Program-made: the position numbers and the translations under genes
Assembly (NCBI GenBank): GCA_030649345.1
Contig: JAUSKK010000002.1
Span: 6,189 to 38,188 of the forward strand
Direction of reading: 5' to 3'
DNA length: 32,000 nt
Source of the DNA: Candidatus Iainarchaeum sp.
GTDB taxonomy: Archaea > Iainarchaeota > Iainarchaeia > Iainarchaeales > 0-14-0-20-34-12
The notes under the pieces: generated by a model
Databases searched by the model: none
Told to the model about the DNA's origin: nothing
What the model saw: the letters and a program-made list of their open reading frames with translations, nothing else
In this document: in pieces, positions 1 through 32,000 of the stretch
How the letters are laid out: each line of letters begins with the position of its first letter
Numbering within the stretch: the stretch's first letter is position 1

Positions 1-222
1 TTCAGAAACTTGTTCAATAAAATGAGAATACATTCCTTGTTTTTCCAATTGTTCAAAATTATACGAAGCCATCTTACATAAAGCAGCTCCTTTTTTTGGA
101 ATCAAATCCGGCATTTCACCATAATCAAAAACAGAATAACGATCCGAAAATTTAAAAATTCCCAAGCCTTCTTTGTGCTCAGACGCTTTTTCTAAAACAG
201 TTAAATCTTTCACTGAACCCAT
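1..222 (-). CDS. purC: SAICAR synthase (phosphoribosylaminoimidazole-succinocarboxamide synthase), N-terminal part; gene runs off the window
   Basis: My reverse-strand translation from the ATG at 222 gives MGSVKDLTVLEKASEHKEGLGIFKFSDRYSVFDYGEMPDLIPKKGAALCKMASYNFEQLEKQGMYSHFIEQVSE. The FSDRYSVFDYG...IP.KG block is the typical PurC N-terminus. Confidence 0.8.
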   Translation of the reverse strand, partial: MGSVKDLTVLEKASEHKEGLGIFKFSDRYSVFDYGEMPDLIPKKGAALCKMASYNFEQLEKQGMYSHFIEQVSE

Positions 223-331
223 AAACTACACAACCACTTACCTACAGAGACCTAAACTGCTTTTTAACCTTTTCATGCAGTTCAAAGCAGTCAAACCAAA
301 GAGTTATTTAAACATTTAACAAAATTAAATT

Positions 332-1414
332 ATGCCTAAAAGTTCATGGATTCGAAAACTTAGACAAGGAACCAAAACTACATTCGGAAGAAGAATTGAC
401 AGAATACGAAAAATGCTTCCAGTTGAAGAACAGCCTAAAACAAAAGTTACTTTGGCCAACGGAAAAGTAATTGACTTAATTGCAGTACGAGAACTTTTAG
501 TCAACATGCATGCTTGGAAAGGCTTAGACCCAAAAGAATTGCGCAAAGTATTTCAAAAACAATTGGACCAATTTGAAAGACTTTCCAGAGTGCGAAGACT
601 TCAAGCAGCAGGAAAAAGTTATCGAGAAATTGCCGCAGCCACTGGAGAAAAATATGGAACCATTCGCACTTGGCTGGATGGATCACAACTTCCTTTTTGG
701 TTAAGCGAACGATTTATGGTTGCGGAATTCAGACATCGAAAGCCAGTTAATTTACAAGCATTAACCAATCAAAAAGATCCTGCCGTTCAAAAAGCACTTG
801 GATACATTGCAGGAACTTATTTTGGAAATTTATATAATGCACAGAACACCAGCGGAATGGCCATGCAATTACAATTTAGCGGAAGAAGTCCGGCAATAGC
901 TCAAGAACTAACTCAAGCAATAGATCTTACACGAGGATCTCAAACAAAAATTAAAATACGAGTAAAACCAACTGGAACAACACAAACATTCAAAGTGGCT
1001 TCCCAGGATTTAATTCAGCAGCTCAATCAATTAACAGAATATGCTGAAAAACCTGCAAAAATTCAAAGACTATTAAAAACACCGGAAGCAGAATTGGCAT
1101 TTTTGAAAGCACTCATGGACAGCCATGGACTTGTTTGGGTAAATAAAAAAAACCCTAAAAAATCTTATATTCGAATAAATTTTTACAAAAAAAATACATT
1201 GCCCAATACAACAAGTAGACTCGTACATCCCTCCATTCAAGAACTAACAGATTGCACACAACAACTGTTTAGAAAACACGGAATTACTACACGGTTTACG
1301 CCAACCGGAAATGGAGCCAGTATATATATTCTTAAACGATCTTGGAAAACACTTCATCAAAAAATCGGGTTTAATGAAGAAAAACATGCAAAAAGACTCG
1401 CAGCATTGGCATAA
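332..1414 (+). CDS. DNA-binding protein: N-terminal helix-turn-helix plus two degenerate LAGLIDADG-like motifs (free-standing, probably catalytically inactive homing-endonuclease-like fold)
   Basis: HTH-like segment GKSYREIAAATGEKYGTIRTWL. Motif 1 is LGYIAGTYFGN and motif 2 is FLKALMDSHG, about 100 aa apart as in double-motif LAGLIDADG proteins. The metal-binding acidic positions read N and H. Confidence 0.5.
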   Translation: MPKSSWIRKLRQGTKTTFGRRIDRIRKMLPVEEQPKTKVTLANGKVIDLIAVRELLVNMHAWKGLDPKELRKVFQKQLDQFERLSRVRRLQAAGKSYREIAAATGEKYGTIRTWLDGSQLPFWLSERFMVAEFRHRKPVNLQALTNQKDPAVQKALGYIAGTYFGNLYNAQNTSGMAMQLQFSGRSPAIAQELTQAIDLTRGSQTKIKIRVKPTGTTQTFKVASQDLIQQLNQLTEYAEKPAKIQRLLKTPEAELAFLKALMDSHGLVWVNKKNPKKSYIRINFYKKNTLPNTTSRLVHPSIQELTDCTQQLFRKHGITTRFTPTGNGASIYILKRSWKTLHQKIGFNEEKHAKRLAALA

Positions 1415-1506
1415 ATTAATTCAACAATATTTTCTGCACATTAAATTCAACCCATCAACCAGCCTTTATAGACAGCAATATATATTGAAATCCATCTAAA
1501 ATAAAT

Positions 1507-3165
1507 ATGAAAACAAATTTTTTACTATTAGTTTTAATATTGCTTTTAAGCATTCTTACCGGCTGTACAACAACAAACAGCGATGCACTTACTTTTGTAA
1601 AAAAAATTCCAGATGTGCAATCATTTTTAGAAGAAAATCCTGGCGCGGAAGCCAGAGTAATTTACTTGGATGCAGATTATGTAAGTGCAAATATTGAAAT
1701 TATACGAAAAAATTGCGGAGAACAAATGCAAATAATTCCATACTACTATGCAACCCTAGTAAACGAAAATCAAATTATTGAAATTTACACGGATGAAAGT
1801 GCAAGCAGAGTTTTATGCATTTTTAACCAAGCACTATATGAAAATGAAAACCCAGAAGACGGAACAGAAATAATGGACGGCAATGATGAATTAACCACTG
1901 GAGAGGATTTAAACGACTTGGAAATTAGCATAGATGATTTGAATGACAATGCAGACGAAACAGGAAATGATTTTGCAGACAATAACGTTGATGACTCCAC
2001 AGATACTGATTTAGAAAATGAAAACAATTTTGGCCCAGAATATAATTTAGAAGACCAAGCATTTTCAGACACAGTCTGCAGCACAATGCCCAACACTGCA
2101 ATGCATTTAGTGGATGAATACATCGCAGTCCTTATACCGTCTAGACTGGACAGTACACTGGCAGAAACAGGAGAAAGAATAACGTTTACAAAACAAGATG
2201 GTTTTACTGACTGGGGACAATATTACAATGCAGACACCAGCAACACAGAAGGCAGATATTTTTGGAAATGCTGGATTAATGGAGGACCCAATAATCATTT
2301 ATGCATTATTCCAATATCTGCAGAAATAAATTATGGAAATGGAAATACAGTAACCAAAACAGGAGCTATCCGACTTGCGTTCTCCGGACCCTTGGAAGCA
2401 CTTAAATTAAAAACAACCAATACTTCAACAACCCAAACCAATACAGATGCAACTATTACTTCAGATAATAATTCAACAACTCAAGATGAGCCAGTTACCA
2501 GTGATTCCAATGGACCACAATCCGCACCCTACATGGGGCTTCCAGGCCCGAGAAGTGCTACAACTCAATCACCATCAGATTCACTTATTCAAACAAGTAC
2601 TGCAAATTTTTCTGAAGAATGCCCAGCTGAACCCAGTTATGGAGAAGGTGGACCCAGAATGGTTGTTCCTCAAATGGGACGTTCCTGGATTCCAATCAGT
2701 GAACAAATGCCGCCCAATCAATGTTATGGGCCCAAAGAAGCAGTGCCTACATTTACAAAAACAGATTGTGCTGTTATCTTTGATGATCCATGCCCTGAAC
2801 TACGAGAACAAACACTATGCGGCAAATGTGATTATACGCATACATCACTTTTTACAGATGCAGACACAAGATATTATGTTCACCCAGAATACAAGTCTAA
2901 CCTAGGACAATGCAGATACTGCAATAGCAATCAATCCTGCGGAAGCAATGACAATTATGGAATATGCGGATCTGTTTGTGTCAATACACCCATAGTACCA
3001 CCGCCAGCCAGAAATTATTACATTAATTGCGGACAATGTACTGAAGGCCAGCCATTTGCCATTGATTTTCCAGACAGAAGCATTGAATCCTGGAGTGCCT
3101 GCATAAACAATTACAATTGGTGTGTTGACATTGGATGCGGTAGAATTTTAGACAACTGCAGATAA
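1507..3165 (+). CDS. Secreted lipoprotein with an acidic D/E/N-rich region, a Thr/Ser-rich linker and a Cys-rich C-terminal domain; function unknown
   Basis: Signal peptide plus lipobox (LLLSILTGC). Acidic tract DGNDELTTGEDLNDLEISIDDLNDNADETGNDFADNNVDDSTDTDLENENN and linker TTNTSTTQTNTDATITSDNNSTTQDEPVTSDS. About 20 Cys in the last ~190 aa. Confidence 0.7.
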   Translation: MKTNFLLLVLILLLSILTGCTTTNSDALTFVKKIPDVQSFLEENPGAEARVIYLDADYVSANIEIIRKNCGEQMQIIPYYYATLVNENQIIEIYTDESASRVLCIFNQALYENENPEDGTEIMDGNDELTTGEDLNDLEISIDDLNDNADETGNDFADNNVDDSTDTDLENENNFGPEYNLEDQAFSDTVCSTMPNTAMHLVDEYIAVLIPSRLDSTLAETGERITFTKQDGFTDWGQYYNADTSNTEGRYFWKCWINGGPNNHLCIIPISAEINYGNGNTVTKTGAIRLAFSGPLEALKLKTTNTSTTQTNTDATITSDNNSTTQDEPVTSDSNGPQSAPYMGLPGPRSATTQSPSDSLIQTSTANFSEECPAEPSYGEGGPRMVVPQMGRSWIPISEQMPPNQCYGPKEAVPTFTKTDCAVIFDDPCPELREQTLCGKCDYTHTSLFTDADTRYYVHPEYKSNLGQCRYCNSNQSCGSNDNYGICGSVCVNTPIVPPPARNYYINCGQCTEGQPFAIDFPDRSIESWSACINNYNWCVDIGCGRILDNCR

Positions 3166-3191
3166 AATAGCTTCAAATTTATTTTTAAAAA

Positions 3192-3980
3192 TTACTGCAA
3201 CAAGTCTTTTCTTTTTTGTTCTCTAAATTTATTTAATTTTTCAACCCAAACAAAATTTGAAATTGCCAACAATTCCAAAGCAGCCAAAACAGCATTTTCT
3301 GCCCTATTTAATCCAACAAACAAACCATTGCTTTTAGAAGTCAAAGAATAAAATTCTAAAACATCTGAAGCAATAGAATTTTCTTTACAGGCAACAAAAA
3401 TAACAGAAAAGCCTTTAGAGTCTACTTGCTTGGTTTTCATTAAATCCACAAAATCCAAATAAACAACATTTTTTTCAGAATAAGCAGGCTTTTCCAAAAC
3501 AGCAAAAGGAACACTAAATTCTTTCAACACTAATTGAGCTTTCTCTAAATACTTTGCCAAATTCTTTCCTCGTTTTATTAAAACAATTTTTTCAAATTTA
3601 TTTTTAGAAAACAATTCAGCATACTGTGCACAAACTTTAGTTTGATCAATTCCTGAACCCAAAACAGGAATGCCTCCAGGGATCTGAATGCAAGCCAGCA
3701 AAGCATCCAAACCAGAATAATTTCCAGACAAAGGCAAACCCATCACAGGCTTGATTGTTTGAGCTGCAACAGCACCTGGTAAAGCACAGCTTAAACCAGC
3801 ACCGGCAATAATTACTTTGGCATCTGAAGAATGAATTTTTTGCTCTAATTCTTTCGGAGTTCTGTGAGCCGATAAAAACGCAAGCTCAAAAGAAACATTT
3901 TTGGATTTAAAATAATCCAAAATTTCTTCTGCAAACTTTTTGTCAGATTTAGACCCAAACAAAACCAATACGTCAACCAT
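3192..3980 (-). CDS. purE: PurE-like (N5-CAIR mutase / AIR carboxylase family) protein with a ~100-aa C-terminal extension
   Basis: N-terminal ~150 aa carry PurE hallmarks: VLFGSKSD, LSAHRTP, IIAGAGLSCALPGAVAAQT, PVMGLPL. Length is 262 aa versus ~160 aa for a single PurE domain. The tail (KIVLIKRGKN...FVACKENS...) looks like a second degenerate flavodoxin-like half. Confidence 0.7.
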   Translation of the reverse strand: MVDVLVLFGSKSDKKFAEEILDYFKSKNVSFELAFLSAHRTPKELEQKIHSSDAKVIIAGAGLSCALPGAVAAQTIKPVMGLPLSGNYSGLDALLACIQIPGGIPVLGSGIDQTKVCAQYAELFSKNKFEKIVLIKRGKNLAKYLEKAQLVLKEFSVPFAVLEKPAYSEKNVVYLDFVDLMKTKQVDSKGFSVIFVACKENSIASDVLEFYSLTSKSNGLFVGLNRAENAVLAALELLAISNFVWVEKLNKFREQKRKDLLQ

Positions 3981-4017
3981 AGCAATACTTTAAAGGACAT
4001 AAAGTTAAAAAATAAGT

Positions 4018-5289
4018 ATGAATTATGCACAAGGGCAAAACTACCTTACAAACTTAGAAAAATACGGAATTCAATTAGGATTAACCAGAATCAAAAAAGC
4101 ACTTTCATACTTGAATCAACCGGAACAAAAAACAAAATTTATTCACATTGCCGGAACCAATGGAAAAGGCAGCACAGCTTATCTTTTAGCAGGAATTCTA
4201 AAAAACGCAGGTTATCGAACTGGATTATATATCAGTCCGGAAATAGTTTGCTTTGAAGAACGAATTCAAATCAATGGAAAATATATTTCGAAAAAAGAAG
4301 TAACAAAACAAACAGAAAAAATAAAAAAACTAAATAAAAAATTCAATCTCAAACTAACCCAGTTTGAATTCATCACAGTTTTAGCACTGAATTATTTTAC
4401 ACAACAAAAATGCGACATTGTCGTCTTAGAAACTGGCTTGGGCGGAAGAATGGATGCCACCAATATTGTTCAGCCAGAAGCAAGCGTAATTATGAATATT
4501 GGTTTAGAGCATACCGAAATATTGGGAAATACTTTGGAAAAAATTGCGAAAGAAAAAGCAGGGATCATTAAAGAAAATTCAATTTTGGTTACCGGAGAAA
4601 AAAATAGGAAAATTTTGAAATTATTTGAAAAAATTTGTGAAAAGAAAAATACTCAGATATATCGACTTGGAAAAGAATTCAAAGTAAACCAATTCAATCA
4701 AACTTGGAATTTTCAAACAATTCATTTTTCAAACAAAACAACAAAATTCAAAAAAATGAAGCTCAAAATGCTGGGCTTGCATCAATGCGAGAACGCAGGA
4801 CTTGCAATTGAAACAGCAATTAAACTAAAAGAAAAAGGCTGGAATCAAATTAATGAAAAAGCAATCCGAAAAAGTTTGGGCACAATTCAAAATCCCGGAC
4901 GATTGCAAACAATTCAAAAAAAACCACGAATTATTTTAGATTGTGCACACAATGAACATGGAATAAATGCATTGGTTCAAAGCATGGAAAAATTACTGAA
5001 AAGAAAAAAAATAAGAGTGATATTCGGTGTATTGAAAGACAAAAATGTAAATAACATGATTTCCAAAATAATTCCATTGGCTGAAAAAATTTATTGCACT
5101 GAACCTGAAAACAAGCGAGCTTTGCCTGCACAAGAATTGAAAAAAATTATTCAAAAAAGGAATAAACAGATTCCAATTGAAGTAATTCAAAATCCAAAAA
5201 AAGCAATCCAGAAAGCCCTTCAAGAAAGCAGTTCAAAAGACGTTATTTTGATATGCGGAAGCTGTTATTTGATTTCACAACTTATTTAA
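4018..5289 (+). CDS. folC: Folylpolyglutamate synthase / dihydrofolate synthase (Mur ligase family)
   Basis: P-loop HIAGTNGKGST, VLETGLGGRMDATN, and overall FolC length and architecture. Confidence 0.85.
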   Translation: MNYAQGQNYLTNLEKYGIQLGLTRIKKALSYLNQPEQKTKFIHIAGTNGKGSTAYLLAGILKNAGYRTGLYISPEIVCFEERIQINGKYISKKEVTKQTEKIKKLNKKFNLKLTQFEFITVLALNYFTQQKCDIVVLETGLGGRMDATNIVQPEASVIMNIGLEHTEILGNTLEKIAKEKAGIIKENSILVTGEKNRKILKLFEKICEKKNTQIYRLGKEFKVNQFNQTWNFQTIHFSNKTTKFKKMKLKMLGLHQCENAGLAIETAIKLKEKGWNQINEKAIRKSLGTIQNPGRLQTIQKKPRIILDCAHNEHGINALVQSMEKLLKRKKIRVIFGVLKDKNVNNMISKIIPLAEKIYCTEPENKRALPAQELKKIIQKRNKQIPIEVIQNPKKAIQKALQESSSKDVILICGSCYLISQLI

Positions 5290-5333
5290 ACAATTAGCAT
5301 TCCAGTATAGTAATACACTTTGGAGGGAATTAA

Positions 5334-6056
5334 ATGGGGTTTAATTTAAAGGAATTTTTTACAGGAAAACGTTTGCTGTTTATGGCAGTATTTGCGTTTA
5401 TTGGCTGGTTTGCATTGCAAATCAATTTATTCAGATACGAAGGAGTTACAGGAAAATTTTTCACTTGGTTTGAATTAATCGGACCTCAAGCTGGAGCCTT
5501 TCTAGGACCAATACCTGGATTCATTGCAACCTTTTTGTCCAGAGTGATTAATTTATTTGTGTTCGCCAAACCTTTTGACACAATGGCAATCATTTCATTG
5601 TTTACTTTAGCGCTTGGAGCATTCTATTTTGGTTCAGCACACAACCGACAAAAATTAACCGGAAAATTAGCTATTCTTATTCCGGCTTTGTGCATAATTG
5701 CATTTGTAGCTAACCCAATTGGAATCCAAGTATGGTATTTTGCATTATTTTGGACTTTGCCAATCATTGCAGGATTGTTTTTCAACAAACACTTGTTTGC
5801 AAGAGCTTTAGGCTCAACTTTAACAGCTCATGCAGTCGGCGGAGCTTTATGGGTTTGGTTTGTGCCAGCAGGACAAAGTGCAGCATTTTGGAATGCATTA
5901 ATTTTCATTATGCCTATTGAAAGACTAATGTATGCTATTGGAATTACTGTAAGCTTTGTGGTTTTGAATACAGTTTTAAGCAAAATAGAAACTGTCAACA
6001 AAAGCACAGAAATCAACGTAAATCCAAATTATGTAATTGGAAAAACTGCAAACTAA
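5334..6056 (+). CDS. Integral membrane protein (about 6 TM segments), function unknown
   Basis: Hydrophobic throughout. Strong SD (GGAGGG) 7 nt upstream of the ATG. Lies directly downstream of folC. I recognise no diagnostic motif. Confidence 0.65.
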   Translation: MGFNLKEFFTGKRLLFMAVFAFIGWFALQINLFRYEGVTGKFFTWFELIGPQAGAFLGPIPGFIATFLSRVINLFVFAKPFDTMAIISLFTLALGAFYFGSAHNRQKLTGKLAILIPALCIIAFVANPIGIQVWYFALFWTLPIIAGLFFNKHLFARALGSTLTAHAVGGALWVWFVPAGQSAAFWNALIFIMPIERLMYAIGITVSFVVLNTVLSKIETVNKSTEINVNPNYVIGKTAN

Positions 6057-6127
6057 AAGCAGTTTTTCTTCTTTTTCTTTTTTTATCAAACCAAATCTTT
6101 TTCTTTAGTTCATACAAATGAATTAGT

Positions 6128-6793
6128 ATGCCAGTATTTGGAAAAGGAAGAACACAACGCAAAGGACCTACAATTCGAAAAGACCATAATGAAATAGCCA
6201 GAAAATTGAAAAAAGAAAGAACTGTTCGCGAAACAAAAAAAGGAATAATTTGGGAATTCAGCCATGGTTCTTTATCGGATGTTATCAAACACTTAAATTA
6301 TCCCATTCAAGAACACATAGAACATTTACTTAAACGAAGAAAGAATCCTGTTATTGTAGATTGGGGCTGCGGTGCAGGCACAGCCATTACAACACTAGCT
6401 CAACAGTTTCCCAAGGCACGCTGTTATGGTTTTGGAGATCAAAGACACCCAGAATGGAAAACAAATGAACATGCAAAACTTATCTGGGCACCAGCTGAAG
6501 ACTTTCGAAGATATTTCAAAGATAATTCAATTGATTTTATGTATTCTCATTTAGGATTAACTCATTTACACAACCCAGTTTATGTTATTGGACTTCTTAA
6601 AAAACTCCGCACAGGAGGAACTTTGGTTACTGGACTAGTAGAAACCAGTATTTTCAAAGGCCATGTACCCGAACATATGGGAAGACAAATACGCAAAAAT
6701 GGAAAAACAACAGTACTGTTAACTTTGGGAGATATTCGAATACGTGTACATGAAATAAGTCCAAATAATTTTGAAATTAGAAGAATAAATTAA
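6128..6793 (+). CDS. Class I SAM-dependent methyltransferase with a basic N-terminal extension
   Basis: Motif I VIVDWGCGAGTAITTLA. The N-terminal ~50 aa are rich in K/R. Confidence 0.7.
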   Translation: MPVFGKGRTQRKGPTIRKDHNEIARKLKKERTVRETKKGIIWEFSHGSLSDVIKHLNYPIQEHIEHLLKRRKNPVIVDWGCGAGTAITTLAQQFPKARCYGFGDQRHPEWKTNEHAKLIWAPAEDFRRYFKDNSIDFMYSHLGLTHLHNPVYVIGLLKKLRTGGTLVTGLVETSIFKGHVPEHMGRQIRKNGKTTVLLTLGDIRIRVHEISPNNFEIRRIN

Positions 6794-6794
6794 A

Positions 6795-7547
6795 GTGAAA
6801 AAAATGTTTACAGATATTCATTGCCATTTAGATGAATTGGAAAATATCCCTGAATTAATTGCTCGCGCGAAAGAAAATCAAGTAGAGATCATGTTCTCGA
6901 ATTCAGTGGACTTGAAAAGCATGCAAGCCAATTTGAAATTAGGAAAACAATTTTCTGAAATAAAGCCTTTATTGGGATTGCACCCCAAAGATATTTTGAA
7001 AATGAGCGATAGTGAGATTGAAATTGGATTAAAGTTTATTGAAAAAAATTTGAAAAACTGCGCAGGCATTGGAGAAATTGGATTGGATTACAAATATGCA
7101 GAAACAGGAACTCAACAACAAAAACAGCAAACAATTTTTGAACAACAAATTCAAATTGCAAAAGAAAATGATTTAGCTATAGAAGTGCACTCCAGAAGAG
7201 CCAGAGAACAATGCTTGGAAACTTTAAAAAAGATGAACGCTGAAAAAGTTTTGCTTCATTGGTTTAATGGAAACCAAAAACAAATTCAAATCATTCAAGA
7301 CCATAACTGGTTTGTTTCAATTGGCGCCAGTATTTTATTTCAAGACTACAACCATGAAGTCATTAAAGCACTAGAATTGGAGCACTTACTGATTGAAACA
7401 GATACTCCAGTGCCCTTTAATGGACAAAACAGCGAACCTGCATGGATTCGAAAAATAGCTGAAAAAATTGCAGAAATTAAGGAAATTTCATTAAAAGAAA
7501 TTGAAAAAACAACCTGGAAGAATACAAAAAAATTGTTCAAAATATGA
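6795..7547 (+). CDS. tatD: TatD-family metal-dependent hydrolase (DNase)
   Basis: DIHCHLD, GEIGLDY, EVHSR, LHWFNG and ETDTP motifs. The track start at 6795 is GTG. An in-frame ATG at 6804 (MFTDIHCHLD) is an equally good or better start. Confidence 0.9.
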   Translation: MKKMFTDIHCHLDELENIPELIARAKENQVEIMFSNSVDLKSMQANLKLGKQFSEIKPLLGLHPKDILKMSDSEIEIGLKFIEKNLKNCAGIGEIGLDYKYAETGTQQQKQQTIFEQQIQIAKENDLAIEVHSRRAREQCLETLKKMNAEKVLLHWFNGNQKQIQIIQDHNWFVSIGASILFQDYNHEVIKALELEHLLIETDTPVPFNGQNSEPAWIRKIAEKIAEIKEISLKEIEKTTWKNTKKLFKI

Positions 7548-7610
7548 CAAAAAGGTATAAAAAGACAAAGATCGTTACTTTTTAGTAAACAAAAAAGTGA
7601 GCCTAATTAG

Positions 7611-8204
7611 GTGAAGTTAAAAGGTGAATTTGTGTTAACCCTTGCATTAAGTGCAGTCGTAGGAATGCTAGCCATAGCCAATGTTGTTATTTATAAAAAT
7701 TCTGAATTAATTAAAAACGGCAAACAAAATATTGAAAAAATAGAAGACAAACGAACAGCATTCCAAAAAAATGACTTGCCAACTATGGAAAAAAAACAAA
7801 TTCAAAAAACCAATTACTCGAACAAATATCCTTCATTGATTCAGTTGGCTAGTGAATCTCAAGGCACGCATCCATTATTAGCTCAAAAACTTTCCACACT
7901 CCAATCCGACATTAACTATTTGGATAAACAAATGGAAGGAAGCCTAAAACGATTGGAAAAAATTGAAATGGGTTTAAGTTTGCATGGAGATATTAATTTT
8001 GAAGGAATCAAAGCAGTCGTAGATGAAAATACAGTTCGAAAAATTGCAAACTTAGAAGAATTCAAACGAAACGCATTCTTAGAAATTGAAGCCTTGAAAC
8101 AAAAAGTATACGAAGAAAAAACAGAAGAAACTCCAAAGCCCAATACTCAAAACCCTGAATTGGATGAAAAAATTAGAAACATTGCATTCAATATCCGAAA
8201 CTAA
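7611..8204 (+). CDS. Membrane-anchored coiled-coil protein, function unknown
   Basis: GTG start, one N-terminal TM segment (FVLTLALSAVVGMLAIANVVIY), remainder charged and helical. Confidence 0.55.
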   Translation: MKLKGEFVLTLALSAVVGMLAIANVVIYKNSELIKNGKQNIEKIEDKRTAFQKNDLPTMEKKQIQKTNYSNKYPSLIQLASESQGTHPLLAQKLSTLQSDINYLDKQMEGSLKRLEKIEMGLSLHGDINFEGIKAVVDENTVRKIANLEEFKRNAFLEIEALKQKVYEEKTEETPKPNTQNPELDEKIRNIAFNIRN

Positions 8205-8210
8205 TTTTTT

Positions 8211-8717
8211 ATGAACCCAGAAAAAAAAGTAACCAAAGCCAATCAAATATTTGATTGCGTAAGCTGTGGAAAAAAAGCAGACTACCAAGAAACAACCTAT
8301 ACAGTTCCTTATTTTGGGCAATTATTAATTTCGTCTCTTTCTTGCCCGCACTGCCAATGGAAGGCTACCCAAATTTTTTCATTGAATGAAAAAAAAGAAC
8401 CTGTTAAATTTTCGGTTAAAATTGAAACCATCGAAGACATGGAAACCAAAGTCATTCGATCTGGAAATGGAACCATTAAAATTCCTGAACTCGGAATAGA
8501 AATTACGCCTACCACCAACACCGAAGGATACTACAACAATATTGAAGGATTACTGGAATTGGTCCAAGAACTGATCATTGAAAGCACAGACAAAAATGCA
8601 CAAAAAACAGTTCAACAAATCAGTCAAGCCAGAAATGGAAAATTAAACTTTACAGTCATACTCGAAGATTCAACTGGAAATAGTGCCTTGATTGGAAAAA
8701 AAGTAAAAAAATTATAA
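8211..8717 (+). CDS. ZPR1-type zinc-finger protein
   Basis: CVSCGKK...CPHCQWK CxxC pairs followed by the ZPR1 beta-rich module (VIRSGNGTIKIPELGIEI). This family is restricted to archaea and eukaryotes. Confidence 0.75.
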   Translation: MNPEKKVTKANQIFDCVSCGKKADYQETTYTVPYFGQLLISSLSCPHCQWKATQIFSLNEKKEPVKFSVKIETIEDMETKVIRSGNGTIKIPELGIEITPTTNTEGYYNNIEGLLELVQELIIESTDKNAQKTVQQISQARNGKLNFTVILEDSTGNSALIGKKVKKL

Positions 8718-9395
8718 CTTAGATTTCCAAGTTTTCCTTTTTTCGTTATTCAAAGAAGTATCTCGAACAAATTTTGCTAAAACACTGGCAGCACCAATTA
8801 CAGGTTCTAAATCATCGCCTTTGACAATAAATTCAACATTTTTAGATTTTAAAGGCAACGGATTTCCGTCAATTTTGATTTTAAAATCTAAATTCGTTTT
8901 TTGAGCTTCTTGAATAATGGAGTCCATAGCTTGGGCTTCCATTTGATTCAAATTAATTCCTTGCAAACGCAAAGAATCAATTTCACCCGGAGAAAAAATA
9001 CGGACAAAAATATGCTTGGCTTTTTGTTCGACTATTTTTTTCTTTTCTTCAATTTTTTGAATCTTTTTACTGTCTCTTAATTCCAAAAAATCTTTGGAAC
9101 AGCCTAAAATACCTACAACCACCAAGATTCCAAAATTTTCTCCTCGGCCAGTTTCATCAATTCCCAAAATCAAAAAATCGTCTAACTTTAATTTGGATAA
9201 AATTAATTCTTTAACTTGTTCTGCGCCAGAACCTTGAATTAAAAGTTTTTTGGAAGCATACAAAGTAACTGCACAATTCAAAATTTTCCATCTGCCTAAT
9301 TCGTATTGGGATTTAAGTTGCAGTTTTTCAAAAGCATTTAAAACAATCAATAAACTTTCTTTAGATTGATTGGAGAAATTTAAACTCAAACTCAA
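8712..9395 (-). CDS. Type 2 RNase H with an RNase HIII-like N-terminal domain
   Basis: The N-terminal VTLYASKKLLIQGSGAEQ matches the RNase HIII N-domain signature (TAYrSGKVLFQG..AE). Catalytic motifs present: GIDETGRGE, RDSKK, KIDGN, KGDD...IGAASVLAKFVRD. Confidence 0.75.
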   Translation of the reverse strand: MSLSLNFSNQSKESLLIVLNAFEKLQLKSQYELGRWKILNCAVTLYASKKLLIQGSGAEQVKELILSKLKLDDFLILGIDETGRGENFGILVVVGILGCSKDFLELRDSKKIQKIEEKKKIVEQKAKHIFVRIFSPGEIDSLRLQGINLNQMEAQAMDSIIQEAQKTNLDFKIKIDGNPLPLKSKNVEFIVKGDDLEPVIGAASVLAKFVRDTSLNNEKRKTWKSKL

Positions 9396-9449
9396 GCAAT
9401 CACACGCACAAAAAAGGAAAAGAAATTAATAAGCTTTTCCAAAAAAAGC

Positions 9450-10208
9450 TTATCCTAAATGAGTGGTTCGCTTGGGATGCACTACAAAACCATAGGGTTT
9501 TTCAATTTTAGCTGGGTGCATTCGCAAAGAATGATTGGTTGAATGCATTTTATGAACCATCAAAGCACGATCAAATTGACGGCCTTTCTGCACTAAATAC
9601 AAAGCAATCACGCCATCTACCACATATTCTTCCACACCATAAACAGAAATCAATCCTTTATGGTCGTGCATGTCACACAATAACAAAGAAGTACAGCCTA
9701 ATTTTTTAATGGATTTTTCTAAATCCAATAAAGCTCTTCGTACTTTAAATTCATTCTGAAAATACATTGCAACAATCGAAATTGAGTCAATCACTAAACG
9801 AGTTGACTTTGAACGAACCACAGAATCTTCAATTTCCAATAACAATTTTTCAAAATCATACAAAGCAGGCTGAACCAAGGTTAACTTTTTTTCTCGAATA
9901 TATTCACGCGCAGGCCAGCCAAACAATTCAAGCTGAGTAACAATTGAATCTATGGATTCTTCTAAAGTAACAAAACACACAGGTTCGCCTTCTTGAATTC
10001 CTTGCATTAGAAAACTCAAACCCAAAGTAGTCTTTCCAGTTCCTGTCTTTCCAGTAACCAAAATCATGGAATTCTTAGGCAAACCGCCTTCCATTAAGTC
10101 ATCTAAACCACGTACACCTGTAGGCATTCGCTCAATTGAAATAGGCTGATCCAAAATCGCAGTATCCACTGAAGTTTCTACAATACTTTTAGCATTCATA
10201 CAATACAC
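9450..10208 (-). CDS. KaiC/RadA-like RecA-superfamily ATPase (single domain)
   Basis: GVRGLDDLMEGGLP, Walker A GKTGTGKT, Walker B RLVIDSI. About 250 aa, as in archaeal KaiC-like proteins. Confidence 0.8.
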   Translation of the reverse strand: MYCMNAKSIVETSVDTAILDQPISIERMPTGVRGLDDLMEGGLPKNSMILVTGKTGTGKTTLGLSFLMQGIQEGEPVCFVTLEESIDSIVTQLELFGWPAREYIREKKLTLVQPALYDFEKLLLEIEDSVVRSKSTRLVIDSISIVAMYFQNEFKVRRALLDLEKSIKKLGCTSLLLCDMHDHKGLISVYGVEEYVVDGVIALYLVQKGRQFDRALMVHKMHSTNHSLRMHPAKIEKPYGFVVHPKRTTHLG

Positions 10209-10306
10209 CCCTAAATTAAACTAAAAAAAGATATATAATAAAAGAGCAATTAAATTTATAAAAGTAAGCGAAAAAGAATTAAAAAGAAGAAACAACCAAA
10301 CAGTAT

Positions 10307-11248
10307 ATGAGAAAACGAAAAAACAAGCAAATCTATCTTGCACTTATTTTAGTAATTTTAATTGCATTAATTGGAATCCAGCAAGCCGGCTTTTTTTCTC
10401 AAACCATAACCAATGCCAATACAATAAATTCAGCAAATACTACCAGCACACCTAAAACAAACATGAATTCAGGCACTCAATTAGAAAAGCAAGCTTTGGA
10501 TCAAAATGTAAAAATTCACTTTATTGACGTAGGTCAAGGAGATTCTATTTGGATTGAAACAGGACAAGAAAATATTTTAGTGGATGCAGGAAACACTGGG
10601 AAAGGATATGTTGTTGCAGATTATTTAAAACAACACAATGCAATAACAGCAACTTATCTAATTGGAACCCATGAAGATGCCGACCATATTGGAGGCTTGG
10701 ATGAAGTAATTTTGTCAGGAATTGAATACACAACCTATCTTTCACCCCAGCAAGACTGCAATACCAAAGCCTGCAGAGACTTAGATTTGTTAATTATTGG
10801 AAAAAAACAAAAAATTAAACGCGGAGAATTATTGCATGCTAAAATTCCAATTTATGGTTTAAATCCAATAGAACCTTTAGAATTTGAAGAAAAAAACAAC
10901 AATGCCATTGTTTTACTGGTAAACATTCAAGACATCAATGTTTTGCTGACATCGGATTGTGAAAAAGAATGCGAAGAAAGCATTGTAAATTCTGGTTTGT
11001 TAAACCAAGTGCAAATATACAAAGTAGGACATCATGGAAGCAAAACATCCAGTTCAGTTAAACTATTAGAAAGAATTCAGGCAAAAGTTGGGATTATTTC
11101 AGTCGGAGCAAACAATTCCTATGGGCATCCGCATGAAACTGTTGTAAACAGACTAATCGAATACGGACTAAAAATTTATCGCACGGATTTAGACGGAAAT
11201 ATTGTCCTAAACACAGACGGAAAAAATTACACAATTGAAAACAATTAA
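10307..11248 (+). CDS. Membrane-anchored metallo-beta-lactamase-fold hydrolase resembling the ComEC/Rec2 C-terminal nuclease domain
   Basis: One N-terminal TM segment, then HFIDVGQGDSIWIE, GTHEDADHIGG, KVGHHGSKTSS, YGHPH. Confidence 0.75.
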   Translation: MRKRKNKQIYLALILVILIALIGIQQAGFFSQTITNANTINSANTTSTPKTNMNSGTQLEKQALDQNVKIHFIDVGQGDSIWIETGQENILVDAGNTGKGYVVADYLKQHNAITATYLIGTHEDADHIGGLDEVILSGIEYTTYLSPQQDCNTKACRDLDLLIIGKKQKIKRGELLHAKIPIYGLNPIEPLEFEEKNNNAIVLLVNIQDINVLLTSDCEKECEESIVNSGLLNQVQIYKVGHHGSKTSSSVKLLERIQAKVGIISVGANNSYGHPHETVVNRLIEYGLKIYRTDLDGNIVLNTDGKNYTIENN

Positions 11249-11258
11249 AAAAACAAAA

Positions 11259-12005
11259 CTATTTTCTGTGAAAACTTGGCTTAATTCTAGGTTTAGGTTT
11301 GATTAATTTTTTTAAACGCGGTATTGGTTTTCGTGGTCTTTGTTTTTGTGCATTTACTTTTTTAGCTAAATGAAGCAATTGCTGAACTCGAAGAAATAAA
11401 TTGGGAGAACTTGAAATTTCTGAAATCATTGCAGCACCATGAGCTCCGGCTTTCAAAACTGCGGACAAATTATTGGTTTTAATTCCCCCAATGGCAATCA
11501 CAGGCAAACGAGTGGTTCGTGAAACATGTTGCAAAAAAGTCAAACCCACGGGTTGACCAGCATCTTTTTTGGTTTTGGTTCGAAAAATAGAACCAACCCC
11601 CAAATAATCTGGTTTCTCAGCTAAAGCTTTTTTGAGTTCACGTGGATTCGAAACACTTACACCGATAATCATTTTGAGTTTCGCTTTCCGTAAACGTTCT
11701 CGGACTTGAGCAATTAGCAAATCAGTTTGCCCTACATGAATAGCATCCGCTTTCACAGCAATCGCTAAATTGATGTCGTCGTTTACTACAAAAACAGTTC
11801 CAAAGCGATCGCAAATTTTTTTAATGGATTGTGCTTGTTTTAATTTTTCAGAATATGGCAATTCTTTTTCACGGTATTGAATTACAGGAATGCCAGCACG
11901 GGCGACTTCCAAAACATCCTGTAAGATATTGCCTGAAGCTGAACTTGTGCGATCTGTAACAAAATAAACAGACCAAGTTTTTGGATTTAAATTCTTCGAA
12001 GGCAT
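11259..12005 (-). CDS. thiE: Thiamine-phosphate synthase with a ~45-aa lysine/arginine/proline-rich C-terminal tail
   Basis: YFVTDR, IQYREK, VNDDINLAIAVKADAIHVGQTDL, YLGVGSIFRTKTKKDA, AIGGI. Tail: KKVNAQKQRPRKPIPRLKKLIKPKPRIKPSFHRK. Confidence 0.85.
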   Translation of the reverse strand: MPSKNLNPKTWSVYFVTDRTSSASGNILQDVLEVARAGIPVIQYREKELPYSEKLKQAQSIKKICDRFGTVFVVNDDINLAIAVKADAIHVGQTDLLIAQVRERLRKAKLKMIIGVSVSNPRELKKALAEKPDYLGVGSIFRTKTKKDAGQPVGLTFLQHVSRTTRLPVIAIGGIKTNNLSAVLKAGAHGAAMISEISSSPNLFLRVQQLLHLAKKVNAQKQRPRKPIPRLKKLIKPKPRIKPSFHRK

Positions 12006-12011
12006 ACAAAA

Positions 12012-12374
12012 TTATGCGTTTTCTTCAGCCCAATCTTTGTACTCTTTATCTTTTTTGAGTTTTCGAACCACAATCATGAATTCATCAAAGTCTAAAGTAG
12101 ATTCAACCTCAAAAAATAAATCTTCGTATAAGTCTTTATCCGATAAATACGTCTGCCAATCATCAACTTTTTTAATTTTTGCAATTAAGTCTTTTTCGTC
12201 TGCAGATTTCTTTTCAGGTGTTCGGGTATCTTCTTCTTTTTCTTGAACAGTGTCTGCTTCTTCTTTTTCAGTTTCTTCGTCCATAATGGAAGTATCATCG
12301 TTTTCAGAATTGTCTTTTGCTTCATCTACTGAGTCTTCTTCAGTCACTGTATCTTGTTTGTTTTCTTCGCTCAT
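12012..12374 (-). CDS. Highly acidic small protein, function unknown
   Basis: The N-terminal ~70 aa are D/E-rich and low complexity, followed by a ~50-aa C-terminal globular part. It lies 6 nt upstream of thiE. SD GGTGGA precedes the ATG. Confidence 0.55.
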   Translation of the reverse strand: MSEENKQDTVTEEDSVDEAKDNSENDDTSIMDEETEKEEADTVQEKEEDTRTPEKKSADEKDLIAKIKKVDDWQTYLSDKDLYEDLFFEVESTLDFDEFMIVVRKLKKDKEYKDWAEENA

Positions 12375-12472
12375 CTAAGTTCCACCTACAATAAACTAAG
12401 CATCCAACTATTTAAAAATTGCACAGAACAGCATTTTGGCCTTTCTTTAACCGATACAAATACACATTCAGT

Positions 12473-13318
12473 TTATGCATCCGGCAAAAATTTATAATTG
12501 GTTTTTTTAACATTAATATACGGAGTACCTTTTTCACTAACTGTGTTCAAACGAATGGTTCCCTGAATAACTGACTTTCCGTTCTCAAGCAAAGACTTTG
12601 CTTGAATTAATTGATATTGAGCAAAAAAGTTTTTTACAAACTCATTTTTGGGTTTTAAAAACAAATCAATCGGAGACCCTGCTTGTTCTATTTTTCCATC
12701 ATTCATTACAATTACCCAATCCGCTAAATAAAAAACATCATCTAAATCGTGCGCAACCCAAATTAATCCTAACTTTGTTTTTTTCCACAATTCTTTCAAT
12801 AACTCTTTTATTTTTTCTTTCAATCCAGCATCCAAGCCATTCAAAGGTTCATCCAATAACAACAATTTGGGTTGAACAGCCAAAGCACGAGCCAAAGCAA
12901 CTCTTTTTTTTTCACCGCCGCTTAACTGAATGACACTGCGATTATCCAAACCCAGCAAATGAACCAAAACCAATGCAGACTTTGTTTTTGCTACAATATT
13001 TTTATCCTGTTTCATTTTTAAGCCAAAAGCCACATTTTCAAAAACAGTCAAATGCGAAAACAAAGCTTCGTTTTGAAACACCAATCCAACTTCACGTTTT
13101 TCAGCTGAAAGACTAGTGACATTTTTTTCGTCAAAAAAAATATTTCCTTGATCAGGAAATTCCAGTCCAGCCAACAGCCTTAGCAAAGTAGTTTTTCCGC
13201 AGCCACTGGGCCCTACAACAGCTGTTACTTTTCCTTCAGGAATTTCTAAAAAAACATTTTCCATTTTCCAAGAAAGTCCAAAATATGATTTGGAAAGATT
13301 TTCAATTTTTACACGCAT
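12473..13318 (-). CDS. thiQ: ABC transporter ATP-binding protein (thiamine importer ATPase by context)
   Basis: Walker A GPSGCGKTT, signature LSGGEKKRVALARA, Walker B LLLLDEP. Confidence 0.85.
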   Translation of the reverse strand: MRVKIENLSKSYFGLSWKMENVFLEIPEGKVTAVVGPSGCGKTTLLRLLAGLEFPDQGNIFFDEKNVTSLSAEKREVGLVFQNEALFSHLTVFENVAFGLKMKQDKNIVAKTKSALVLVHLLGLDNRSVIQLSGGEKKRVALARALAVQPKLLLLDEPLNGLDAGLKEKIKELLKELWKKTKLGLIWVAHDLDDVFYLADWVIVMNDGKIEQAGSPIDLFLKPKNEFVKNFFAQYQLIQAKSLLENGKSVIQGTIRLNTVSEKGTPYINVKKTNYKFLPDA

Positions 13319-14934
13319 TAAAACACCTGAACTTTAGAAGAATGTTTTTCAATAAAATAAAAACAAAAAAAGCTTAAAGCAATTAGCACTACGCCCATCC
13401 CGGCTGCAGCCCCTAAATCAAAATGACTCAGCATCCGGTAAACATAAACCGACATAGTTGGATAAATGCCATCGTACATTAAAAGCACAAAGCCTAGCTC
13501 ACCTAAAGAAACTGCAAACCCGAATGCCAAAGAAACCAAAACAGATTTTTTCATCAAAGGCCATTGAATAAATTTTAAAACCCGCCAGCGATTAGCTCCT
13601 AGAACACGCGCAGCCGCCAATTCATCCGGATCAATTTTAGAAATTGCATTTTGAAGCAAACGAAACGAAAAAGGAAAAACAAACACAGCATGTCCTAAAA
13701 TAATTAACCAAAAAAATCCGGACCCAAAGCCTAACAAATACCCAAAGCCTAAAGTAATTGTAGAAACCGCCAGCGACCCGGATACGATTAGTGAAGTAAA
13801 ACGAGTTTTAGTTTGATTTAAAACCGCCAATAAACCCAAAAAAACAGCTAAAACAGAAGCAGCTAGTGCAAAAAATAAAGTATACCCAATAGCCAAAACC
13901 GGTGTTGTTCCAGCCAAACTGGATTGCTGGGCAAAAAATATTTTTTCAAATGCTTTCAAAGTAAACGCGCCAGTATTTGGATCAGTAACTGCAAAAAGAA
14001 TCAGAGACAGAAAAGGAAAAACAACCAGCAAGATTGCCAACAGTAAAATACTGACTTCAACAATGCCTTGAGCACTCAAAAGATTAATGTTTTTGGGTTT
14101 TTCTGAATTTGGCTTTTCAAAAATAATAAATTTTTTTGAAAAATAAAAATAAACGCCTGAAACTAAAACCAATACAAAAAATTGAAATACTGCCAGCAAA
14201 GATGCAGTACCTAAATTTAAGTTTTGAACAATTTGACGAAAGATTTCAACCTCAAATGTAGAAAACTGAATCCCGCCAAAAGAAAGTACAATTGCAAAAC
14301 TCATAAATGAATAAATAAAAACCAGCGAAGCACTGGCCAGAATAGAAGGAAGTAATTGAAACACAGTAATGGAAAAAAAAGTCTGAATTCGATTGGCGCC
14401 CAAAGTTTGAGCAGCTTCTTTCATGGTTTTATCTGAACTCTCCCAGGCAGTGGAAACAAATTTTGCAACCAACGGAAAATTGTAAAAAATATGAGCTAAA
14501 ATAATTCCTTGAAAACCATACAAAAAATTGACAGGAACTTGAAATCCAAAACTATTTTGCAAAAATTGATTGATCCAGCCGTTGTTTCCAAAAACAAGTA
14601 TAAACGAAATAACCACTAAAATAGAAGGAAAAACAAACGGAATCAAAAACAAAGACTTAACGGCTTGCTTGAATGGAAAATTTCGTCGGGCAATCACAAA
14701 AGCAACTGGAATTCCAACCAATACAGCACCCAAGGTTGAAACACTGGCTTGAAAAAAAGAATTTACCAACAAATATTTGCTGGAAAAAATTAAATTAAAA
14801 AATTGAACCAAAGCATCTGGTTGAACTTGAAGAGAATACACCATCAGCAATGCTAAAGGGTAAACGAAAAAAGTCAAAAAAAATAGTATTAAAAAAACTT
14901 TGGGAATTATCCAGAAGTCATAATTTTTTCCCAT
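13318..14934 (-). CDS. thiP: Two-domain ABC transporter permease (ThiP-type)
   Basis: 538 aa, about 12 TM segments, duplicated permease architecture typical of ThiP/FbpB. Overlaps both neighbouring genes. Confidence 0.8.
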   Translation of the reverse strand: MGKNYDFWIIPKVFLILFFLTFFVYPLALLMVYSLQVQPDALVQFFNLIFSSKYLLVNSFFQASVSTLGAVLVGIPVAFVIARRNFPFKQAVKSLFLIPFVFPSILVVISFILVFGNNGWINQFLQNSFGFQVPVNFLYGFQGIILAHIFYNFPLVAKFVSTAWESSDKTMKEAAQTLGANRIQTFFSITVFQLLPSILASASLVFIYSFMSFAIVLSFGGIQFSTFEVEIFRQIVQNLNLGTASLLAVFQFFVLVLVSGVYFYFSKKFIIFEKPNSEKPKNINLLSAQGIVEVSILLLAILLVVFPFLSLILFAVTDPNTGAFTLKAFEKIFFAQQSSLAGTTPVLAIGYTLFFALAASVLAVFLGLLAVLNQTKTRFTSLIVSGSLAVSTITLGFGYLLGFGSGFFWLIILGHAVFVFPFSFRLLQNAISKIDPDELAAARVLGANRWRVLKFIQWPLMKKSVLVSLAFGFAVSLGELGFVLLMYDGIYPTMSVYVYRMLSHFDLGAAAGMGVVLIALSFFCFYFIEKHSSKVQVF

Positions 14935-15932
14935 TCAACCATCCAGCCTTCTTGTTTTTCTGCAATCTGCTCTGAATTTAATTGGAGTATTTTTTCAGGC
15001 ATAAACGCATAATTTTCGAATGCTTCAGGCAAGTCTACAGCAGAATTAGCAGGATACATAAATTGAGTGAATGGAATTTCTTTCTGAAACTTTTCCGTTA
15101 AAGCAAACTCAATAAATTGTTCTGCAAGTTTTCGTTTGGAAGTTCCTTTCACAATACCCAAACCTTCAATTTGAATGTAATGTCCTTCTTGAAACTGAGC
15201 AGCCCAATAATGATTGATGTCTTCAAACTCAAAATAATACGGAGGAGAAGTTGCATAACTCAAATAAATAGGAACTTCCCCGGCACTAAACAAACCAGCA
15301 CTTTCATCCCAACCGGAAGTCACAGTCAATATATTGGATTTAAATGTTTGCCAAAATTCTTTGTATCCTGGATCACCGTAAACCGCAATAGTCCACAAAA
15401 GCAAACCCAATCCAGGAGAAGAAGTTCTAGGATTTTGAATTGCAATTTTTTTAGTTAACTCTGAATTTTTTAAATCTTCAAAACTGGTTAAGGGTGCATT
15501 AAGTTTTTCCGAATCATACACAAATGCAAAAAAACCAAAATCATACGGAGTCAAATGATGGGTTGAATCAAACAATAAATACTCTGGAACTAAATTAATA
15601 TTGCCAGGAGTAAAAGATTCTAAAATATCTGCACGCAAAGCTTGAGACAACATACTGTTATCAATTCCGATTACCAAATCTGCTTTAGGGTTTTGTTTTT
15701 CTAAAACAAGTGTGCTTAACATTTGCCCGGCGTCTCCTTTGGCCAGCATGTTTATTTTGCAATTGCAGTCTTGTTCAAATAAAGGAACAATTTTTGGAGC
15801 CAAACCATACTCGGAAACAAAACTATCATAGGCATAAATAGTTAAAACTGGTTTAGAATTATCTGAAACGGATTGAGTACAGCCTACTAAAAAAATAATC
15901 AAAAAAAATACAATCCAAAAACGCGAATTCAT
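14907..15932 (-). CDS. thiB: Thiamine-binding lipoprotein (ABC substrate-binding protein, TbpA/ThiB family)
   Basis: PVLTIYAYDSF...FEQDCNCKINMLAKGDAG...KADLVIGIDNSML closely parallels my recollection of the E. coli TbpA N-terminus, including the DCNC motif. Lipobox LVGC. I prefer the ATG at 15932 (GAGG 5 nt upstream); the ORF track extends to a TTG at 15947. Confidence 0.8.
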   Translation of the reverse strand: MNSRFWIVFFLIIFLVGCTQSVSDNSKPVLTIYAYDSFVSEYGLAPKIVPLFEQDCNCKINMLAKGDAGQMLSTLVLEKQNPKADLVIGIDNSMLSQALRADILESFTPGNINLVPEYLLFDSTHHLTPYDFGFFAFVYDSEKLNAPLTSFEDLKNSELTKKIAIQNPRTSSPGLGLLLWTIAVYGDPGYKEFWQTFKSNILTVTSGWDESAGLFSAGEVPIYLSYATSPPYYFEFEDINHYWAAQFQEGHYIQIEGLGIVKGTSKRKLAEQFIEFALTEKFQKEIPFTQFMYPANSAVDLPEAFENYAFMPEKILQLNSEQIAEKQEGWMVEWEKIMTSG

Positions 15933-15973
15933 GCAAGCCTCAGTCAATTAATTCTATGATTGGGTTGAAATCA

Positions 15974-15981
15974 TTTTTATA
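15974..15981 (-). promoter_or_regulatory. TATA-box-like element (TATAAAAA on the minus strand) for the thiBPQ-orf-thiE operon
   Basis: Located ~45 nt upstream of the thiB ATG, in the only non-coding DNA upstream of the operon. Confidence 0.4.
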
Positions 15982-15991
15982 CAAATCGGTT

Positions 15992-16007
15992 TAAATTTGC
16001 AAATTTA
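15992..16007. promoter_or_regulatory. Perfect 16-bp palindrome TAAATTTGCAAATTTA; candidate operator upstream of the thiB TATA box
   Basis: Self-complementary over all 16 nt and positioned ~10 bp upstream of the TATA-like box. Confidence 0.35.
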
Positions 16008-16026
16008 CGTCAATATTAAATAAATT

Positions 16027-16120
16027 GGCTCAGAGTTGATGCCAGCTTGCGATCAAGCGTACCGCATGCATTAAGGTAGTTTACTGCTAACGTTCAACAC
16101 CTCATAAATATGCTAAGACT
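16027..16120. repeat. Partial duplicate (unit 1) of the unit containing the C/D sRNA; same ends, different interior
   Basis: Shares GGCTCAGAGTTGA (13/13), TTCAACAC-TCA-TAAATA (about 16/18) and TAAGACT with 16291-16470, in the same order. Confidence 0.5.
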
Positions 16121-16290
16121 CGGATTTAAGACAATAAAATAAATTGCGAGCAAAGCGAGTACGTGCTGCTGAAGCGAAGCGAAAGCAGCACTATTTTCTT
16201 TTGGGAACTTGCTGCAAAATCCTTGATTTTGCACATATGCAAAATTTTCAATTTTGCAGTATAGCTTTTCTTTTTCTAAAAGAAAAGATA
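16121..16290. repeat. Four-hairpin structured element, copy B (possible non-autonomous mobile element or structured RNA)
   Basis: Hairpins: 16163-16170/16184-16191 (8 bp, loop GAAGCGAAGCGAA); 16213-16221/16225-16233 (9 bp, loop CTT); 16238-16246/16250-16258 (9 bp, loop TTC, extended by ATA/TAT across bulged G16259); 16265-16274/16278-16287 (10 bp, loop TCT). Ends are TTTAAGACAAT and GATA. Confidence 0.65.
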
Positions 16291-16356
16291 GGCTCAGAGT
16301 TGAGTTATTTCATCACCAGCGTTCACGCGTCAGAAGGTGTTAACATCATCATTGCC
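16291..16356 (-). ncRNA. C/D box sRNA (2'-O-methylation guide)
   Basis: Minus strand reads GGC-A-AUGAUGA(C)-UGUUAACACCUU(12 nt)-CUGA(D')-CGCGUGAACGCUG-GUGAUGA(C')-AAUAACUCAACU(12 nt)-CUGA(D)-GCC. All four boxes are consensus, both guides are exactly 12 nt, and there is a GGC/GCC terminal stem. Confidence 0.7.
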
Positions 16357-16478
16357 AAAGAATTAGTACATCGTACTCTTTTTAACTTAAATCATCAAAA
16401 TTCGAATACTGATCCCAAAAAAGATTAATTTAACTTTCAACACTCAATAAATAGGCCATTCAATAAGACTATAAAAAA

Positions 16479-17054
16479 CTATTTCGAAATCTTATAAATA
16501 ACCTGCGGAAAAGTAATGGCTGGAAAAATAGAAGAACGCCATTCAATGATTTGAAAGTCAAAAGATTGTAAAAGGGCAGTCCATTCTTGTTTGGATTTAA
16601 AATAAAACGGAGTATGAACTTTAGCTAAAAAATTCCCAAGCCAGTCTGCAATTTTTAAAACACGCAATTCAAACTTGTTTTGATAATAATGATCTTTGAT
16701 TAAAACAGATTTCTTGGCAACCCGCAAAGATTCCTTCAATAAAATCTCTGAATTTTGAGTATGATGCAGCATGTCAATCAAAAAAACAGAATCAAACGAA
16801 TTATCTGGAAACGGAAGTTTTTGCCCGTCAAACAATAAAACATTAATTTTAGGATTTTTGGCTTGATACACATCAACTCCAACCAATTCAAGGTTTAATT
16901 GTTCTTGAATTTTTTTAGACAACCTGCCATCGCCGCAGCCTACGTCCAAACCAGTACGTTCTTCTTCAATCAGTTTTTGAAAACCTTGAACAATGTTCTG
17001 GTCACGTTTTCCAGCCAAAATAGTTTCAACCAAATTCGAAAACAAGCCAGCCAT
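16479..17054 (-). CDS. Class I SAM-dependent methyltransferase
   Basis: Motif I LDVGCGDGRLS, and the post-I/II motifs (VDVY..., FDSVFLIDMLHH). Confidence 0.75.
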   Translation of the reverse strand: MAGLFSNLVETILAGKRDQNIVQGFQKLIEEERTGLDVGCGDGRLSKKIQEQLNLELVGVDVYQAKNPKINVLLFDGQKLPFPDNSFDSVFLIDMLHHTQNSEILLKESLRVAKKSVLIKDHYYQNKFELRVLKIADWLGNFLAKVHTPFYFKSKQEWTALLQSFDFQIIEWRSSIFPAITFPQVIYKISK

Positions 17055-17126
17055 GCAGAATTAGAAAAGCAAAAGAAATATAAAACAATTTTCAAGTCAT
17101 TTAACAAACAAACTTACTTTCCGCGG

Positions 17127-17597
17127 TTAACAGACTGCTTGGTTGTTTTTCTGCAAATATTTTTGATGATATTCTTCTGCTGGAAAAAATTCCTTGAATT
17201 CAACAATTTCAGTTACAATAGGTTTTGAAAATTTTTTTGACTGTGCAAGTTTTTGCTTAGATTGTTCAGCCAATTGTTTTTGTTCCAAAGAATGATAAAA
17301 AATCACAGAACGATACTGAGAACCAATATCTGGGCCTTGCCGATTCATTTGAGTGGGATCATGGATATGCCAAAAAAGGTCTAAAAGTTTAGAGTACGAA
17401 ATTTTTTCAGAATCAAATACTATTTGCACAGATTCAGCATATCCAGTAGTTCCAAAGCACACCTGTTCATAGGATGGATTTACACCATGACCGCCGCAGT
17501 AACCAACAGTAGTTGAAATCACGCCCGGCAATTCATCGAAAGCTGATTGAATTCCCCAAAAACAGCCAGCAGCCAATGTAGCTTTTTGAATCGACAT
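17127..17597 (-). CDS. msrA: Peptide methionine (S)-sulfoxide reductase
   Basis: ATLAAGCFWG active-site motif, GYCGG, HDPTQ.NRQG.D.G.QYRS. Confidence 0.9.
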   Translation of the reverse strand: MSIQKATLAAGCFWGIQSAFDELPGVISTTVGYCGGHGVNPSYEQVCFGTTGYAESVQIVFDSEKISYSKLLDLFWHIHDPTQMNRQGPDIGSQYRSVIFYHSLEQKQLAEQSKQKLAQSKKFSKPIVTEIVEFKEFFPAEEYHQKYLQKNNQAVC

Positions 17598-17606
17598 AAA
17601 ATTTAA

Positions 17607-18269
17607 TTACAAAAATCCAACTAAAGAAAATACTCCATAGCCAATGCTTAACACTGCAGCAATGGCTGTAATTCCTGTTTGAATTTTTTCTGAATGAATT
17701 TTTAACAAAGGCAAAGTCAAAATTATTGAAAATACAATCATGCCCAAAACAACACCTAAGCTAAACAAAAAGGTCCCCAGCAAAACACTTGCTAGAGACG
17801 TTAAAGTCAAAGTTACAGTCAGCAATAAAAGCAATTCATCATTGCTGGCTAAACCATGAATAATTCCAATCCAAAACATGTGCTGGTGTGCATGCTTAGA
17901 ATCATCATCAAAAAAATGCAAGTGCGGATGAGAATGGCTTACAACTGAAGAATGGTCATGTTTATGAGCATGAGAATTTCTGTTTACATACAAGGCAAGC
18001 AAAGAAAATAAACCCAAAGCAATTAACATAAAGCTTACCAGCAATTCAAAGTAAGACAAAATAAAGGAAAAAAACGTTTCTTTAAAAAAAAACAAAACAA
18101 TCGTAATAGTTCCAGCAGTTAACATATGACCTAAAGCCCAAGACAAGCTTAGCTTAACTGCACTAACCAAAGATTTTGCTCTGGGCAAAAAATTGGAAAC
18201 CGCCAGCAAATGGTCCGCGTCGTAACTATGTTTGAAACCTAAAGCAAAGGCAAACAAAAAAGGGAACAT
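17607..18269 (-). CDS. Ni/Co-transporter-like membrane protein with a histidine-rich loop
   Basis: HSYDADH (a NiCoT/UreH-like H..DADH signature) in TM1, about 6 TM segments, and a central loop NRNSHAHKHDHSSVVSHSHPHLHFFDDDSKHAHQH. Confidence 0.55.
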   Translation of the reverse strand: MFPFLFAFALGFKHSYDADHLLAVSNFLPRAKSLVSAVKLSLSWALGHMLTAGTITIVLFFFKETFFSFILSYFELLVSFMLIALGLFSLLALYVNRNSHAHKHDHSSVVSHSHPHLHFFDDDSKHAHQHMFWIGIIHGLASNDELLLLLTVTLTLTSLASVLLGTFLFSLGVVLGMIVFSIILTLPLLKIHSEKIQTGITAIAAVLSIGYGVFSLVGFL

Positions 18270-18359
18270 ATCAATCTAGGAACTACTTTAACACAATATT
18301 TAAATAAAGTGGCATTACTAATAATAATTTACTATTAAACGAATGTGTGAGTTAAACAA

Positions 18360-19787
18360 ATGGGGAAGAAAAAACGAATTTCAAGCAAATACCTAAAGCC
18401 TCGCTGGAATTATTTATACCAAGACAACAAAGGAATGTTGTACGTAGAAGGAGTTTCAGTAGATGATATTGCCGAAAAATATGGAACACCGGTTTACTTA
18501 TTAATGGAAGGAGAACTTCGAGAAAGAATGCGAAGAATTCAACGAGCATTTCCTTACCCTAAACTACGAATTCAGTATGCTGGAAAAAATAATTCTAATT
18601 TAGAAATCATTCGAATGGCCAGAGAAGAAGGCCTGGAATTTGATGCCAGCAGTGTAGGAGAAATTATTTTAGGTTTAGTCGCAGACTTTGAACCCAAACA
18701 AATTACATTTACCAATTTATACAAAACCGAAGAAGACATTGCTTTTGCTGCAGAAATTGGAGTCCAAGCCATTACCGCAGACTCCATGGAAGAATTGGAA
18801 CGCATGGCTCATGTTGGACAAAGACTGAAAACCAAAATTAAAACATTTATTCGAATCAATCCCTTAATTGAATTGGGAAAAAACTATTCAACCAAAAAAC
18901 AACAATACGGAATTCCGTTGCCCAGTGCAACCAAAGCCATAGACTTTGCCATCAAAAGCAAATACATTGACTTGGTTGGATTGCATTTCCACGGAGGATA
19001 CATTAACAGTCCAAAAGTATATGAAATTGCAGCTGCAAAATTACTCAAACTCATGCGGTATGCATTGGACAAAGGATGCAAAATCAAATACATTGACTTA
19101 GGCGGAGGATTCCCAGTAGACTTTGGAGACAAAACAGCCAGCTTTATTCCAGAAGACATGGGAGAAACTTTTGTTCGAGAATTCAACAAACTATTGGCCC
19201 AATATAAATTACCCCAGCCTACTTTAATTTTTGAACCTGGAAAATTCATTACAGCCAATTCCGGAATGGGATTAATGAAAGTCATCAGCACCAAACAAAT
19301 TGGAAGAGAAAGCGCAGTCATTATGGATAGTTCAACTTATTGTTTTATTCCAGACATTTTAATTGACAAAGTACGATACAATTTTTTGCCAGCCAACAAA
19401 ATGAACAAACCTAAAATTAAAAAATACAAAATTTACGGATGCACCTGCGATTGCCGAGATTTAATGGATCAAGGAGAACCTTTGCCTAAATTAGAAGCAG
19501 GAGATTTAATTGCAGTCATGGACACCGGATGCTACAGCAATGTTCTTGCCAGCAATTTCAATACACTCAAACGAGCACCCATGGTCTTGGTTTCAGAAAA
19601 TGGAACCACCAAACTCATTCGAAGAAGAGACCAATACTCAGACATGTTTGCACCCGAATTAGATGTAGTCAAAGTAGCTGAACCCAGCGAACTCAAAAAA
19701 TATTATGCATTAACCAGAAGCAGTATCAAAAAGTTATGGGAAGGAAGCAACGGCAAATCCAAACCCAAAAAAGGATACTTGCGCTAA
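18360..19787 (+). CDS. PLP-dependent Orn/DAP/Arg decarboxylase (fold type III); arginine decarboxylase suggested by context
   Basis: YGTPVYLL, PLP-lysine motif YAGKNNSN, DLGGGFPV, EPGKFI, YGCTCDCRD. Followed by aguB and aguA. Confidence 0.75.
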   Translation: MGKKKRISSKYLKPRWNYLYQDNKGMLYVEGVSVDDIAEKYGTPVYLLMEGELRERMRRIQRAFPYPKLRIQYAGKNNSNLEIIRMAREEGLEFDASSVGEIILGLVADFEPKQITFTNLYKTEEDIAFAAEIGVQAITADSMEELERMAHVGQRLKTKIKTFIRINPLIELGKNYSTKKQQYGIPLPSATKAIDFAIKSKYIDLVGLHFHGGYINSPKVYEIAAAKLLKLMRYALDKGCKIKYIDLGGGFPVDFGDKTASFIPEDMGETFVREFNKLLAQYKLPQPTLIFEPGKFITANSGMGLMKVISTKQIGRESAVIMDSSTYCFIPDILIDKVRYNFLPANKMNKPKIKKYKIYGCTCDCRDLMDQGEPLPKLEAGDLIAVMDTGCYSNVLASNFNTLKRAPMVLVSENGTTKLIRRRDQYSDMFAPELDVVKVAEPSELKKYYALTRSSIKKLWEGSNGKSKPKKGYLR

Positions 19788-19803
19788 GTAAAATACGATT
19801 TCT

Positions 19804-20670
19804 ATGAAATTTGGAAAACAAGTAACTCTAGGGTTAATCCAAATGAGTATGGCAGAAAACCCTGAAACAAATCTTGAAAAGGCAATTCAAAAAATAAACC
19901 AAGCAGCACAAAAAGGAGCCCAAATTATTTGCTTGCCAGAACTGTTTAATACACTTTATTTTCCGCAAGTTCCTAAAAACAAAAAATTCTTTCAATACGC
20001 TGAAAAAATTCCAGGAAAAACAACTAAAAGTTTAGGAAAGATCGCAAAAGAAAACAAAATAGTATTAATTGCTGGTTCAATCTTCGAAAAAGCAGGAAAC
20101 AAATACTACAACACAACTGTTGTGTTTAATGAAAAAGGAAAACTTTTAGGAAAATACAGAAAAACACACATTCCGCATGATCCCAATTTTTTTGAACAAC
20201 ACTATTTTGAACCAGGGAATACCGGATACCGGGTATTCAAAACCAAATACGGAAACATTGGAACACTCATTTGCTACGATCAATGGTTTCCAGAAGCAGC
20301 CAGAATTAATGCCTTAATGGGCGCAGATATTGTATTTTATCCTACTGCCATTGGCACCAATAAACACTTGCATCAAACTGAAGGAAACTGGCAGCAAGCC
20401 TGGGAAAACGTACAACGAGGACACGCCATTGCCAATGGAATAATTGTATGCGCAGTGAATAGAGTTGGAATAGAAAATAATTCCAAATTTTGGGGCGGGA
20501 GTTTTGTCTGCAATGGATTTGGAAAAACCATTAAGCGGGCAGGAAAAAAAGAAGAAGTCCTAATTGCTCAAGTTGATTTGGGGCATGGAAAATATGTCAA
20601 AGAAGGCTGGAGATTTTTCTACAATAGAAAACCAGAAACCTACAAGAAATTAATTGAAACCAAAAAGTGA
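19804..20670 (+). CDS. aguB: N-carbamoylputrescine amidase (nitrilase/CN-hydrolase superfamily)
   Basis: Glu-Lys-Cys triad context: CLPELF, YRKTHIP, LICYDQWFPE. About 290 aa. Confidence 0.8.
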   Translation: MKFGKQVTLGLIQMSMAENPETNLEKAIQKINQAAQKGAQIICLPELFNTLYFPQVPKNKKFFQYAEKIPGKTTKSLGKIAKENKIVLIAGSIFEKAGNKYYNTTVVFNEKGKLLGKYRKTHIPHDPNFFEQHYFEPGNTGYRVFKTKYGNIGTLICYDQWFPEAARINALMGADIVFYPTAIGTNKHLHQTEGNWQQAWENVQRGHAIANGIIVCAVNRVGIENNSKFWGGSFVCNGFGKTIKRAGKKEEVLIAQVDLGHGKYVKEGWRFFYNRKPETYKKLIETKK

Positions 20671-21719
20671 AAAAAATGAAAACACCCCAACAAGAAAACT
20701 TTCATATGCCAGCTGAATGGAACAAACACGAAGCTACTTGGTTAAGCTGGCCAAAAGACCCAGATACTTTTTCTGAAACCATTATTCAAAGCGTAGAAAA
20801 TATTTACTCAATCATGATTTCTGAACTTAGTCAAGGAGAAATTGTAAATGTTTTGGCTGAAAATTCTGAAATGAAAGAAAAAATTGAAAAATTAATTAAA
20901 GAAAAAAAAGCAAAAATGAAAAATGTAAAAGTTCATTTAATTAAAAGCATTGATGTATGGGCTAGAGATTATGGGCCGACCTTTTTATTGAATAAAAAAA
21001 CAAACCAATTAGGCTGCACAAAATGGATTTTTAATGCTTGGGGAAACAAATACAAAGAATTGCTAATGGACAATCAAACCGGAGAACGAATTGCACAAAT
21101 TTCAAAAGCACAAACATTCAAGCCCGAAATAGTCATGGAAGGCGGATCCATTGAAGTCAATGGCACAGGCACAGTTTTAGTTACAGAACAATGCCAGTTA
21201 AACAAAAACAGAAATCCTAAACTGAAAAAACAAGAAATTGAAAATTATTTAAAAGAATACTTACATGTTTCAAATATTGTTTGGCTCAAAGAAGGAATTG
21301 AAGGAGACGACACCGACGGCCATATCGATGATATTGCACGATTTGTGAATGAAAATACCATTGTTTATTGCATGGAAGAAAATAGGAAAGATAAAAATTT
21401 TGAAATACTTAAAGAAAATCAAAAAATTTTAGAAAAAGCAGTTAACGAAAAAGGCCAAAAATTCAAACTCATTCCTTTGCCGATGCCAAAGGCCATGTGG
21501 ATTCCAGGAAGAAGATTGGCAGCCAGTTATGCTAACTTTTACATTGCCAATGCCAGCGTTTTGGTTCCAATATACGATAAAAGCAAAGATTCGGAAGTTT
21601 TAAAATTATTTAAAAAATTATTTCCAAAAAAGAAAATTGTCGGAATTAACTGCACAGACCTAGTATACGGATATGGAAGCATTCATTGTGTTACGCAGCA
21701 ACAACCTGCAATAAAATAG
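20667..21719 (+). CDS. aguA: Agmatine deiminase
   Basis: MPAEW..H..TW, WARDYGP, EGGSIEVNGTGT, NRNP, DGHIDD, C-terminal GSIHCVTQQQP (catalytic Cys). Overlaps aguB by 4 nt. Confidence 0.85.
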   Translation: MKKMKTPQQENFHMPAEWNKHEATWLSWPKDPDTFSETIIQSVENIYSIMISELSQGEIVNVLAENSEMKEKIEKLIKEKKAKMKNVKVHLIKSIDVWARDYGPTFLLNKKTNQLGCTKWIFNAWGNKYKELLMDNQTGERIAQISKAQTFKPEIVMEGGSIEVNGTGTVLVTEQCQLNKNRNPKLKKQEIENYLKEYLHVSNIVWLKEGIEGDDTDGHIDDIARFVNENTIVYCMEENRKDKNFEILKENQKILEKAVNEKGQKFKLIPLPMPKAMWIPGRRLAASYANFYIANASVLVPIYDKSKDSEVLKLFKKLFPKKKIVGINCTDLVYGYGSIHCVTQQQPAIK

Positions 21720-21772
21720 TTTTTTATATAAGAAAAATAATAATTTAATACACAATAAACAGGAGTGAAACT

Positions 21773-22744
21773 ATGACTGGAACAATAACTTCGTTCATGA
21801 AAAAACATTATTTGCATTTTAATTCAGCTACAGTAATTGATGCAGCTGAAGCCTACAAAAAACATATTAACTCAGGAAAAAAAATGATGGTTACTTTAGC
21901 TGGAGCCATGAGCACAGCCGAACTTGGAAAATCTTTGGCTGAAATGATTCGAAAAAACAAAGTACACGCCATTACTTGCACTGGAGCTAATTTAGAAGAA
22001 GATGTTTACAACTTGGTTGCGCACAATCATTACAAACGAGTGCCCAATTATAGAAATTTATCCAATGAAGAAGAAGAAGCCTTAGCCAAAAAAGGATTAA
22101 ACAGAGTTACAGATACTTGCATTCCAGAAGATACAGCCATTCGAAAAATCGAAAAACATTTATTAAAATTATGGAAAGAACACGATCAAAAAAATGATCC
22201 CTGGTTACCGCATCAATACTTTTACGAACTATTATTATCCGGAGTTTTAGAAAAAGAATACCAAATTGACCCCAAAGACAGCTGGTTAATGGAAGCAGCC
22301 AAGAAAAATTTACCTATGTTTGTCCCAGGCTGGGAAGATTCAACCAATGGAAATATTTTTGTATCCCATTATGTTAAAGGAGATATTCAAAATTTGAATA
22401 CAGTCAAAGGCGGACTTCATTACATGAATGAATTAATTCACTGGTATACAAAAACTTCTAAAAAAACATCTATTGGATTTTTTCAAATCGGTGGAGGAAT
22501 TGCCGGAGACTTCCCTATCTGTGTCGTGCCTTTGTTAATGCAAGACATGAAACAAAAAGTTCCATTCTGGAGTTATTTTTGTCAAATCAGTGATTCAACC
22601 ACCAGCTATGGATCGTATTCTGGAGCAGTACCCAATGAAAAAATTACTTGGGGAAAACTAACCAAGACAACACCCAGATTTGTCATTGAATCAGATGCAA
22701 CCATTGTAGCACCATTAATTTTTGCCTACGTACTAAACTGGTAA
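21773..22744 (+). CDS. dys: Deoxyhypusine synthase
   Basis: Size and motifs fit DHS: LAGAMSTAE, TCTGANLEED, GGGIAGDFP, ITWGKL (catalytic Lys context), ESDATIVAPL. Confidence 0.8.
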   Translation: MTGTITSFMKKHYLHFNSATVIDAAEAYKKHINSGKKMMVTLAGAMSTAELGKSLAEMIRKNKVHAITCTGANLEEDVYNLVAHNHYKRVPNYRNLSNEEEEALAKKGLNRVTDTCIPEDTAIRKIEKHLLKLWKEHDQKNDPWLPHQYFYELLLSGVLEKEYQIDPKDSWLMEAAKKNLPMFVPGWEDSTNGNIFVSHYVKGDIQNLNTVKGGLHYMNELIHWYTKTSKKTSIGFFQIGGGIAGDFPICVVPLLMQDMKQKVPFWSYFCQISDSTTSYGSYSGAVPNEKITWGKLTKTTPRFVIESDATIVAPLIFAYVLNW

Positions 22745-22753
22745 GGTAAAAAT

Positions 22754-23443
22754 ATGCCAAAACCTACACGAAGATGGTTAAGACAAGTTGCCAGACAAGG
22801 CGCATTTGCACATCCATGGACTGTTCCATTAAAGCCAGATTTTGTTCGAAAAAAACCAAGGGCAACTACAGCAGGACAACCAGTAACTAAAGCAAAGCCT
22901 GCTGATAAAGCAAAAGAAACAGTCAAATTAAGACCAACACCTAAAAGAAAAACAGCTCAAACAAAAATAAAACCAATTAAAGTTGCAAGCATCGTATTTT
23001 CTTCTTCTGGAAAAAGAAATCCTGCATTTGAAAAAGAACTTCAAAGAAAACTAATTTCAGCATTCAGAAAATTTCAAGAAAAACATCCGCATGTAAAAGC
23101 AGTAATCTTTCCTTGCCAAATATGGCGCGATTATAGTTCAAGTTGGAACAGCAGAGCCATGGACAGTATTGGCTGGAGCTTGCAAACAGGATTTGTAACA
23201 GACCAACGATTAACCAGACAACAAGAAGCTGATTTACAACTTGACTTTGCGCGAGAATTTCGAAATGGAGCAAGTTCATTTGCAGACATTATCCCAGTAA
23301 ACCAATTTGAAAGATATTTAAAAGATAAAAAAAGAAGCTGGGATGGATATTTAAAAGATCAACAACAAACTGGATTAAAGGCAGCCATGCTTTTTGCTGG
23401 AGACATTGATGTGCAAAAAATTAAAACAACATTTAAAAAATAA
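22754..23443 (+). CDS. Hypothetical protein with a basic, disordered N-terminal ~80 aa; function unknown
   Basis: Starts 9 nt after the DHS stop. N-terminus is rich in K/R/P/T. I recognise no motif in the C-terminal ~150 aa. Confidence 0.55.
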   Translation: MPKPTRRWLRQVARQGAFAHPWTVPLKPDFVRKKPRATTAGQPVTKAKPADKAKETVKLRPTPKRKTAQTKIKPIKVASIVFSSSGKRNPAFEKELQRKLISAFRKFQEKHPHVKAVIFPCQIWRDYSSSWNSRAMDSIGWSLQTGFVTDQRLTRQQEADLQLDFAREFRNGASSFADIIPVNQFERYLKDKKRSWDGYLKDQQQTGLKAAMLFAGDIDVQKIKTTFKK

Positions 23444-23485
23444 AATAACTTCTAAAAAAAATTAATTAAAAAAAAGAAATAAAAA

Positions 23486-23505
23486 AGATGGAATAACATC
23501 CATCT
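23486..23505. terminator. Hairpin between convergent genes, flanked by an A-run and a T-run (bidirectional terminator candidate)
   Basis: AGATGGA-ATAACA-TCCATCT (7-bp stem), preceded by AAAAAA and followed by CTTGTTTTATTT. Confidence 0.4.
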
Positions 23506-23515
23506 CTTGTTTTAT

Positions 23516-23950
23516 TTATTGCACAATTACTTTTCCATATTTCCCAAGAACAGTATGATCATGGTAATTCCATGAACCTTGTTCAGTGAAAGTAAAAGAC
23601 CAAGATTCTCCTTGAGCTAAATCTTTACAAACATCAAAGATTCCAGCTTGTTCTTCAGTTCCGCATTTTTCAATACCAGAACCAGGGTAAGCTGTGTGTG
23701 TTGGATGCATGGCACTGGCAGGCCAATGACCTACAGAATCAGTATTGCTCCAAGTAACAGTTCCGCCTACAGGAATAGTAACTTCGTTGGGCTCAAATCC
23801 AGCAGAAGTAATAGTTACAGTCACAGACTCAGACAAAGAATCAGTTCCAGATTCTGTTGCAGCAGTACTTGAAGCAGGAGTTCCAGCTTGAGTACAACCC
23901 ACAATCAAAAAAAGTACAGAAAACAACACTAAAACACTCATTAACTTCAT
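23516..23950 (-). CDS. Cupredoxin-like secreted lipoprotein
   Basis: Lipobox LIVGC and a Ser/Thr linker. Beta-sandwich pattern FEPNEVTIPVGGTVTWSNTDSVGHW...GESWSFTF.EQGSWNYHDH...GKVIVQ. The canonical type-1 Cu Cys-His-Met ligand spacing is not obvious. Confidence 0.5.
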   Translation of the reverse strand: MKLMSVLVLFSVLFLIVGCTQAGTPASSTAATESGTDSLSESVTVTITSAGFEPNEVTIPVGGTVTWSNTDSVGHWPASAMHPTHTAYPGSGIEKCGTEEQAGIFDVCKDLAQGESWSFTFTEQGSWNYHDHTVLGKYGKVIVQ

Positions 23951-24058
23951 TTAATTACCTCCAAAAAAAACTAAATATACTACATAGTTGAGTATGTATA
24001 TTTAAGAATTATGTTCTCAAATCATTAATTTAAACGAATTTTAAGCATTGGTGAAAAA

Positions 24059-24424
24059 TTGAACAAAGAAATGCATACCACTCATTCTTCTACTAATGAA
24101 GAATCTGAACAAACACTTTTAAAAATCAAAGAAACAGAACTGGAAGCTGAAAAACGAATACAAACAGCCCAAAAAGAAGCTCAAGAAATTGTCGAAAAAG
24201 CCAAAAAAGAAAGCTTTCAAATAATTGAAAATTCTAAAAAAGAAATTGAACAAGAACGCCAACAAATTATTCAAACAGCCAAAAAAGAATTGGAAAAAGA
24301 AAAAAAAGAACAAGAAAAAAAAACAGAAGCACTCGTTCAAAAAATGAAAACAAACTCCCAAGCCAAAAAAACACAACTTGCTGAAAAAATACACCAAAGG
24401 TTTGTAGAGGAACTTCAATGCTAA
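24059..24424 (+). CDS. atpH: A-type ATP synthase subunit H
   Basis: Small, charged coiled-coil protein in first position of the operon. The track start is TTG 4-5 nt after GGTGA; an ATG at 24071 is the alternative. Confidence 0.7.
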   Translation: MNKEMHTTHSSTNEESEQTLLKIKETELEAEKRIQTAQKEAQEIVEKAKKESFQIIENSKKEIEQERQQIIQTAKKELEKEKKEQEKKTEALVQKMKTNSQAKKTQLAEKIHQRFVEELQC

Positions 24425-26193
24425 AAGCAGTCGAAATGCAAAAAGTTCGGGTCACAGGCCCTAAACTATTTTTACGCGAAGTCATTCAAGCACTGCACAC
24501 AGCTAAACTCATGCACTTAATCAGCTATGAAAAAAAAGATCAAGACTATTTCAATATCGGAAGTCCTTTTTCTGAAGCAACCGATTATTCCAATGCAGTA
24601 ATTGAAACACGATCTTTAATTGATTTTTTTAAAATCAAAGGAACTGGAAAAACAATCAACATCGAAAATGCTGCTGGAAAAATCCATACACTTCATAAAG
24701 AATTTCAAAATACATTAAAAATTCAAAAAGAAATTAAAGACACAATCAAAGAACTGGAAGGAAAAAATACCAACCAATTTTTTGAAACAGAAATTAATCA
24801 AAAAATTATTACACAATACAAAAACTTAGATATTTTTTTGGGAACCATTCAAAAACCTTTGGATAAAAAACAAATTGAAAAAAGTACTGCAAAATTCGAA
24901 TTGATTGAAAAAACAATCGACAAAAAAAATTGGATTGCTTTATTTGCTGACAAAAAAAGCAAAGAAAATATTCAAACACTTTTAAGAGAACATGGATTTA
25001 GCGAAGTAAAATACGTACACATTGATTTCAAACAAATTGAAAAAGAGTTAAATACAGCCAAAAAACAACTCGAAGAAACAGAACATACACTGAAACAAAT
25101 CGAAAACGAAAAACAATGGCTTTTAGATATTGAATACACCTTAAGCCAAGAAATTGAAAAAGCAGAAGTGCCTTTGCATTTTGCAACATCCAAAAACTCA
25201 TTTATTATTCACGGATGGATTCCAGCCAAACAATTAACTGAATTTAAGAAAAAATTAAATACAAAAACTATGGAAAAAATTTATTTTGAAGAATTTAAAG
25301 ACACCGAAAATGCGCCAGTGCAACTAAACAATCCTAAAGCCATCAGCCCATTTGAATTTTTTTTAAACTTATATACTTTACCCAAATATTATGAACTAGA
25401 TCCCAGCGCATTAATGGCATTTACATTTCCATTCTTTTTCGGATTCATGCTAGGCGATGTAGGCTATGGAGTCATTGCATTGATTCTGTTTCAAATTGTA
25501 AAACGAAAATTCAAAGACTTACAAGTTCAAGCCATTGCCAATATTTTAACCTTAGCCAGTATTGCCAGCATTATTTTTGGATTTGTATTCGGAGAAGTAT
25601 TTGGAGAAGAATTCATTGAACACCCTTTACTGAACCGAGTGCATGACATTAACACCATGCTTTTGGTCACAATAGCAGTTGGAATTATTCACTTGAATTT
25701 AGGATTTATTTTAGGATTCTACAACAAACTCAAACACCATGGATTCAAACACGCTTTGCTTGAAAAAGGAAGCTGGATTATAATCGAAATTGGAATTGCA
25801 ACAGCTCTTTTAGCAAACCAAACAGTCGGAGCAATCATAGCAGTCATTGGATTAATTATGTTATACAAAGGAGAAGGATTCAGAGGAATGATTGAGTTGC
25901 CAGCCTTGCTTAGCAATATTTTATCCTATGCACGATTATTCGCCATAGGCCTAGCTTCAGTTCAATTGGCCTTAATTGTAAACATGCTGGCAGGACAAGC
26001 TCTTGGCTTAGGAATTATAGGATACGTTTTAGCGGCATTTGTAATACTCATCGGCCATGGACTTAATTTATTCCTAGGCTTATTGGGGCCATTCATTCAA
26101 TCTTTGCGATTGCATTATGTTGAATGGTTTTCAAAATTCTTCGAAGGCGGAGGAGAACCCTACAAGCCTTTTGGAATCAAAGAAAAAGCATAA
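24418..26193 (+). CDS. atpI: A-type ATP synthase subunit I (stator a-subunit)
   Basis: N-terminal soluble coiled-coil half, C-terminal multi-TM half with the essential-Arg motif LSYARLFAIGLAS. Confidence 0.9.
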   Translation: MLKAVEMQKVRVTGPKLFLREVIQALHTAKLMHLISYEKKDQDYFNIGSPFSEATDYSNAVIETRSLIDFFKIKGTGKTINIENAAGKIHTLHKEFQNTLKIQKEIKDTIKELEGKNTNQFFETEINQKIITQYKNLDIFLGTIQKPLDKKQIEKSTAKFELIEKTIDKKNWIALFADKKSKENIQTLLREHGFSEVKYVHIDFKQIEKELNTAKKQLEETEHTLKQIENEKQWLLDIEYTLSQEIEKAEVPLHFATSKNSFIIHGWIPAKQLTEFKKKLNTKTMEKIYFEEFKDTENAPVQLNNPKAISPFEFFLNLYTLPKYYELDPSALMAFTFPFFFGFMLGDVGYGVIALILFQIVKRKFKDLQVQAIANILTLASIASIIFGFVFGEVFGEEFIEHPLLNRVHDINTMLLVTIAVGIIHLNLGFILGFYNKLKHHGFKHALLEKGSWIIIEIGIATALLANQTVGAIIAVIGLIMLYKGEGFRGMIELPALLSNILSYARLFAIGLASVQLALIVNMLAGQALGLGIIGYVLAAFVILIGHGLNLFLGLLGPFIQSLRLHYVEWFSKFFEGGGEPYKPFGIKEKA

Positions 26194-26226
26194 CAAGATT
26201 TAAAAAAATTTCAATACACACGTATA

Positions 26227-26305
26227 ATAGTAATATACACTATTACTATATTTAACAAAAATAAAACAAAGTGATAAAAAAATGGTTTCAAAATCAAGGA
26301 TTTTG
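26227..26305. repeat. Hairpin cluster in the atpI-atpK spacer (degenerate relative of the four-hairpin element)
   Basis: ATAGTAATA-TACAC-TATTACTAT (26227-26249, 9 bp). CAAAATC-AAG-GATTTTG (26289-26305), whose core AAAATCAAGGATTTT differs at 1 of 15 positions from AAAATCAAAGATTTT in copy A. Confidence 0.35.
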
Positions 26306-26335
26306 GCATAATTGTCAAAAGCTTAATAGATTTTG

Positions 26336-26364
26336 AAAACTTTAAAAAACTGGGAGGTTTTTTA
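26336..26364 (+). promoter_or_regulatory. Conserved SD-containing leader immediately upstream of atpK
   Basis: AAAACTTTAAAAAACTGGGAGGTTTTTTA-ATG is 26/29 identical to the leader of atpB. Confidence 0.5.
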
Positions 26365-26598
26365 ATGGCAGACATCAACACAGGGTTAATTGCAATCGGG
26401 GCAAGTATTGCAATGGCAGCAAGTGCTTTGGCAGCCGCATGGGCTGAAAAAGAAATTGGAACAGCCGCAGTAGGAGCTTTAGCTGAAAAAGAACAATTAT
26501 TCGGAAAAGCACTGATCTTAACAGTTATTCCGGAAACCATTGTAATTTTCGGATTGGTTGTAGCTATCCTAATCATCGGAATGGCTGGAAAGGCTTAA
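26365..26598 (+). CDS. atpK: A-type ATP synthase proteolipid subunit K (c)
   Basis: 77 aa, two TM helices, ion-binding Glu in VIPETIVIFG. Confidence 0.9.
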   Translation: MADINTGLIAIGASIAMAASALAAAWAEKEIGTAAVGALAEKEQLFGKALILTVIPETIVIFGLVVAILIIGMAGKA

Positions 26599-26686
26599 AC
26601 AGTCTGCCGCCAGTCAATTAAGAAAACAAGGAAAACCATGGGTTTAAAATTTGTAACAAATTTTAAAATCCCAGGGGGAATTTTAA

Positions 26687-27247
26687 ATGGGTTTGGAAAA
26701 AGTAATTCAAGAAATCAAAGAACAAACAGAAAATGAATGCAAAAACATTCTAAAACAAGCCAGCGAAACAAGGCAGCACATTATCCAAGAAGCCAATGCC
26801 CAAGCTGAACAATTCAAACAACAAGCCAGCAAAGAATCTGACTTGTTAGCTGAAGAAATTAAAAACAAAGAATTATCTCAGCATCGCTTAGAACAAAACA
26901 AAAAAATTATGGAAACCAAATCCAAAGCAGTTCAAGAAATTTTCCAAACAGCATTGGAAAAAACAAAAACTTTAAGTGAAAATCAACGAAAACAATTATT
27001 GAAAAAATTACTGGAAAAAGGCTTGAAAGAATTGGAAAACGCAAAGTATGTGTACACCAATAAACAAGATACAAAATTAGTGCAGGAATTAGCCAAACAA
27101 TTAAAACATGCAGGCGAAATTCAGTGCACTTCAGGAATTGTTTTAGAAAACGCAGACAAAACAATCAAAGTCAATTATACATTTGAAGTTTTGTTTGAAA
27201 AAACCAAAGAGGAGAATTTACATGAAATTTCAAATGATGCGTTTTAA
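26687..27247 (+). CDS. atpE: A-type ATP synthase subunit E
   Basis: 186 aa. N-terminal long charged helix plus C-terminal globular domain (GIVLENADKTIKVNYTFE). Correct position in the operon. Confidence 0.85.
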   Translation: MGLEKVIQEIKEQTENECKNILKQASETRQHIIQEANAQAEQFKQQASKESDLLAEEIKNKELSQHRLEQNKKIMETKSKAVQEIFQTALEKTKTLSENQRKQLLKKLLEKGLKELENAKYVYTNKQDTKLVQELAKQLKHAGEIQCTSGIVLENADKTIKVNYTFEVLFEKTKEENLHEISNDAF

Positions 27248-28208
27248 TCCATTCGAATCCGCCAGCGGAAGCTCTTTGGATAAAACTTTTCGAAAAAGTT
27301 TTAACGGAAACAGCGGATTTCCCTACACCAATACCAGAGTACGGGTAATGAAAACACGACTATTGGGCGGAGCAGATTACAAACGATTAATGAATATGAG
27401 CGTACCTGAAATAACAAGATTTCTAGAAGAATCAGACTATAAAACAGAAATCGATTCATTGTCCCAGCAATTCAAAGGACTAAACTTAATTGAATACAGT
27501 TTAATGAAAAATTTAGAACGAACCTTTAAACGCATTTACGATTTTTCACTCAAACAAGCCAACCAGCAACTTGGATTATTTTTAAAAAAATGGGATTACT
27601 GGAATATTAAAATATTACTGCGAGGCTTACAAACCAAGTCCAACAAAAATGAAATCATGCACAACATGGTTTTGGTGGGAGACTTTAAATCAGAATTTTT
27701 TGAACGAATCCTTAACAATGCACAAACCATTGAACAAGCCATTGATTACTTTAAAGACACCAATTTTTACCCTATTTTAAGCAAACACAAAAATAGTTTG
27801 GCAAAATTAGAAGATGAACTGGATCGATTTTATTATTTAAATTTATTGGAAAATTCCAGCAAAGAATTACGCAATTTTGGAAAAAACCAAATTAAAAGCA
27901 TCAATACATTAAACATGCTGCGATTAAAAGACTTGGATTCCAAAAAAGATTTTTTGATTCCCGGAATGGACGAAATCATGCAAGTCCCCGAAGGCTTAGA
28001 TGACTTAGAAAAAATTGCTTACGTAAAACGAGAACAACTCGAAAATGGATTGCATAAAATGCATTCATTCAAATCCAACATGGATCCATTGCTGGGTTAT
28101 TTTACAGCCAAAGAAATCGAAGTCAACAATTTACGAATGATTATTCGCGGAAAACAAACAGGAATTGCCGCAGAAAAAATTGAAAAAAGTTTAGTATATT
28201 TAAGTTAA
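27222..28208 (+). CDS. atpC: A-type ATP synthase subunit C
   Basis: Position and size fit. YTNTRVRVMKTRLL matches the AtpC N-terminus. I prefer the ATG at 27222 (GAGGAG upstream) over the TTG at 27183 on the track. Confidence 0.85.
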   Translation: MKFQMMRFNPFESASGSSLDKTFRKSFNGNSGFPYTNTRVRVMKTRLLGGADYKRLMNMSVPEITRFLEESDYKTEIDSLSQQFKGLNLIEYSLMKNLERTFKRIYDFSLKQANQQLGLFLKKWDYWNIKILLRGLQTKSNKNEIMHNMVLVGDFKSEFFERILNNAQTIEQAIDYFKDTNFYPILSKHKNSLAKLEDELDRFYYLNLLENSSKELRNFGKNQIKSINTLNMLRLKDLDSKKDFLIPGMDEIMQVPEGLDDLEKIAYVKREQLENGLHKMHSFKSNMDPLLGYFTAKEIEVNNLRMIIRGKQTGIAAEKIEKSLVYLS

Positions 28209-28237
28209 AAAAATAACTTTAAAAAAATGGTGACGCT

Positions 28238-28537
28238 TTGGAAATTGCAATTTTAGGAAACGATGAATTTGTAACTGGATTCAGACTCAGCGGAGTCAAA
28301 AACATAATTACTGCTGAAGGAAAAGAACTAAGCAAAAAAATTGAAGAAGTCATTGACCAGCAAAAAATAGGAATTTTAGTCATGGAACATTTAGATTTTT
28401 CACAATTAAACAACAATGTCAAAAAAAAATTAGACCGAACTGTAACACCTGTAGTTGTAACATTAAGCAAAGATGCCAAAACATCCGATTTACGGGAATT
28501 GGTTAAAAAAAGTATTGGAATTGACTTGTGGAAATAA
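28238..28537 (+). CDS. atpF: A-type ATP synthase subunit F
   Basis: 99 aa. IAILGNDEFVTGFRLSGV is the typical subunit F N-terminus. TTG start after GGTGA. Confidence 0.85.
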   Translation: MEIAILGNDEFVTGFRLSGVKNIITAEGKELSKKIEEVIDQQKIGILVMEHLDFSQLNNNVKKKLDRTVTPVVVTLSKDAKTSDLRELVKKSIGIDLWK

Positions 28538-28585
28538 TAAAATGATTATATTTAATAGATAAAATATTTAGGAAAAGGTGAACCT

Positions 28586-30328
28586 ATGAGCGAAGCAACA
28601 ATTTACAGAATTTCAGGACCAGTAGTCATTGCCAAAGGATTGAGTGCCAAAATGTATGATTTGGTTTTGGTTGGAAAAGAAAAACTTTTAGGAGAAGTCA
28701 TTCAAATTACAGGAGAAACTACCACCATTCAAGTCTATGAAGAAACATCTGGATTAACACCCGGAGAACCCATTGAAAACACACAAGCACCTTTATCGGT
28801 TGAATTGGGTCCAGGAATTTTAACTCAAATTTACGATGGAATCCAAAGACCTTTAGCTGGACTGCAAGAAATTATGGGAGACTTCATTAAACGCGGAGCC
28901 ACAGCTTCAGCCTTGGATCGAAAAAAGAAATGGGAATTCAAAGCAATTGCTAAAAAAGGAGACTCAGTTTCCGGCGGAGATATTCTAGGAACAGTTCAAG
29001 AAACAGTCAACATTGAACACAAAATATTAGTACCACCGAATATTAAAGGAACATTAAAAAATATTCAAAGCGGAAAATTTAATATTGATGAAGTTATTGG
29101 AACTTTAGAAAATGGAACTGAATTAAAACTAGCCCATAAATGGCCAGTCAGACAACAAAGGCCTTACCAGCAAAAATTAGCACCCGACATTCCATTAATC
29201 ACTGGACAAAGAATTATTGACACACTATTTCCAATTGCTAAAGGAGGAACTGCAGCAATTCCAGGACCTTTTGGTTCAGGAAAAACAGTAACTCAAAGTC
29301 AATTAGCTAAATGGAGTGATGCCCAAATTGTAGTCTACATTGGATGCGGTGAAAGAGGCAATGAGATGACTGAAGTATTAACCGAATTTCCTCACTTGCA
29401 AGATGTAAAAACTGGCCGGCCTTTAATGGAACGAACTGTGTTAATTGCAAACACTTCCAATATGCCAGTGGCAGCCAGAGAAGCCAGTGTTTATACAGGA
29501 ATGACGATTGCAGAATATTTTAGAGACCAAGGATTGGATGTCAGCTTAATGGCAGACTCTACAAGCAGATGGGCTGAAGCCATGAGAGAAATTGGTTCAC
29601 GCTTAGAAGAAATGCCAGGAGAAGAAGGATATCCAGCATACTTAGCTTCCAGATTATCTGAATTCTATGAACGAGCCGGCCGAGTAATTTGCATTGGAAA
29701 AGACGCAAAAATGGGAAGTGTTACAGCCATTGGAGCAGTCAGTCCAGCAGGCGGAGACTTCTCTGAACCAGTCACCCAAAATACATTAAAGATTACCAAA
29801 GTTTTCTGGGCATTGGATGCAAAACTAGCACAAAAAAGACACTTCCCAGCCATCAATTGGCTAGAAAGTTATTCTTTGTATTCTGAAAACTTAAAAAACT
29901 GGTTTGCAAAAAATGTCGCCGAAGACTGGCCAGCTCAAAGAACAGAAGCCATGAAAATTTTGCAAAAAGAAGCAGAATTACAAGAAATTGTTCAATTGGT
30001 AGGCAGCGATTCACTGCCAGAAAAAGAACGATTAACTTTAGAAATCGCAAAACTAATCCGAGAAGCTTTCCTGCAGCAAAACGCCTACCATGAAGTGGAT
30101 ACTTATTGTAGTCCCAAAAAACAACACGGAATTATGAAAGCAATTTTAGAATATGCTGAAATGGGAAGAACAGCTTTAGAACAAGGAGCCAGCATTGAAA
30201 GAATTGCCAATATTGAAAGCAAAAACAAATTAGTTAAAATAGCATTTAAAACAGAAAAAGAATTTGAAACAGAAATCAAACAAATCCATCAACAAATGGA
30301 ACAAGAGTTCAAAGAAATTATTACATAA
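28586..30328 (+). CDS. atpA: A-type ATP synthase catalytic subunit A
   Basis: Walker A GPFGSGKT, non-homologous insert region, SRWAEALREI-like [23 protein letters not shown]. Confidence 0.95.
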
Positions 30329-30449
30329 TATTAAACAAGACAATCGAACGAAGTGAAGATTGTCTATCAGGAGGTATCATAAAATCAAAGATTTTATGTA
30401 TATGCAAAACTTAGAGTTTTGCAGTATATCGGAACCTAAGGTTCTGATA
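30329..30449. repeat. Four-hairpin structured element, copy A, inserted between the atpA stop and a duplicated copy of the atpA 3' end
   Basis: Hairpins: 30338-30345/30358-30365 (8 bp, loop GAACGAAGTGAA); 30378-30386/30390-30398 (9 bp, loop AAA); 30403-30411/30415-30423 (9 bp, loop TAG, extended by TATA/TATA across bulged G30424); 30429-30436/30440-30447 (8 bp with one G-T, loop TAA). Ends are TTAAACAAGACAAT and GATA. Confidence 0.65.
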
Positions 30450-30482
30450 ATGGAACAAGAATTTAAAGAAATAATTGCATAA
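30450..30482 (+). repeat. Non-coding duplicate of the last 10 codons plus stop of atpA
   Basis: ATGGAACAAGAATTTAAAGAAATAATTGCATAA versus atpA 30296-30328 ATGGAACAAGAGTTCAAAGAAATTATTACATAA: 29/33 identical. It would encode [10 protein letters not shown] versus [10 protein letters not shown]. Confidence 0.8.
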
Positions 30483-30526
30483 TTTTGAAAGGTGATACAG
30501 AAATGATTTTAAAATTAGGAATTTTA

Positions 30527-30555
30527 AAAACTTTAAAAAACCAGGAGATTTTTTA
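30527..30555 (+). promoter_or_regulatory. Conserved SD-containing leader immediately upstream of atpB
   Basis: AAAACTTTAAAAAACCAGGAGATTTTTTA-ATG is 26/29 identical to the leader of atpK. Confidence 0.5.
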
Positions 30556-31932
30556 ATGAAAGAATACAAAACAATTACTAGAATTGCAGGCCCTTTGGTT
30601 TTCGTAGAAAAAACACACGAAATAGCTTACGGTGAATTGGTTGAAATTGAATTAGAAGATGGTTCGAAAAAAAACGGGCAAGTATTGGACACCAGCAAAG
30701 ATTTAGTAATTGTACAAGTATTCGAAGGAACTCGAAGTATTTCAAAAAAATGCAGTGTAAAATTCACCGGAAAAACAATCAAATTAGGAGTCAGTAAAGA
30801 CTTACTTGGAAGAGTATTTTCTGGTTTAGGAAAGCCTAGAGATAATGGACCAGAAATTATTCCAGAAATGCATTTAGATGTAAACGGAGCAGCCATTAAT
30901 CCGTATTCTAGAGAAAGCCCAAAAGATTTTGTGCAAACAGGAATTAGTTCCATTGATGGATTGAATACTTTAGTCAAAGGACAAAAATTGCCATTATTTT
31001 CAGGAGCAGGATTGCCGCACAACGAAATTGCATTGCAAATTGCAAGACAAGCAAAAATTTCCGACAAAACAGCCATTGTATTTGCAGCCATGGGAATCAC
31101 CAACGAAGAAGCACAGACATTTATTCAAGACTTTGAACAAACCGGAGCATTAGAACGAGCAATTATTTTCTTGAACTTAGCCAATGATCCAGCTATTGAA
31201 AGATTAATTACACCCAGAATGGCTTTAACTGCAGCAGAATATTTAGCATTCGAACACGGCTACGATGTCTTAGTAATTTTAACAGACATGAGTAATTATG
31301 CTGAAAGTTTGCGAGAAATCGGAGCAGCCAGAGAAGAAGTTCCAGGAAGACGAGGATATCCAGGATACATGTATTCTGATTTAGCCAGCATATACGAAAG
31401 AGCAGGAATCATTAAAGGAAAAAAAGGAAGTGTTACACAAATTCCAATTCTAACCATGCCAGGAGACGATATTACACATCCAATTCCAGACTTAACAGGA
31501 TACATTACTGAAGGGCAAATTGTTTTAGGACGAGACTTGCACGCCAAAGGAATTTACGCGCCCATTGACGTATTGCCTTGCTTGAGTAGATTAATGAATC
31601 AAGGAATTGGAAAAGAAAAAACAAGAGAAGACCATAAAGCTGTAGCCAATCAATTGTATGCAGGCTATGCAGAAGGCCGAGCTTTACGAGGTTTAGTTGC
31701 CATTGTTGGAGAAGAAGCCATGAGTGAAAAAGACTTAAAATTTTTAAGATTTGCTGAAGCATTTGAAAACAAATTTGTCACTCAAGGCAGAAACGAAAAT
31801 AGAAGCATTCAACAAACTTTAGACATTGGCTGGCAATTGTTTGCACAACTGCCTAAAACAGAATTAACCAGAATTGAAGACAAATACATTGACAAATATT
31901 TACCCAAAGCAAGTGAAGCAATCGCTAAATAA
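30556..31932 (+). CDS. atpB: A-type ATP synthase subunit B
   Basis: [39 protein letters not shown] block, [17 protein letters not shown]. Confidence 0.95.
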
Positions 31933-31951
31933 AAAAAAGGTTTGATAAAAT

Positions 31952-32000
31952 ATGGCCAGAGTAAAGCCTACACGTTCCGAGTTAATTAAATTAAAAAAAC
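31952..32000 (+). CDS. atpD: A-type ATP synthase subunit D, first 16 codons; gene runs off the window
   Basis: MARVKPTRSELIKLKK matches the subunit D N-terminus (..PTR.EL..LK). Correct position after atpB. Confidence 0.7.
   Translation, partial: MARVKPTRSELIKLKK

What the first reader, a model, noticed from the sequence alone, without database searches (positions are those of the whole stretch)
16121..16290. Second copy of the four-hairpin element in the thiB-upstream non-coding island
Hairpin order, loop sizes and end motifs match the atpA-atpB copy. Hairpin 1 is GTGCTGCT/AGCAGCAC with a 13-nt loop, GAAGCGAAGCGAA. Hairpin 2 is TGCAAAATC-CTT-GATTTTGCA. Hairpin 3 is ATA-TGCAAAATT-TTC-AATTTTGCA-(G)-TAT. 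Hairpin 4 is CTTTTCTTTT-TCT-AAAAGAAAAG, followed by GATA. Relative to copy A, the stems of hairpins 1, 2 and 4 are almost completely different in sequence yet stay perfectly paired. The hairpin-1 loops keep a (G/C)GAAG-repeat character in both copies. This copy has ~40 extra nt (GCGAGCAAAGCGAG... and CTATTTTCTTTTGGGAACTTGC). Hairpins 2 and 3 both carry the inverted repeat TGCAAAAT-N3-ATTTTGCA, which could equally be a dimeric protein-binding site.
Basis: seen in the sequence. Interest (0 to 1): 0.75.

Follow-up and report, generated by a model that had tools for sequence, protein, structure and literature searches.

The report
Four-hairpin intergenic repeat in DPANN archaeon
A small non-coding DNA segment made of four hairpins occurs twice in this fragment of an uncultured DPANN archaeal genome, each time flanked by a duplicated piece of the neighbouring gene, so it looks like a lineage-specific palindromic repeat inserted between genes; its function and copy number are unknown.

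Summary
Window 16163-16290 has the four hairpins as described. A second copy lies at 30336-30449, between atpA and atpB. The two share a 48-nt core, the same hairpin order and a conserved hairpin-1 loop. Of 38 comparable stem pairs, 19 differ, always on both sides, and all still pair.

The window comes from a 'Candidatus Diapherotrites' (DPANN) archaeon, not a bacterium. Three things were missed:
- The "non-coding island" holds a canonical C/D box sRNA on the minus strand (16356->16291), directly abutting the element.
- Both copies are bracketed by diverged direct duplications of host DNA. One is 41 nt of the atpA 3' end. The other is about 120-195 nt that includes the sRNA. So 16121-16149 is duplicated flank, not element.
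- Relatives at 75% atpA identity have atpA-atpB spacers of at most 50 nt, so the element is a secondary insertion.

No further copy turned up in GTDB genomes, JGI metagenomes, IMG/VR, plasmids, phages or Rfam. The rest of the source genome could not be reached.

Best reading: a lineage-specific, non-autonomous palindromic repeat, REP/BIME- or MITE-like in kind. It fails the MITE tests (no terminal inverted repeats, no short target duplication). Mechanism and function remain inferred.

The parts
16150..16290 (+). Element copy B (E_B), about 141 nt: a purine-rich lead (GCAAAGCGAG), H1, a spacer, H2, H3, H4, then the ...GATA end. The left border is uncertain by about 10 nt.
   Evidence: The border comes from where the flank duplication ends.
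16163..16191 (+). Hairpin 1 of copy B: an 8-bp stem GTGCTGCT/AGCAGCAC with loop GAAGCGAAGCGAA. The loop contains GCGAAGC, so an inner GC-GAA-GC mini-hairpin flanked by GAA/GAA is possible.
   Evidence: The loop matches the copy A loop GAACGAAGTGAA at 11 of 13 positions with one gap (read directly from the two loop sequences printed). Seven of the 8 stem pairs differ from copy A on both sides.
16213..16233 (+). Hairpin 2 of copy B: TGCAAAATC-CTT-GATTTTGCA. The core AAAATC-N3-GATTTT is shared with copy A.
16235..16262 (+). Hairpin 3 of copy B: ATA-TGCAAAATT-TTC-AATTTTGCA-G-TAT. This is the most conserved block of the element.
   Evidence: (family D16).
16265..16290 (+). Hairpin 4 of copy B (CTTTTCTTTT-TCT-AAAAGAAAAG) plus the terminal ATA. 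On the minus strand it supplies TCTTTTCTTTT directly after the sRNA 3' end.
16027..16149 (+). Left flank duplicate R1(B). It is a decayed copy of 16291-16487. It keeps the last 13 nt of the sRNA (GGCTCAGAGTTGA, i.e. the D box plus part of the guide on the minus strand), but the C, D' and C' boxes are lost.
   Evidence: families D2, D3, D7. In one search the collinear alignment scores 70.9, against a maximum of 50.5 in 500 shuffles and 48.9 in 479 genomic controls.
16291..16487 (+). Right flank duplicate R2(B). It spans the spacer between the methyltransferase gene stop (16479-16481) and the sRNA 3' end, and it contains the intact sRNA.
16291..16356 (-). C/D box sRNA, 66 nt: GGC-AAUGAUGA (C)...CUGA (D')...GUGAUGA (C')...CUGA (D)-GCC. 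Its 3' end is 1 nt from the element.
   Evidence: There are matches to many archaeal and eukaryotic C/D box models; the best is sR1 at 22.9 bits, E=0.0014. All are below the gathering score. The boxes can be read directly in the alignment.
30336..30449 (+). Element copy A (E_A), about 113 nt. It starts 8 nt after the atpA stop codon and contains H1 to H4 and the GATA end.
30295..30335 (+). Flank duplicate R1(A): the live last 10 codons of atpA ([10 protein letters not shown]), the stop codon and 7 further nt.
   Evidence: family D17. In one search the alignment scores 52, against a shuffle maximum of 34. The 6 differences are listed.
30449..30489 (+). Flank duplicate R2(A): an orphan copy of the atpA 3' end ([10 protein letters not shown] plus stop), 85% identical to R1(A).
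30492..30555 (+). The rest of the atpA-atpB spacer. It is a duplicate of the atpK leader (26271-26364) with a 29-nt deletion. It includes an AAAATT-AGG-AATTTT palindrome, a TATA-like CTTTAAAAAAC and a GGAG Shine-Dalgarno-like motif.
   Evidence: family D13. In one search the alignment scores 77.2, against a shuffle maximum of 53.9.

Best explanation
The segment is one of at least two copies of a lineage-specific, non-coding, structure-defined repeat (113-141 nt) in a DPANN (Diapherotrites) archaeal chromosome.

Anatomy:
- A sequence-conserved double palindrome forms H2 and H3: AAAATC-N3-GATTTT, 4 nt, then ATATGCAAAAY-N5-RTTTTGCAGTATA.
- On either side are two hairpins conserved only as structures.
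- H1 additionally keeps a purine-rich loop of the form GAA-(G)CGAAG-YGAA.

Origin. The element is not ancestral to its loci. It entered compact intergenic spacers next to the 3' end of a gene (atpA in one case, a C/D box sRNA in the other). In both cases the event left a direct duplication of the adjacent host sequence on each side.

Proposed mode of action. I take it to be a non-autonomous, REP/BIME- or MITE-like palindromic element that works as folded single-stranded nucleic acid. That would be ssDNA hairpins during mobilisation or replication, and possibly RNA hairpins at transcript 3' ends. It is not simply a double-stranded operator. Its hairpins are kept perfect either by selection or by arm-to-arm templated correction.

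What is shown: two homologous copies, the hairpins, complementarity retained at variable positions, the flank duplications, and absence from relatives' spacers.

What is inferred: mobility, the single-stranded mode of action, and the way insertion duplicates the target.
For: - Homology and architecture of the two copies.
- Hairpin runs are unique to these two loci in the window (2 observed, 0 in 20 shuffles). None occur in about 80 kb from relatives.
- Nineteen of 19 variable stem pairs changed on both sides and still pair.
- If the 41-nt duplication around copy A was identical at insertion, its 6/41 divergence implies roughly 7-10% change per neutral site. At that rate the chance that the 76 stem nucleotides of copy A carry at most one change is 0.02 to 0.003. 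The stems are therefore maintained.
- Secondary insertion: atpA-atpB spacers are 50 nt, 17 nt or an overlap in relatives, against 227 nt here. The atpI-atpK spacers are 12-16 nt against 172 nt. The thiB upstream spacer is 39 nt in another relative.
- Flank duplications are significant at both loci.
- No Rfam family matches the element, and no coding signal was seen.
- All apical loops of H2-H4 are 3 nt. The H1 loop of copy B contains GCGAAGC, the hyperstable DNA mini-hairpin motif found at ssDNA priming sites (PMC13037366). This favours a DNA-level hairpin but is only a lead.
- Both copies lie in the same orientation on the + strand, although local transcription runs in opposite directions at the two loci.
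Against: - Only two copies are known.
- Exact-pattern scans of 185,579 species genomes, JGI metagenomes and IMG/VR, and blastn against plasmids and phages, gave only chance hits. Neither multi-copy status nor mobility is demonstrated.
- No transposase, integrase, Rep or reverse transcriptase gene lies in the 32-kb window.
- There are no terminal inverted repeats, and the target duplications are not short or of fixed length.
- Flank duplications of 41 and at least 120 nt fit no known prokaryotic transposition chemistry.
- The zero one-sided stem changes could mean that H1 and H4 are simply non-homologous palindromes rather than covarying stems.
Confidence: 0.55

Rival explanations
1. Operator array. 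H2 and H3, and the similar palindromes in the atpK and atpB leaders, are double-stranded binding sites for a dimeric archaeal transcription factor or chromatin protein that reads AAAATY-N3-RATTTT. On this view the element is a portable regulatory cassette.
For: - AAAATY-N3-RATTTT occurs 5 times against 0.5 expected. All five sites lie in the three large intergenic islands.
- The two leader sites sit 19-48 nt upstream of a TATA-like CTTTAAAAAAC.
- The H2-H3 centre-to-centre distance is 25 bp in both copies (read from the hairpin coordinates).
Against: - The positions outside the AAAATY core differ between copies yet remain complementary (3/3 in H2). The H1 and H4 stems share no sequence between copies but are perfect palindromes. 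A sequence-reading dimer does not require this.
- The atpK and atpB leader sites are copies of one another, so they count as one independent occurrence.
- The covariance model built on H2-H3 scores the leaders only at E=0.1 to 0.55.
Confidence: 0.15
2. Structured RNA. The four hairpins act in transcripts, either as a 3'-end protection, processing or termination module for the upstream gene (atpA mRNA, the C/D sRNA), or as an independent small RNA read from the + strand.
For: - Both copies start or end within 1-8 nt of a gene's 3' end.
- The + strand folds better than the minus strand as RNA: -50.4 against -41.3 kcal/mol for copy B and -37.5 against -31.3 for copy A.
- The single non-Watson-Crick pair is G.U on the + strand.
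- On the minus strand, H4 of copy B places UCUUUUCUUUU directly after the sRNA. Oligo-U tracts of this kind are archaeal termination signals (established knowledge).
Against: - Relative to local transcription the two copies are in opposite orientation. Copy A is sense to the atp operon. Copy B is antisense to the sRNA and thiB.
- The T-tracts are not conserved between copies.
- Perfect 9-10-bp stems with 3-nt loops are more typical of DNA palindromes than of functional RNAs.
- There is no Rfam match.
- No conserved promoter spacing precedes H1.
Confidence: 0.2
3. Recombination scar. The element is what remains between attL- and attR-like repeats after site-specific or Campbell-type (single crossover) integration of foreign DNA that carried a copy of the target's 3' end. 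Alternatively it is filler copied in during template-switch repair. In that case the hairpins are passengers.
For: - The direct repeats bracketing both copies include a gene's 3' end. This is the pattern seen for integrases that target gene ends (established knowledge).
- Three of the 4 coding differences between R1(A) and R2(A) are synonymous, as expected if one copy came from a diverged allele.
- The whole atpA-atpB spacer is a patchwork of copied pieces.
Against: - Two different targets would each need their own att homology.
- Two independent scars would not be expected to keep the same 113-141-nt four-hairpin unit with perfect stems.
- No integrase gene lies nearby.
- The synonymous bias is not significant (my estimate, not a tool result: about 0.11 that at least 3 of 4 coding differences fall at third codon positions).
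Confidence: 0.08
4. Chance, or an assembly artefact of AT-rich palindromes.
For: - The genome is 34% G+C and generally rich in perfect short hairpins: 34 against 2-6 in shuffles.
- Logan contigs break inside the hairpins.
Against: - The alignment, motif and cluster statistics all exceed every shuffle.
- Independent Logan contigs reproduce the window sequence base for base across H1-H2 of both copies and across H3-H4 plus the element/R2 junction of copy B.
Confidence: 0.02

Closest known systems
REP / BIME / REPIN elements of bacteria (mobilised by RAYT, a Y1 HUH transposase)
   Same: - Both are short extragenic palindromes clustered into a composite unit.
- Both sit at gene 3' ends inside operons.
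- In both, structure is better conserved than sequence.
- Neither has coding capacity.
- REPs are thought to act as ssDNA hairpins for mobilisation and as RNA hairpins for mRNA stability (PMC2817692, PMC3116915, PMC3733652).
   Different: - This element is in an archaeon.
- No GTAG or CGTC tag is present.
- The four hairpins are unlike one another, apart from H2 and H3.
- Copy number is unknown.
- No RAYT gene was seen.
- REPs are not bracketed by long duplications of host DNA.
MITEs, including the archaeal MITEs reported at high density in some DPANN genomes (PMC11602168)
   Same: Both are small, non-coding, intergenic, lineage-specific, present in more than one copy, and flanked by a duplication of the target.
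   Different: - This element has no terminal inverted repeats.
- Its flank duplications are 41 nt and at least 120 nt. MITEs have a fixed 2-10 bp duplication.
IS200/IS605 ends and their transposase-less derivatives (PATEs)
   Same: Both have subterminal hairpins on one strand. Both show an orientation-specific architecture with no terminal inverted repeats. The family is widespread in archaea (established knowledge).
   Different: - IS200/IS605 elements insert 3' of a fixed tetra- or pentanucleotide and make no target duplication.
- No conserved target word precedes the two copies here.
- No tnpA or tnpB gene is in the window.
Modular multi-hairpin intergenic repeats of bacteria (BOX, Correia/NEMIS, ERIC, RUP)
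   Same: Both are 100-150-nt composite units of several stem-loops. Both lie in intergenic spacers and operons and can carry promoter-, terminator- or processing-like signals.
   Different: No sequence relation exists. Those elements have terminal inverted repeats and/or defined short target duplications, and tens to hundreds of copies.
Single-strand initiation signals and rolling-circle origins (a nick or priming hairpin with a conserved loop, next to a binding palindrome)
   Same: - H1 has a variable stem with a conserved 12-13-nt loop next to conserved palindromes.
- The H1 loop of copy B contains the GCGAAGC mini-hairpin motif found at ssDNA priming sites (PMC13037366).
- The 'bind site plus nick hairpin' layout matches that described for pT181 and the archaeal Rep-Arvir origins (PMC13107129).
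   Different: The element is chromosomal, lies between housekeeping genes, and has no Rep or primase gene nearby. The resemblance is one of form only.

Membership tests
MITE | Terminal inverted repeats of at least 10-15 bp | tested here: not met
   The ends are CAAGACAATC... / ...GGTTCTGATA in copy A and GCAAAGCGAG... / ...AAAGAAAAGATA in copy B. No inverted repeat joins the two ends.
MITE | Short target site duplication of fixed length (2-10 bp) | tested here: not met
   The flank duplications are 41 nt for copy A and about 120-195 nt, with indels, for copy B.
MITE | Many copies per genome and a related autonomous IS | not testable with these tools
   Only the 32-kb window and three Logan contigs of the same organism could be reached. 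No transposase gene lies in the window.
REP/BIME (REPIN-RAYT) | Units are 20-40-nt imperfect palindromes clustered into a composite element | tested here: met
   There are four palindromic units of 21-29 nt within 113-141 nt.
REP/BIME (REPIN-RAYT) | Conserved GTAG or CGTC tag at one end of the palindrome | tested here: not met
   Neither GTAG/CTAC nor CGTC/GACG occurs in either copy. This was read directly from the sequences.
REP/BIME (REPIN-RAYT) | High copy number and a cognate RAYT gene | not testable with these tools
   The rest of the genome is not available. There is no Y1 transposase in the window.
IS200/IS605-derived element (PATE) | Subterminal hairpins at both ends, on one strand | tested here: met
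   In copy A, H1 starts 2 nt from the left end and H4 ends 1 nt from the right end. In copy B, H4 ends 3 nt from the right end.
IS200/IS605-derived element (PATE) | Insertion 3' of a conserved tetra- or pentanucleotide, with no target duplication | tested here: not met
   The left flanks are ...TATTAAA| and ...AATTGCGA|, which share no word. Both copies are bracketed by duplications.
Any Rfam RNA family | Score at or above the family's gathering threshold | tested here: not met
   There are no hits at gathering threshold in the window. Within the element only chance-level hits appear, with E of at least 3.
Archaeal C/D box sRNA (the neighbouring gene at 16356->16291, not the element) | Boxes C (RUGAUGA), D' (CUGA), C' (UGAUGA) and D (CUGA) in order, guides of about 12 nt, and a short terminal stem | tested here: met
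   All four boxes and the GGC/GCC stem can be read in the alignments. The Rfam scores (up to 25 bits) are below the gathering score, as is usual for these short models. No rRNA target could be checked.
Rolling-circle origin / ssDNA initiation signal | A cognate Rep or primase and demonstrated nicking or priming at the hairpin loop | not testable with these tools
   Only the form is similar: a variable H1 stem with a conserved loop next to conserved palindromes.

The most novel reading that the evidence does not exclude
The element represents an undescribed way of inserting small structured DNA into archaeal chromosomes. Insertion would duplicate tens to hundreds of nucleotides of the target, for example through widely staggered nicks, target-primed or template-switch synthesis, or single-crossover integration of a tiny circle carrying target homology. 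The result is gene-3'-end / element / orphan-3'-end structures. Insertion would be followed by compensating duplications, such as the copied atpK leader that now precedes atpB. If the full genome holds many copies, each with variable-length flank duplications, this would be a new class of archaeal mobile element and a new source of intergenic DNA in streamlined DPANN genomes.
Probability: 0.12. Interest if true: 0.7.

Novelty: new variant of a known kind. Interest (0 to 1): 0.4.

Why it matters
DPANN archaea have very small, tightly packed genomes. In this window, the three intergenic spacers I found to be longer than about 110 nt all contain these palindromes (gene layout).

A lineage-specific hairpin element that has split the otherwise tightly coupled atpA-atpB pair, and that sits against a C/D box sRNA gene, shows how non-coding DNA is created in such genomes.

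The long, variable duplications of host sequence around both copies do not fit known transposon chemistry. If they recur at more copies, they would point to a new insertion mechanism.

On present evidence, with two copies and no function shown, this is a modest and mostly descriptive finding.

Tried and rejected
Searches for further copies:
- Exact-pattern scan of the H3 core in genome contigs gave 107 hits. All are singletons in unrelated bacteria, and none has hairpin 2 upstream.
- The same core in metagenome contigs gave 2 chance hits.
- Two patterns in IMG/VR gave only chance hits.
- blastn against plasmids and phages found nothing.
- A covariance model of H2-H3 run over the window and relatives' loci found only the two copies. 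Weak hits at the atpB leader, atpK leader and 23974-24025 were inspected and not accepted.
- A possible third, decayed copy in the atpI-atpK spacer was not significant (p about 0.01 to 0.06 depending on scoring). It was rejected except for the shared AAAATC-N3-GATTTT palindrome.

Reaching the rest of the genome:
- Exact-protein look-ups gave only three Logan contigs, all lying inside the window. Two look-ups found nothing.
- No relative is closer than 75% (atpA) or 68% (thiB) amino-acid identity, so no population or near-species comparison was possible.

Other readings considered and dropped:
- A TPP riboswitch upstream of thiB: no hit at E up to 10.
- A small protein. The shared core reads MQN(F/L)(Q/E)FCSI in one frame (my reading of the sequences), but the differences between copies follow the stems rather than codons, and the SD-like AGGAGG lies about 20 nt from the ATG.
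- H/ACA sRNA, K-turn and BHB-intron readings of the hairpins, rejected by inspection (no pocket, no asymmetric bulge, no bulge-helix-bulge).
- Assembly breaks as evidence of extra copies. Logan contigs end at 16235, 16246 and 30391, each inside the H2-H3 hairpin block (30391 is 2 nt past the H2 loop of copy A, 16246 is 1 nt before the H3 loop of copy B). This points to a hairpin effect on sequencing or assembly rather than to repeats.
- An internal 8-9-nt direct repeat around H2-H3 was seen by eye but not supported by the repeat finder in copy A.

Full report
**Source and setting**

The window is archaeal. Its atpA product is identical to a protein that NCBI names as coming from a 'Candidatus Diapherotrites archaeon' MAG, on a 38,188-bp contig. 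The next relative is only 75% identical. The genes are typical of a DPANN archaeon: an A-type ATPase operon, deoxyhypusine synthase, agmatine deiminase, RNase HII, a KaiC/RadA-like ATPase, thiE, and a thiamine ABC transporter. G+C is about 34%.

The genome is compact. In my gene layout built from the ORF list, only three intergenic spacers exceed about 110 nt:
- 15933-16478, upstream of thiB;
- 26194-26365, between atpI and atpK;
- 30329-30555, between atpA and atpB.

**Checking the observation**

- H1 at 16163-16191: an 8-bp stem with the loop GAAGCGAAGCGAA;
- H2 at 16213-16233;
- H3 at 16235-16262, with a bulged G;
- H4 at 16265-16287, followed by ATA.

The other copy is at 30336-30449.

Several statistics put this beyond chance:
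- The two copies align over 48 nt (AAAATC...GCAGTATA) with score 41. The maximum in 300 dinucleotide shuffles is 25.
- The H3 core pattern occurs exactly twice, against 0.02 expected.
- Runs of three or more adjacent hairpins occur at these two places only. There are none in 20 shuffles of the window and none in about 80 kb from relatives.
- Both copies fold far better than shuffles on either strand, as RNA or as DNA, with z from -4.0 to -9.0.

I aligned the stems by hand, from the loops outward, and compared 38 pairs. Nineteen are identical. Nineteen differ on both sides. None differs on one side only. Every pair is standard, with a single G.T in H4 of copy A.

The H1 stems differ at 7 of 8 pairs, yet the loops (GAACGAAGTGAA and GAAGCGAAGCGAA) are nearly the same.

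1. *A C/D box sRNA gene.* On the minus strand, 16356->16291 is a canonical archaeal C/D box sRNA. It has the terminal stem GGC/GCC and boxes C (AUGAUGA), D' (CUGA), C' (GUGAUGA) and D (CUGA). It matches many C/D models; the best is sR1 at E=0.0014, and all are below gathering. Its 3' end is 1 nt from the GATA end of the element.

2. *Duplicated host DNA around both copies.*
   - Copy A: 30295-30335 holds the last ten codons of atpA, the stop codon and 7 further nt. It recurs at 30449-30489 with 6 differences (score 52 against a shuffle maximum of 34).
   - Copy B: 16027-16149 aligns collinearly with 16291-16487. The shared blocks are GGCTCAGAGTTGA (13 of 13), TAACnTTCAACAC..ATAAATA and TAAGACnATAAAA. 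The score is 70.9, against a maximum of 50.5 in shuffles and 48.9 in genomic controls.
   - The right-hand copy at locus B holds the intact sRNA. The left-hand copy keeps only the sRNA's last 13 nt and has lost the other boxes.
The element is about 16150-16290.

3. *The rest of the atpA-atpB spacer is also copied DNA.* Positions 30492-30555 duplicate the atpK leader at 26271-26364 (score 77 against a maximum of 54). The 227-nt spacer therefore consists of the element, an orphan atpA tail, and a copied leader.

**Is the element ancestral or inserted?**

Relatives with 74-76% identical atpA have atpA-atpB spacers of 50 nt, 17 nt or an overlap. Their atpI-atpK spacers are 12-16 nt. A relative's thiB lies 39 nt from the preceding gene, in a different gene order. 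The element and its accompanying duplications are therefore additions in this lineage.

**Search for more copies**

- Exact-pattern scans of the GTDB species genomes, the JGI metagenomes and IMG/VR returned only chance matches.
- blastn against plasmids and phages found nothing.
- Rfam has no matching family.
- A covariance model of H2-H3 finds only the two copies in the window and nothing in relatives.
- The rest of the source genome could not be reached. The only other records of this organism are three Logan contigs that lie inside the window.

Those three contigs reproduce the window base for base. This argues against an assembly artefact. Three of their six ends fall inside the H2-H3 hairpin block: 30391, 16235 and 16246. 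I read this as a hairpin effect on sequencing or assembly, not as evidence for more copies.

**Interpretation**

Complementarity kept at positions that are not conserved in sequence is hard to reconcile with a simple double-stranded operator. This applies to 3 of 3 variable pairs in H2, 7 of 7 in H1 and 8 of 8 in H4. It indicates that hairpin formation itself matters, or that the arms are copied from one another.

If the copy A flank repeats were identical at insertion, their 15% divergence gives a rough clock. At 7-10% change per neutral site, the chance that the 76 stem nucleotides of copy A carry at most one change is 0.02 to 0.003. The stems are therefore maintained.

Several features lean towards a DNA-level hairpin, but none is decisive:
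- the uniform 3-nt loops;
- the GCGAAGC mini-hairpin motif in the H1 loop of copy B (PMC13037366);
- the shared + strand orientation, despite opposite local transcription.

The + strand also folds better as RNA, and the one wobble pair is G.U on that strand. An RNA role at gene 3' ends therefore stays open.

The conserved AAAATY-N3-RATTTT core recurs in the atpK and atpB leaders. It occurs 5 times against 0.5 expected, always in the three large spacers. This keeps a protein-binding component plausible.

I therefore commit to this reading: a lineage-specific, non-autonomous palindromic repeat of the REP/BIME/MITE kind, inserted secondarily and structurally maintained. My confidence is about 0.55.

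**Membership**

- MITE: fails. It has no terminal inverted repeats and no short fixed target duplication.
- IS200/IS605-type insertion: fails. There is no shared target word, and duplications are present.
- REP: it lacks the GTAG or CGTC tag. Copy number and a cognate transposase cannot be tested.

It works like these elements in outline but cannot be filed under any of them.

**Unexplained**

- The flank duplications of 41 and at least 120 nt fit no known prokaryotic transposition mechanism.
- The stem differences between copies are all-or-none.

These two points are the most interesting aspects. They support a low-probability reading (about 0.12) of a new insertion mechanism.

**Verdict**

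The feature is real and correctly described. It was partly mis-bounded, and it sits in an archaeal rather than a bacterial context. It is of moderate interest pending the full genome.

Noticed in passing
window 16291-16356 (minus strand): A C/D box sRNA gene with canonical C, D', C' and D boxes and a GGC/GCC terminal stem. A TATA-like TTTAAGTT lies about 27 nt upstream (16391->16384). A decayed partial copy that keeps only the D box end lies at 16027-16039 and the adjoining sequence.
   Followed up: partly
window 26271-26364 and 30492-30555: The atpB leader is a duplicate of the atpK leader, with a 29-nt deletion. It includes a palindrome, a TATA-like CTTTAAAAAAC and a GGAG Shine-Dalgarno-like motif. 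atpB, which is normally coupled to atpA, may therefore have acquired its own expression signals after the element separated the two genes.
   Followed up: partly
window 16216-16230, 16241-16255, 26290-26304, 30381-30395, 30511-30525: The palindrome AAAATY-N3-RATTTT occurs 5 times against 0.5 expected. It is found only in the three large intergenic spacers.
   Followed up: partly
window-wide, e.g. 9429-9453, 26227-26249, 26643-26667, 27281-27303: There is a general excess of perfect hairpins with stems of at least 8 bp and loops of 3-7 nt: 34 counted, against 2-6 in shuffles. Several lie in short spacers after genes.
   Followed up: no
Logan contigs L108 (window 20600-30391), L162 (7980-16235), L116 (16246-17185): Independent k=31 assemblies of run SRR13727527 are identical to the window. 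They break at 30391, 16235 and 16246, all inside the H2-H3 hairpin block of the two copies, and 10 nt (16236-16245) are missing between two of the contigs.
   Followed up: partly
L111 7143-9737 (GCA_964442255.1, the closest relative found): The relative's atpB is 864 aa and carries an intein (LAGLIDADG and Intein_splicing domains). The window's atpB is 458 aa and has none.
   Followed up: no
window 15933-16120 (minus strand, thiB 5' region): No TPP riboswitch is detectable upstream of the thiamine ABC transporter operon at E up to 10. A TATA-like ATATTTATGAGG (16110->16099, minus strand) resembles two further copies at 16456->16431 and 16500->16483.
   Followed up: partly
window 16174-16180: The H1 loop of copy B contains GCGAAGC, the hyperstable DNA mini-hairpin sequence reported at ssDNA priming sites. 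Copy A has only the inner CGAAG.
   Followed up: partly

Follow-up and report, generated by a model that had tools for sequence, protein, structure and literature searches.

Bacterial REP/BIME sequences and IS200/IS605-derived palindromic elements are short, non-coding, multi-copy repeats of one to several stem-loops, found in intergenic regions and at gene ends. IS200/IS605-type insertion occurs next to a fixed tetra- or pentanucleotide and does not duplicate the target. To our knowledge, prokaryotic transposons make target duplications of 2-15 bp, no small hairpin repeat element is known with about 40 bp of duplicated target at its flanks, and almost nothing is known about mobile DNA in DPANN archaea.

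In fungal mitochondria, mobile-ORF 'gene hybrids' occur in atp6 of Allomyces macrogynus and in atp6, atp9, cox2 and nad3 of Glomus, where the insert is a homing-endonuclease ORF of 0.4-1 kb and the duplicated part of the gene measures 50-300 nt (PMC3630166). Small hairpin repeats also include the double-hairpin elements of Allomyces mtDNA, mitochondrial GC clusters and sponge RHEs (PMC2800124, PMC4478555). CRISPR spacer integration by Cas1-Cas2 duplicates the repeat, and off-target integration creates new arrays (Nivala et al. 2018, as cited in PMC6698737). We analysed a locus with traits of each of these systems in a 32-kb window, by which we mean the whole stretch of 32,000 nucleotides, from an uncultured DPANN archaeon. 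The features of this locus, all on the + strand, are as follows.

28586-30328, +: atpA, A-type ATP synthase catalytic subunit A, 580 aa, complete through its stop codon (ORF; Pfam domains ATP-synt_ab_N/Xtn/ab/VA_C)
30295-30336, +: left, in-gene copy of the repeat: the 10 terminal codons with their stop, plus about 8 nt (repeat comparison)
30337-30448, +: inserted hairpin cassette of about 112-113 nt with four consecutive stem-loops (RNA and DNA folds)
30338-30365, +: HP1, with an 8-bp stem, a GA(A)/GAA internal loop, 2 bp and a GAA triloop
30378-30398, +: HP2
30403-30423, +: HP3
30428-30448, +: HP4, ending exactly at the right repeat
30449-30490, +: right, orphan copy of the atpA 3' end (coding part 29/33 identical)
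30491-30555, +: native-type intercistronic spacer, with a ribosome-binding module common to the spacers upstream of atpK and atpE
30556-31932, +: atpB, subunit B (ORF; tblastn to relatives)

The atpA product is 100% identical to NCBI MDO8427646.1 from a Ca. Diapherotrites archaeon. The last 33 nucleotides of the gene (30296-30328, ATGGAACAAGAGTTCAAAGAAATTATTACATAA) and a second 33-mer at an offset of 154 nt (30450-30482, ATGGAACAAGAATTTAAAGAAATAATTGCATAA) are identical at 29 of 33 positions, and each translates to 10 amino acids, the first copy being the true end of the atpA ORF. Three of the four differences (positions 12, 15 and 24) are synonymous changes at third codon positions, and the fourth (position 28) is a first-position change that exchanges Thr and Ala. 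No other local direct repeat of at least 29/33 within 500 nt exists across the window, and none of the other genes, 34 in all, has a copy of its 3' end downstream (for atpA, 31/36 matches and z = 9.0 relative to shuffled sequence). The initial annotation had described this duplicate and its differences correctly. It had also stated that the similarity stops abruptly at the limits of the 33-mer, which did not hold: the repeat starts 1 nt earlier, with an A at 30295 and 30449, and past the stop codon the copies are still weakly alike at about 5/8 (TATTAAAC vs TTTTGAAA), an extension that is not significant by itself. In register, the repeat thus pairs 30295-30336 with 30449-30490, a length of about 41-42 nt, and an exact run of 12 nt, AATGGAACAAGA, stands at its left end. 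The orphan copy is out of frame with atpA (offset 154 = 3n+1) and is joined directly to the native-type spacer. Frameshifting or readthrough at the end of atpA was considered and rejected, a second stop standing directly after the first (TAA TAT TAA).

The cassette folded strongly, with z = -5.4 as RNA and z = -8.9 as DNA on the + strand, and its limits coincide with hairpins, HP1 and HP4 bounding the insert to the base. It is necessarily co-transcribed with atpA and atpB. The insert had been judged too small to encode a recombinase, and the results agree with this: its 113 nt are non-coding, and the one ORF that crosses it reads the hairpins as 40 codons from a TTG start, with no relatives found. 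The cassette matched no Rfam family at gathering or permissive thresholds and nothing in a BLAST comparison with plasmids and phages, and no translated copy was present among 5.8 billion proteins. Neither a transposase, integrase, reverse transcriptase or cas gene nor a CRISPR array was found within the 32 kb. An integron attC site was rejected, since a single long imperfect hairpin is expected there, compared with four hairpins here. The HP2 motif AAAATCNNNGATTTT was also present in the atpI-atpK spacer (3 matches vs 0.04 expected).

We then compared the atpA-atpB spacer with those of relatives. It measures 227 nt here and 2-50 nt among more than 80 relatives, with 17-50 nt in five Diapherotrites-like relatives and a median of about 5 nt in distant ones. 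Neither the cassette nor a duplicated atpA end lies between atpA and atpB of the relatives examined, so that the DNA at this site is extra with respect to all of them. Subtracting 154 nt leaves a spacer of 73 nt, which matches in type the operon's other spacers, and TTTAAAAAACYRGGAGRTTTTTTAATG occurs at 26341 and 30532 (0 expected by chance). These results support the initial proposal that DNA was inserted into the 3' end of atpA and that a duplicated gene end keeps atpA intact.

The same annotation had regarded the insert as a member of a repeated hairpin element whose other copies might also be flanked by duplicated gene ends. A second copy was indeed present near 16 kb, next to a small RNA gene.

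16163-16290, +: second, diverged cassette copy (exact core, covariance model and folds), with HP1 at 16163-16191, HP2 at 16213-16233, HP3 at 16238-16258 and HP4 at 16265-16287
16291-16356, -: C/D-box sRNA gene adjoining the second cassette (read from the sequence; sub-threshold in Rfam)
16027-16039, -: left direct repeat GGCTCAGAGTTGA, an exact 13-mer 264 nt from its partner
16027-16105, -: the repeat plus a degenerate sRNA-like stretch with a C-box-like ATGAGG at 16100-16105 (sequence reading)

The double-hairpin core ATATGCAAAAYTTNNNNTTTTGCAGTATA is exact in both cassettes (0 expected), and a covariance model gave 79 bits for both copies and at most 19 bits for other window sequence. Within the core, three pairs have changed in a compensatory way between the cassettes and none is broken. 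HP1 and HP4 have wholly different stems in the two copies, yet these stems are paired, their compensatory changes being a direct reading rather than the output of a pair counter, and the HP1 loop motif GAA-NC-GAA-GN-GAA is kept in both. The second copy may extend 5' to a common octamer, AAGACAAT, at 16128. The two copies are oppositely oriented to local transcription, which runs on the + strand at atpA and on the - strand among the 16-kb neighbours; a DNA-level element is therefore favoured over a dedicated RNA. An H/ACA or C/D sRNA identity of the cassette itself was rejected, no boxes being kept between the copies. When we searched for a third cassette with the covariance model of the double-hairpin core, none was found in the window, in 82 relatives' loci, in L207 and L208, or in 100 metagenome loci of the 120 among the matches listed. 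Core-pattern scans of metagenome contigs (120 matches listed) and viral contigs gave chance matches only, without neighbouring hairpins. One unrelated multi-hairpin repeat family appeared in these scans, only through selection by pattern.

The adjoining gene carries the ordered boxes, two 12-nt guides and terminal stem of an archaeal C/D-box sRNA: C ATGATGA at 16346-16352, D' CTGA at 16330-16333, C' TGATGA at 16310-16315 and D CTGA at 16294-16297, spaced as ATGATGA, 12 nt, CTGA, 14 nt, TGATGA, 12 nt, CTGA, with ggc/gcc ends. About 20 Rfam C/D-box hits to it fell below the gathering thresholds (best E = 0.001, up to 25 bits). Its 3'-terminal 13 nt (16291-16303) form the right direct repeat and abut the cassette end as at atpA, so the second copy is likewise bracketed by a duplicated gene terminus. 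Local alignment of the flanks scored 44 against 26 +/- 4.5 for shuffles, the strong similarity being limited to 13 nt, and the flanks can also be read as two paralogous sRNA genes with a common functional 3' end. The flanking repeats of the two cassettes are unrelated (AATGGAACAAGA... at atpA, GGCTCAGAGTTGA... at the 16-kb copy), which argues against a site-specific recombinase with one attachment core and fits duplication of whatever target was hit. At both loci an exact run of 12-13 nt stands on the left of the repeat, and the arm that comes after it has diverged more.

Duplicated 3' ends were also found in the relative L207 (JGI 3300003891, Ga0063011_10007193), where repeat-insert-repeat arrays are formed from the end of atpF and the end of another gene, without the cassette and with a duplicated length of 36-40 nt. 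The L207 sequence has an N-gap (9699-9806), so the structure of its atpF-end array is provisional. Whole-unit tandem repeats were rejected as a description of these arrays, TRF not detecting them as such. In the atpF array, the inserts after copies 3 and 4 are partly homologous, and a spacer-origin test of the L207 inserts gave no viral matches. By eye, the differences between the orphan 3'-end copies of L207 and the gene copy fall at non-synonymous sites, a pattern of simple decay.

The atpA locus looks like the scar of a small, undescribed mobile element. The explanation that we tentatively prefer, and to which we give somewhat less than an even chance, is that a non-autonomous hairpin element entered atpA within its last codons and duplicated a long stretch of target, so that the gene is kept whole by the upstream copy. 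According to this model, a short non-coding element of four stem-loops, one of a small family of repeats represented here by two or more diverged copies, would have entered the last atpA codons in an ancestor of this Diapherotrites genome and duplicated about 41 bp of target, from the tenth-last codon through the stop to a few bases further on. The upstream duplicate would have stayed with atpA, and the essential gene would have survived because this copy supplies an intact end and stop. The downstream duplicate would be a non-coding relic attached to the original atpA-atpB spacer, while the in-gene copy would since have changed only where selection tolerates it. One-step insertion with target duplication yields the [repeat][insert][repeat] layout and an insert bounded by HP1 and HP4, and unrelated repeat sequences at the two loci are as expected for it. 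Because the duplicate seems to run past the stop codon, its limits would not have been set by coding needs. We infer that two strand cuts spaced by about 40 bp, with subsequent fill-in, gave rise to the duplication, as with a fixed-'ruler' integrase, and that it was not carried in with the element. Since only two copies are known and no further copy occurred in any collection searched, it is likewise by inference that the element is or was mobile and was acted on in trans. The cassette may secondarily act as an mRNA hairpin, a role that the duplication does not require.

Several observations count against the insertion reading. A duplication of about 41 bp is far beyond those of known prokaryotic transposons, and the cassette has neither terminal inverted repeats nor mobility enzyme genes within 32 kb. 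At the second locus, the flanks are strongly similar for 13 nt only. The exact run at the left repeat end in both loci also fits a recombination core with an imported arm, and the proportion of synonymous differences (three of four) leans slightly to an imported end.

The best surviving alternative, which we nevertheless regard as rather unlikely, is an imported replacement end, as in a 'hybrid gene'. It supposes that the atpA 3' end and the cassette were recombined in together from a related lineage, one join being homologous (within atpA or at the 12-nt core AATGGAACAAGA) and the other illegitimate, so that the in-gene end would be foreign and the orphan native; homing-endonuclease ORFs produce duplicated C-termini by this route in fungal mitochondrial genes. 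The initial annotation had taken the bias toward synonymous differences as a sign of such an import, and the one amino acid exchange is conservative. If the end was simply duplicated, and purifying selection acted on the in-gene copy while the orphan was neutral, this bias has p = 0.05-0.17, falling to p = 0.01-0.05 only when every change is assigned to the neutral orphan. The four differences are therefore compatible with insertion and target duplication, and that argument was not supported. By our own count, both G/C-to-A/T differences sit on the only two of eight G/C sites where such a change is silent, which favours an imported end. The exact left-end runs with a diverged arm at both loci would also match the layout of a crossover core and an element-borne mimic, the orphan runs directly into the native-type spacer, and a precedent is documented in Allomyces and Glomus mitochondria (PMC3630166). 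Against this, there is no endonuclease or recombinase gene in or near the insert, the unrelated cores at the two loci mean that no single site-specific enzyme explains both, and the L207 orphan ends have diverged by decay. No donor or empty-site lineage for atpA was found among 15 billion proteins, in which the 90%-identity cluster has one member. The next AtpA relative is 75% identical in protein, at which distance synonymous sites are saturated, and an AtpA scan of the genome collection gave relatives at 67% identity or less only.

A resident structure combined with a separate local duplication appears improbable to us. Here the four hairpins would belong natively between the two cistrons as an RNA or DNA structure (stabilising the mRNA, marking a processing site or forming REP/BIME-like protein-binding palindromes), and replication slippage or template switching, at a spot rich in hairpins, would have copied the atpA end. 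The very strong fold, the stems kept by compensatory change, the obligatory co-transcription, the HP2 motif in the atpI-atpK spacer and the cassette-free 3'-end duplications of L207 in this lineage all accord with it. However, simple tandem duplication gives [R E][R E], not [R E][R], so at least two events are needed. The cassette and the long spacer are both absent from this site in relatives, the cassette is bounded exactly by the repeat, and with opposite orientation to transcription the conserved loop sequences would differ in the RNA.

A broader version of the insertion model, which we consider a long shot, would treat the atpA scar and the L207 arrays as products of one DPANN (Diapherotrites-type) integration activity. 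A Cas1-family or comparable integrase with a 'ruler' of about 36-42 bp, acting off CRISPR arrays, would insert short DNA including the four-hairpin cassette and duplicate about 40 bp each time. Survivors would pile up at gene 3' ends because a duplicate there regenerates the gene end.

We also evaluated the assembly. A Logan assembly made independently from run SRR13727527 agrees at every base with window positions 25586-30391, covering the left copy and the first half of the insert and ending before the right junction. Logan contigs end inside both cassette copies (30391 and 16246), a pattern that a repeated or heterogeneous element would produce. No independent contig over the right junction was on record when atpB, the 40-aa ORF and a solute-binding protein were looked up. 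An assembly artefact, in which a metagenome assembler joined two strain variants of the atpA end in tandem, is very improbable. In its favour, the source is a MAG, the Logan assembly stops short of the right junction and the exact atpB product is not on record elsewhere. Against it, the cassette-to-orphan join needs spanning reads, strain variation alone cannot make a path that returns from the cassette to the gene end, Logan gives exactly the same left junction and half cassette, and the same architecture recurs at a second locus on the same contig.

If the cassette inserts with a duplication of about 40 bp, its mode of insertion would be unlike that of known prokaryotic transposons, and the locus would show how the essential, highly conserved atpA can tolerate an insertion in its last codons. 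If the in-gene end was instead imported, the mitochondrial 'hybrid gene' would have here its first counterpart on an archaeal chromosome, without an endonuclease. Ruler integration by a Cas1-family or comparable integrase, if true, would be a class of insertion event or mobile element not described before in archaea. Orphan gene ends of this kind mark insertion scars, and annotators could take them for small ORFs or pseudogenes.

Comparison with known classes led us to reject several of them. A MITE does not fit, as CAAGACAATCG... at one end and ...GGTTCTGAT at the other do not form an inverted pair, the hairpins stand separately one after another, and the flanking repeats (about 41 nt for atpA, 13 nt or more for the 16-kb cassette) are not a short fixed duplication of 2-10 bp. 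An IS200/IS605-derived palindromic element or REP was rejected on the presence of a target duplication, with no Y1 (HUH) transposase in 32 kb. The differences expected of a diversity-generating retroelement are confined to template adenines, whereas those here are G/A, C/T, T/A and A/G; there is no reverse transcriptase in 32 kb, and atpA is a conserved housekeeping gene. For an archaeal bulge-helix-bulge intron, the junctions are direct repeats and not complementary, the folds show local hairpins only, and the stop codon precedes the insert. A site-specific integrative element (tyrosine or serine recombinase, attL/attR) was rejected as well, given the different cores (AATGGAACAAGA vs GGCTCAGAGTTGA) and a 113-nt insert without a recombinase. 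Integrative elements at gene or tRNA 3' ends that carry a replacement end in attP do share with this locus the duplicated 3' end, the preserved gene and a short exact core with a diverged arm, but the insert here is about 100 times too small.

The small hairpin repeats (PMC2800124, PMC4478555) resemble the cassette in being short, non-coding, multi-copy stem-loops at intergenic regions or gene ends with structure kept over sequence. They differ in having no target duplication or one of 2-3 bp, compared with about 41 nt here, and no sequence similarity to them was found. Unlike Cas1-Cas2 integration, the atpA insert is structured, has a paralogue elsewhere in the genome and measures 113 nt rather than the 25-40 nt of a spacer (about 25-45 bp for a CRISPR or neo-CRISPR unit). 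That system duplicates a target of fixed length (about 28-37 bp) on both sides of the DNA it inserts; the 41-42 nt at atpA and the 36-40 nt in L207 are in or just above this range, and the atpA value is at the upper edge of the 28-40 bp or so of a CRISPR unit. The fungal mitochondrial hybrids (PMC3630166) have an endonuclease ORF between the copies, while here the insert is 113 nt of hairpins without an ORF, on an archaeal chromosome, and the foreign origin of one copy is putative. In both cases, a duplicated C-terminus flanks the insert in the same order of gene core, inserted C-terminal copy, insert and native C-terminal relic, the gene is functional, and the two ends differ mostly at silent sites.

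To characterize the duplicated 3' end of atpA, we aligned its two copies and scanned the 32-kb window for comparable repeats. The two 33-mers reported in the initial annotation were confirmed at 30296-30328 and 30450-30482; they are 29/33 identical and both translate to 10-residue peptides, the first being the real terminus of the 580-aa A-type ATPase subunit A ORF. The similarity had been described as stopping abruptly at both ends of the 33-mer, but the match starts 1 base earlier and continues weakly for about 8 bases past the stop. In register, the repeat unit is ~41-42 nt (in-gene copy, 30295-30336; downstream orphan copy, 30449-30490), and its first 12 nt (AATGGAACAAGA) are exact between the copies. 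The pair has no counterpart in the 32 kb: no other local direct repeat reaches 29/33 within 500 nt, and atpA alone among 34 genes has a downstream copy of its own 3' end (31/36 matches, z = 9.0).

AtpA has the same sequence as NCBI MDO8427646.1, a protein of a 'Candidatus Diapherotrites archaeon' MAG (DPANN). Its 90%-identity cluster has no other member, the next relative is 75% identical, and no variant of the protein is on record. The operon (order atpI-K-E-C-F-A-B) lies amid ordinary housekeeping genes, and the window contained no transposase, integrase, reverse transcriptase, cas gene or CRISPR-like array. The atpA-atpB spacer is 227 nt, versus 50, 17, 36, 19 and 14 nt in five Diapherotrites-like relatives; in distant archaea and bacteria it is typically 2-20 nt and never exceeds ~50 nt (median 5.5 nt over 18 distant loci with gene ends fully aligned, L082 and L083 included). 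This comparison found neither the hairpin element nor the atpA-end duplicate in any relative examined. Subtracting 154 nt from the spacer leaves 73 nt (30483-30555) that match the spacers 5' of atpK and atpE in type, a near-identical ribosome-binding module included. The short spacers in relatives and this native-type remainder indicate that the orphan copy lies on native ground and that ~154 nt are extra.

The module common to the spacers 5' of atpK, atpE and atpB (26270-26368, 26630-26690 and 30489-30558) reads AAAG(G)TGATA...ATG(R)TTT..AAAAT ... TTTAAAAAACYRGGAGRTTTTTTAATG; it fits the degenerate pattern 27/27 at 26341 and 30532, and probably serves the atp operon as a repeatedly used cassette for translation initiation or as an internal promoter. 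Downstream, atpB of the closest relative (L082 7143-9737, GCA_964442255.1, and L083) encodes 864 aa, a length due to an intein that bears a LAGLIDADG-type homing endonuclease (Pfam Intein_splicing, faint LAGLIDADG_3 match); the window's atpB encodes 458 aa, without an intein.

The insert between the repeats is 112-113 nt and consists of four stem-loops and nothing more:

30338-30365, HP1: 8-bp stem, GA(A)/GAA internal loop, 2 bp and a GAA triloop
30378-30398, HP2: stem-loop of the atpA cassette
30403-30423, HP3: stem-loop of the atpA cassette
30428-30448, HP4: stem-loop whose final base adjoins the orphan copy

Compared with shuffled sequence, the cassette folded with z = -5.4 as RNA (with flanks) and -8.9 as DNA. 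HP4 has a single G-T pair on the + strand, and its - strand fold is weaker. HP2 and HP3 are alike (TGCAAAAY...RTTTTGCA), which makes the core a double hairpin; a covariance model of it scores the reverse strand too. The cassette matched no Rfam family and contained no terminal inverted repeats or credible ORF. A diverged second copy was found beside an sRNA gene:

16163-16290, + strand: second cassette, detected by core pattern and covariance model
16291-16356, - strand: C/D-box sRNA gene of canonical archaeal form (ATGATGA, 12 nt, CTGA, 14 nt, TGATGA, 12 nt, CTGA; ggc/gcc terminal stem)

Both copies match the 29-nt core pattern exactly (0 expected), and the covariance model gave 79 bits for each, with no other significant match in the window; sequence searches found no further relatives. 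Between the two cores, three base pairs have both bases replaced, and no pair is broken. On direct reading, the HP1 stems differ completely and are still fully complementary (AGACAATC/GATTGTCT vs GTGCTGCT/AGCAGCAC), as are the wholly different HP4 stems, and the HP1 loop motif GAA-NC-GAA-GN-GAA is retained. These findings indicate that the cassette structure has been maintained. The second copy is surrounded by minus-strand genes, and the two copies are thus oppositely oriented relative to local transcription, which argues for DNA-level selection or mobility over one specific RNA. In Logan, an independent assembly of run SRR13727527, contigs SRR13727527_83076 and _409305 stop inside the two cassettes (30391 and 16246) and are elsewhere identical to the window; such ends suggest, and no more than suggest, that the element is present in further copies in the genome or varies within the population.

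An ORF of 40 codons that starts at a TTG (30360-30482) spans HP2-HP4 and finishes with the orphan atpA end and stop; another, of 94 codons (16144-16428), crosses the second cassette, likewise in that frame. Searches found no relatives of either; both look spurious, yet gene callers could annotate them. The HP2 motif, AAAATCNNNGATTTT, occurs a third time (the window has 3 matches vs 0.04 expected) in the atpI-atpK spacer at 26290-26304 with the remaining cassette absent, near an 8-bp hairpin ATAGTAAT/ATTACTAT (~26229-26251); this occurrence may be what is left of a cassette, or else a shared palindrome to which a protein binds. The search also picked up an unrelated ~190-nt element, only because its hairpin TGCAAAATCtttGATTTTGCA fits the pattern. 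This element has at least 5 consecutive hairpins and inverted ends ATAATGAGAGTGTG ... CCCATTATAA (Ga0131853 and related metagenome contigs), with at least 9 near-identical intergenic copies in a bacterial genome (L098, L131, L132, L141, L172, L174, L175, L183, L200).

We then examined the flanks of the second copy. An exact 13-mer, GGCTCAGAGTTGA, brackets it (16027-16039 and 16291-16303), the right one adjoining the cassette end directly, as at atpA. Read on the minus strand, the C/D-box sRNA has the right 13-mer as its 3' end; this sRNA had many Rfam C/D matches, all sub-threshold (best 25 bits, E = 0.001). The left 13-mer closes a degenerate sRNA-like stretch (ATGAGG ... CTGA; 16027-16105, minus strand) that has in common with the sRNA the 3'-terminal 13 nt and part of the D' guide; ATGAGG replaces the C box, and D' and C' boxes are lacking. 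Two readings fit this stretch: a duplicate of the sRNA in decay, or a paralogue of atypical form. The two flanks aligned with a score of 44 vs 26 +/- 4.5 in shuffles. Since the 13-mer is the sRNA 3' end, a gene 3' end on both cassette sides recurs, a point that the initial annotation had proposed to check in further copies; the locus can also be read as a cassette between two paralogous sRNA genes. The flanking repeats of the two cassette loci are unrelated in sequence.

Gene-end duplication also occurs, twice, in the relative L207 (JGI 3300003891, Ga0063011_10007193), whose AtpA is 76% identical and which lacks the cassette. Its atpF end (...IGIDLWKE*) is present in four copies in the atpF-atpA spacer, within 9588-9918:

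9588-9627: atpF-end copy
9653-9692: atpF-end copy (93%)
past an N-gap: two older copies

The end of a 300-aa ORF is present in three copies of ~36-nt units (16034-16194); the inserts between them, 22 and 30 nt long, are unrelated and richer in GC. Both arrays have a repeat-spacer-repeat layout, with 36-40-nt units ending ...GAAT(G/A)AAAC and unrelated GC-richer inserts of 22-30 nt; in the atpF array, the inserts after copies 3 and 4 are partly homologous. The inserts had no viral match, and TRF did not detect the arrays as whole-unit tandem repeats. Relative to the gene copy, the orphan copies carry non-silent changes and indels, which is plain decay. Such downstream copies were found at 3/4051 ORF ends in 1.27 Mb of unrelated loci and at none of four other Diapherotrites-like loci. 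Together, the window and L207 show that 36-42-nt gene-end duplicates around short inserts are recurrent in at least two genomes of the lineage.

Our leading, still tentative, explanation is a non-autonomous hairpin element whose insertion duplicated a long stretch of the target. A single event of insertion plus duplication would yield repeat-insert-repeat with the insert bounded by hairpins. Insertion within a gene is normally lethal; one in the last few codons would be rescued when the duplication restores the gene end and stop, which would explain survival of the scar at the atpA end. Simple tandem duplication would have left two cassettes.

The main rival, which we consider unlikely, is the initial annotation's model of an end imported from another lineage, in its mitochondrial 'hybrid gene' form (PMC3630166). 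As that annotation stated, 3/4 differences between the atpA-end copies are silent, versus a silent share of 14-24% of possible changes in the 30-nt coding stretch, depending on the assumed transition bias. This gives p = 0.01-0.05 if every change fell on a neutral orphan, and p = 0.05-0.17 under the natural null, which lets a neutral orphan take any change and the in-gene copy silent ones only. The silent-site bias is a lean, not a result, and it supports the model slightly, as does the layout of exact core and diverged arm; against it, an endonuclease or recombinase is absent, and the two loci have cores of unrelated sequence. That the hairpins are a resident functional array and the duplication incidental seems improbable, and an assembly artefact very improbable.

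Known from two copies, the cassette is a good lead, short of a demonstrated new element. A 41-bp duplication would call for two strand joins ~40 bp apart, and the only enzymes known to us with a ~40-bp ruler are Cas1-type integrases; unlike in Cas1-type integration, the 113-nt structured insert here is not spacer-like. The one-event fit, the ~40-bp join spacing and the non-spacer-like insert are the grounds on which we commit to the hairpin-element reading. We know of no description of a four-hairpin, ORF-less cassette with a ~40-bp flanking duplication in an archaeal chromosome; its ingredients, namely hairpin repeat elements, target duplications and duplicated gene ends beside insertions, are already known.

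What the first reader, a model, noticed from the sequence alone, without database searches (positions are those of the whole stretch)
30329..30449. 121-nt four-hairpin element between the atpA stop and atpB
Immediately after the atpA stop lie four consecutive near-perfect hairpins with 8-13 bp stems. Three have 3-nt loops and one has a 12-nt purine-rich loop, GAACGAAGTGAA. A second copy with the same architecture occurs 14 kb away (16121-16290). The two copies share end motifs: AAGACAAT on the left, and GATA directly after hairpin 4. They also share one sequence-conserved hairpin, ATATGCAAAA-N-TTTTGCAGTATA, with the same bulged G. Hairpins 1, 2 and 4 differ in stem sequence but remain fully paired. 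Conserved structure with changed sequence argues for selection on a folded nucleic acid, RNA or single-stranded DNA. Candidate explanations: (a) a non-autonomous hairpin-ended mobile element, analogous to REP/BIME or to IS200/IS605-derived palindrome-associated elements; (b) an mRNA processing or stability module inside the ATPase operon; (c) an array of inverted-repeat protein-binding sites. I cannot assign it to any named family from memory.
Basis: seen in the sequence. Interest (0 to 1): 0.8.

Follow-up and report, generated by a model that had tools for sequence, protein, structure and literature searches.

The report
Inserted hairpin-array repeat in archaeal operon
A 113-base string of four DNA hairpins was inserted right after a gene of the ATP-synthase operon of a tiny (DPANN) archaeon, duplicating the gene's tail, and it looks like a so far undescribed archaeal counterpart of the small selfish palindromic repeats known from bacteria and mitochondria.

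Summary
Four near-perfect hairpins follow the atpA stop (RNA z = -6.0, DNA z = -8.8). A second copy with the same layout and the same end motifs lies at 16128-16290.

The host is a DPANN archaeon, labelled Candidatus Diapherotrites.
- Copy 1 is flanked by a 41-nt, 85% direct repeat that duplicates the last 10 codons and stop of atpA.
- Copy 2 is flanked by a perfect 13-nt repeat, which is the 3' end of a canonical-looking C/D box sRNA.
- Relatives have atpA-atpB spacers of 17-50 nt, or overlapping genes, against 227 nt here.
- Hairpin 1 has a conserved loop, GAAC(G/A)AA(G/A)(T/C)GA, on unrelated, fully compensated stems. It recurs at two more non-orthologous sites in two other genomes of the clade. 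In those genomes, hairpin arrays come and go between orthologous spacers and sit in frame in a prepilin leader.

There is no Rfam family and no transposase, integrase or Nop-domain gene in the window. The exact hairpin-3 motif is absent from 596 Gb of genomes and from JGI metagenomes.

Best reading: a small non-autonomous, insertion-derived palindromic repeat, analogous to REP, RPE or mitochondrial hairpin elements but a member of none. It is probably maintained at the DNA level. Its mobilising mechanism is unknown.

The parts
28586..30328 (+). atpA, A-type ATPase catalytic subunit A (580 aa). Its last 33 nt plus 8 nt after the stop form the first flanking repeat.
   Evidence: Pfam ATP-synt_ab, ATP-synt_ab_Xtn and ATP-synt_VA_C. 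100% identical to an NCBI protein of a Candidatus Diapherotrites MAG.
30295..30335 (+). Direct repeat DR1. It covers the functional end of atpA ([10 protein letters not shown]) plus 7 nt.
   Evidence: the repeat finder family D17: 41 nt, 85% identical to 30449-30489.
30337..30449 (+). Hairpin-array element, copy 1 (AAGACAAT...GATA).
   Evidence: z = -6.0 as RNA and -8.8 as DNA.
30338..30365 (+). H1: 8-bp stem AGACAATC/GATTGTCT with the conserved purine loop GAACGAAGTGAA.
   Evidence: Model R2 gives 41.5 bits.
30378..30398 (+). H2: CATAAAATC-aaa-GATTTTATG. Homologous to H2' of copy 2, with 3 compensated pairs.
30399..30428 (+). H3: TATA-TGCAAAACT-tag-AGTTTTGCA-g-TATA. This is the sequence-conserved hairpin with the bulged G.
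30429..30447 (+). H4: TCGGAACC-taa-GGTTCTGA, with one G.T wobble on the + strand.
30449..30489 (+). Direct repeat DR2. It is a displaced pseudo-copy of the atpA end ([10 protein letters not shown]). Three of the 4 coding differences from DR1 are synonymous.
   Evidence: read directly from the sequence.
30556..31932 (+). atpB, A-type ATPase subunit B.
16027..16039 (+). Direct repeat DR-A, GGCTCAGAGTTGA.
   Evidence: exact 13-mer, found only at 16027 and 16291.
16040..16127 (+). An 88-nt stretch between DR-A and the AAGACAAT end of copy 2. Its origin is unexplained. It could be an extra module of the insert or a decayed duplicate of the sRNA body.
   Evidence: Local alignment to the sRNA body is not significant (p about 0.08). 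No Rfam match.
16128..16290 (+). Hairpin-array element, copy 2 (AAGACAAT...GATA). H1' 16163-16191, H2' 16213-16233, H3' 16235-16263, H4' 16265-16287.
   Evidence: Family D16: 48 nt, 77% identical to copy 1.
16291..16303 (+). Direct repeat DR-B. It is also the last 13 nt of the sRNA on the minus strand.
16291..16356 (-). Candidate archaeal C/D box sRNA, 66 nt: GGCA-ATGATGA-12 nt-CTGA-13 nt-GTGATGA-12 nt-CTGA-GCC.
   Evidence: Sub-threshold Rfam matches to many archaeal C/D families (sR1 E = 0.0013, sR3 E = 0.006). The boxes were read from the sequence.
26289..26305 (.). Solitary H2-like hairpin CAAAATC-aag-GATTTTG in the atpI-atpK spacer. It is the exact reverse complement of 17 nt of H2' of copy 2.
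   Evidence: This is weak evidence: 14.8 bits, E = 2.4 with model R1.

Best explanation
The element is a small, non-autonomous, insertion-derived palindromic repeat. It is an array of short hairpin modules that was copied into the boundary just after a gene's 3' end.

**What is shown**
- The 113-nt core sits between two copies of the atpA tail.
- A second copy sits between two copies of an sRNA tail.
- Relatives lack the insert.
- Hairpin 1 belongs to a module type that recurs at unrelated sites in several genomes of the same DPANN clade. It has a conserved loop, GAAC(G/A)AA(G/A)(T/C)GA, on variable stems.
- In those genomes, hairpin arrays are present or absent between orthologous spacers. 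They also sit in frame in a prepilin leader that is presumably cleaved off.

**What is inferred**
- The modules are handled as DNA, probably as single-strand hairpins of the purine-loop strand during replication or repair.
- The conserved H1 loop is the recognition determinant for an unidentified trans-acting protein.
- Insertion duplicates a variable length of target (about 5 to 41 nt). This suggests staggered breaks, one-sided homologous invasion or template switching rather than a classical transposase.
- After insertion the stems stay perfectly paired, either by selection or by arm-to-arm templated correction.
- In the atp operon the element is simply co-transcribed. It places four stable hairpins (about -36 kcal/mol) between atpA and atpB. 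Any effect on mRNA stability is a by-product.
For: **Insertion signature**
- A 41-nt, 85% direct repeat of the atpA end flanks copy 1 (D17).
- An exact 13-nt repeat flanks the copy 2 region and abuts its GATA end.
- The atpA-atpB spacer is 227 nt here. In relatives it is 50, 36 and 17 nt, or the genes overlap.

**Family**
- The end motifs and H2-H3 are shared between the copies.
- H1-type hairpins also occur at L021 12226-12253 and at L023 8590-8620(-) (E = 2e-4).
- Across window copies 1 and 2 and L021, 7 of 8 H1 stem pairs are compensated.

**Turnover in relatives**
- The prepilin leader ranges from 1-2 aa up to about 100 aa. Empty sites were verified in DNA.
- A GC-rich 170-nt array sits inside the loop of a stop-codon hairpin that is intact in orthologues.
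- A 42-nt, 86% copy of a leader module lies in an intergenic array.
- The L023 spacer that carries an H1-type hairpin is 194 nt, against 97-127 nt in orthologues.

**DNA-level rather than RNA-level**
- All 11 variable stem pairs change on both sides and none on one side.
- Only 2 wobble pairs occur in about 80 pairs.
- The purine-loop strand is sense to neighbouring genes at two loci and antisense at two.
- Both wobbles lie on the purine-loop strand. That strand also folds 6-8 kcal/mol better in both window copies.

**Maintenance (inference)**
- The flanking repeats have diverged 15%, yet the 38 stem pairs of copy 1 have no mismatch. About 5 substitutions would be expected under neutrality.

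**Negative results**
- No known RNA family matches.
- Every ORF scanned in the window is housekeeping or has no Pfam match.
Against: - Only two full copies are known. The exact hairpin-3 motif gave only chance hits in GTDB representative genomes and JGI metagenomes. Copy number in the source genome is unknown.
- No mobilising enzyme was found.
- The flanking repeats differ greatly in length (13 and 41 nt). An unexplained 88 nt lies between DR-A and copy 2.
- The link between the AT-rich window copies and the GC-rich arrays of relatives rests mainly on the H1 module.
- The H4-DR2 junction of copy 1 and the left half of copy 2 rest on one assembly only. Contigs from an independent assembly stop inside both elements.
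Confidence: 0.55

Rival explanations
1. It is a functional RNA module. The hairpin array would be an mRNA stability or processing element between atpA and atpB, or an independently transcribed small RNA. The conserved H1 loop would bind a protein, and the stems would be kept by selection on RNA folding.
For: - It folds strongly as RNA: z = -6.0 and -4.5.
- Stem changes are compensatory.
- A conserved loop on variable stems is typical of protein-bound RNA hairpins.
- Both wobble pairs (copy 1 H4 and L023 8590) are G.U on the purine-loop strand. That strand folds better in both copies.
- Copy 1 is sense to the operon.
Against: - It is not conserved in the operon of relatives, whose spacers are 17-50 nt.
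- Copy 2 and the L023 instance are antisense to their neighbouring genes.
- G.U pairs are almost absent and no stem change is one-sided.
- It does not explain the flanking duplications.
- No Rfam family matches.
Confidence: 0.2
2. It is a recombination scar. The duplicated gene tails would be attL/attR-like remnants of integrative elements. Alternatively, they would mark the joint left when a foreign allele carrying the hairpins replaced the gene's 3' end. That second pattern matches the C-terminal duplications seen next to mobile ORFs in fungal mitochondria. Under this reading the hairpins are leftover arm or binding sites, not a mobile unit.
For: - The direct repeats are exactly the 3' ends of the target genes. 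This is the classical signature of integration into gene ends.
- Three of the 4 coding differences between DR1 and DR2 are synonymous (p about 0.05, inference). This hints that both tails evolved as coding sequence in different lineages.
- Partial C-terminal duplications of atp6 and cob next to mobile ORFs are documented in mitochondria (PMC6279837).
Against: - Only 113 nt lie between the repeats, with no integrase or ORF remnant.
- Two different targets carry homologous inserts with the same ends, and one site-specific integrase would not do that.
- No virus or phage record matches either duplicated tail pattern, and the whole copy 2 locus has no match among phage records.
- The same module type occurs in relatives without long flanking repeats.
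Confidence: 0.15
3. It is an array of inverted-repeat operator sites for a dimeric DNA-binding protein, with TGCAAAAT half-sites.
For: Copy 2 has four TGCAAAAT/ATTTTGCA half-sites in alternating orientation, with 25-nt centre-to-centre spacing.
Against: - In copy 1 both half-sites of H2 are changed symmetrically to CATAAAAT/ATTTTATG.
- The stems of H1 and H4 are unrelated between the copies.
- TGCAAAA is a common heptamer in this AT-rich window, with 33 occurrences.
- The site lies inside an operon with no regulator gene nearby.
Confidence: 0.05
4. It is an assembly artefact, in which the metagenome assembler mis-joined sequence at palindromes or concatenated strain variants.
For: Two contigs from an independent assembly of the same run end exactly at hairpin apexes. 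L008 ends at 30391, in H2 of copy 1. L026 starts at 16246, in H3' of copy 2.
Against: - Those contigs match the window exactly up to their ends. They confirm DR1-H1-H2 and H3'-H4'-DR-B-sRNA.
- The flanking repeats are diverged (85%) and the two copies are only 77% alike, so neither is an overlap artefact.
- Similar arrays occur in several independent assemblies of relatives.
Confidence: 0.05

Closest known systems
REP/BIME (REPIN) elements of bacteria, mobilised by RAYT (Y1 HUH) transposases
   Same: Both are short extragenic palindromes that form hairpins. Both are often clustered in arrays just after stop codons inside operons, are co-transcribed, and act at the DNA level.
   Different: REPs keep a conserved stem sequence and a GTAG-type foot, and they occur in hundreds of copies alongside a RAYT gene. 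Here the stems are unrelated between copies, and only the H1 loop and H3 are conserved. Long flanking duplications are present. No RAYT or Y1 gene is seen, and the host is an archaeon.
Rickettsia palindromic elements (RPE)
   Same: Both are palindromic repeats that insert in intergenic DNA and in frame into protein-coding genes at tolerated positions. The counterpart here is the prepilin-leader arrays in relatives.
   Different: RPEs are 100-150-nt units with family-wide sequence conservation. Here the units are 20-30-nt hairpin modules that are combined in varying ways. There is no sequence similarity to RPEs.
Mitochondrial repetitive hairpin-forming elements: yeast GC clusters, Allomyces double-hairpin elements, sponge RHEs (PMC2800124, PMC4478555)
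   Same: Both are single, double or triple hairpins scattered in the spacers of a compact AT-rich genome. Both are sometimes in frame in genes, are not removed from transcripts, and differ between close relatives. In both cases the transposition mechanism is unknown.
   Different: Those elements are organellar. No conserved-loop module like H1 is described for them, and they do not show a 13-41-nt duplication of gene ends.
IS200/IS605-derived palindrome-associated transposable elements (PATEs)
   Same: Both are non-autonomous, have hairpins near their ends, and suggest strand-specific single-strand DNA handling.
   Different: PATEs insert 3' of a fixed tetra- or pentanucleotide and make no target duplication. 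Here the left flanks differ (…TTAAAC versus …GGATTT) and the flanking repeats are 13 and 41 nt.
Stem-loop TIGR arrays of TIGR-Tas systems (preprint 10.64898/2026.09.09.750476)
   Same: Both are arrays of hairpins whose stems differ within an array. Both can lie in frame inside coding sequence, and both are found in ultra-small, host-dependent prokaryotes.
   Different: TIGR units enclose about 36 nt (box C, two spacers, a 9-nt loop, box D) and sit next to a Nop-domain tas gene. Here the loops are 3 or 12-13 nt, lack C/D boxes, and no tas gene is nearby.
Integration into gene 3' ends (att duplication) and C-terminal duplications next to mobile ORFs in mitochondria (PMC6279837)
   Same: In both cases the insert is bracketed by two copies of the target gene's 3' end. 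The upstream copy completes the gene and the downstream copy is a displaced pseudo-end.
   Different: There is no integrase or endonuclease ORF, only 113 nt of hairpins. Two unrelated targets carry homologous inserts.

Membership tests
REP/BIME-REPIN | Copies share a conserved imperfect-palindrome sequence with a conserved 5' foot such as GTAG. | tested here: not met
   The stems of H1, H2 and H4 differ between copies. Only the H1 loop and H3 are conserved, and there is no GTAG foot.
REP/BIME-REPIN | Tens to hundreds of copies per genome. | not testable with these tools
   Only 32 kb of the source genome is available. It holds two full copies plus one solitary H2-like hairpin. Collection scans found no further exact matches.
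REP/BIME-REPIN | An associated RAYT (Y1 HUH) transposase gene. | tested here: inconclusive
   None appears among the window ORFs scanned or in the gene tables of about 200 kb from relatives. The rest of the genome was not seen.
IS200/IS605-derived PATE | Insertion 3' of a fixed short target sequence, with no target-site duplication. | tested here: not met
   The left flanks differ, and flanking direct repeats of 41 and 13 nt are present.
Classical MITE | Terminal inverted repeats and a target-site duplication of fixed length. | tested here: not met
   The ends AAGACAAT... and ...GATA are not inverted repeats of each other. The flanking repeats are 13 and 41 nt.
Stem-loop TIGR array (TIGR-Tas) | [quoted passage not shown] | tested here: not met
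   The loops are 3 nt (H2-H4) or 12-13 nt (H1) and carry no C/D boxes.
Stem-loop TIGR array (TIGR-Tas) | An adjacent tas gene with a Nop domain. | tested here: not met
   The neighbours are atpA/atpB, and an ABC-transporter binding protein and a methyltransferase. No scanned window ORF has a Nop domain.
Integrated element (att scar) | Direct repeats equal to the 3' end of the target gene. | tested here: met
   The 41-nt atpA tail and the 13-nt sRNA tail.
Integrated element (att scar) | An integrase gene or its remnant between the repeats, or a free element carrying the matching attP. | tested here: not met
   There are 113 nt (copy 1) or 251 nt (copy 2) between the repeats and no ORF remnant. 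Viral contigs have 0 matches to either tail, and the whole copy 2 locus has no match among phage records.
Diversity-generating retroelement (TR/VR pair) | Repeat differences confined to adenines of the template repeat, and a reverse transcriptase gene nearby. | tested here: not met
   Only 2 of 6 (or 3 of 6 in the other direction) DR1/DR2 differences fall on adenines, as read. No RT gene is in the window.
Any Rfam RNA family | A match at the family's gathering score. | tested here: not met
   There are 0 matches in the window at gathering thresholds. Only noise appears at E up to 5-10 over both copies.
Repetitive hairpin-forming elements (descriptive class: RHE, RPE, GC clusters) | Dispersed hairpin-forming repeats with presence/absence differences between relatives, tolerated in frame in genes. 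| tested here: met
   This is a descriptive class, not a homology family.

The most novel reading that the evidence does not exclude
The H1-type hairpin, with its conserved GAAC-GAA-RYGAA loop on a free-varying stem, is the recognition element of a so far unknown archaeal mobilisation or recombination system. That system would copy short hairpin modules into gene ends as single-strand DNA and duplicate a variable length of the target. This would be a new mechanistic class of prokaryotic mobile DNA specific to DPANN archaea. Less likely, the arrays are a new kind of guide-RNA or protein-sponge array.
Probability: 0.15. Interest if true: 0.8.

Novelty: new variant of a known kind. Interest (0 to 1): 0.55.

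Why it matters
Small palindromic repeats (REP, RPE, mitochondrial hairpin elements) shape operon expression and genome plasticity, and they have led to new enzymology such as the RAYTs. I know of no description of them for DPANN archaea. The papers that mention Diapherotrites or Iainarchaeum together with hairpins or repeats did not describe any.

This case has several unusual features.
- It is a modular family with a conserved loop and free stems.
- It duplicates gene tails on insertion.
- In relatives it fills the prepilin leader in frame, in a part of the protein that is presumably removed.

If it is confirmed genome-wide, three things would follow.
- It would give a marker for strain typing of these uncultured organisms.
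- It would explain why assemblies of the same sample break at these sites.
- It would point to an unidentified protein that recognises the loop.

Tried and rejected
- **Known RNA families.** Rfam at gathering thresholds on the whole window, and at permissive E-values on both copies, gave nothing except the neighbouring C/D sRNA candidate. No tRNA or tmRNA was found.
- **More copies by exact motif.** The hairpin-3 pattern was searched in GTDB representative genomes, JGI metagenomes and IMG/VR. It gave 7, 6 and 0 hits. All lacked neighbouring hairpins and lie in unrelated taxa, so they are chance matches.
- **Covariance model of H2-H3 (R1).** It found only the two window copies and weak noise in about 204 kb.
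- **DGR template/variable repeat.** The DR1/DR2 differences are not adenine-specific and there is no RT.
- **TIGR stem-loop array.** The loops are too short, there are no C/D boxes and there is no tas gene.
- **attP on viruses.** Degenerate and exact searches for the two duplicated tails in viral contigs, and blastn of the copy 2 locus against phage records, found nothing.
- **Small ORF.** A 29-41-codon frame runs from H2 into DR2. It has no credible ribosome-binding-site spacing and is out of frame with atpA, so it was dropped.
- **Longer shared module upstream of atpK and atpB.** Beyond the 53-nt repeat the alignment is unconvincing.
- **The 88 nt left of copy 2 as a decayed sRNA duplicate.** The alignment has p about 0.08, which is not significant.
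- **Flanks of the source contig.** The first window gene and atpB are not on record, so no extra sequence of the source genome could be fetched.
Full report
**1. What is in the sequence**

The window comes from a low-GC (about 34%) DPANN archaeon.
- The atpA product is 100% identical to a protein of a Candidatus Diapherotrites MAG. The next relative is only 75% identical.
- Deoxyhypusine synthase and an A-type ATPase operon fit an archaeon.

Four hairpins follow directly after the atpA stop (30326-30328).
- H1, 30338-30365: 8 bp, loop GAACGAAGTGAA.
- H2, 30378-30398: 9 bp.
- H3, 30399-30428: 9 bp, a bulged G, then 4 bp.
- H4, 30429-30447: 8 bp with one G.T wobble.
- The stretch folds far better than shuffles: z = -6.0 as RNA and -8.8 as DNA.

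The second copy is real.
- It runs from 16128 to 16290 and has the same order of hairpins.
- It has the same left end, AAGACAAT. That octamer occurs three times in the window, and two of these are the element ends.
- It has the same right end, GATA, and the same H3. The H3 motif has 2 matches against 0.00 expected.

In an 80-nt sliding MFE scan, the only structure outliers clearly beyond z = -3 in the window are these two loci.

**2.

*Flanking repeat at copy 1.* Copy 1 is bracketed by a 41-nt direct repeat at 85% identity, 30295-30335 and 30449-30489 (D17).
- The first copy is the functional end of atpA ([10 protein letters not shown]).
- The second is a displaced pseudo-end ([10 protein letters not shown]).
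- Three of the four coding differences are synonymous.
- The inserted unit is therefore 154 nt. Without it the atpA-atpB spacer would be 73 nt.
- Relatives have spacers of 50, 36 and 17 nt, or overlapping genes.

*Flanking repeat at copy 2.* The GATA end of copy 2 abuts an exact 13-mer, GGCTCAGAGTTGA (16291-16303). The same 13-mer recurs at 16027-16039.
- On the minus strand this 13-mer is the 3' end of a canonical-looking archaeal C/D box sRNA.
- That sRNA is 16356-16291: C box ATGATGA, 12 nt, D' CTGA, C' GTGATGA, 12 nt, D CTGA, with a GGC/GCC terminal stem.
- It has sub-threshold Rfam matches to many archaeal C/D families.
- Both copies therefore sit at a gene's 3' boundary between two copies of that gene's tail.
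- An 88-nt stretch (16040-16127) between the left repeat and AAGACAAT remains unexplained. Its similarity to the sRNA body is not significant.

**3. Covariation and what it means**

- H2 differs between the copies at three pairs and H3 at one. All four changes are two-sided.
- H1 was compared across three sequences (window copies 1 and 2, and L021). Seven of 8 pairs change on both sides and 100% of cells pair. No shuffle reached this.
- No pair changes on one side only.
- Among about 80 stem pairs only two wobbles occur: H4 of copy 1 and the L023 hairpin. Both are on the purine-loop strand.
- That strand also folds 6-8 kcal/mol better than its complement in both window copies.

The flanking repeats have diverged 15%. 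Under neutrality about five substitutions would be expected in the 76 stem nucleotides of copy 1 (inference), yet none breaks a pair. Pairing is therefore maintained.

The near absence of G.U pairs and of one-sided changes argues for DNA-level palindromy rather than an RNA function. So does the orientation: sense to neighbouring genes at two loci and antisense at two. Arm-to-arm templated correction could produce the same pattern without selection, so 'covariation' here is not proof of a functional fold.

**4. Evidence from other genomes**

The exact hairpin-3 motif is absent from GTDB representative genomes, JGI metagenomes and IMG/VR, apart from chance hits. A scan for hairpins with a GAA-rich loop nevertheless found further H1-type hairpins.
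- One lies in a relative with 74% atpA identity: L021 12226-12253, GTGCTATT-GAACGAAACGAA-AATAGCAC. Its stem resembles H1' of copy 2, with two compensated pairs.
- A covariance model of H1 then found a fourth instance: L023 8590-8620(-), GCATGACT-GAACAAAGTGA-AGTCGTGC, at 23.8 bits and E = 2e-4. It lies in a spacer of 194 nt, against 97-127 nt in orthologous loci.

The L021 hairpin lies in frame in the N-terminal leader of a pilin-like protein with a class III signal peptide.
- Seventeen orthologues have a well-conserved mature part. Their leader ranges from 1-2 residues to about 100 residues.
- The short leaders are true empty sites in the DNA, with 9-11-nt spacers to the upstream gene.
- The filled leaders are made of hairpins of differing sequence.
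- One leader module recurs at 86% identity over 42 nt in an intergenic GC-rich array, L024 18680-18860, which folds at -88.6 kcal/mol.
- That array sits precisely inside the loop of a stop-codon hairpin, ATGCAG/CTGCAT, which is intact in orthologues.

So this clade carries hairpin modules that are gained and lost at gene ends and at tolerated coding positions.

**5. Best explanation**

The window element is a non-autonomous, insertion-derived palindromic repeat built of hairpin modules.
- *Shown:* insertion (flanking duplications, empty orthologous sites), family membership (shared ends, H2-H3 homology, recurrence of the H1 module), and maintenance of pairing.
- *Inferred:* handling as single-strand DNA of the purine-loop strand, recognition through the conserved H1 loop by an unknown protein, and an insertion route that duplicates a variable length of target.
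- The variable duplication, about 5 to 41 nt, fits staggered breaks, one-sided homologous invasion or template switching better than a classical transposase.
- In the atp operon it is co-transcribed. It would place about -36 kcal/mol of hairpins in the mRNA, and any stabilising effect is secondary.
- Confidence is about 0.55.

**6. Rivals**

- *Functional RNA module* (0.2). It fits the fold and the conserved loop. It does not fit the orientation, the lack of G.U pairs, the absence from relatives' operons or the duplications.
- *Recombination or att scar* (0.15). It fits the duplicated gene tails and the excess of synonymous differences (p about 0.05), and it has a precedent in mitochondrial C-terminal duplications (PMC6279837). 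However, there is no ORF remnant, two unrelated targets carry homologous inserts, and no matching attP was found.
- *Operator array* (0.05). It is contradicted by the symmetric replacement of both H2 half-sites.
- *Assembly artefact* (0.05). Two contigs from an independent assembly stop at hairpin apexes, at 30391 and 16246. That is odd: by chance about 5e-4 (inference). But they match the window exactly up to that point, and the repeats are diverged.

**7. Comparison with known systems**

The element works like REP/BIME, RPE and mitochondrial hairpin elements (PMC2800124). It fails the defining tests of several families.
- REP: no conserved stem or foot, and no RAYT gene seen.
- IS200/IS605 PATEs: target duplications are present and there is no fixed target.
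- MITEs: no terminal inverted repeats, and the duplication length is variable.
- Stem-loop TIGR arrays: the loops are 3 or 12 nt instead of about 36 nt with C/D boxes, and there is no Nop-domain gene.
- DGRs: the repeat differences are not adenine-specific, and there is no RT.

I therefore file it as a new variant of a known kind, namely small palindromic repeats, in a lineage where I know of no description of one. The papers that mention Diapherotrites or Iainarchaeum together with hairpins or repeats did not describe any.

**8. Limits**

- Only 32 kb of the source genome could be read. Look-ups for flanking genes found nothing more.
- Copy number and the mobilising protein are unknown.
- The link to the GC-rich arrays of relatives rests mainly on the H1 module.

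Noticed in passing
window 16291-16356 (-): A canonical-looking archaeal C/D box sRNA of 66 nt. It has C, D', C' and D boxes, two 12-nt guides and a GGC/GCC terminal stem. It falls below Rfam gathering scores (best E = 0.0013). Its last 13 nt are duplicated 264 nt away. Its methylation targets were not predicted.
   Followed up: partly
window 26330-26382 and 30521-30573; also 26643-26687: A 53-nt, 81% repeat lies upstream of atpK and atpB. In it the Shine-Dalgarno sequence (GGAGG or GGAG) sits in the loop of an 8-bp A/T hairpin, TTAAAAAA...TTTTTTAA, that ends at the ATG. A similar arrangement precedes atpE. It may be a shared translation-initiation or internal-promoter cassette.
   Followed up: partly
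window 30391 and 16246 (ends of Logan contigs L008 and L026): Two contigs from an independent assembly of the same run (SRR13727527) end one or two bases past a hairpin loop, inside copy 1 and copy 2 respectively. The cause could be strain heterogeneity, further copies, or loss of coverage at hairpins. It is unexplained.
   Followed up: partly
L021 12195-12659, L023 12190-12657, L024 12190-12705; proteins P0132-P0148: In relatives, a pilin-like gene next to a 729-aa gene and a type IV pilus ATPase operon has a hypervariable leader of 1-2 to about 100 aa. The leader is made of in-frame hairpin modules, while the mature part is conserved. Empty sites are confirmed in L027 (2716) and L028 (10001).
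   Followed up: yes
L024 18680-18860: A 170-nt GC-rich hairpin array (-88.6 kcal/mol) in an AT-rich genome. It is inserted in the loop of the stop-codon hairpin ATGCAG/CTGCAT between two convergent genes. It is absent from L023, L027 and L028, and L021 has a shorter version.
   Followed up: yes
L015 7143-9737 and L024 1-2744: Relatives carry inteins (Intein_splicing plus LAGLIDADG). One is in atpB (864 aa) and one in atpA (1087 aa). The window's atpA and atpB have none.
   Followed up: no
window 26289-26305: A solitary hairpin, CAAAATC-aag-GATTTTG, in the atpI-atpK spacer. It is identical to the reverse complement of 17 nt of H2' of copy 2, that is, the same stem with a flipped loop. It may be a lone module or chance in AT-rich DNA.
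   Followed up: partly
window 16040-16127: An 88-nt stretch of higher GC with a GCTTG/CAAGC hairpin, lying between the left 13-nt repeat and copy 2. It has no Rfam match and no significant similarity to the sRNA.
   Followed up: partly
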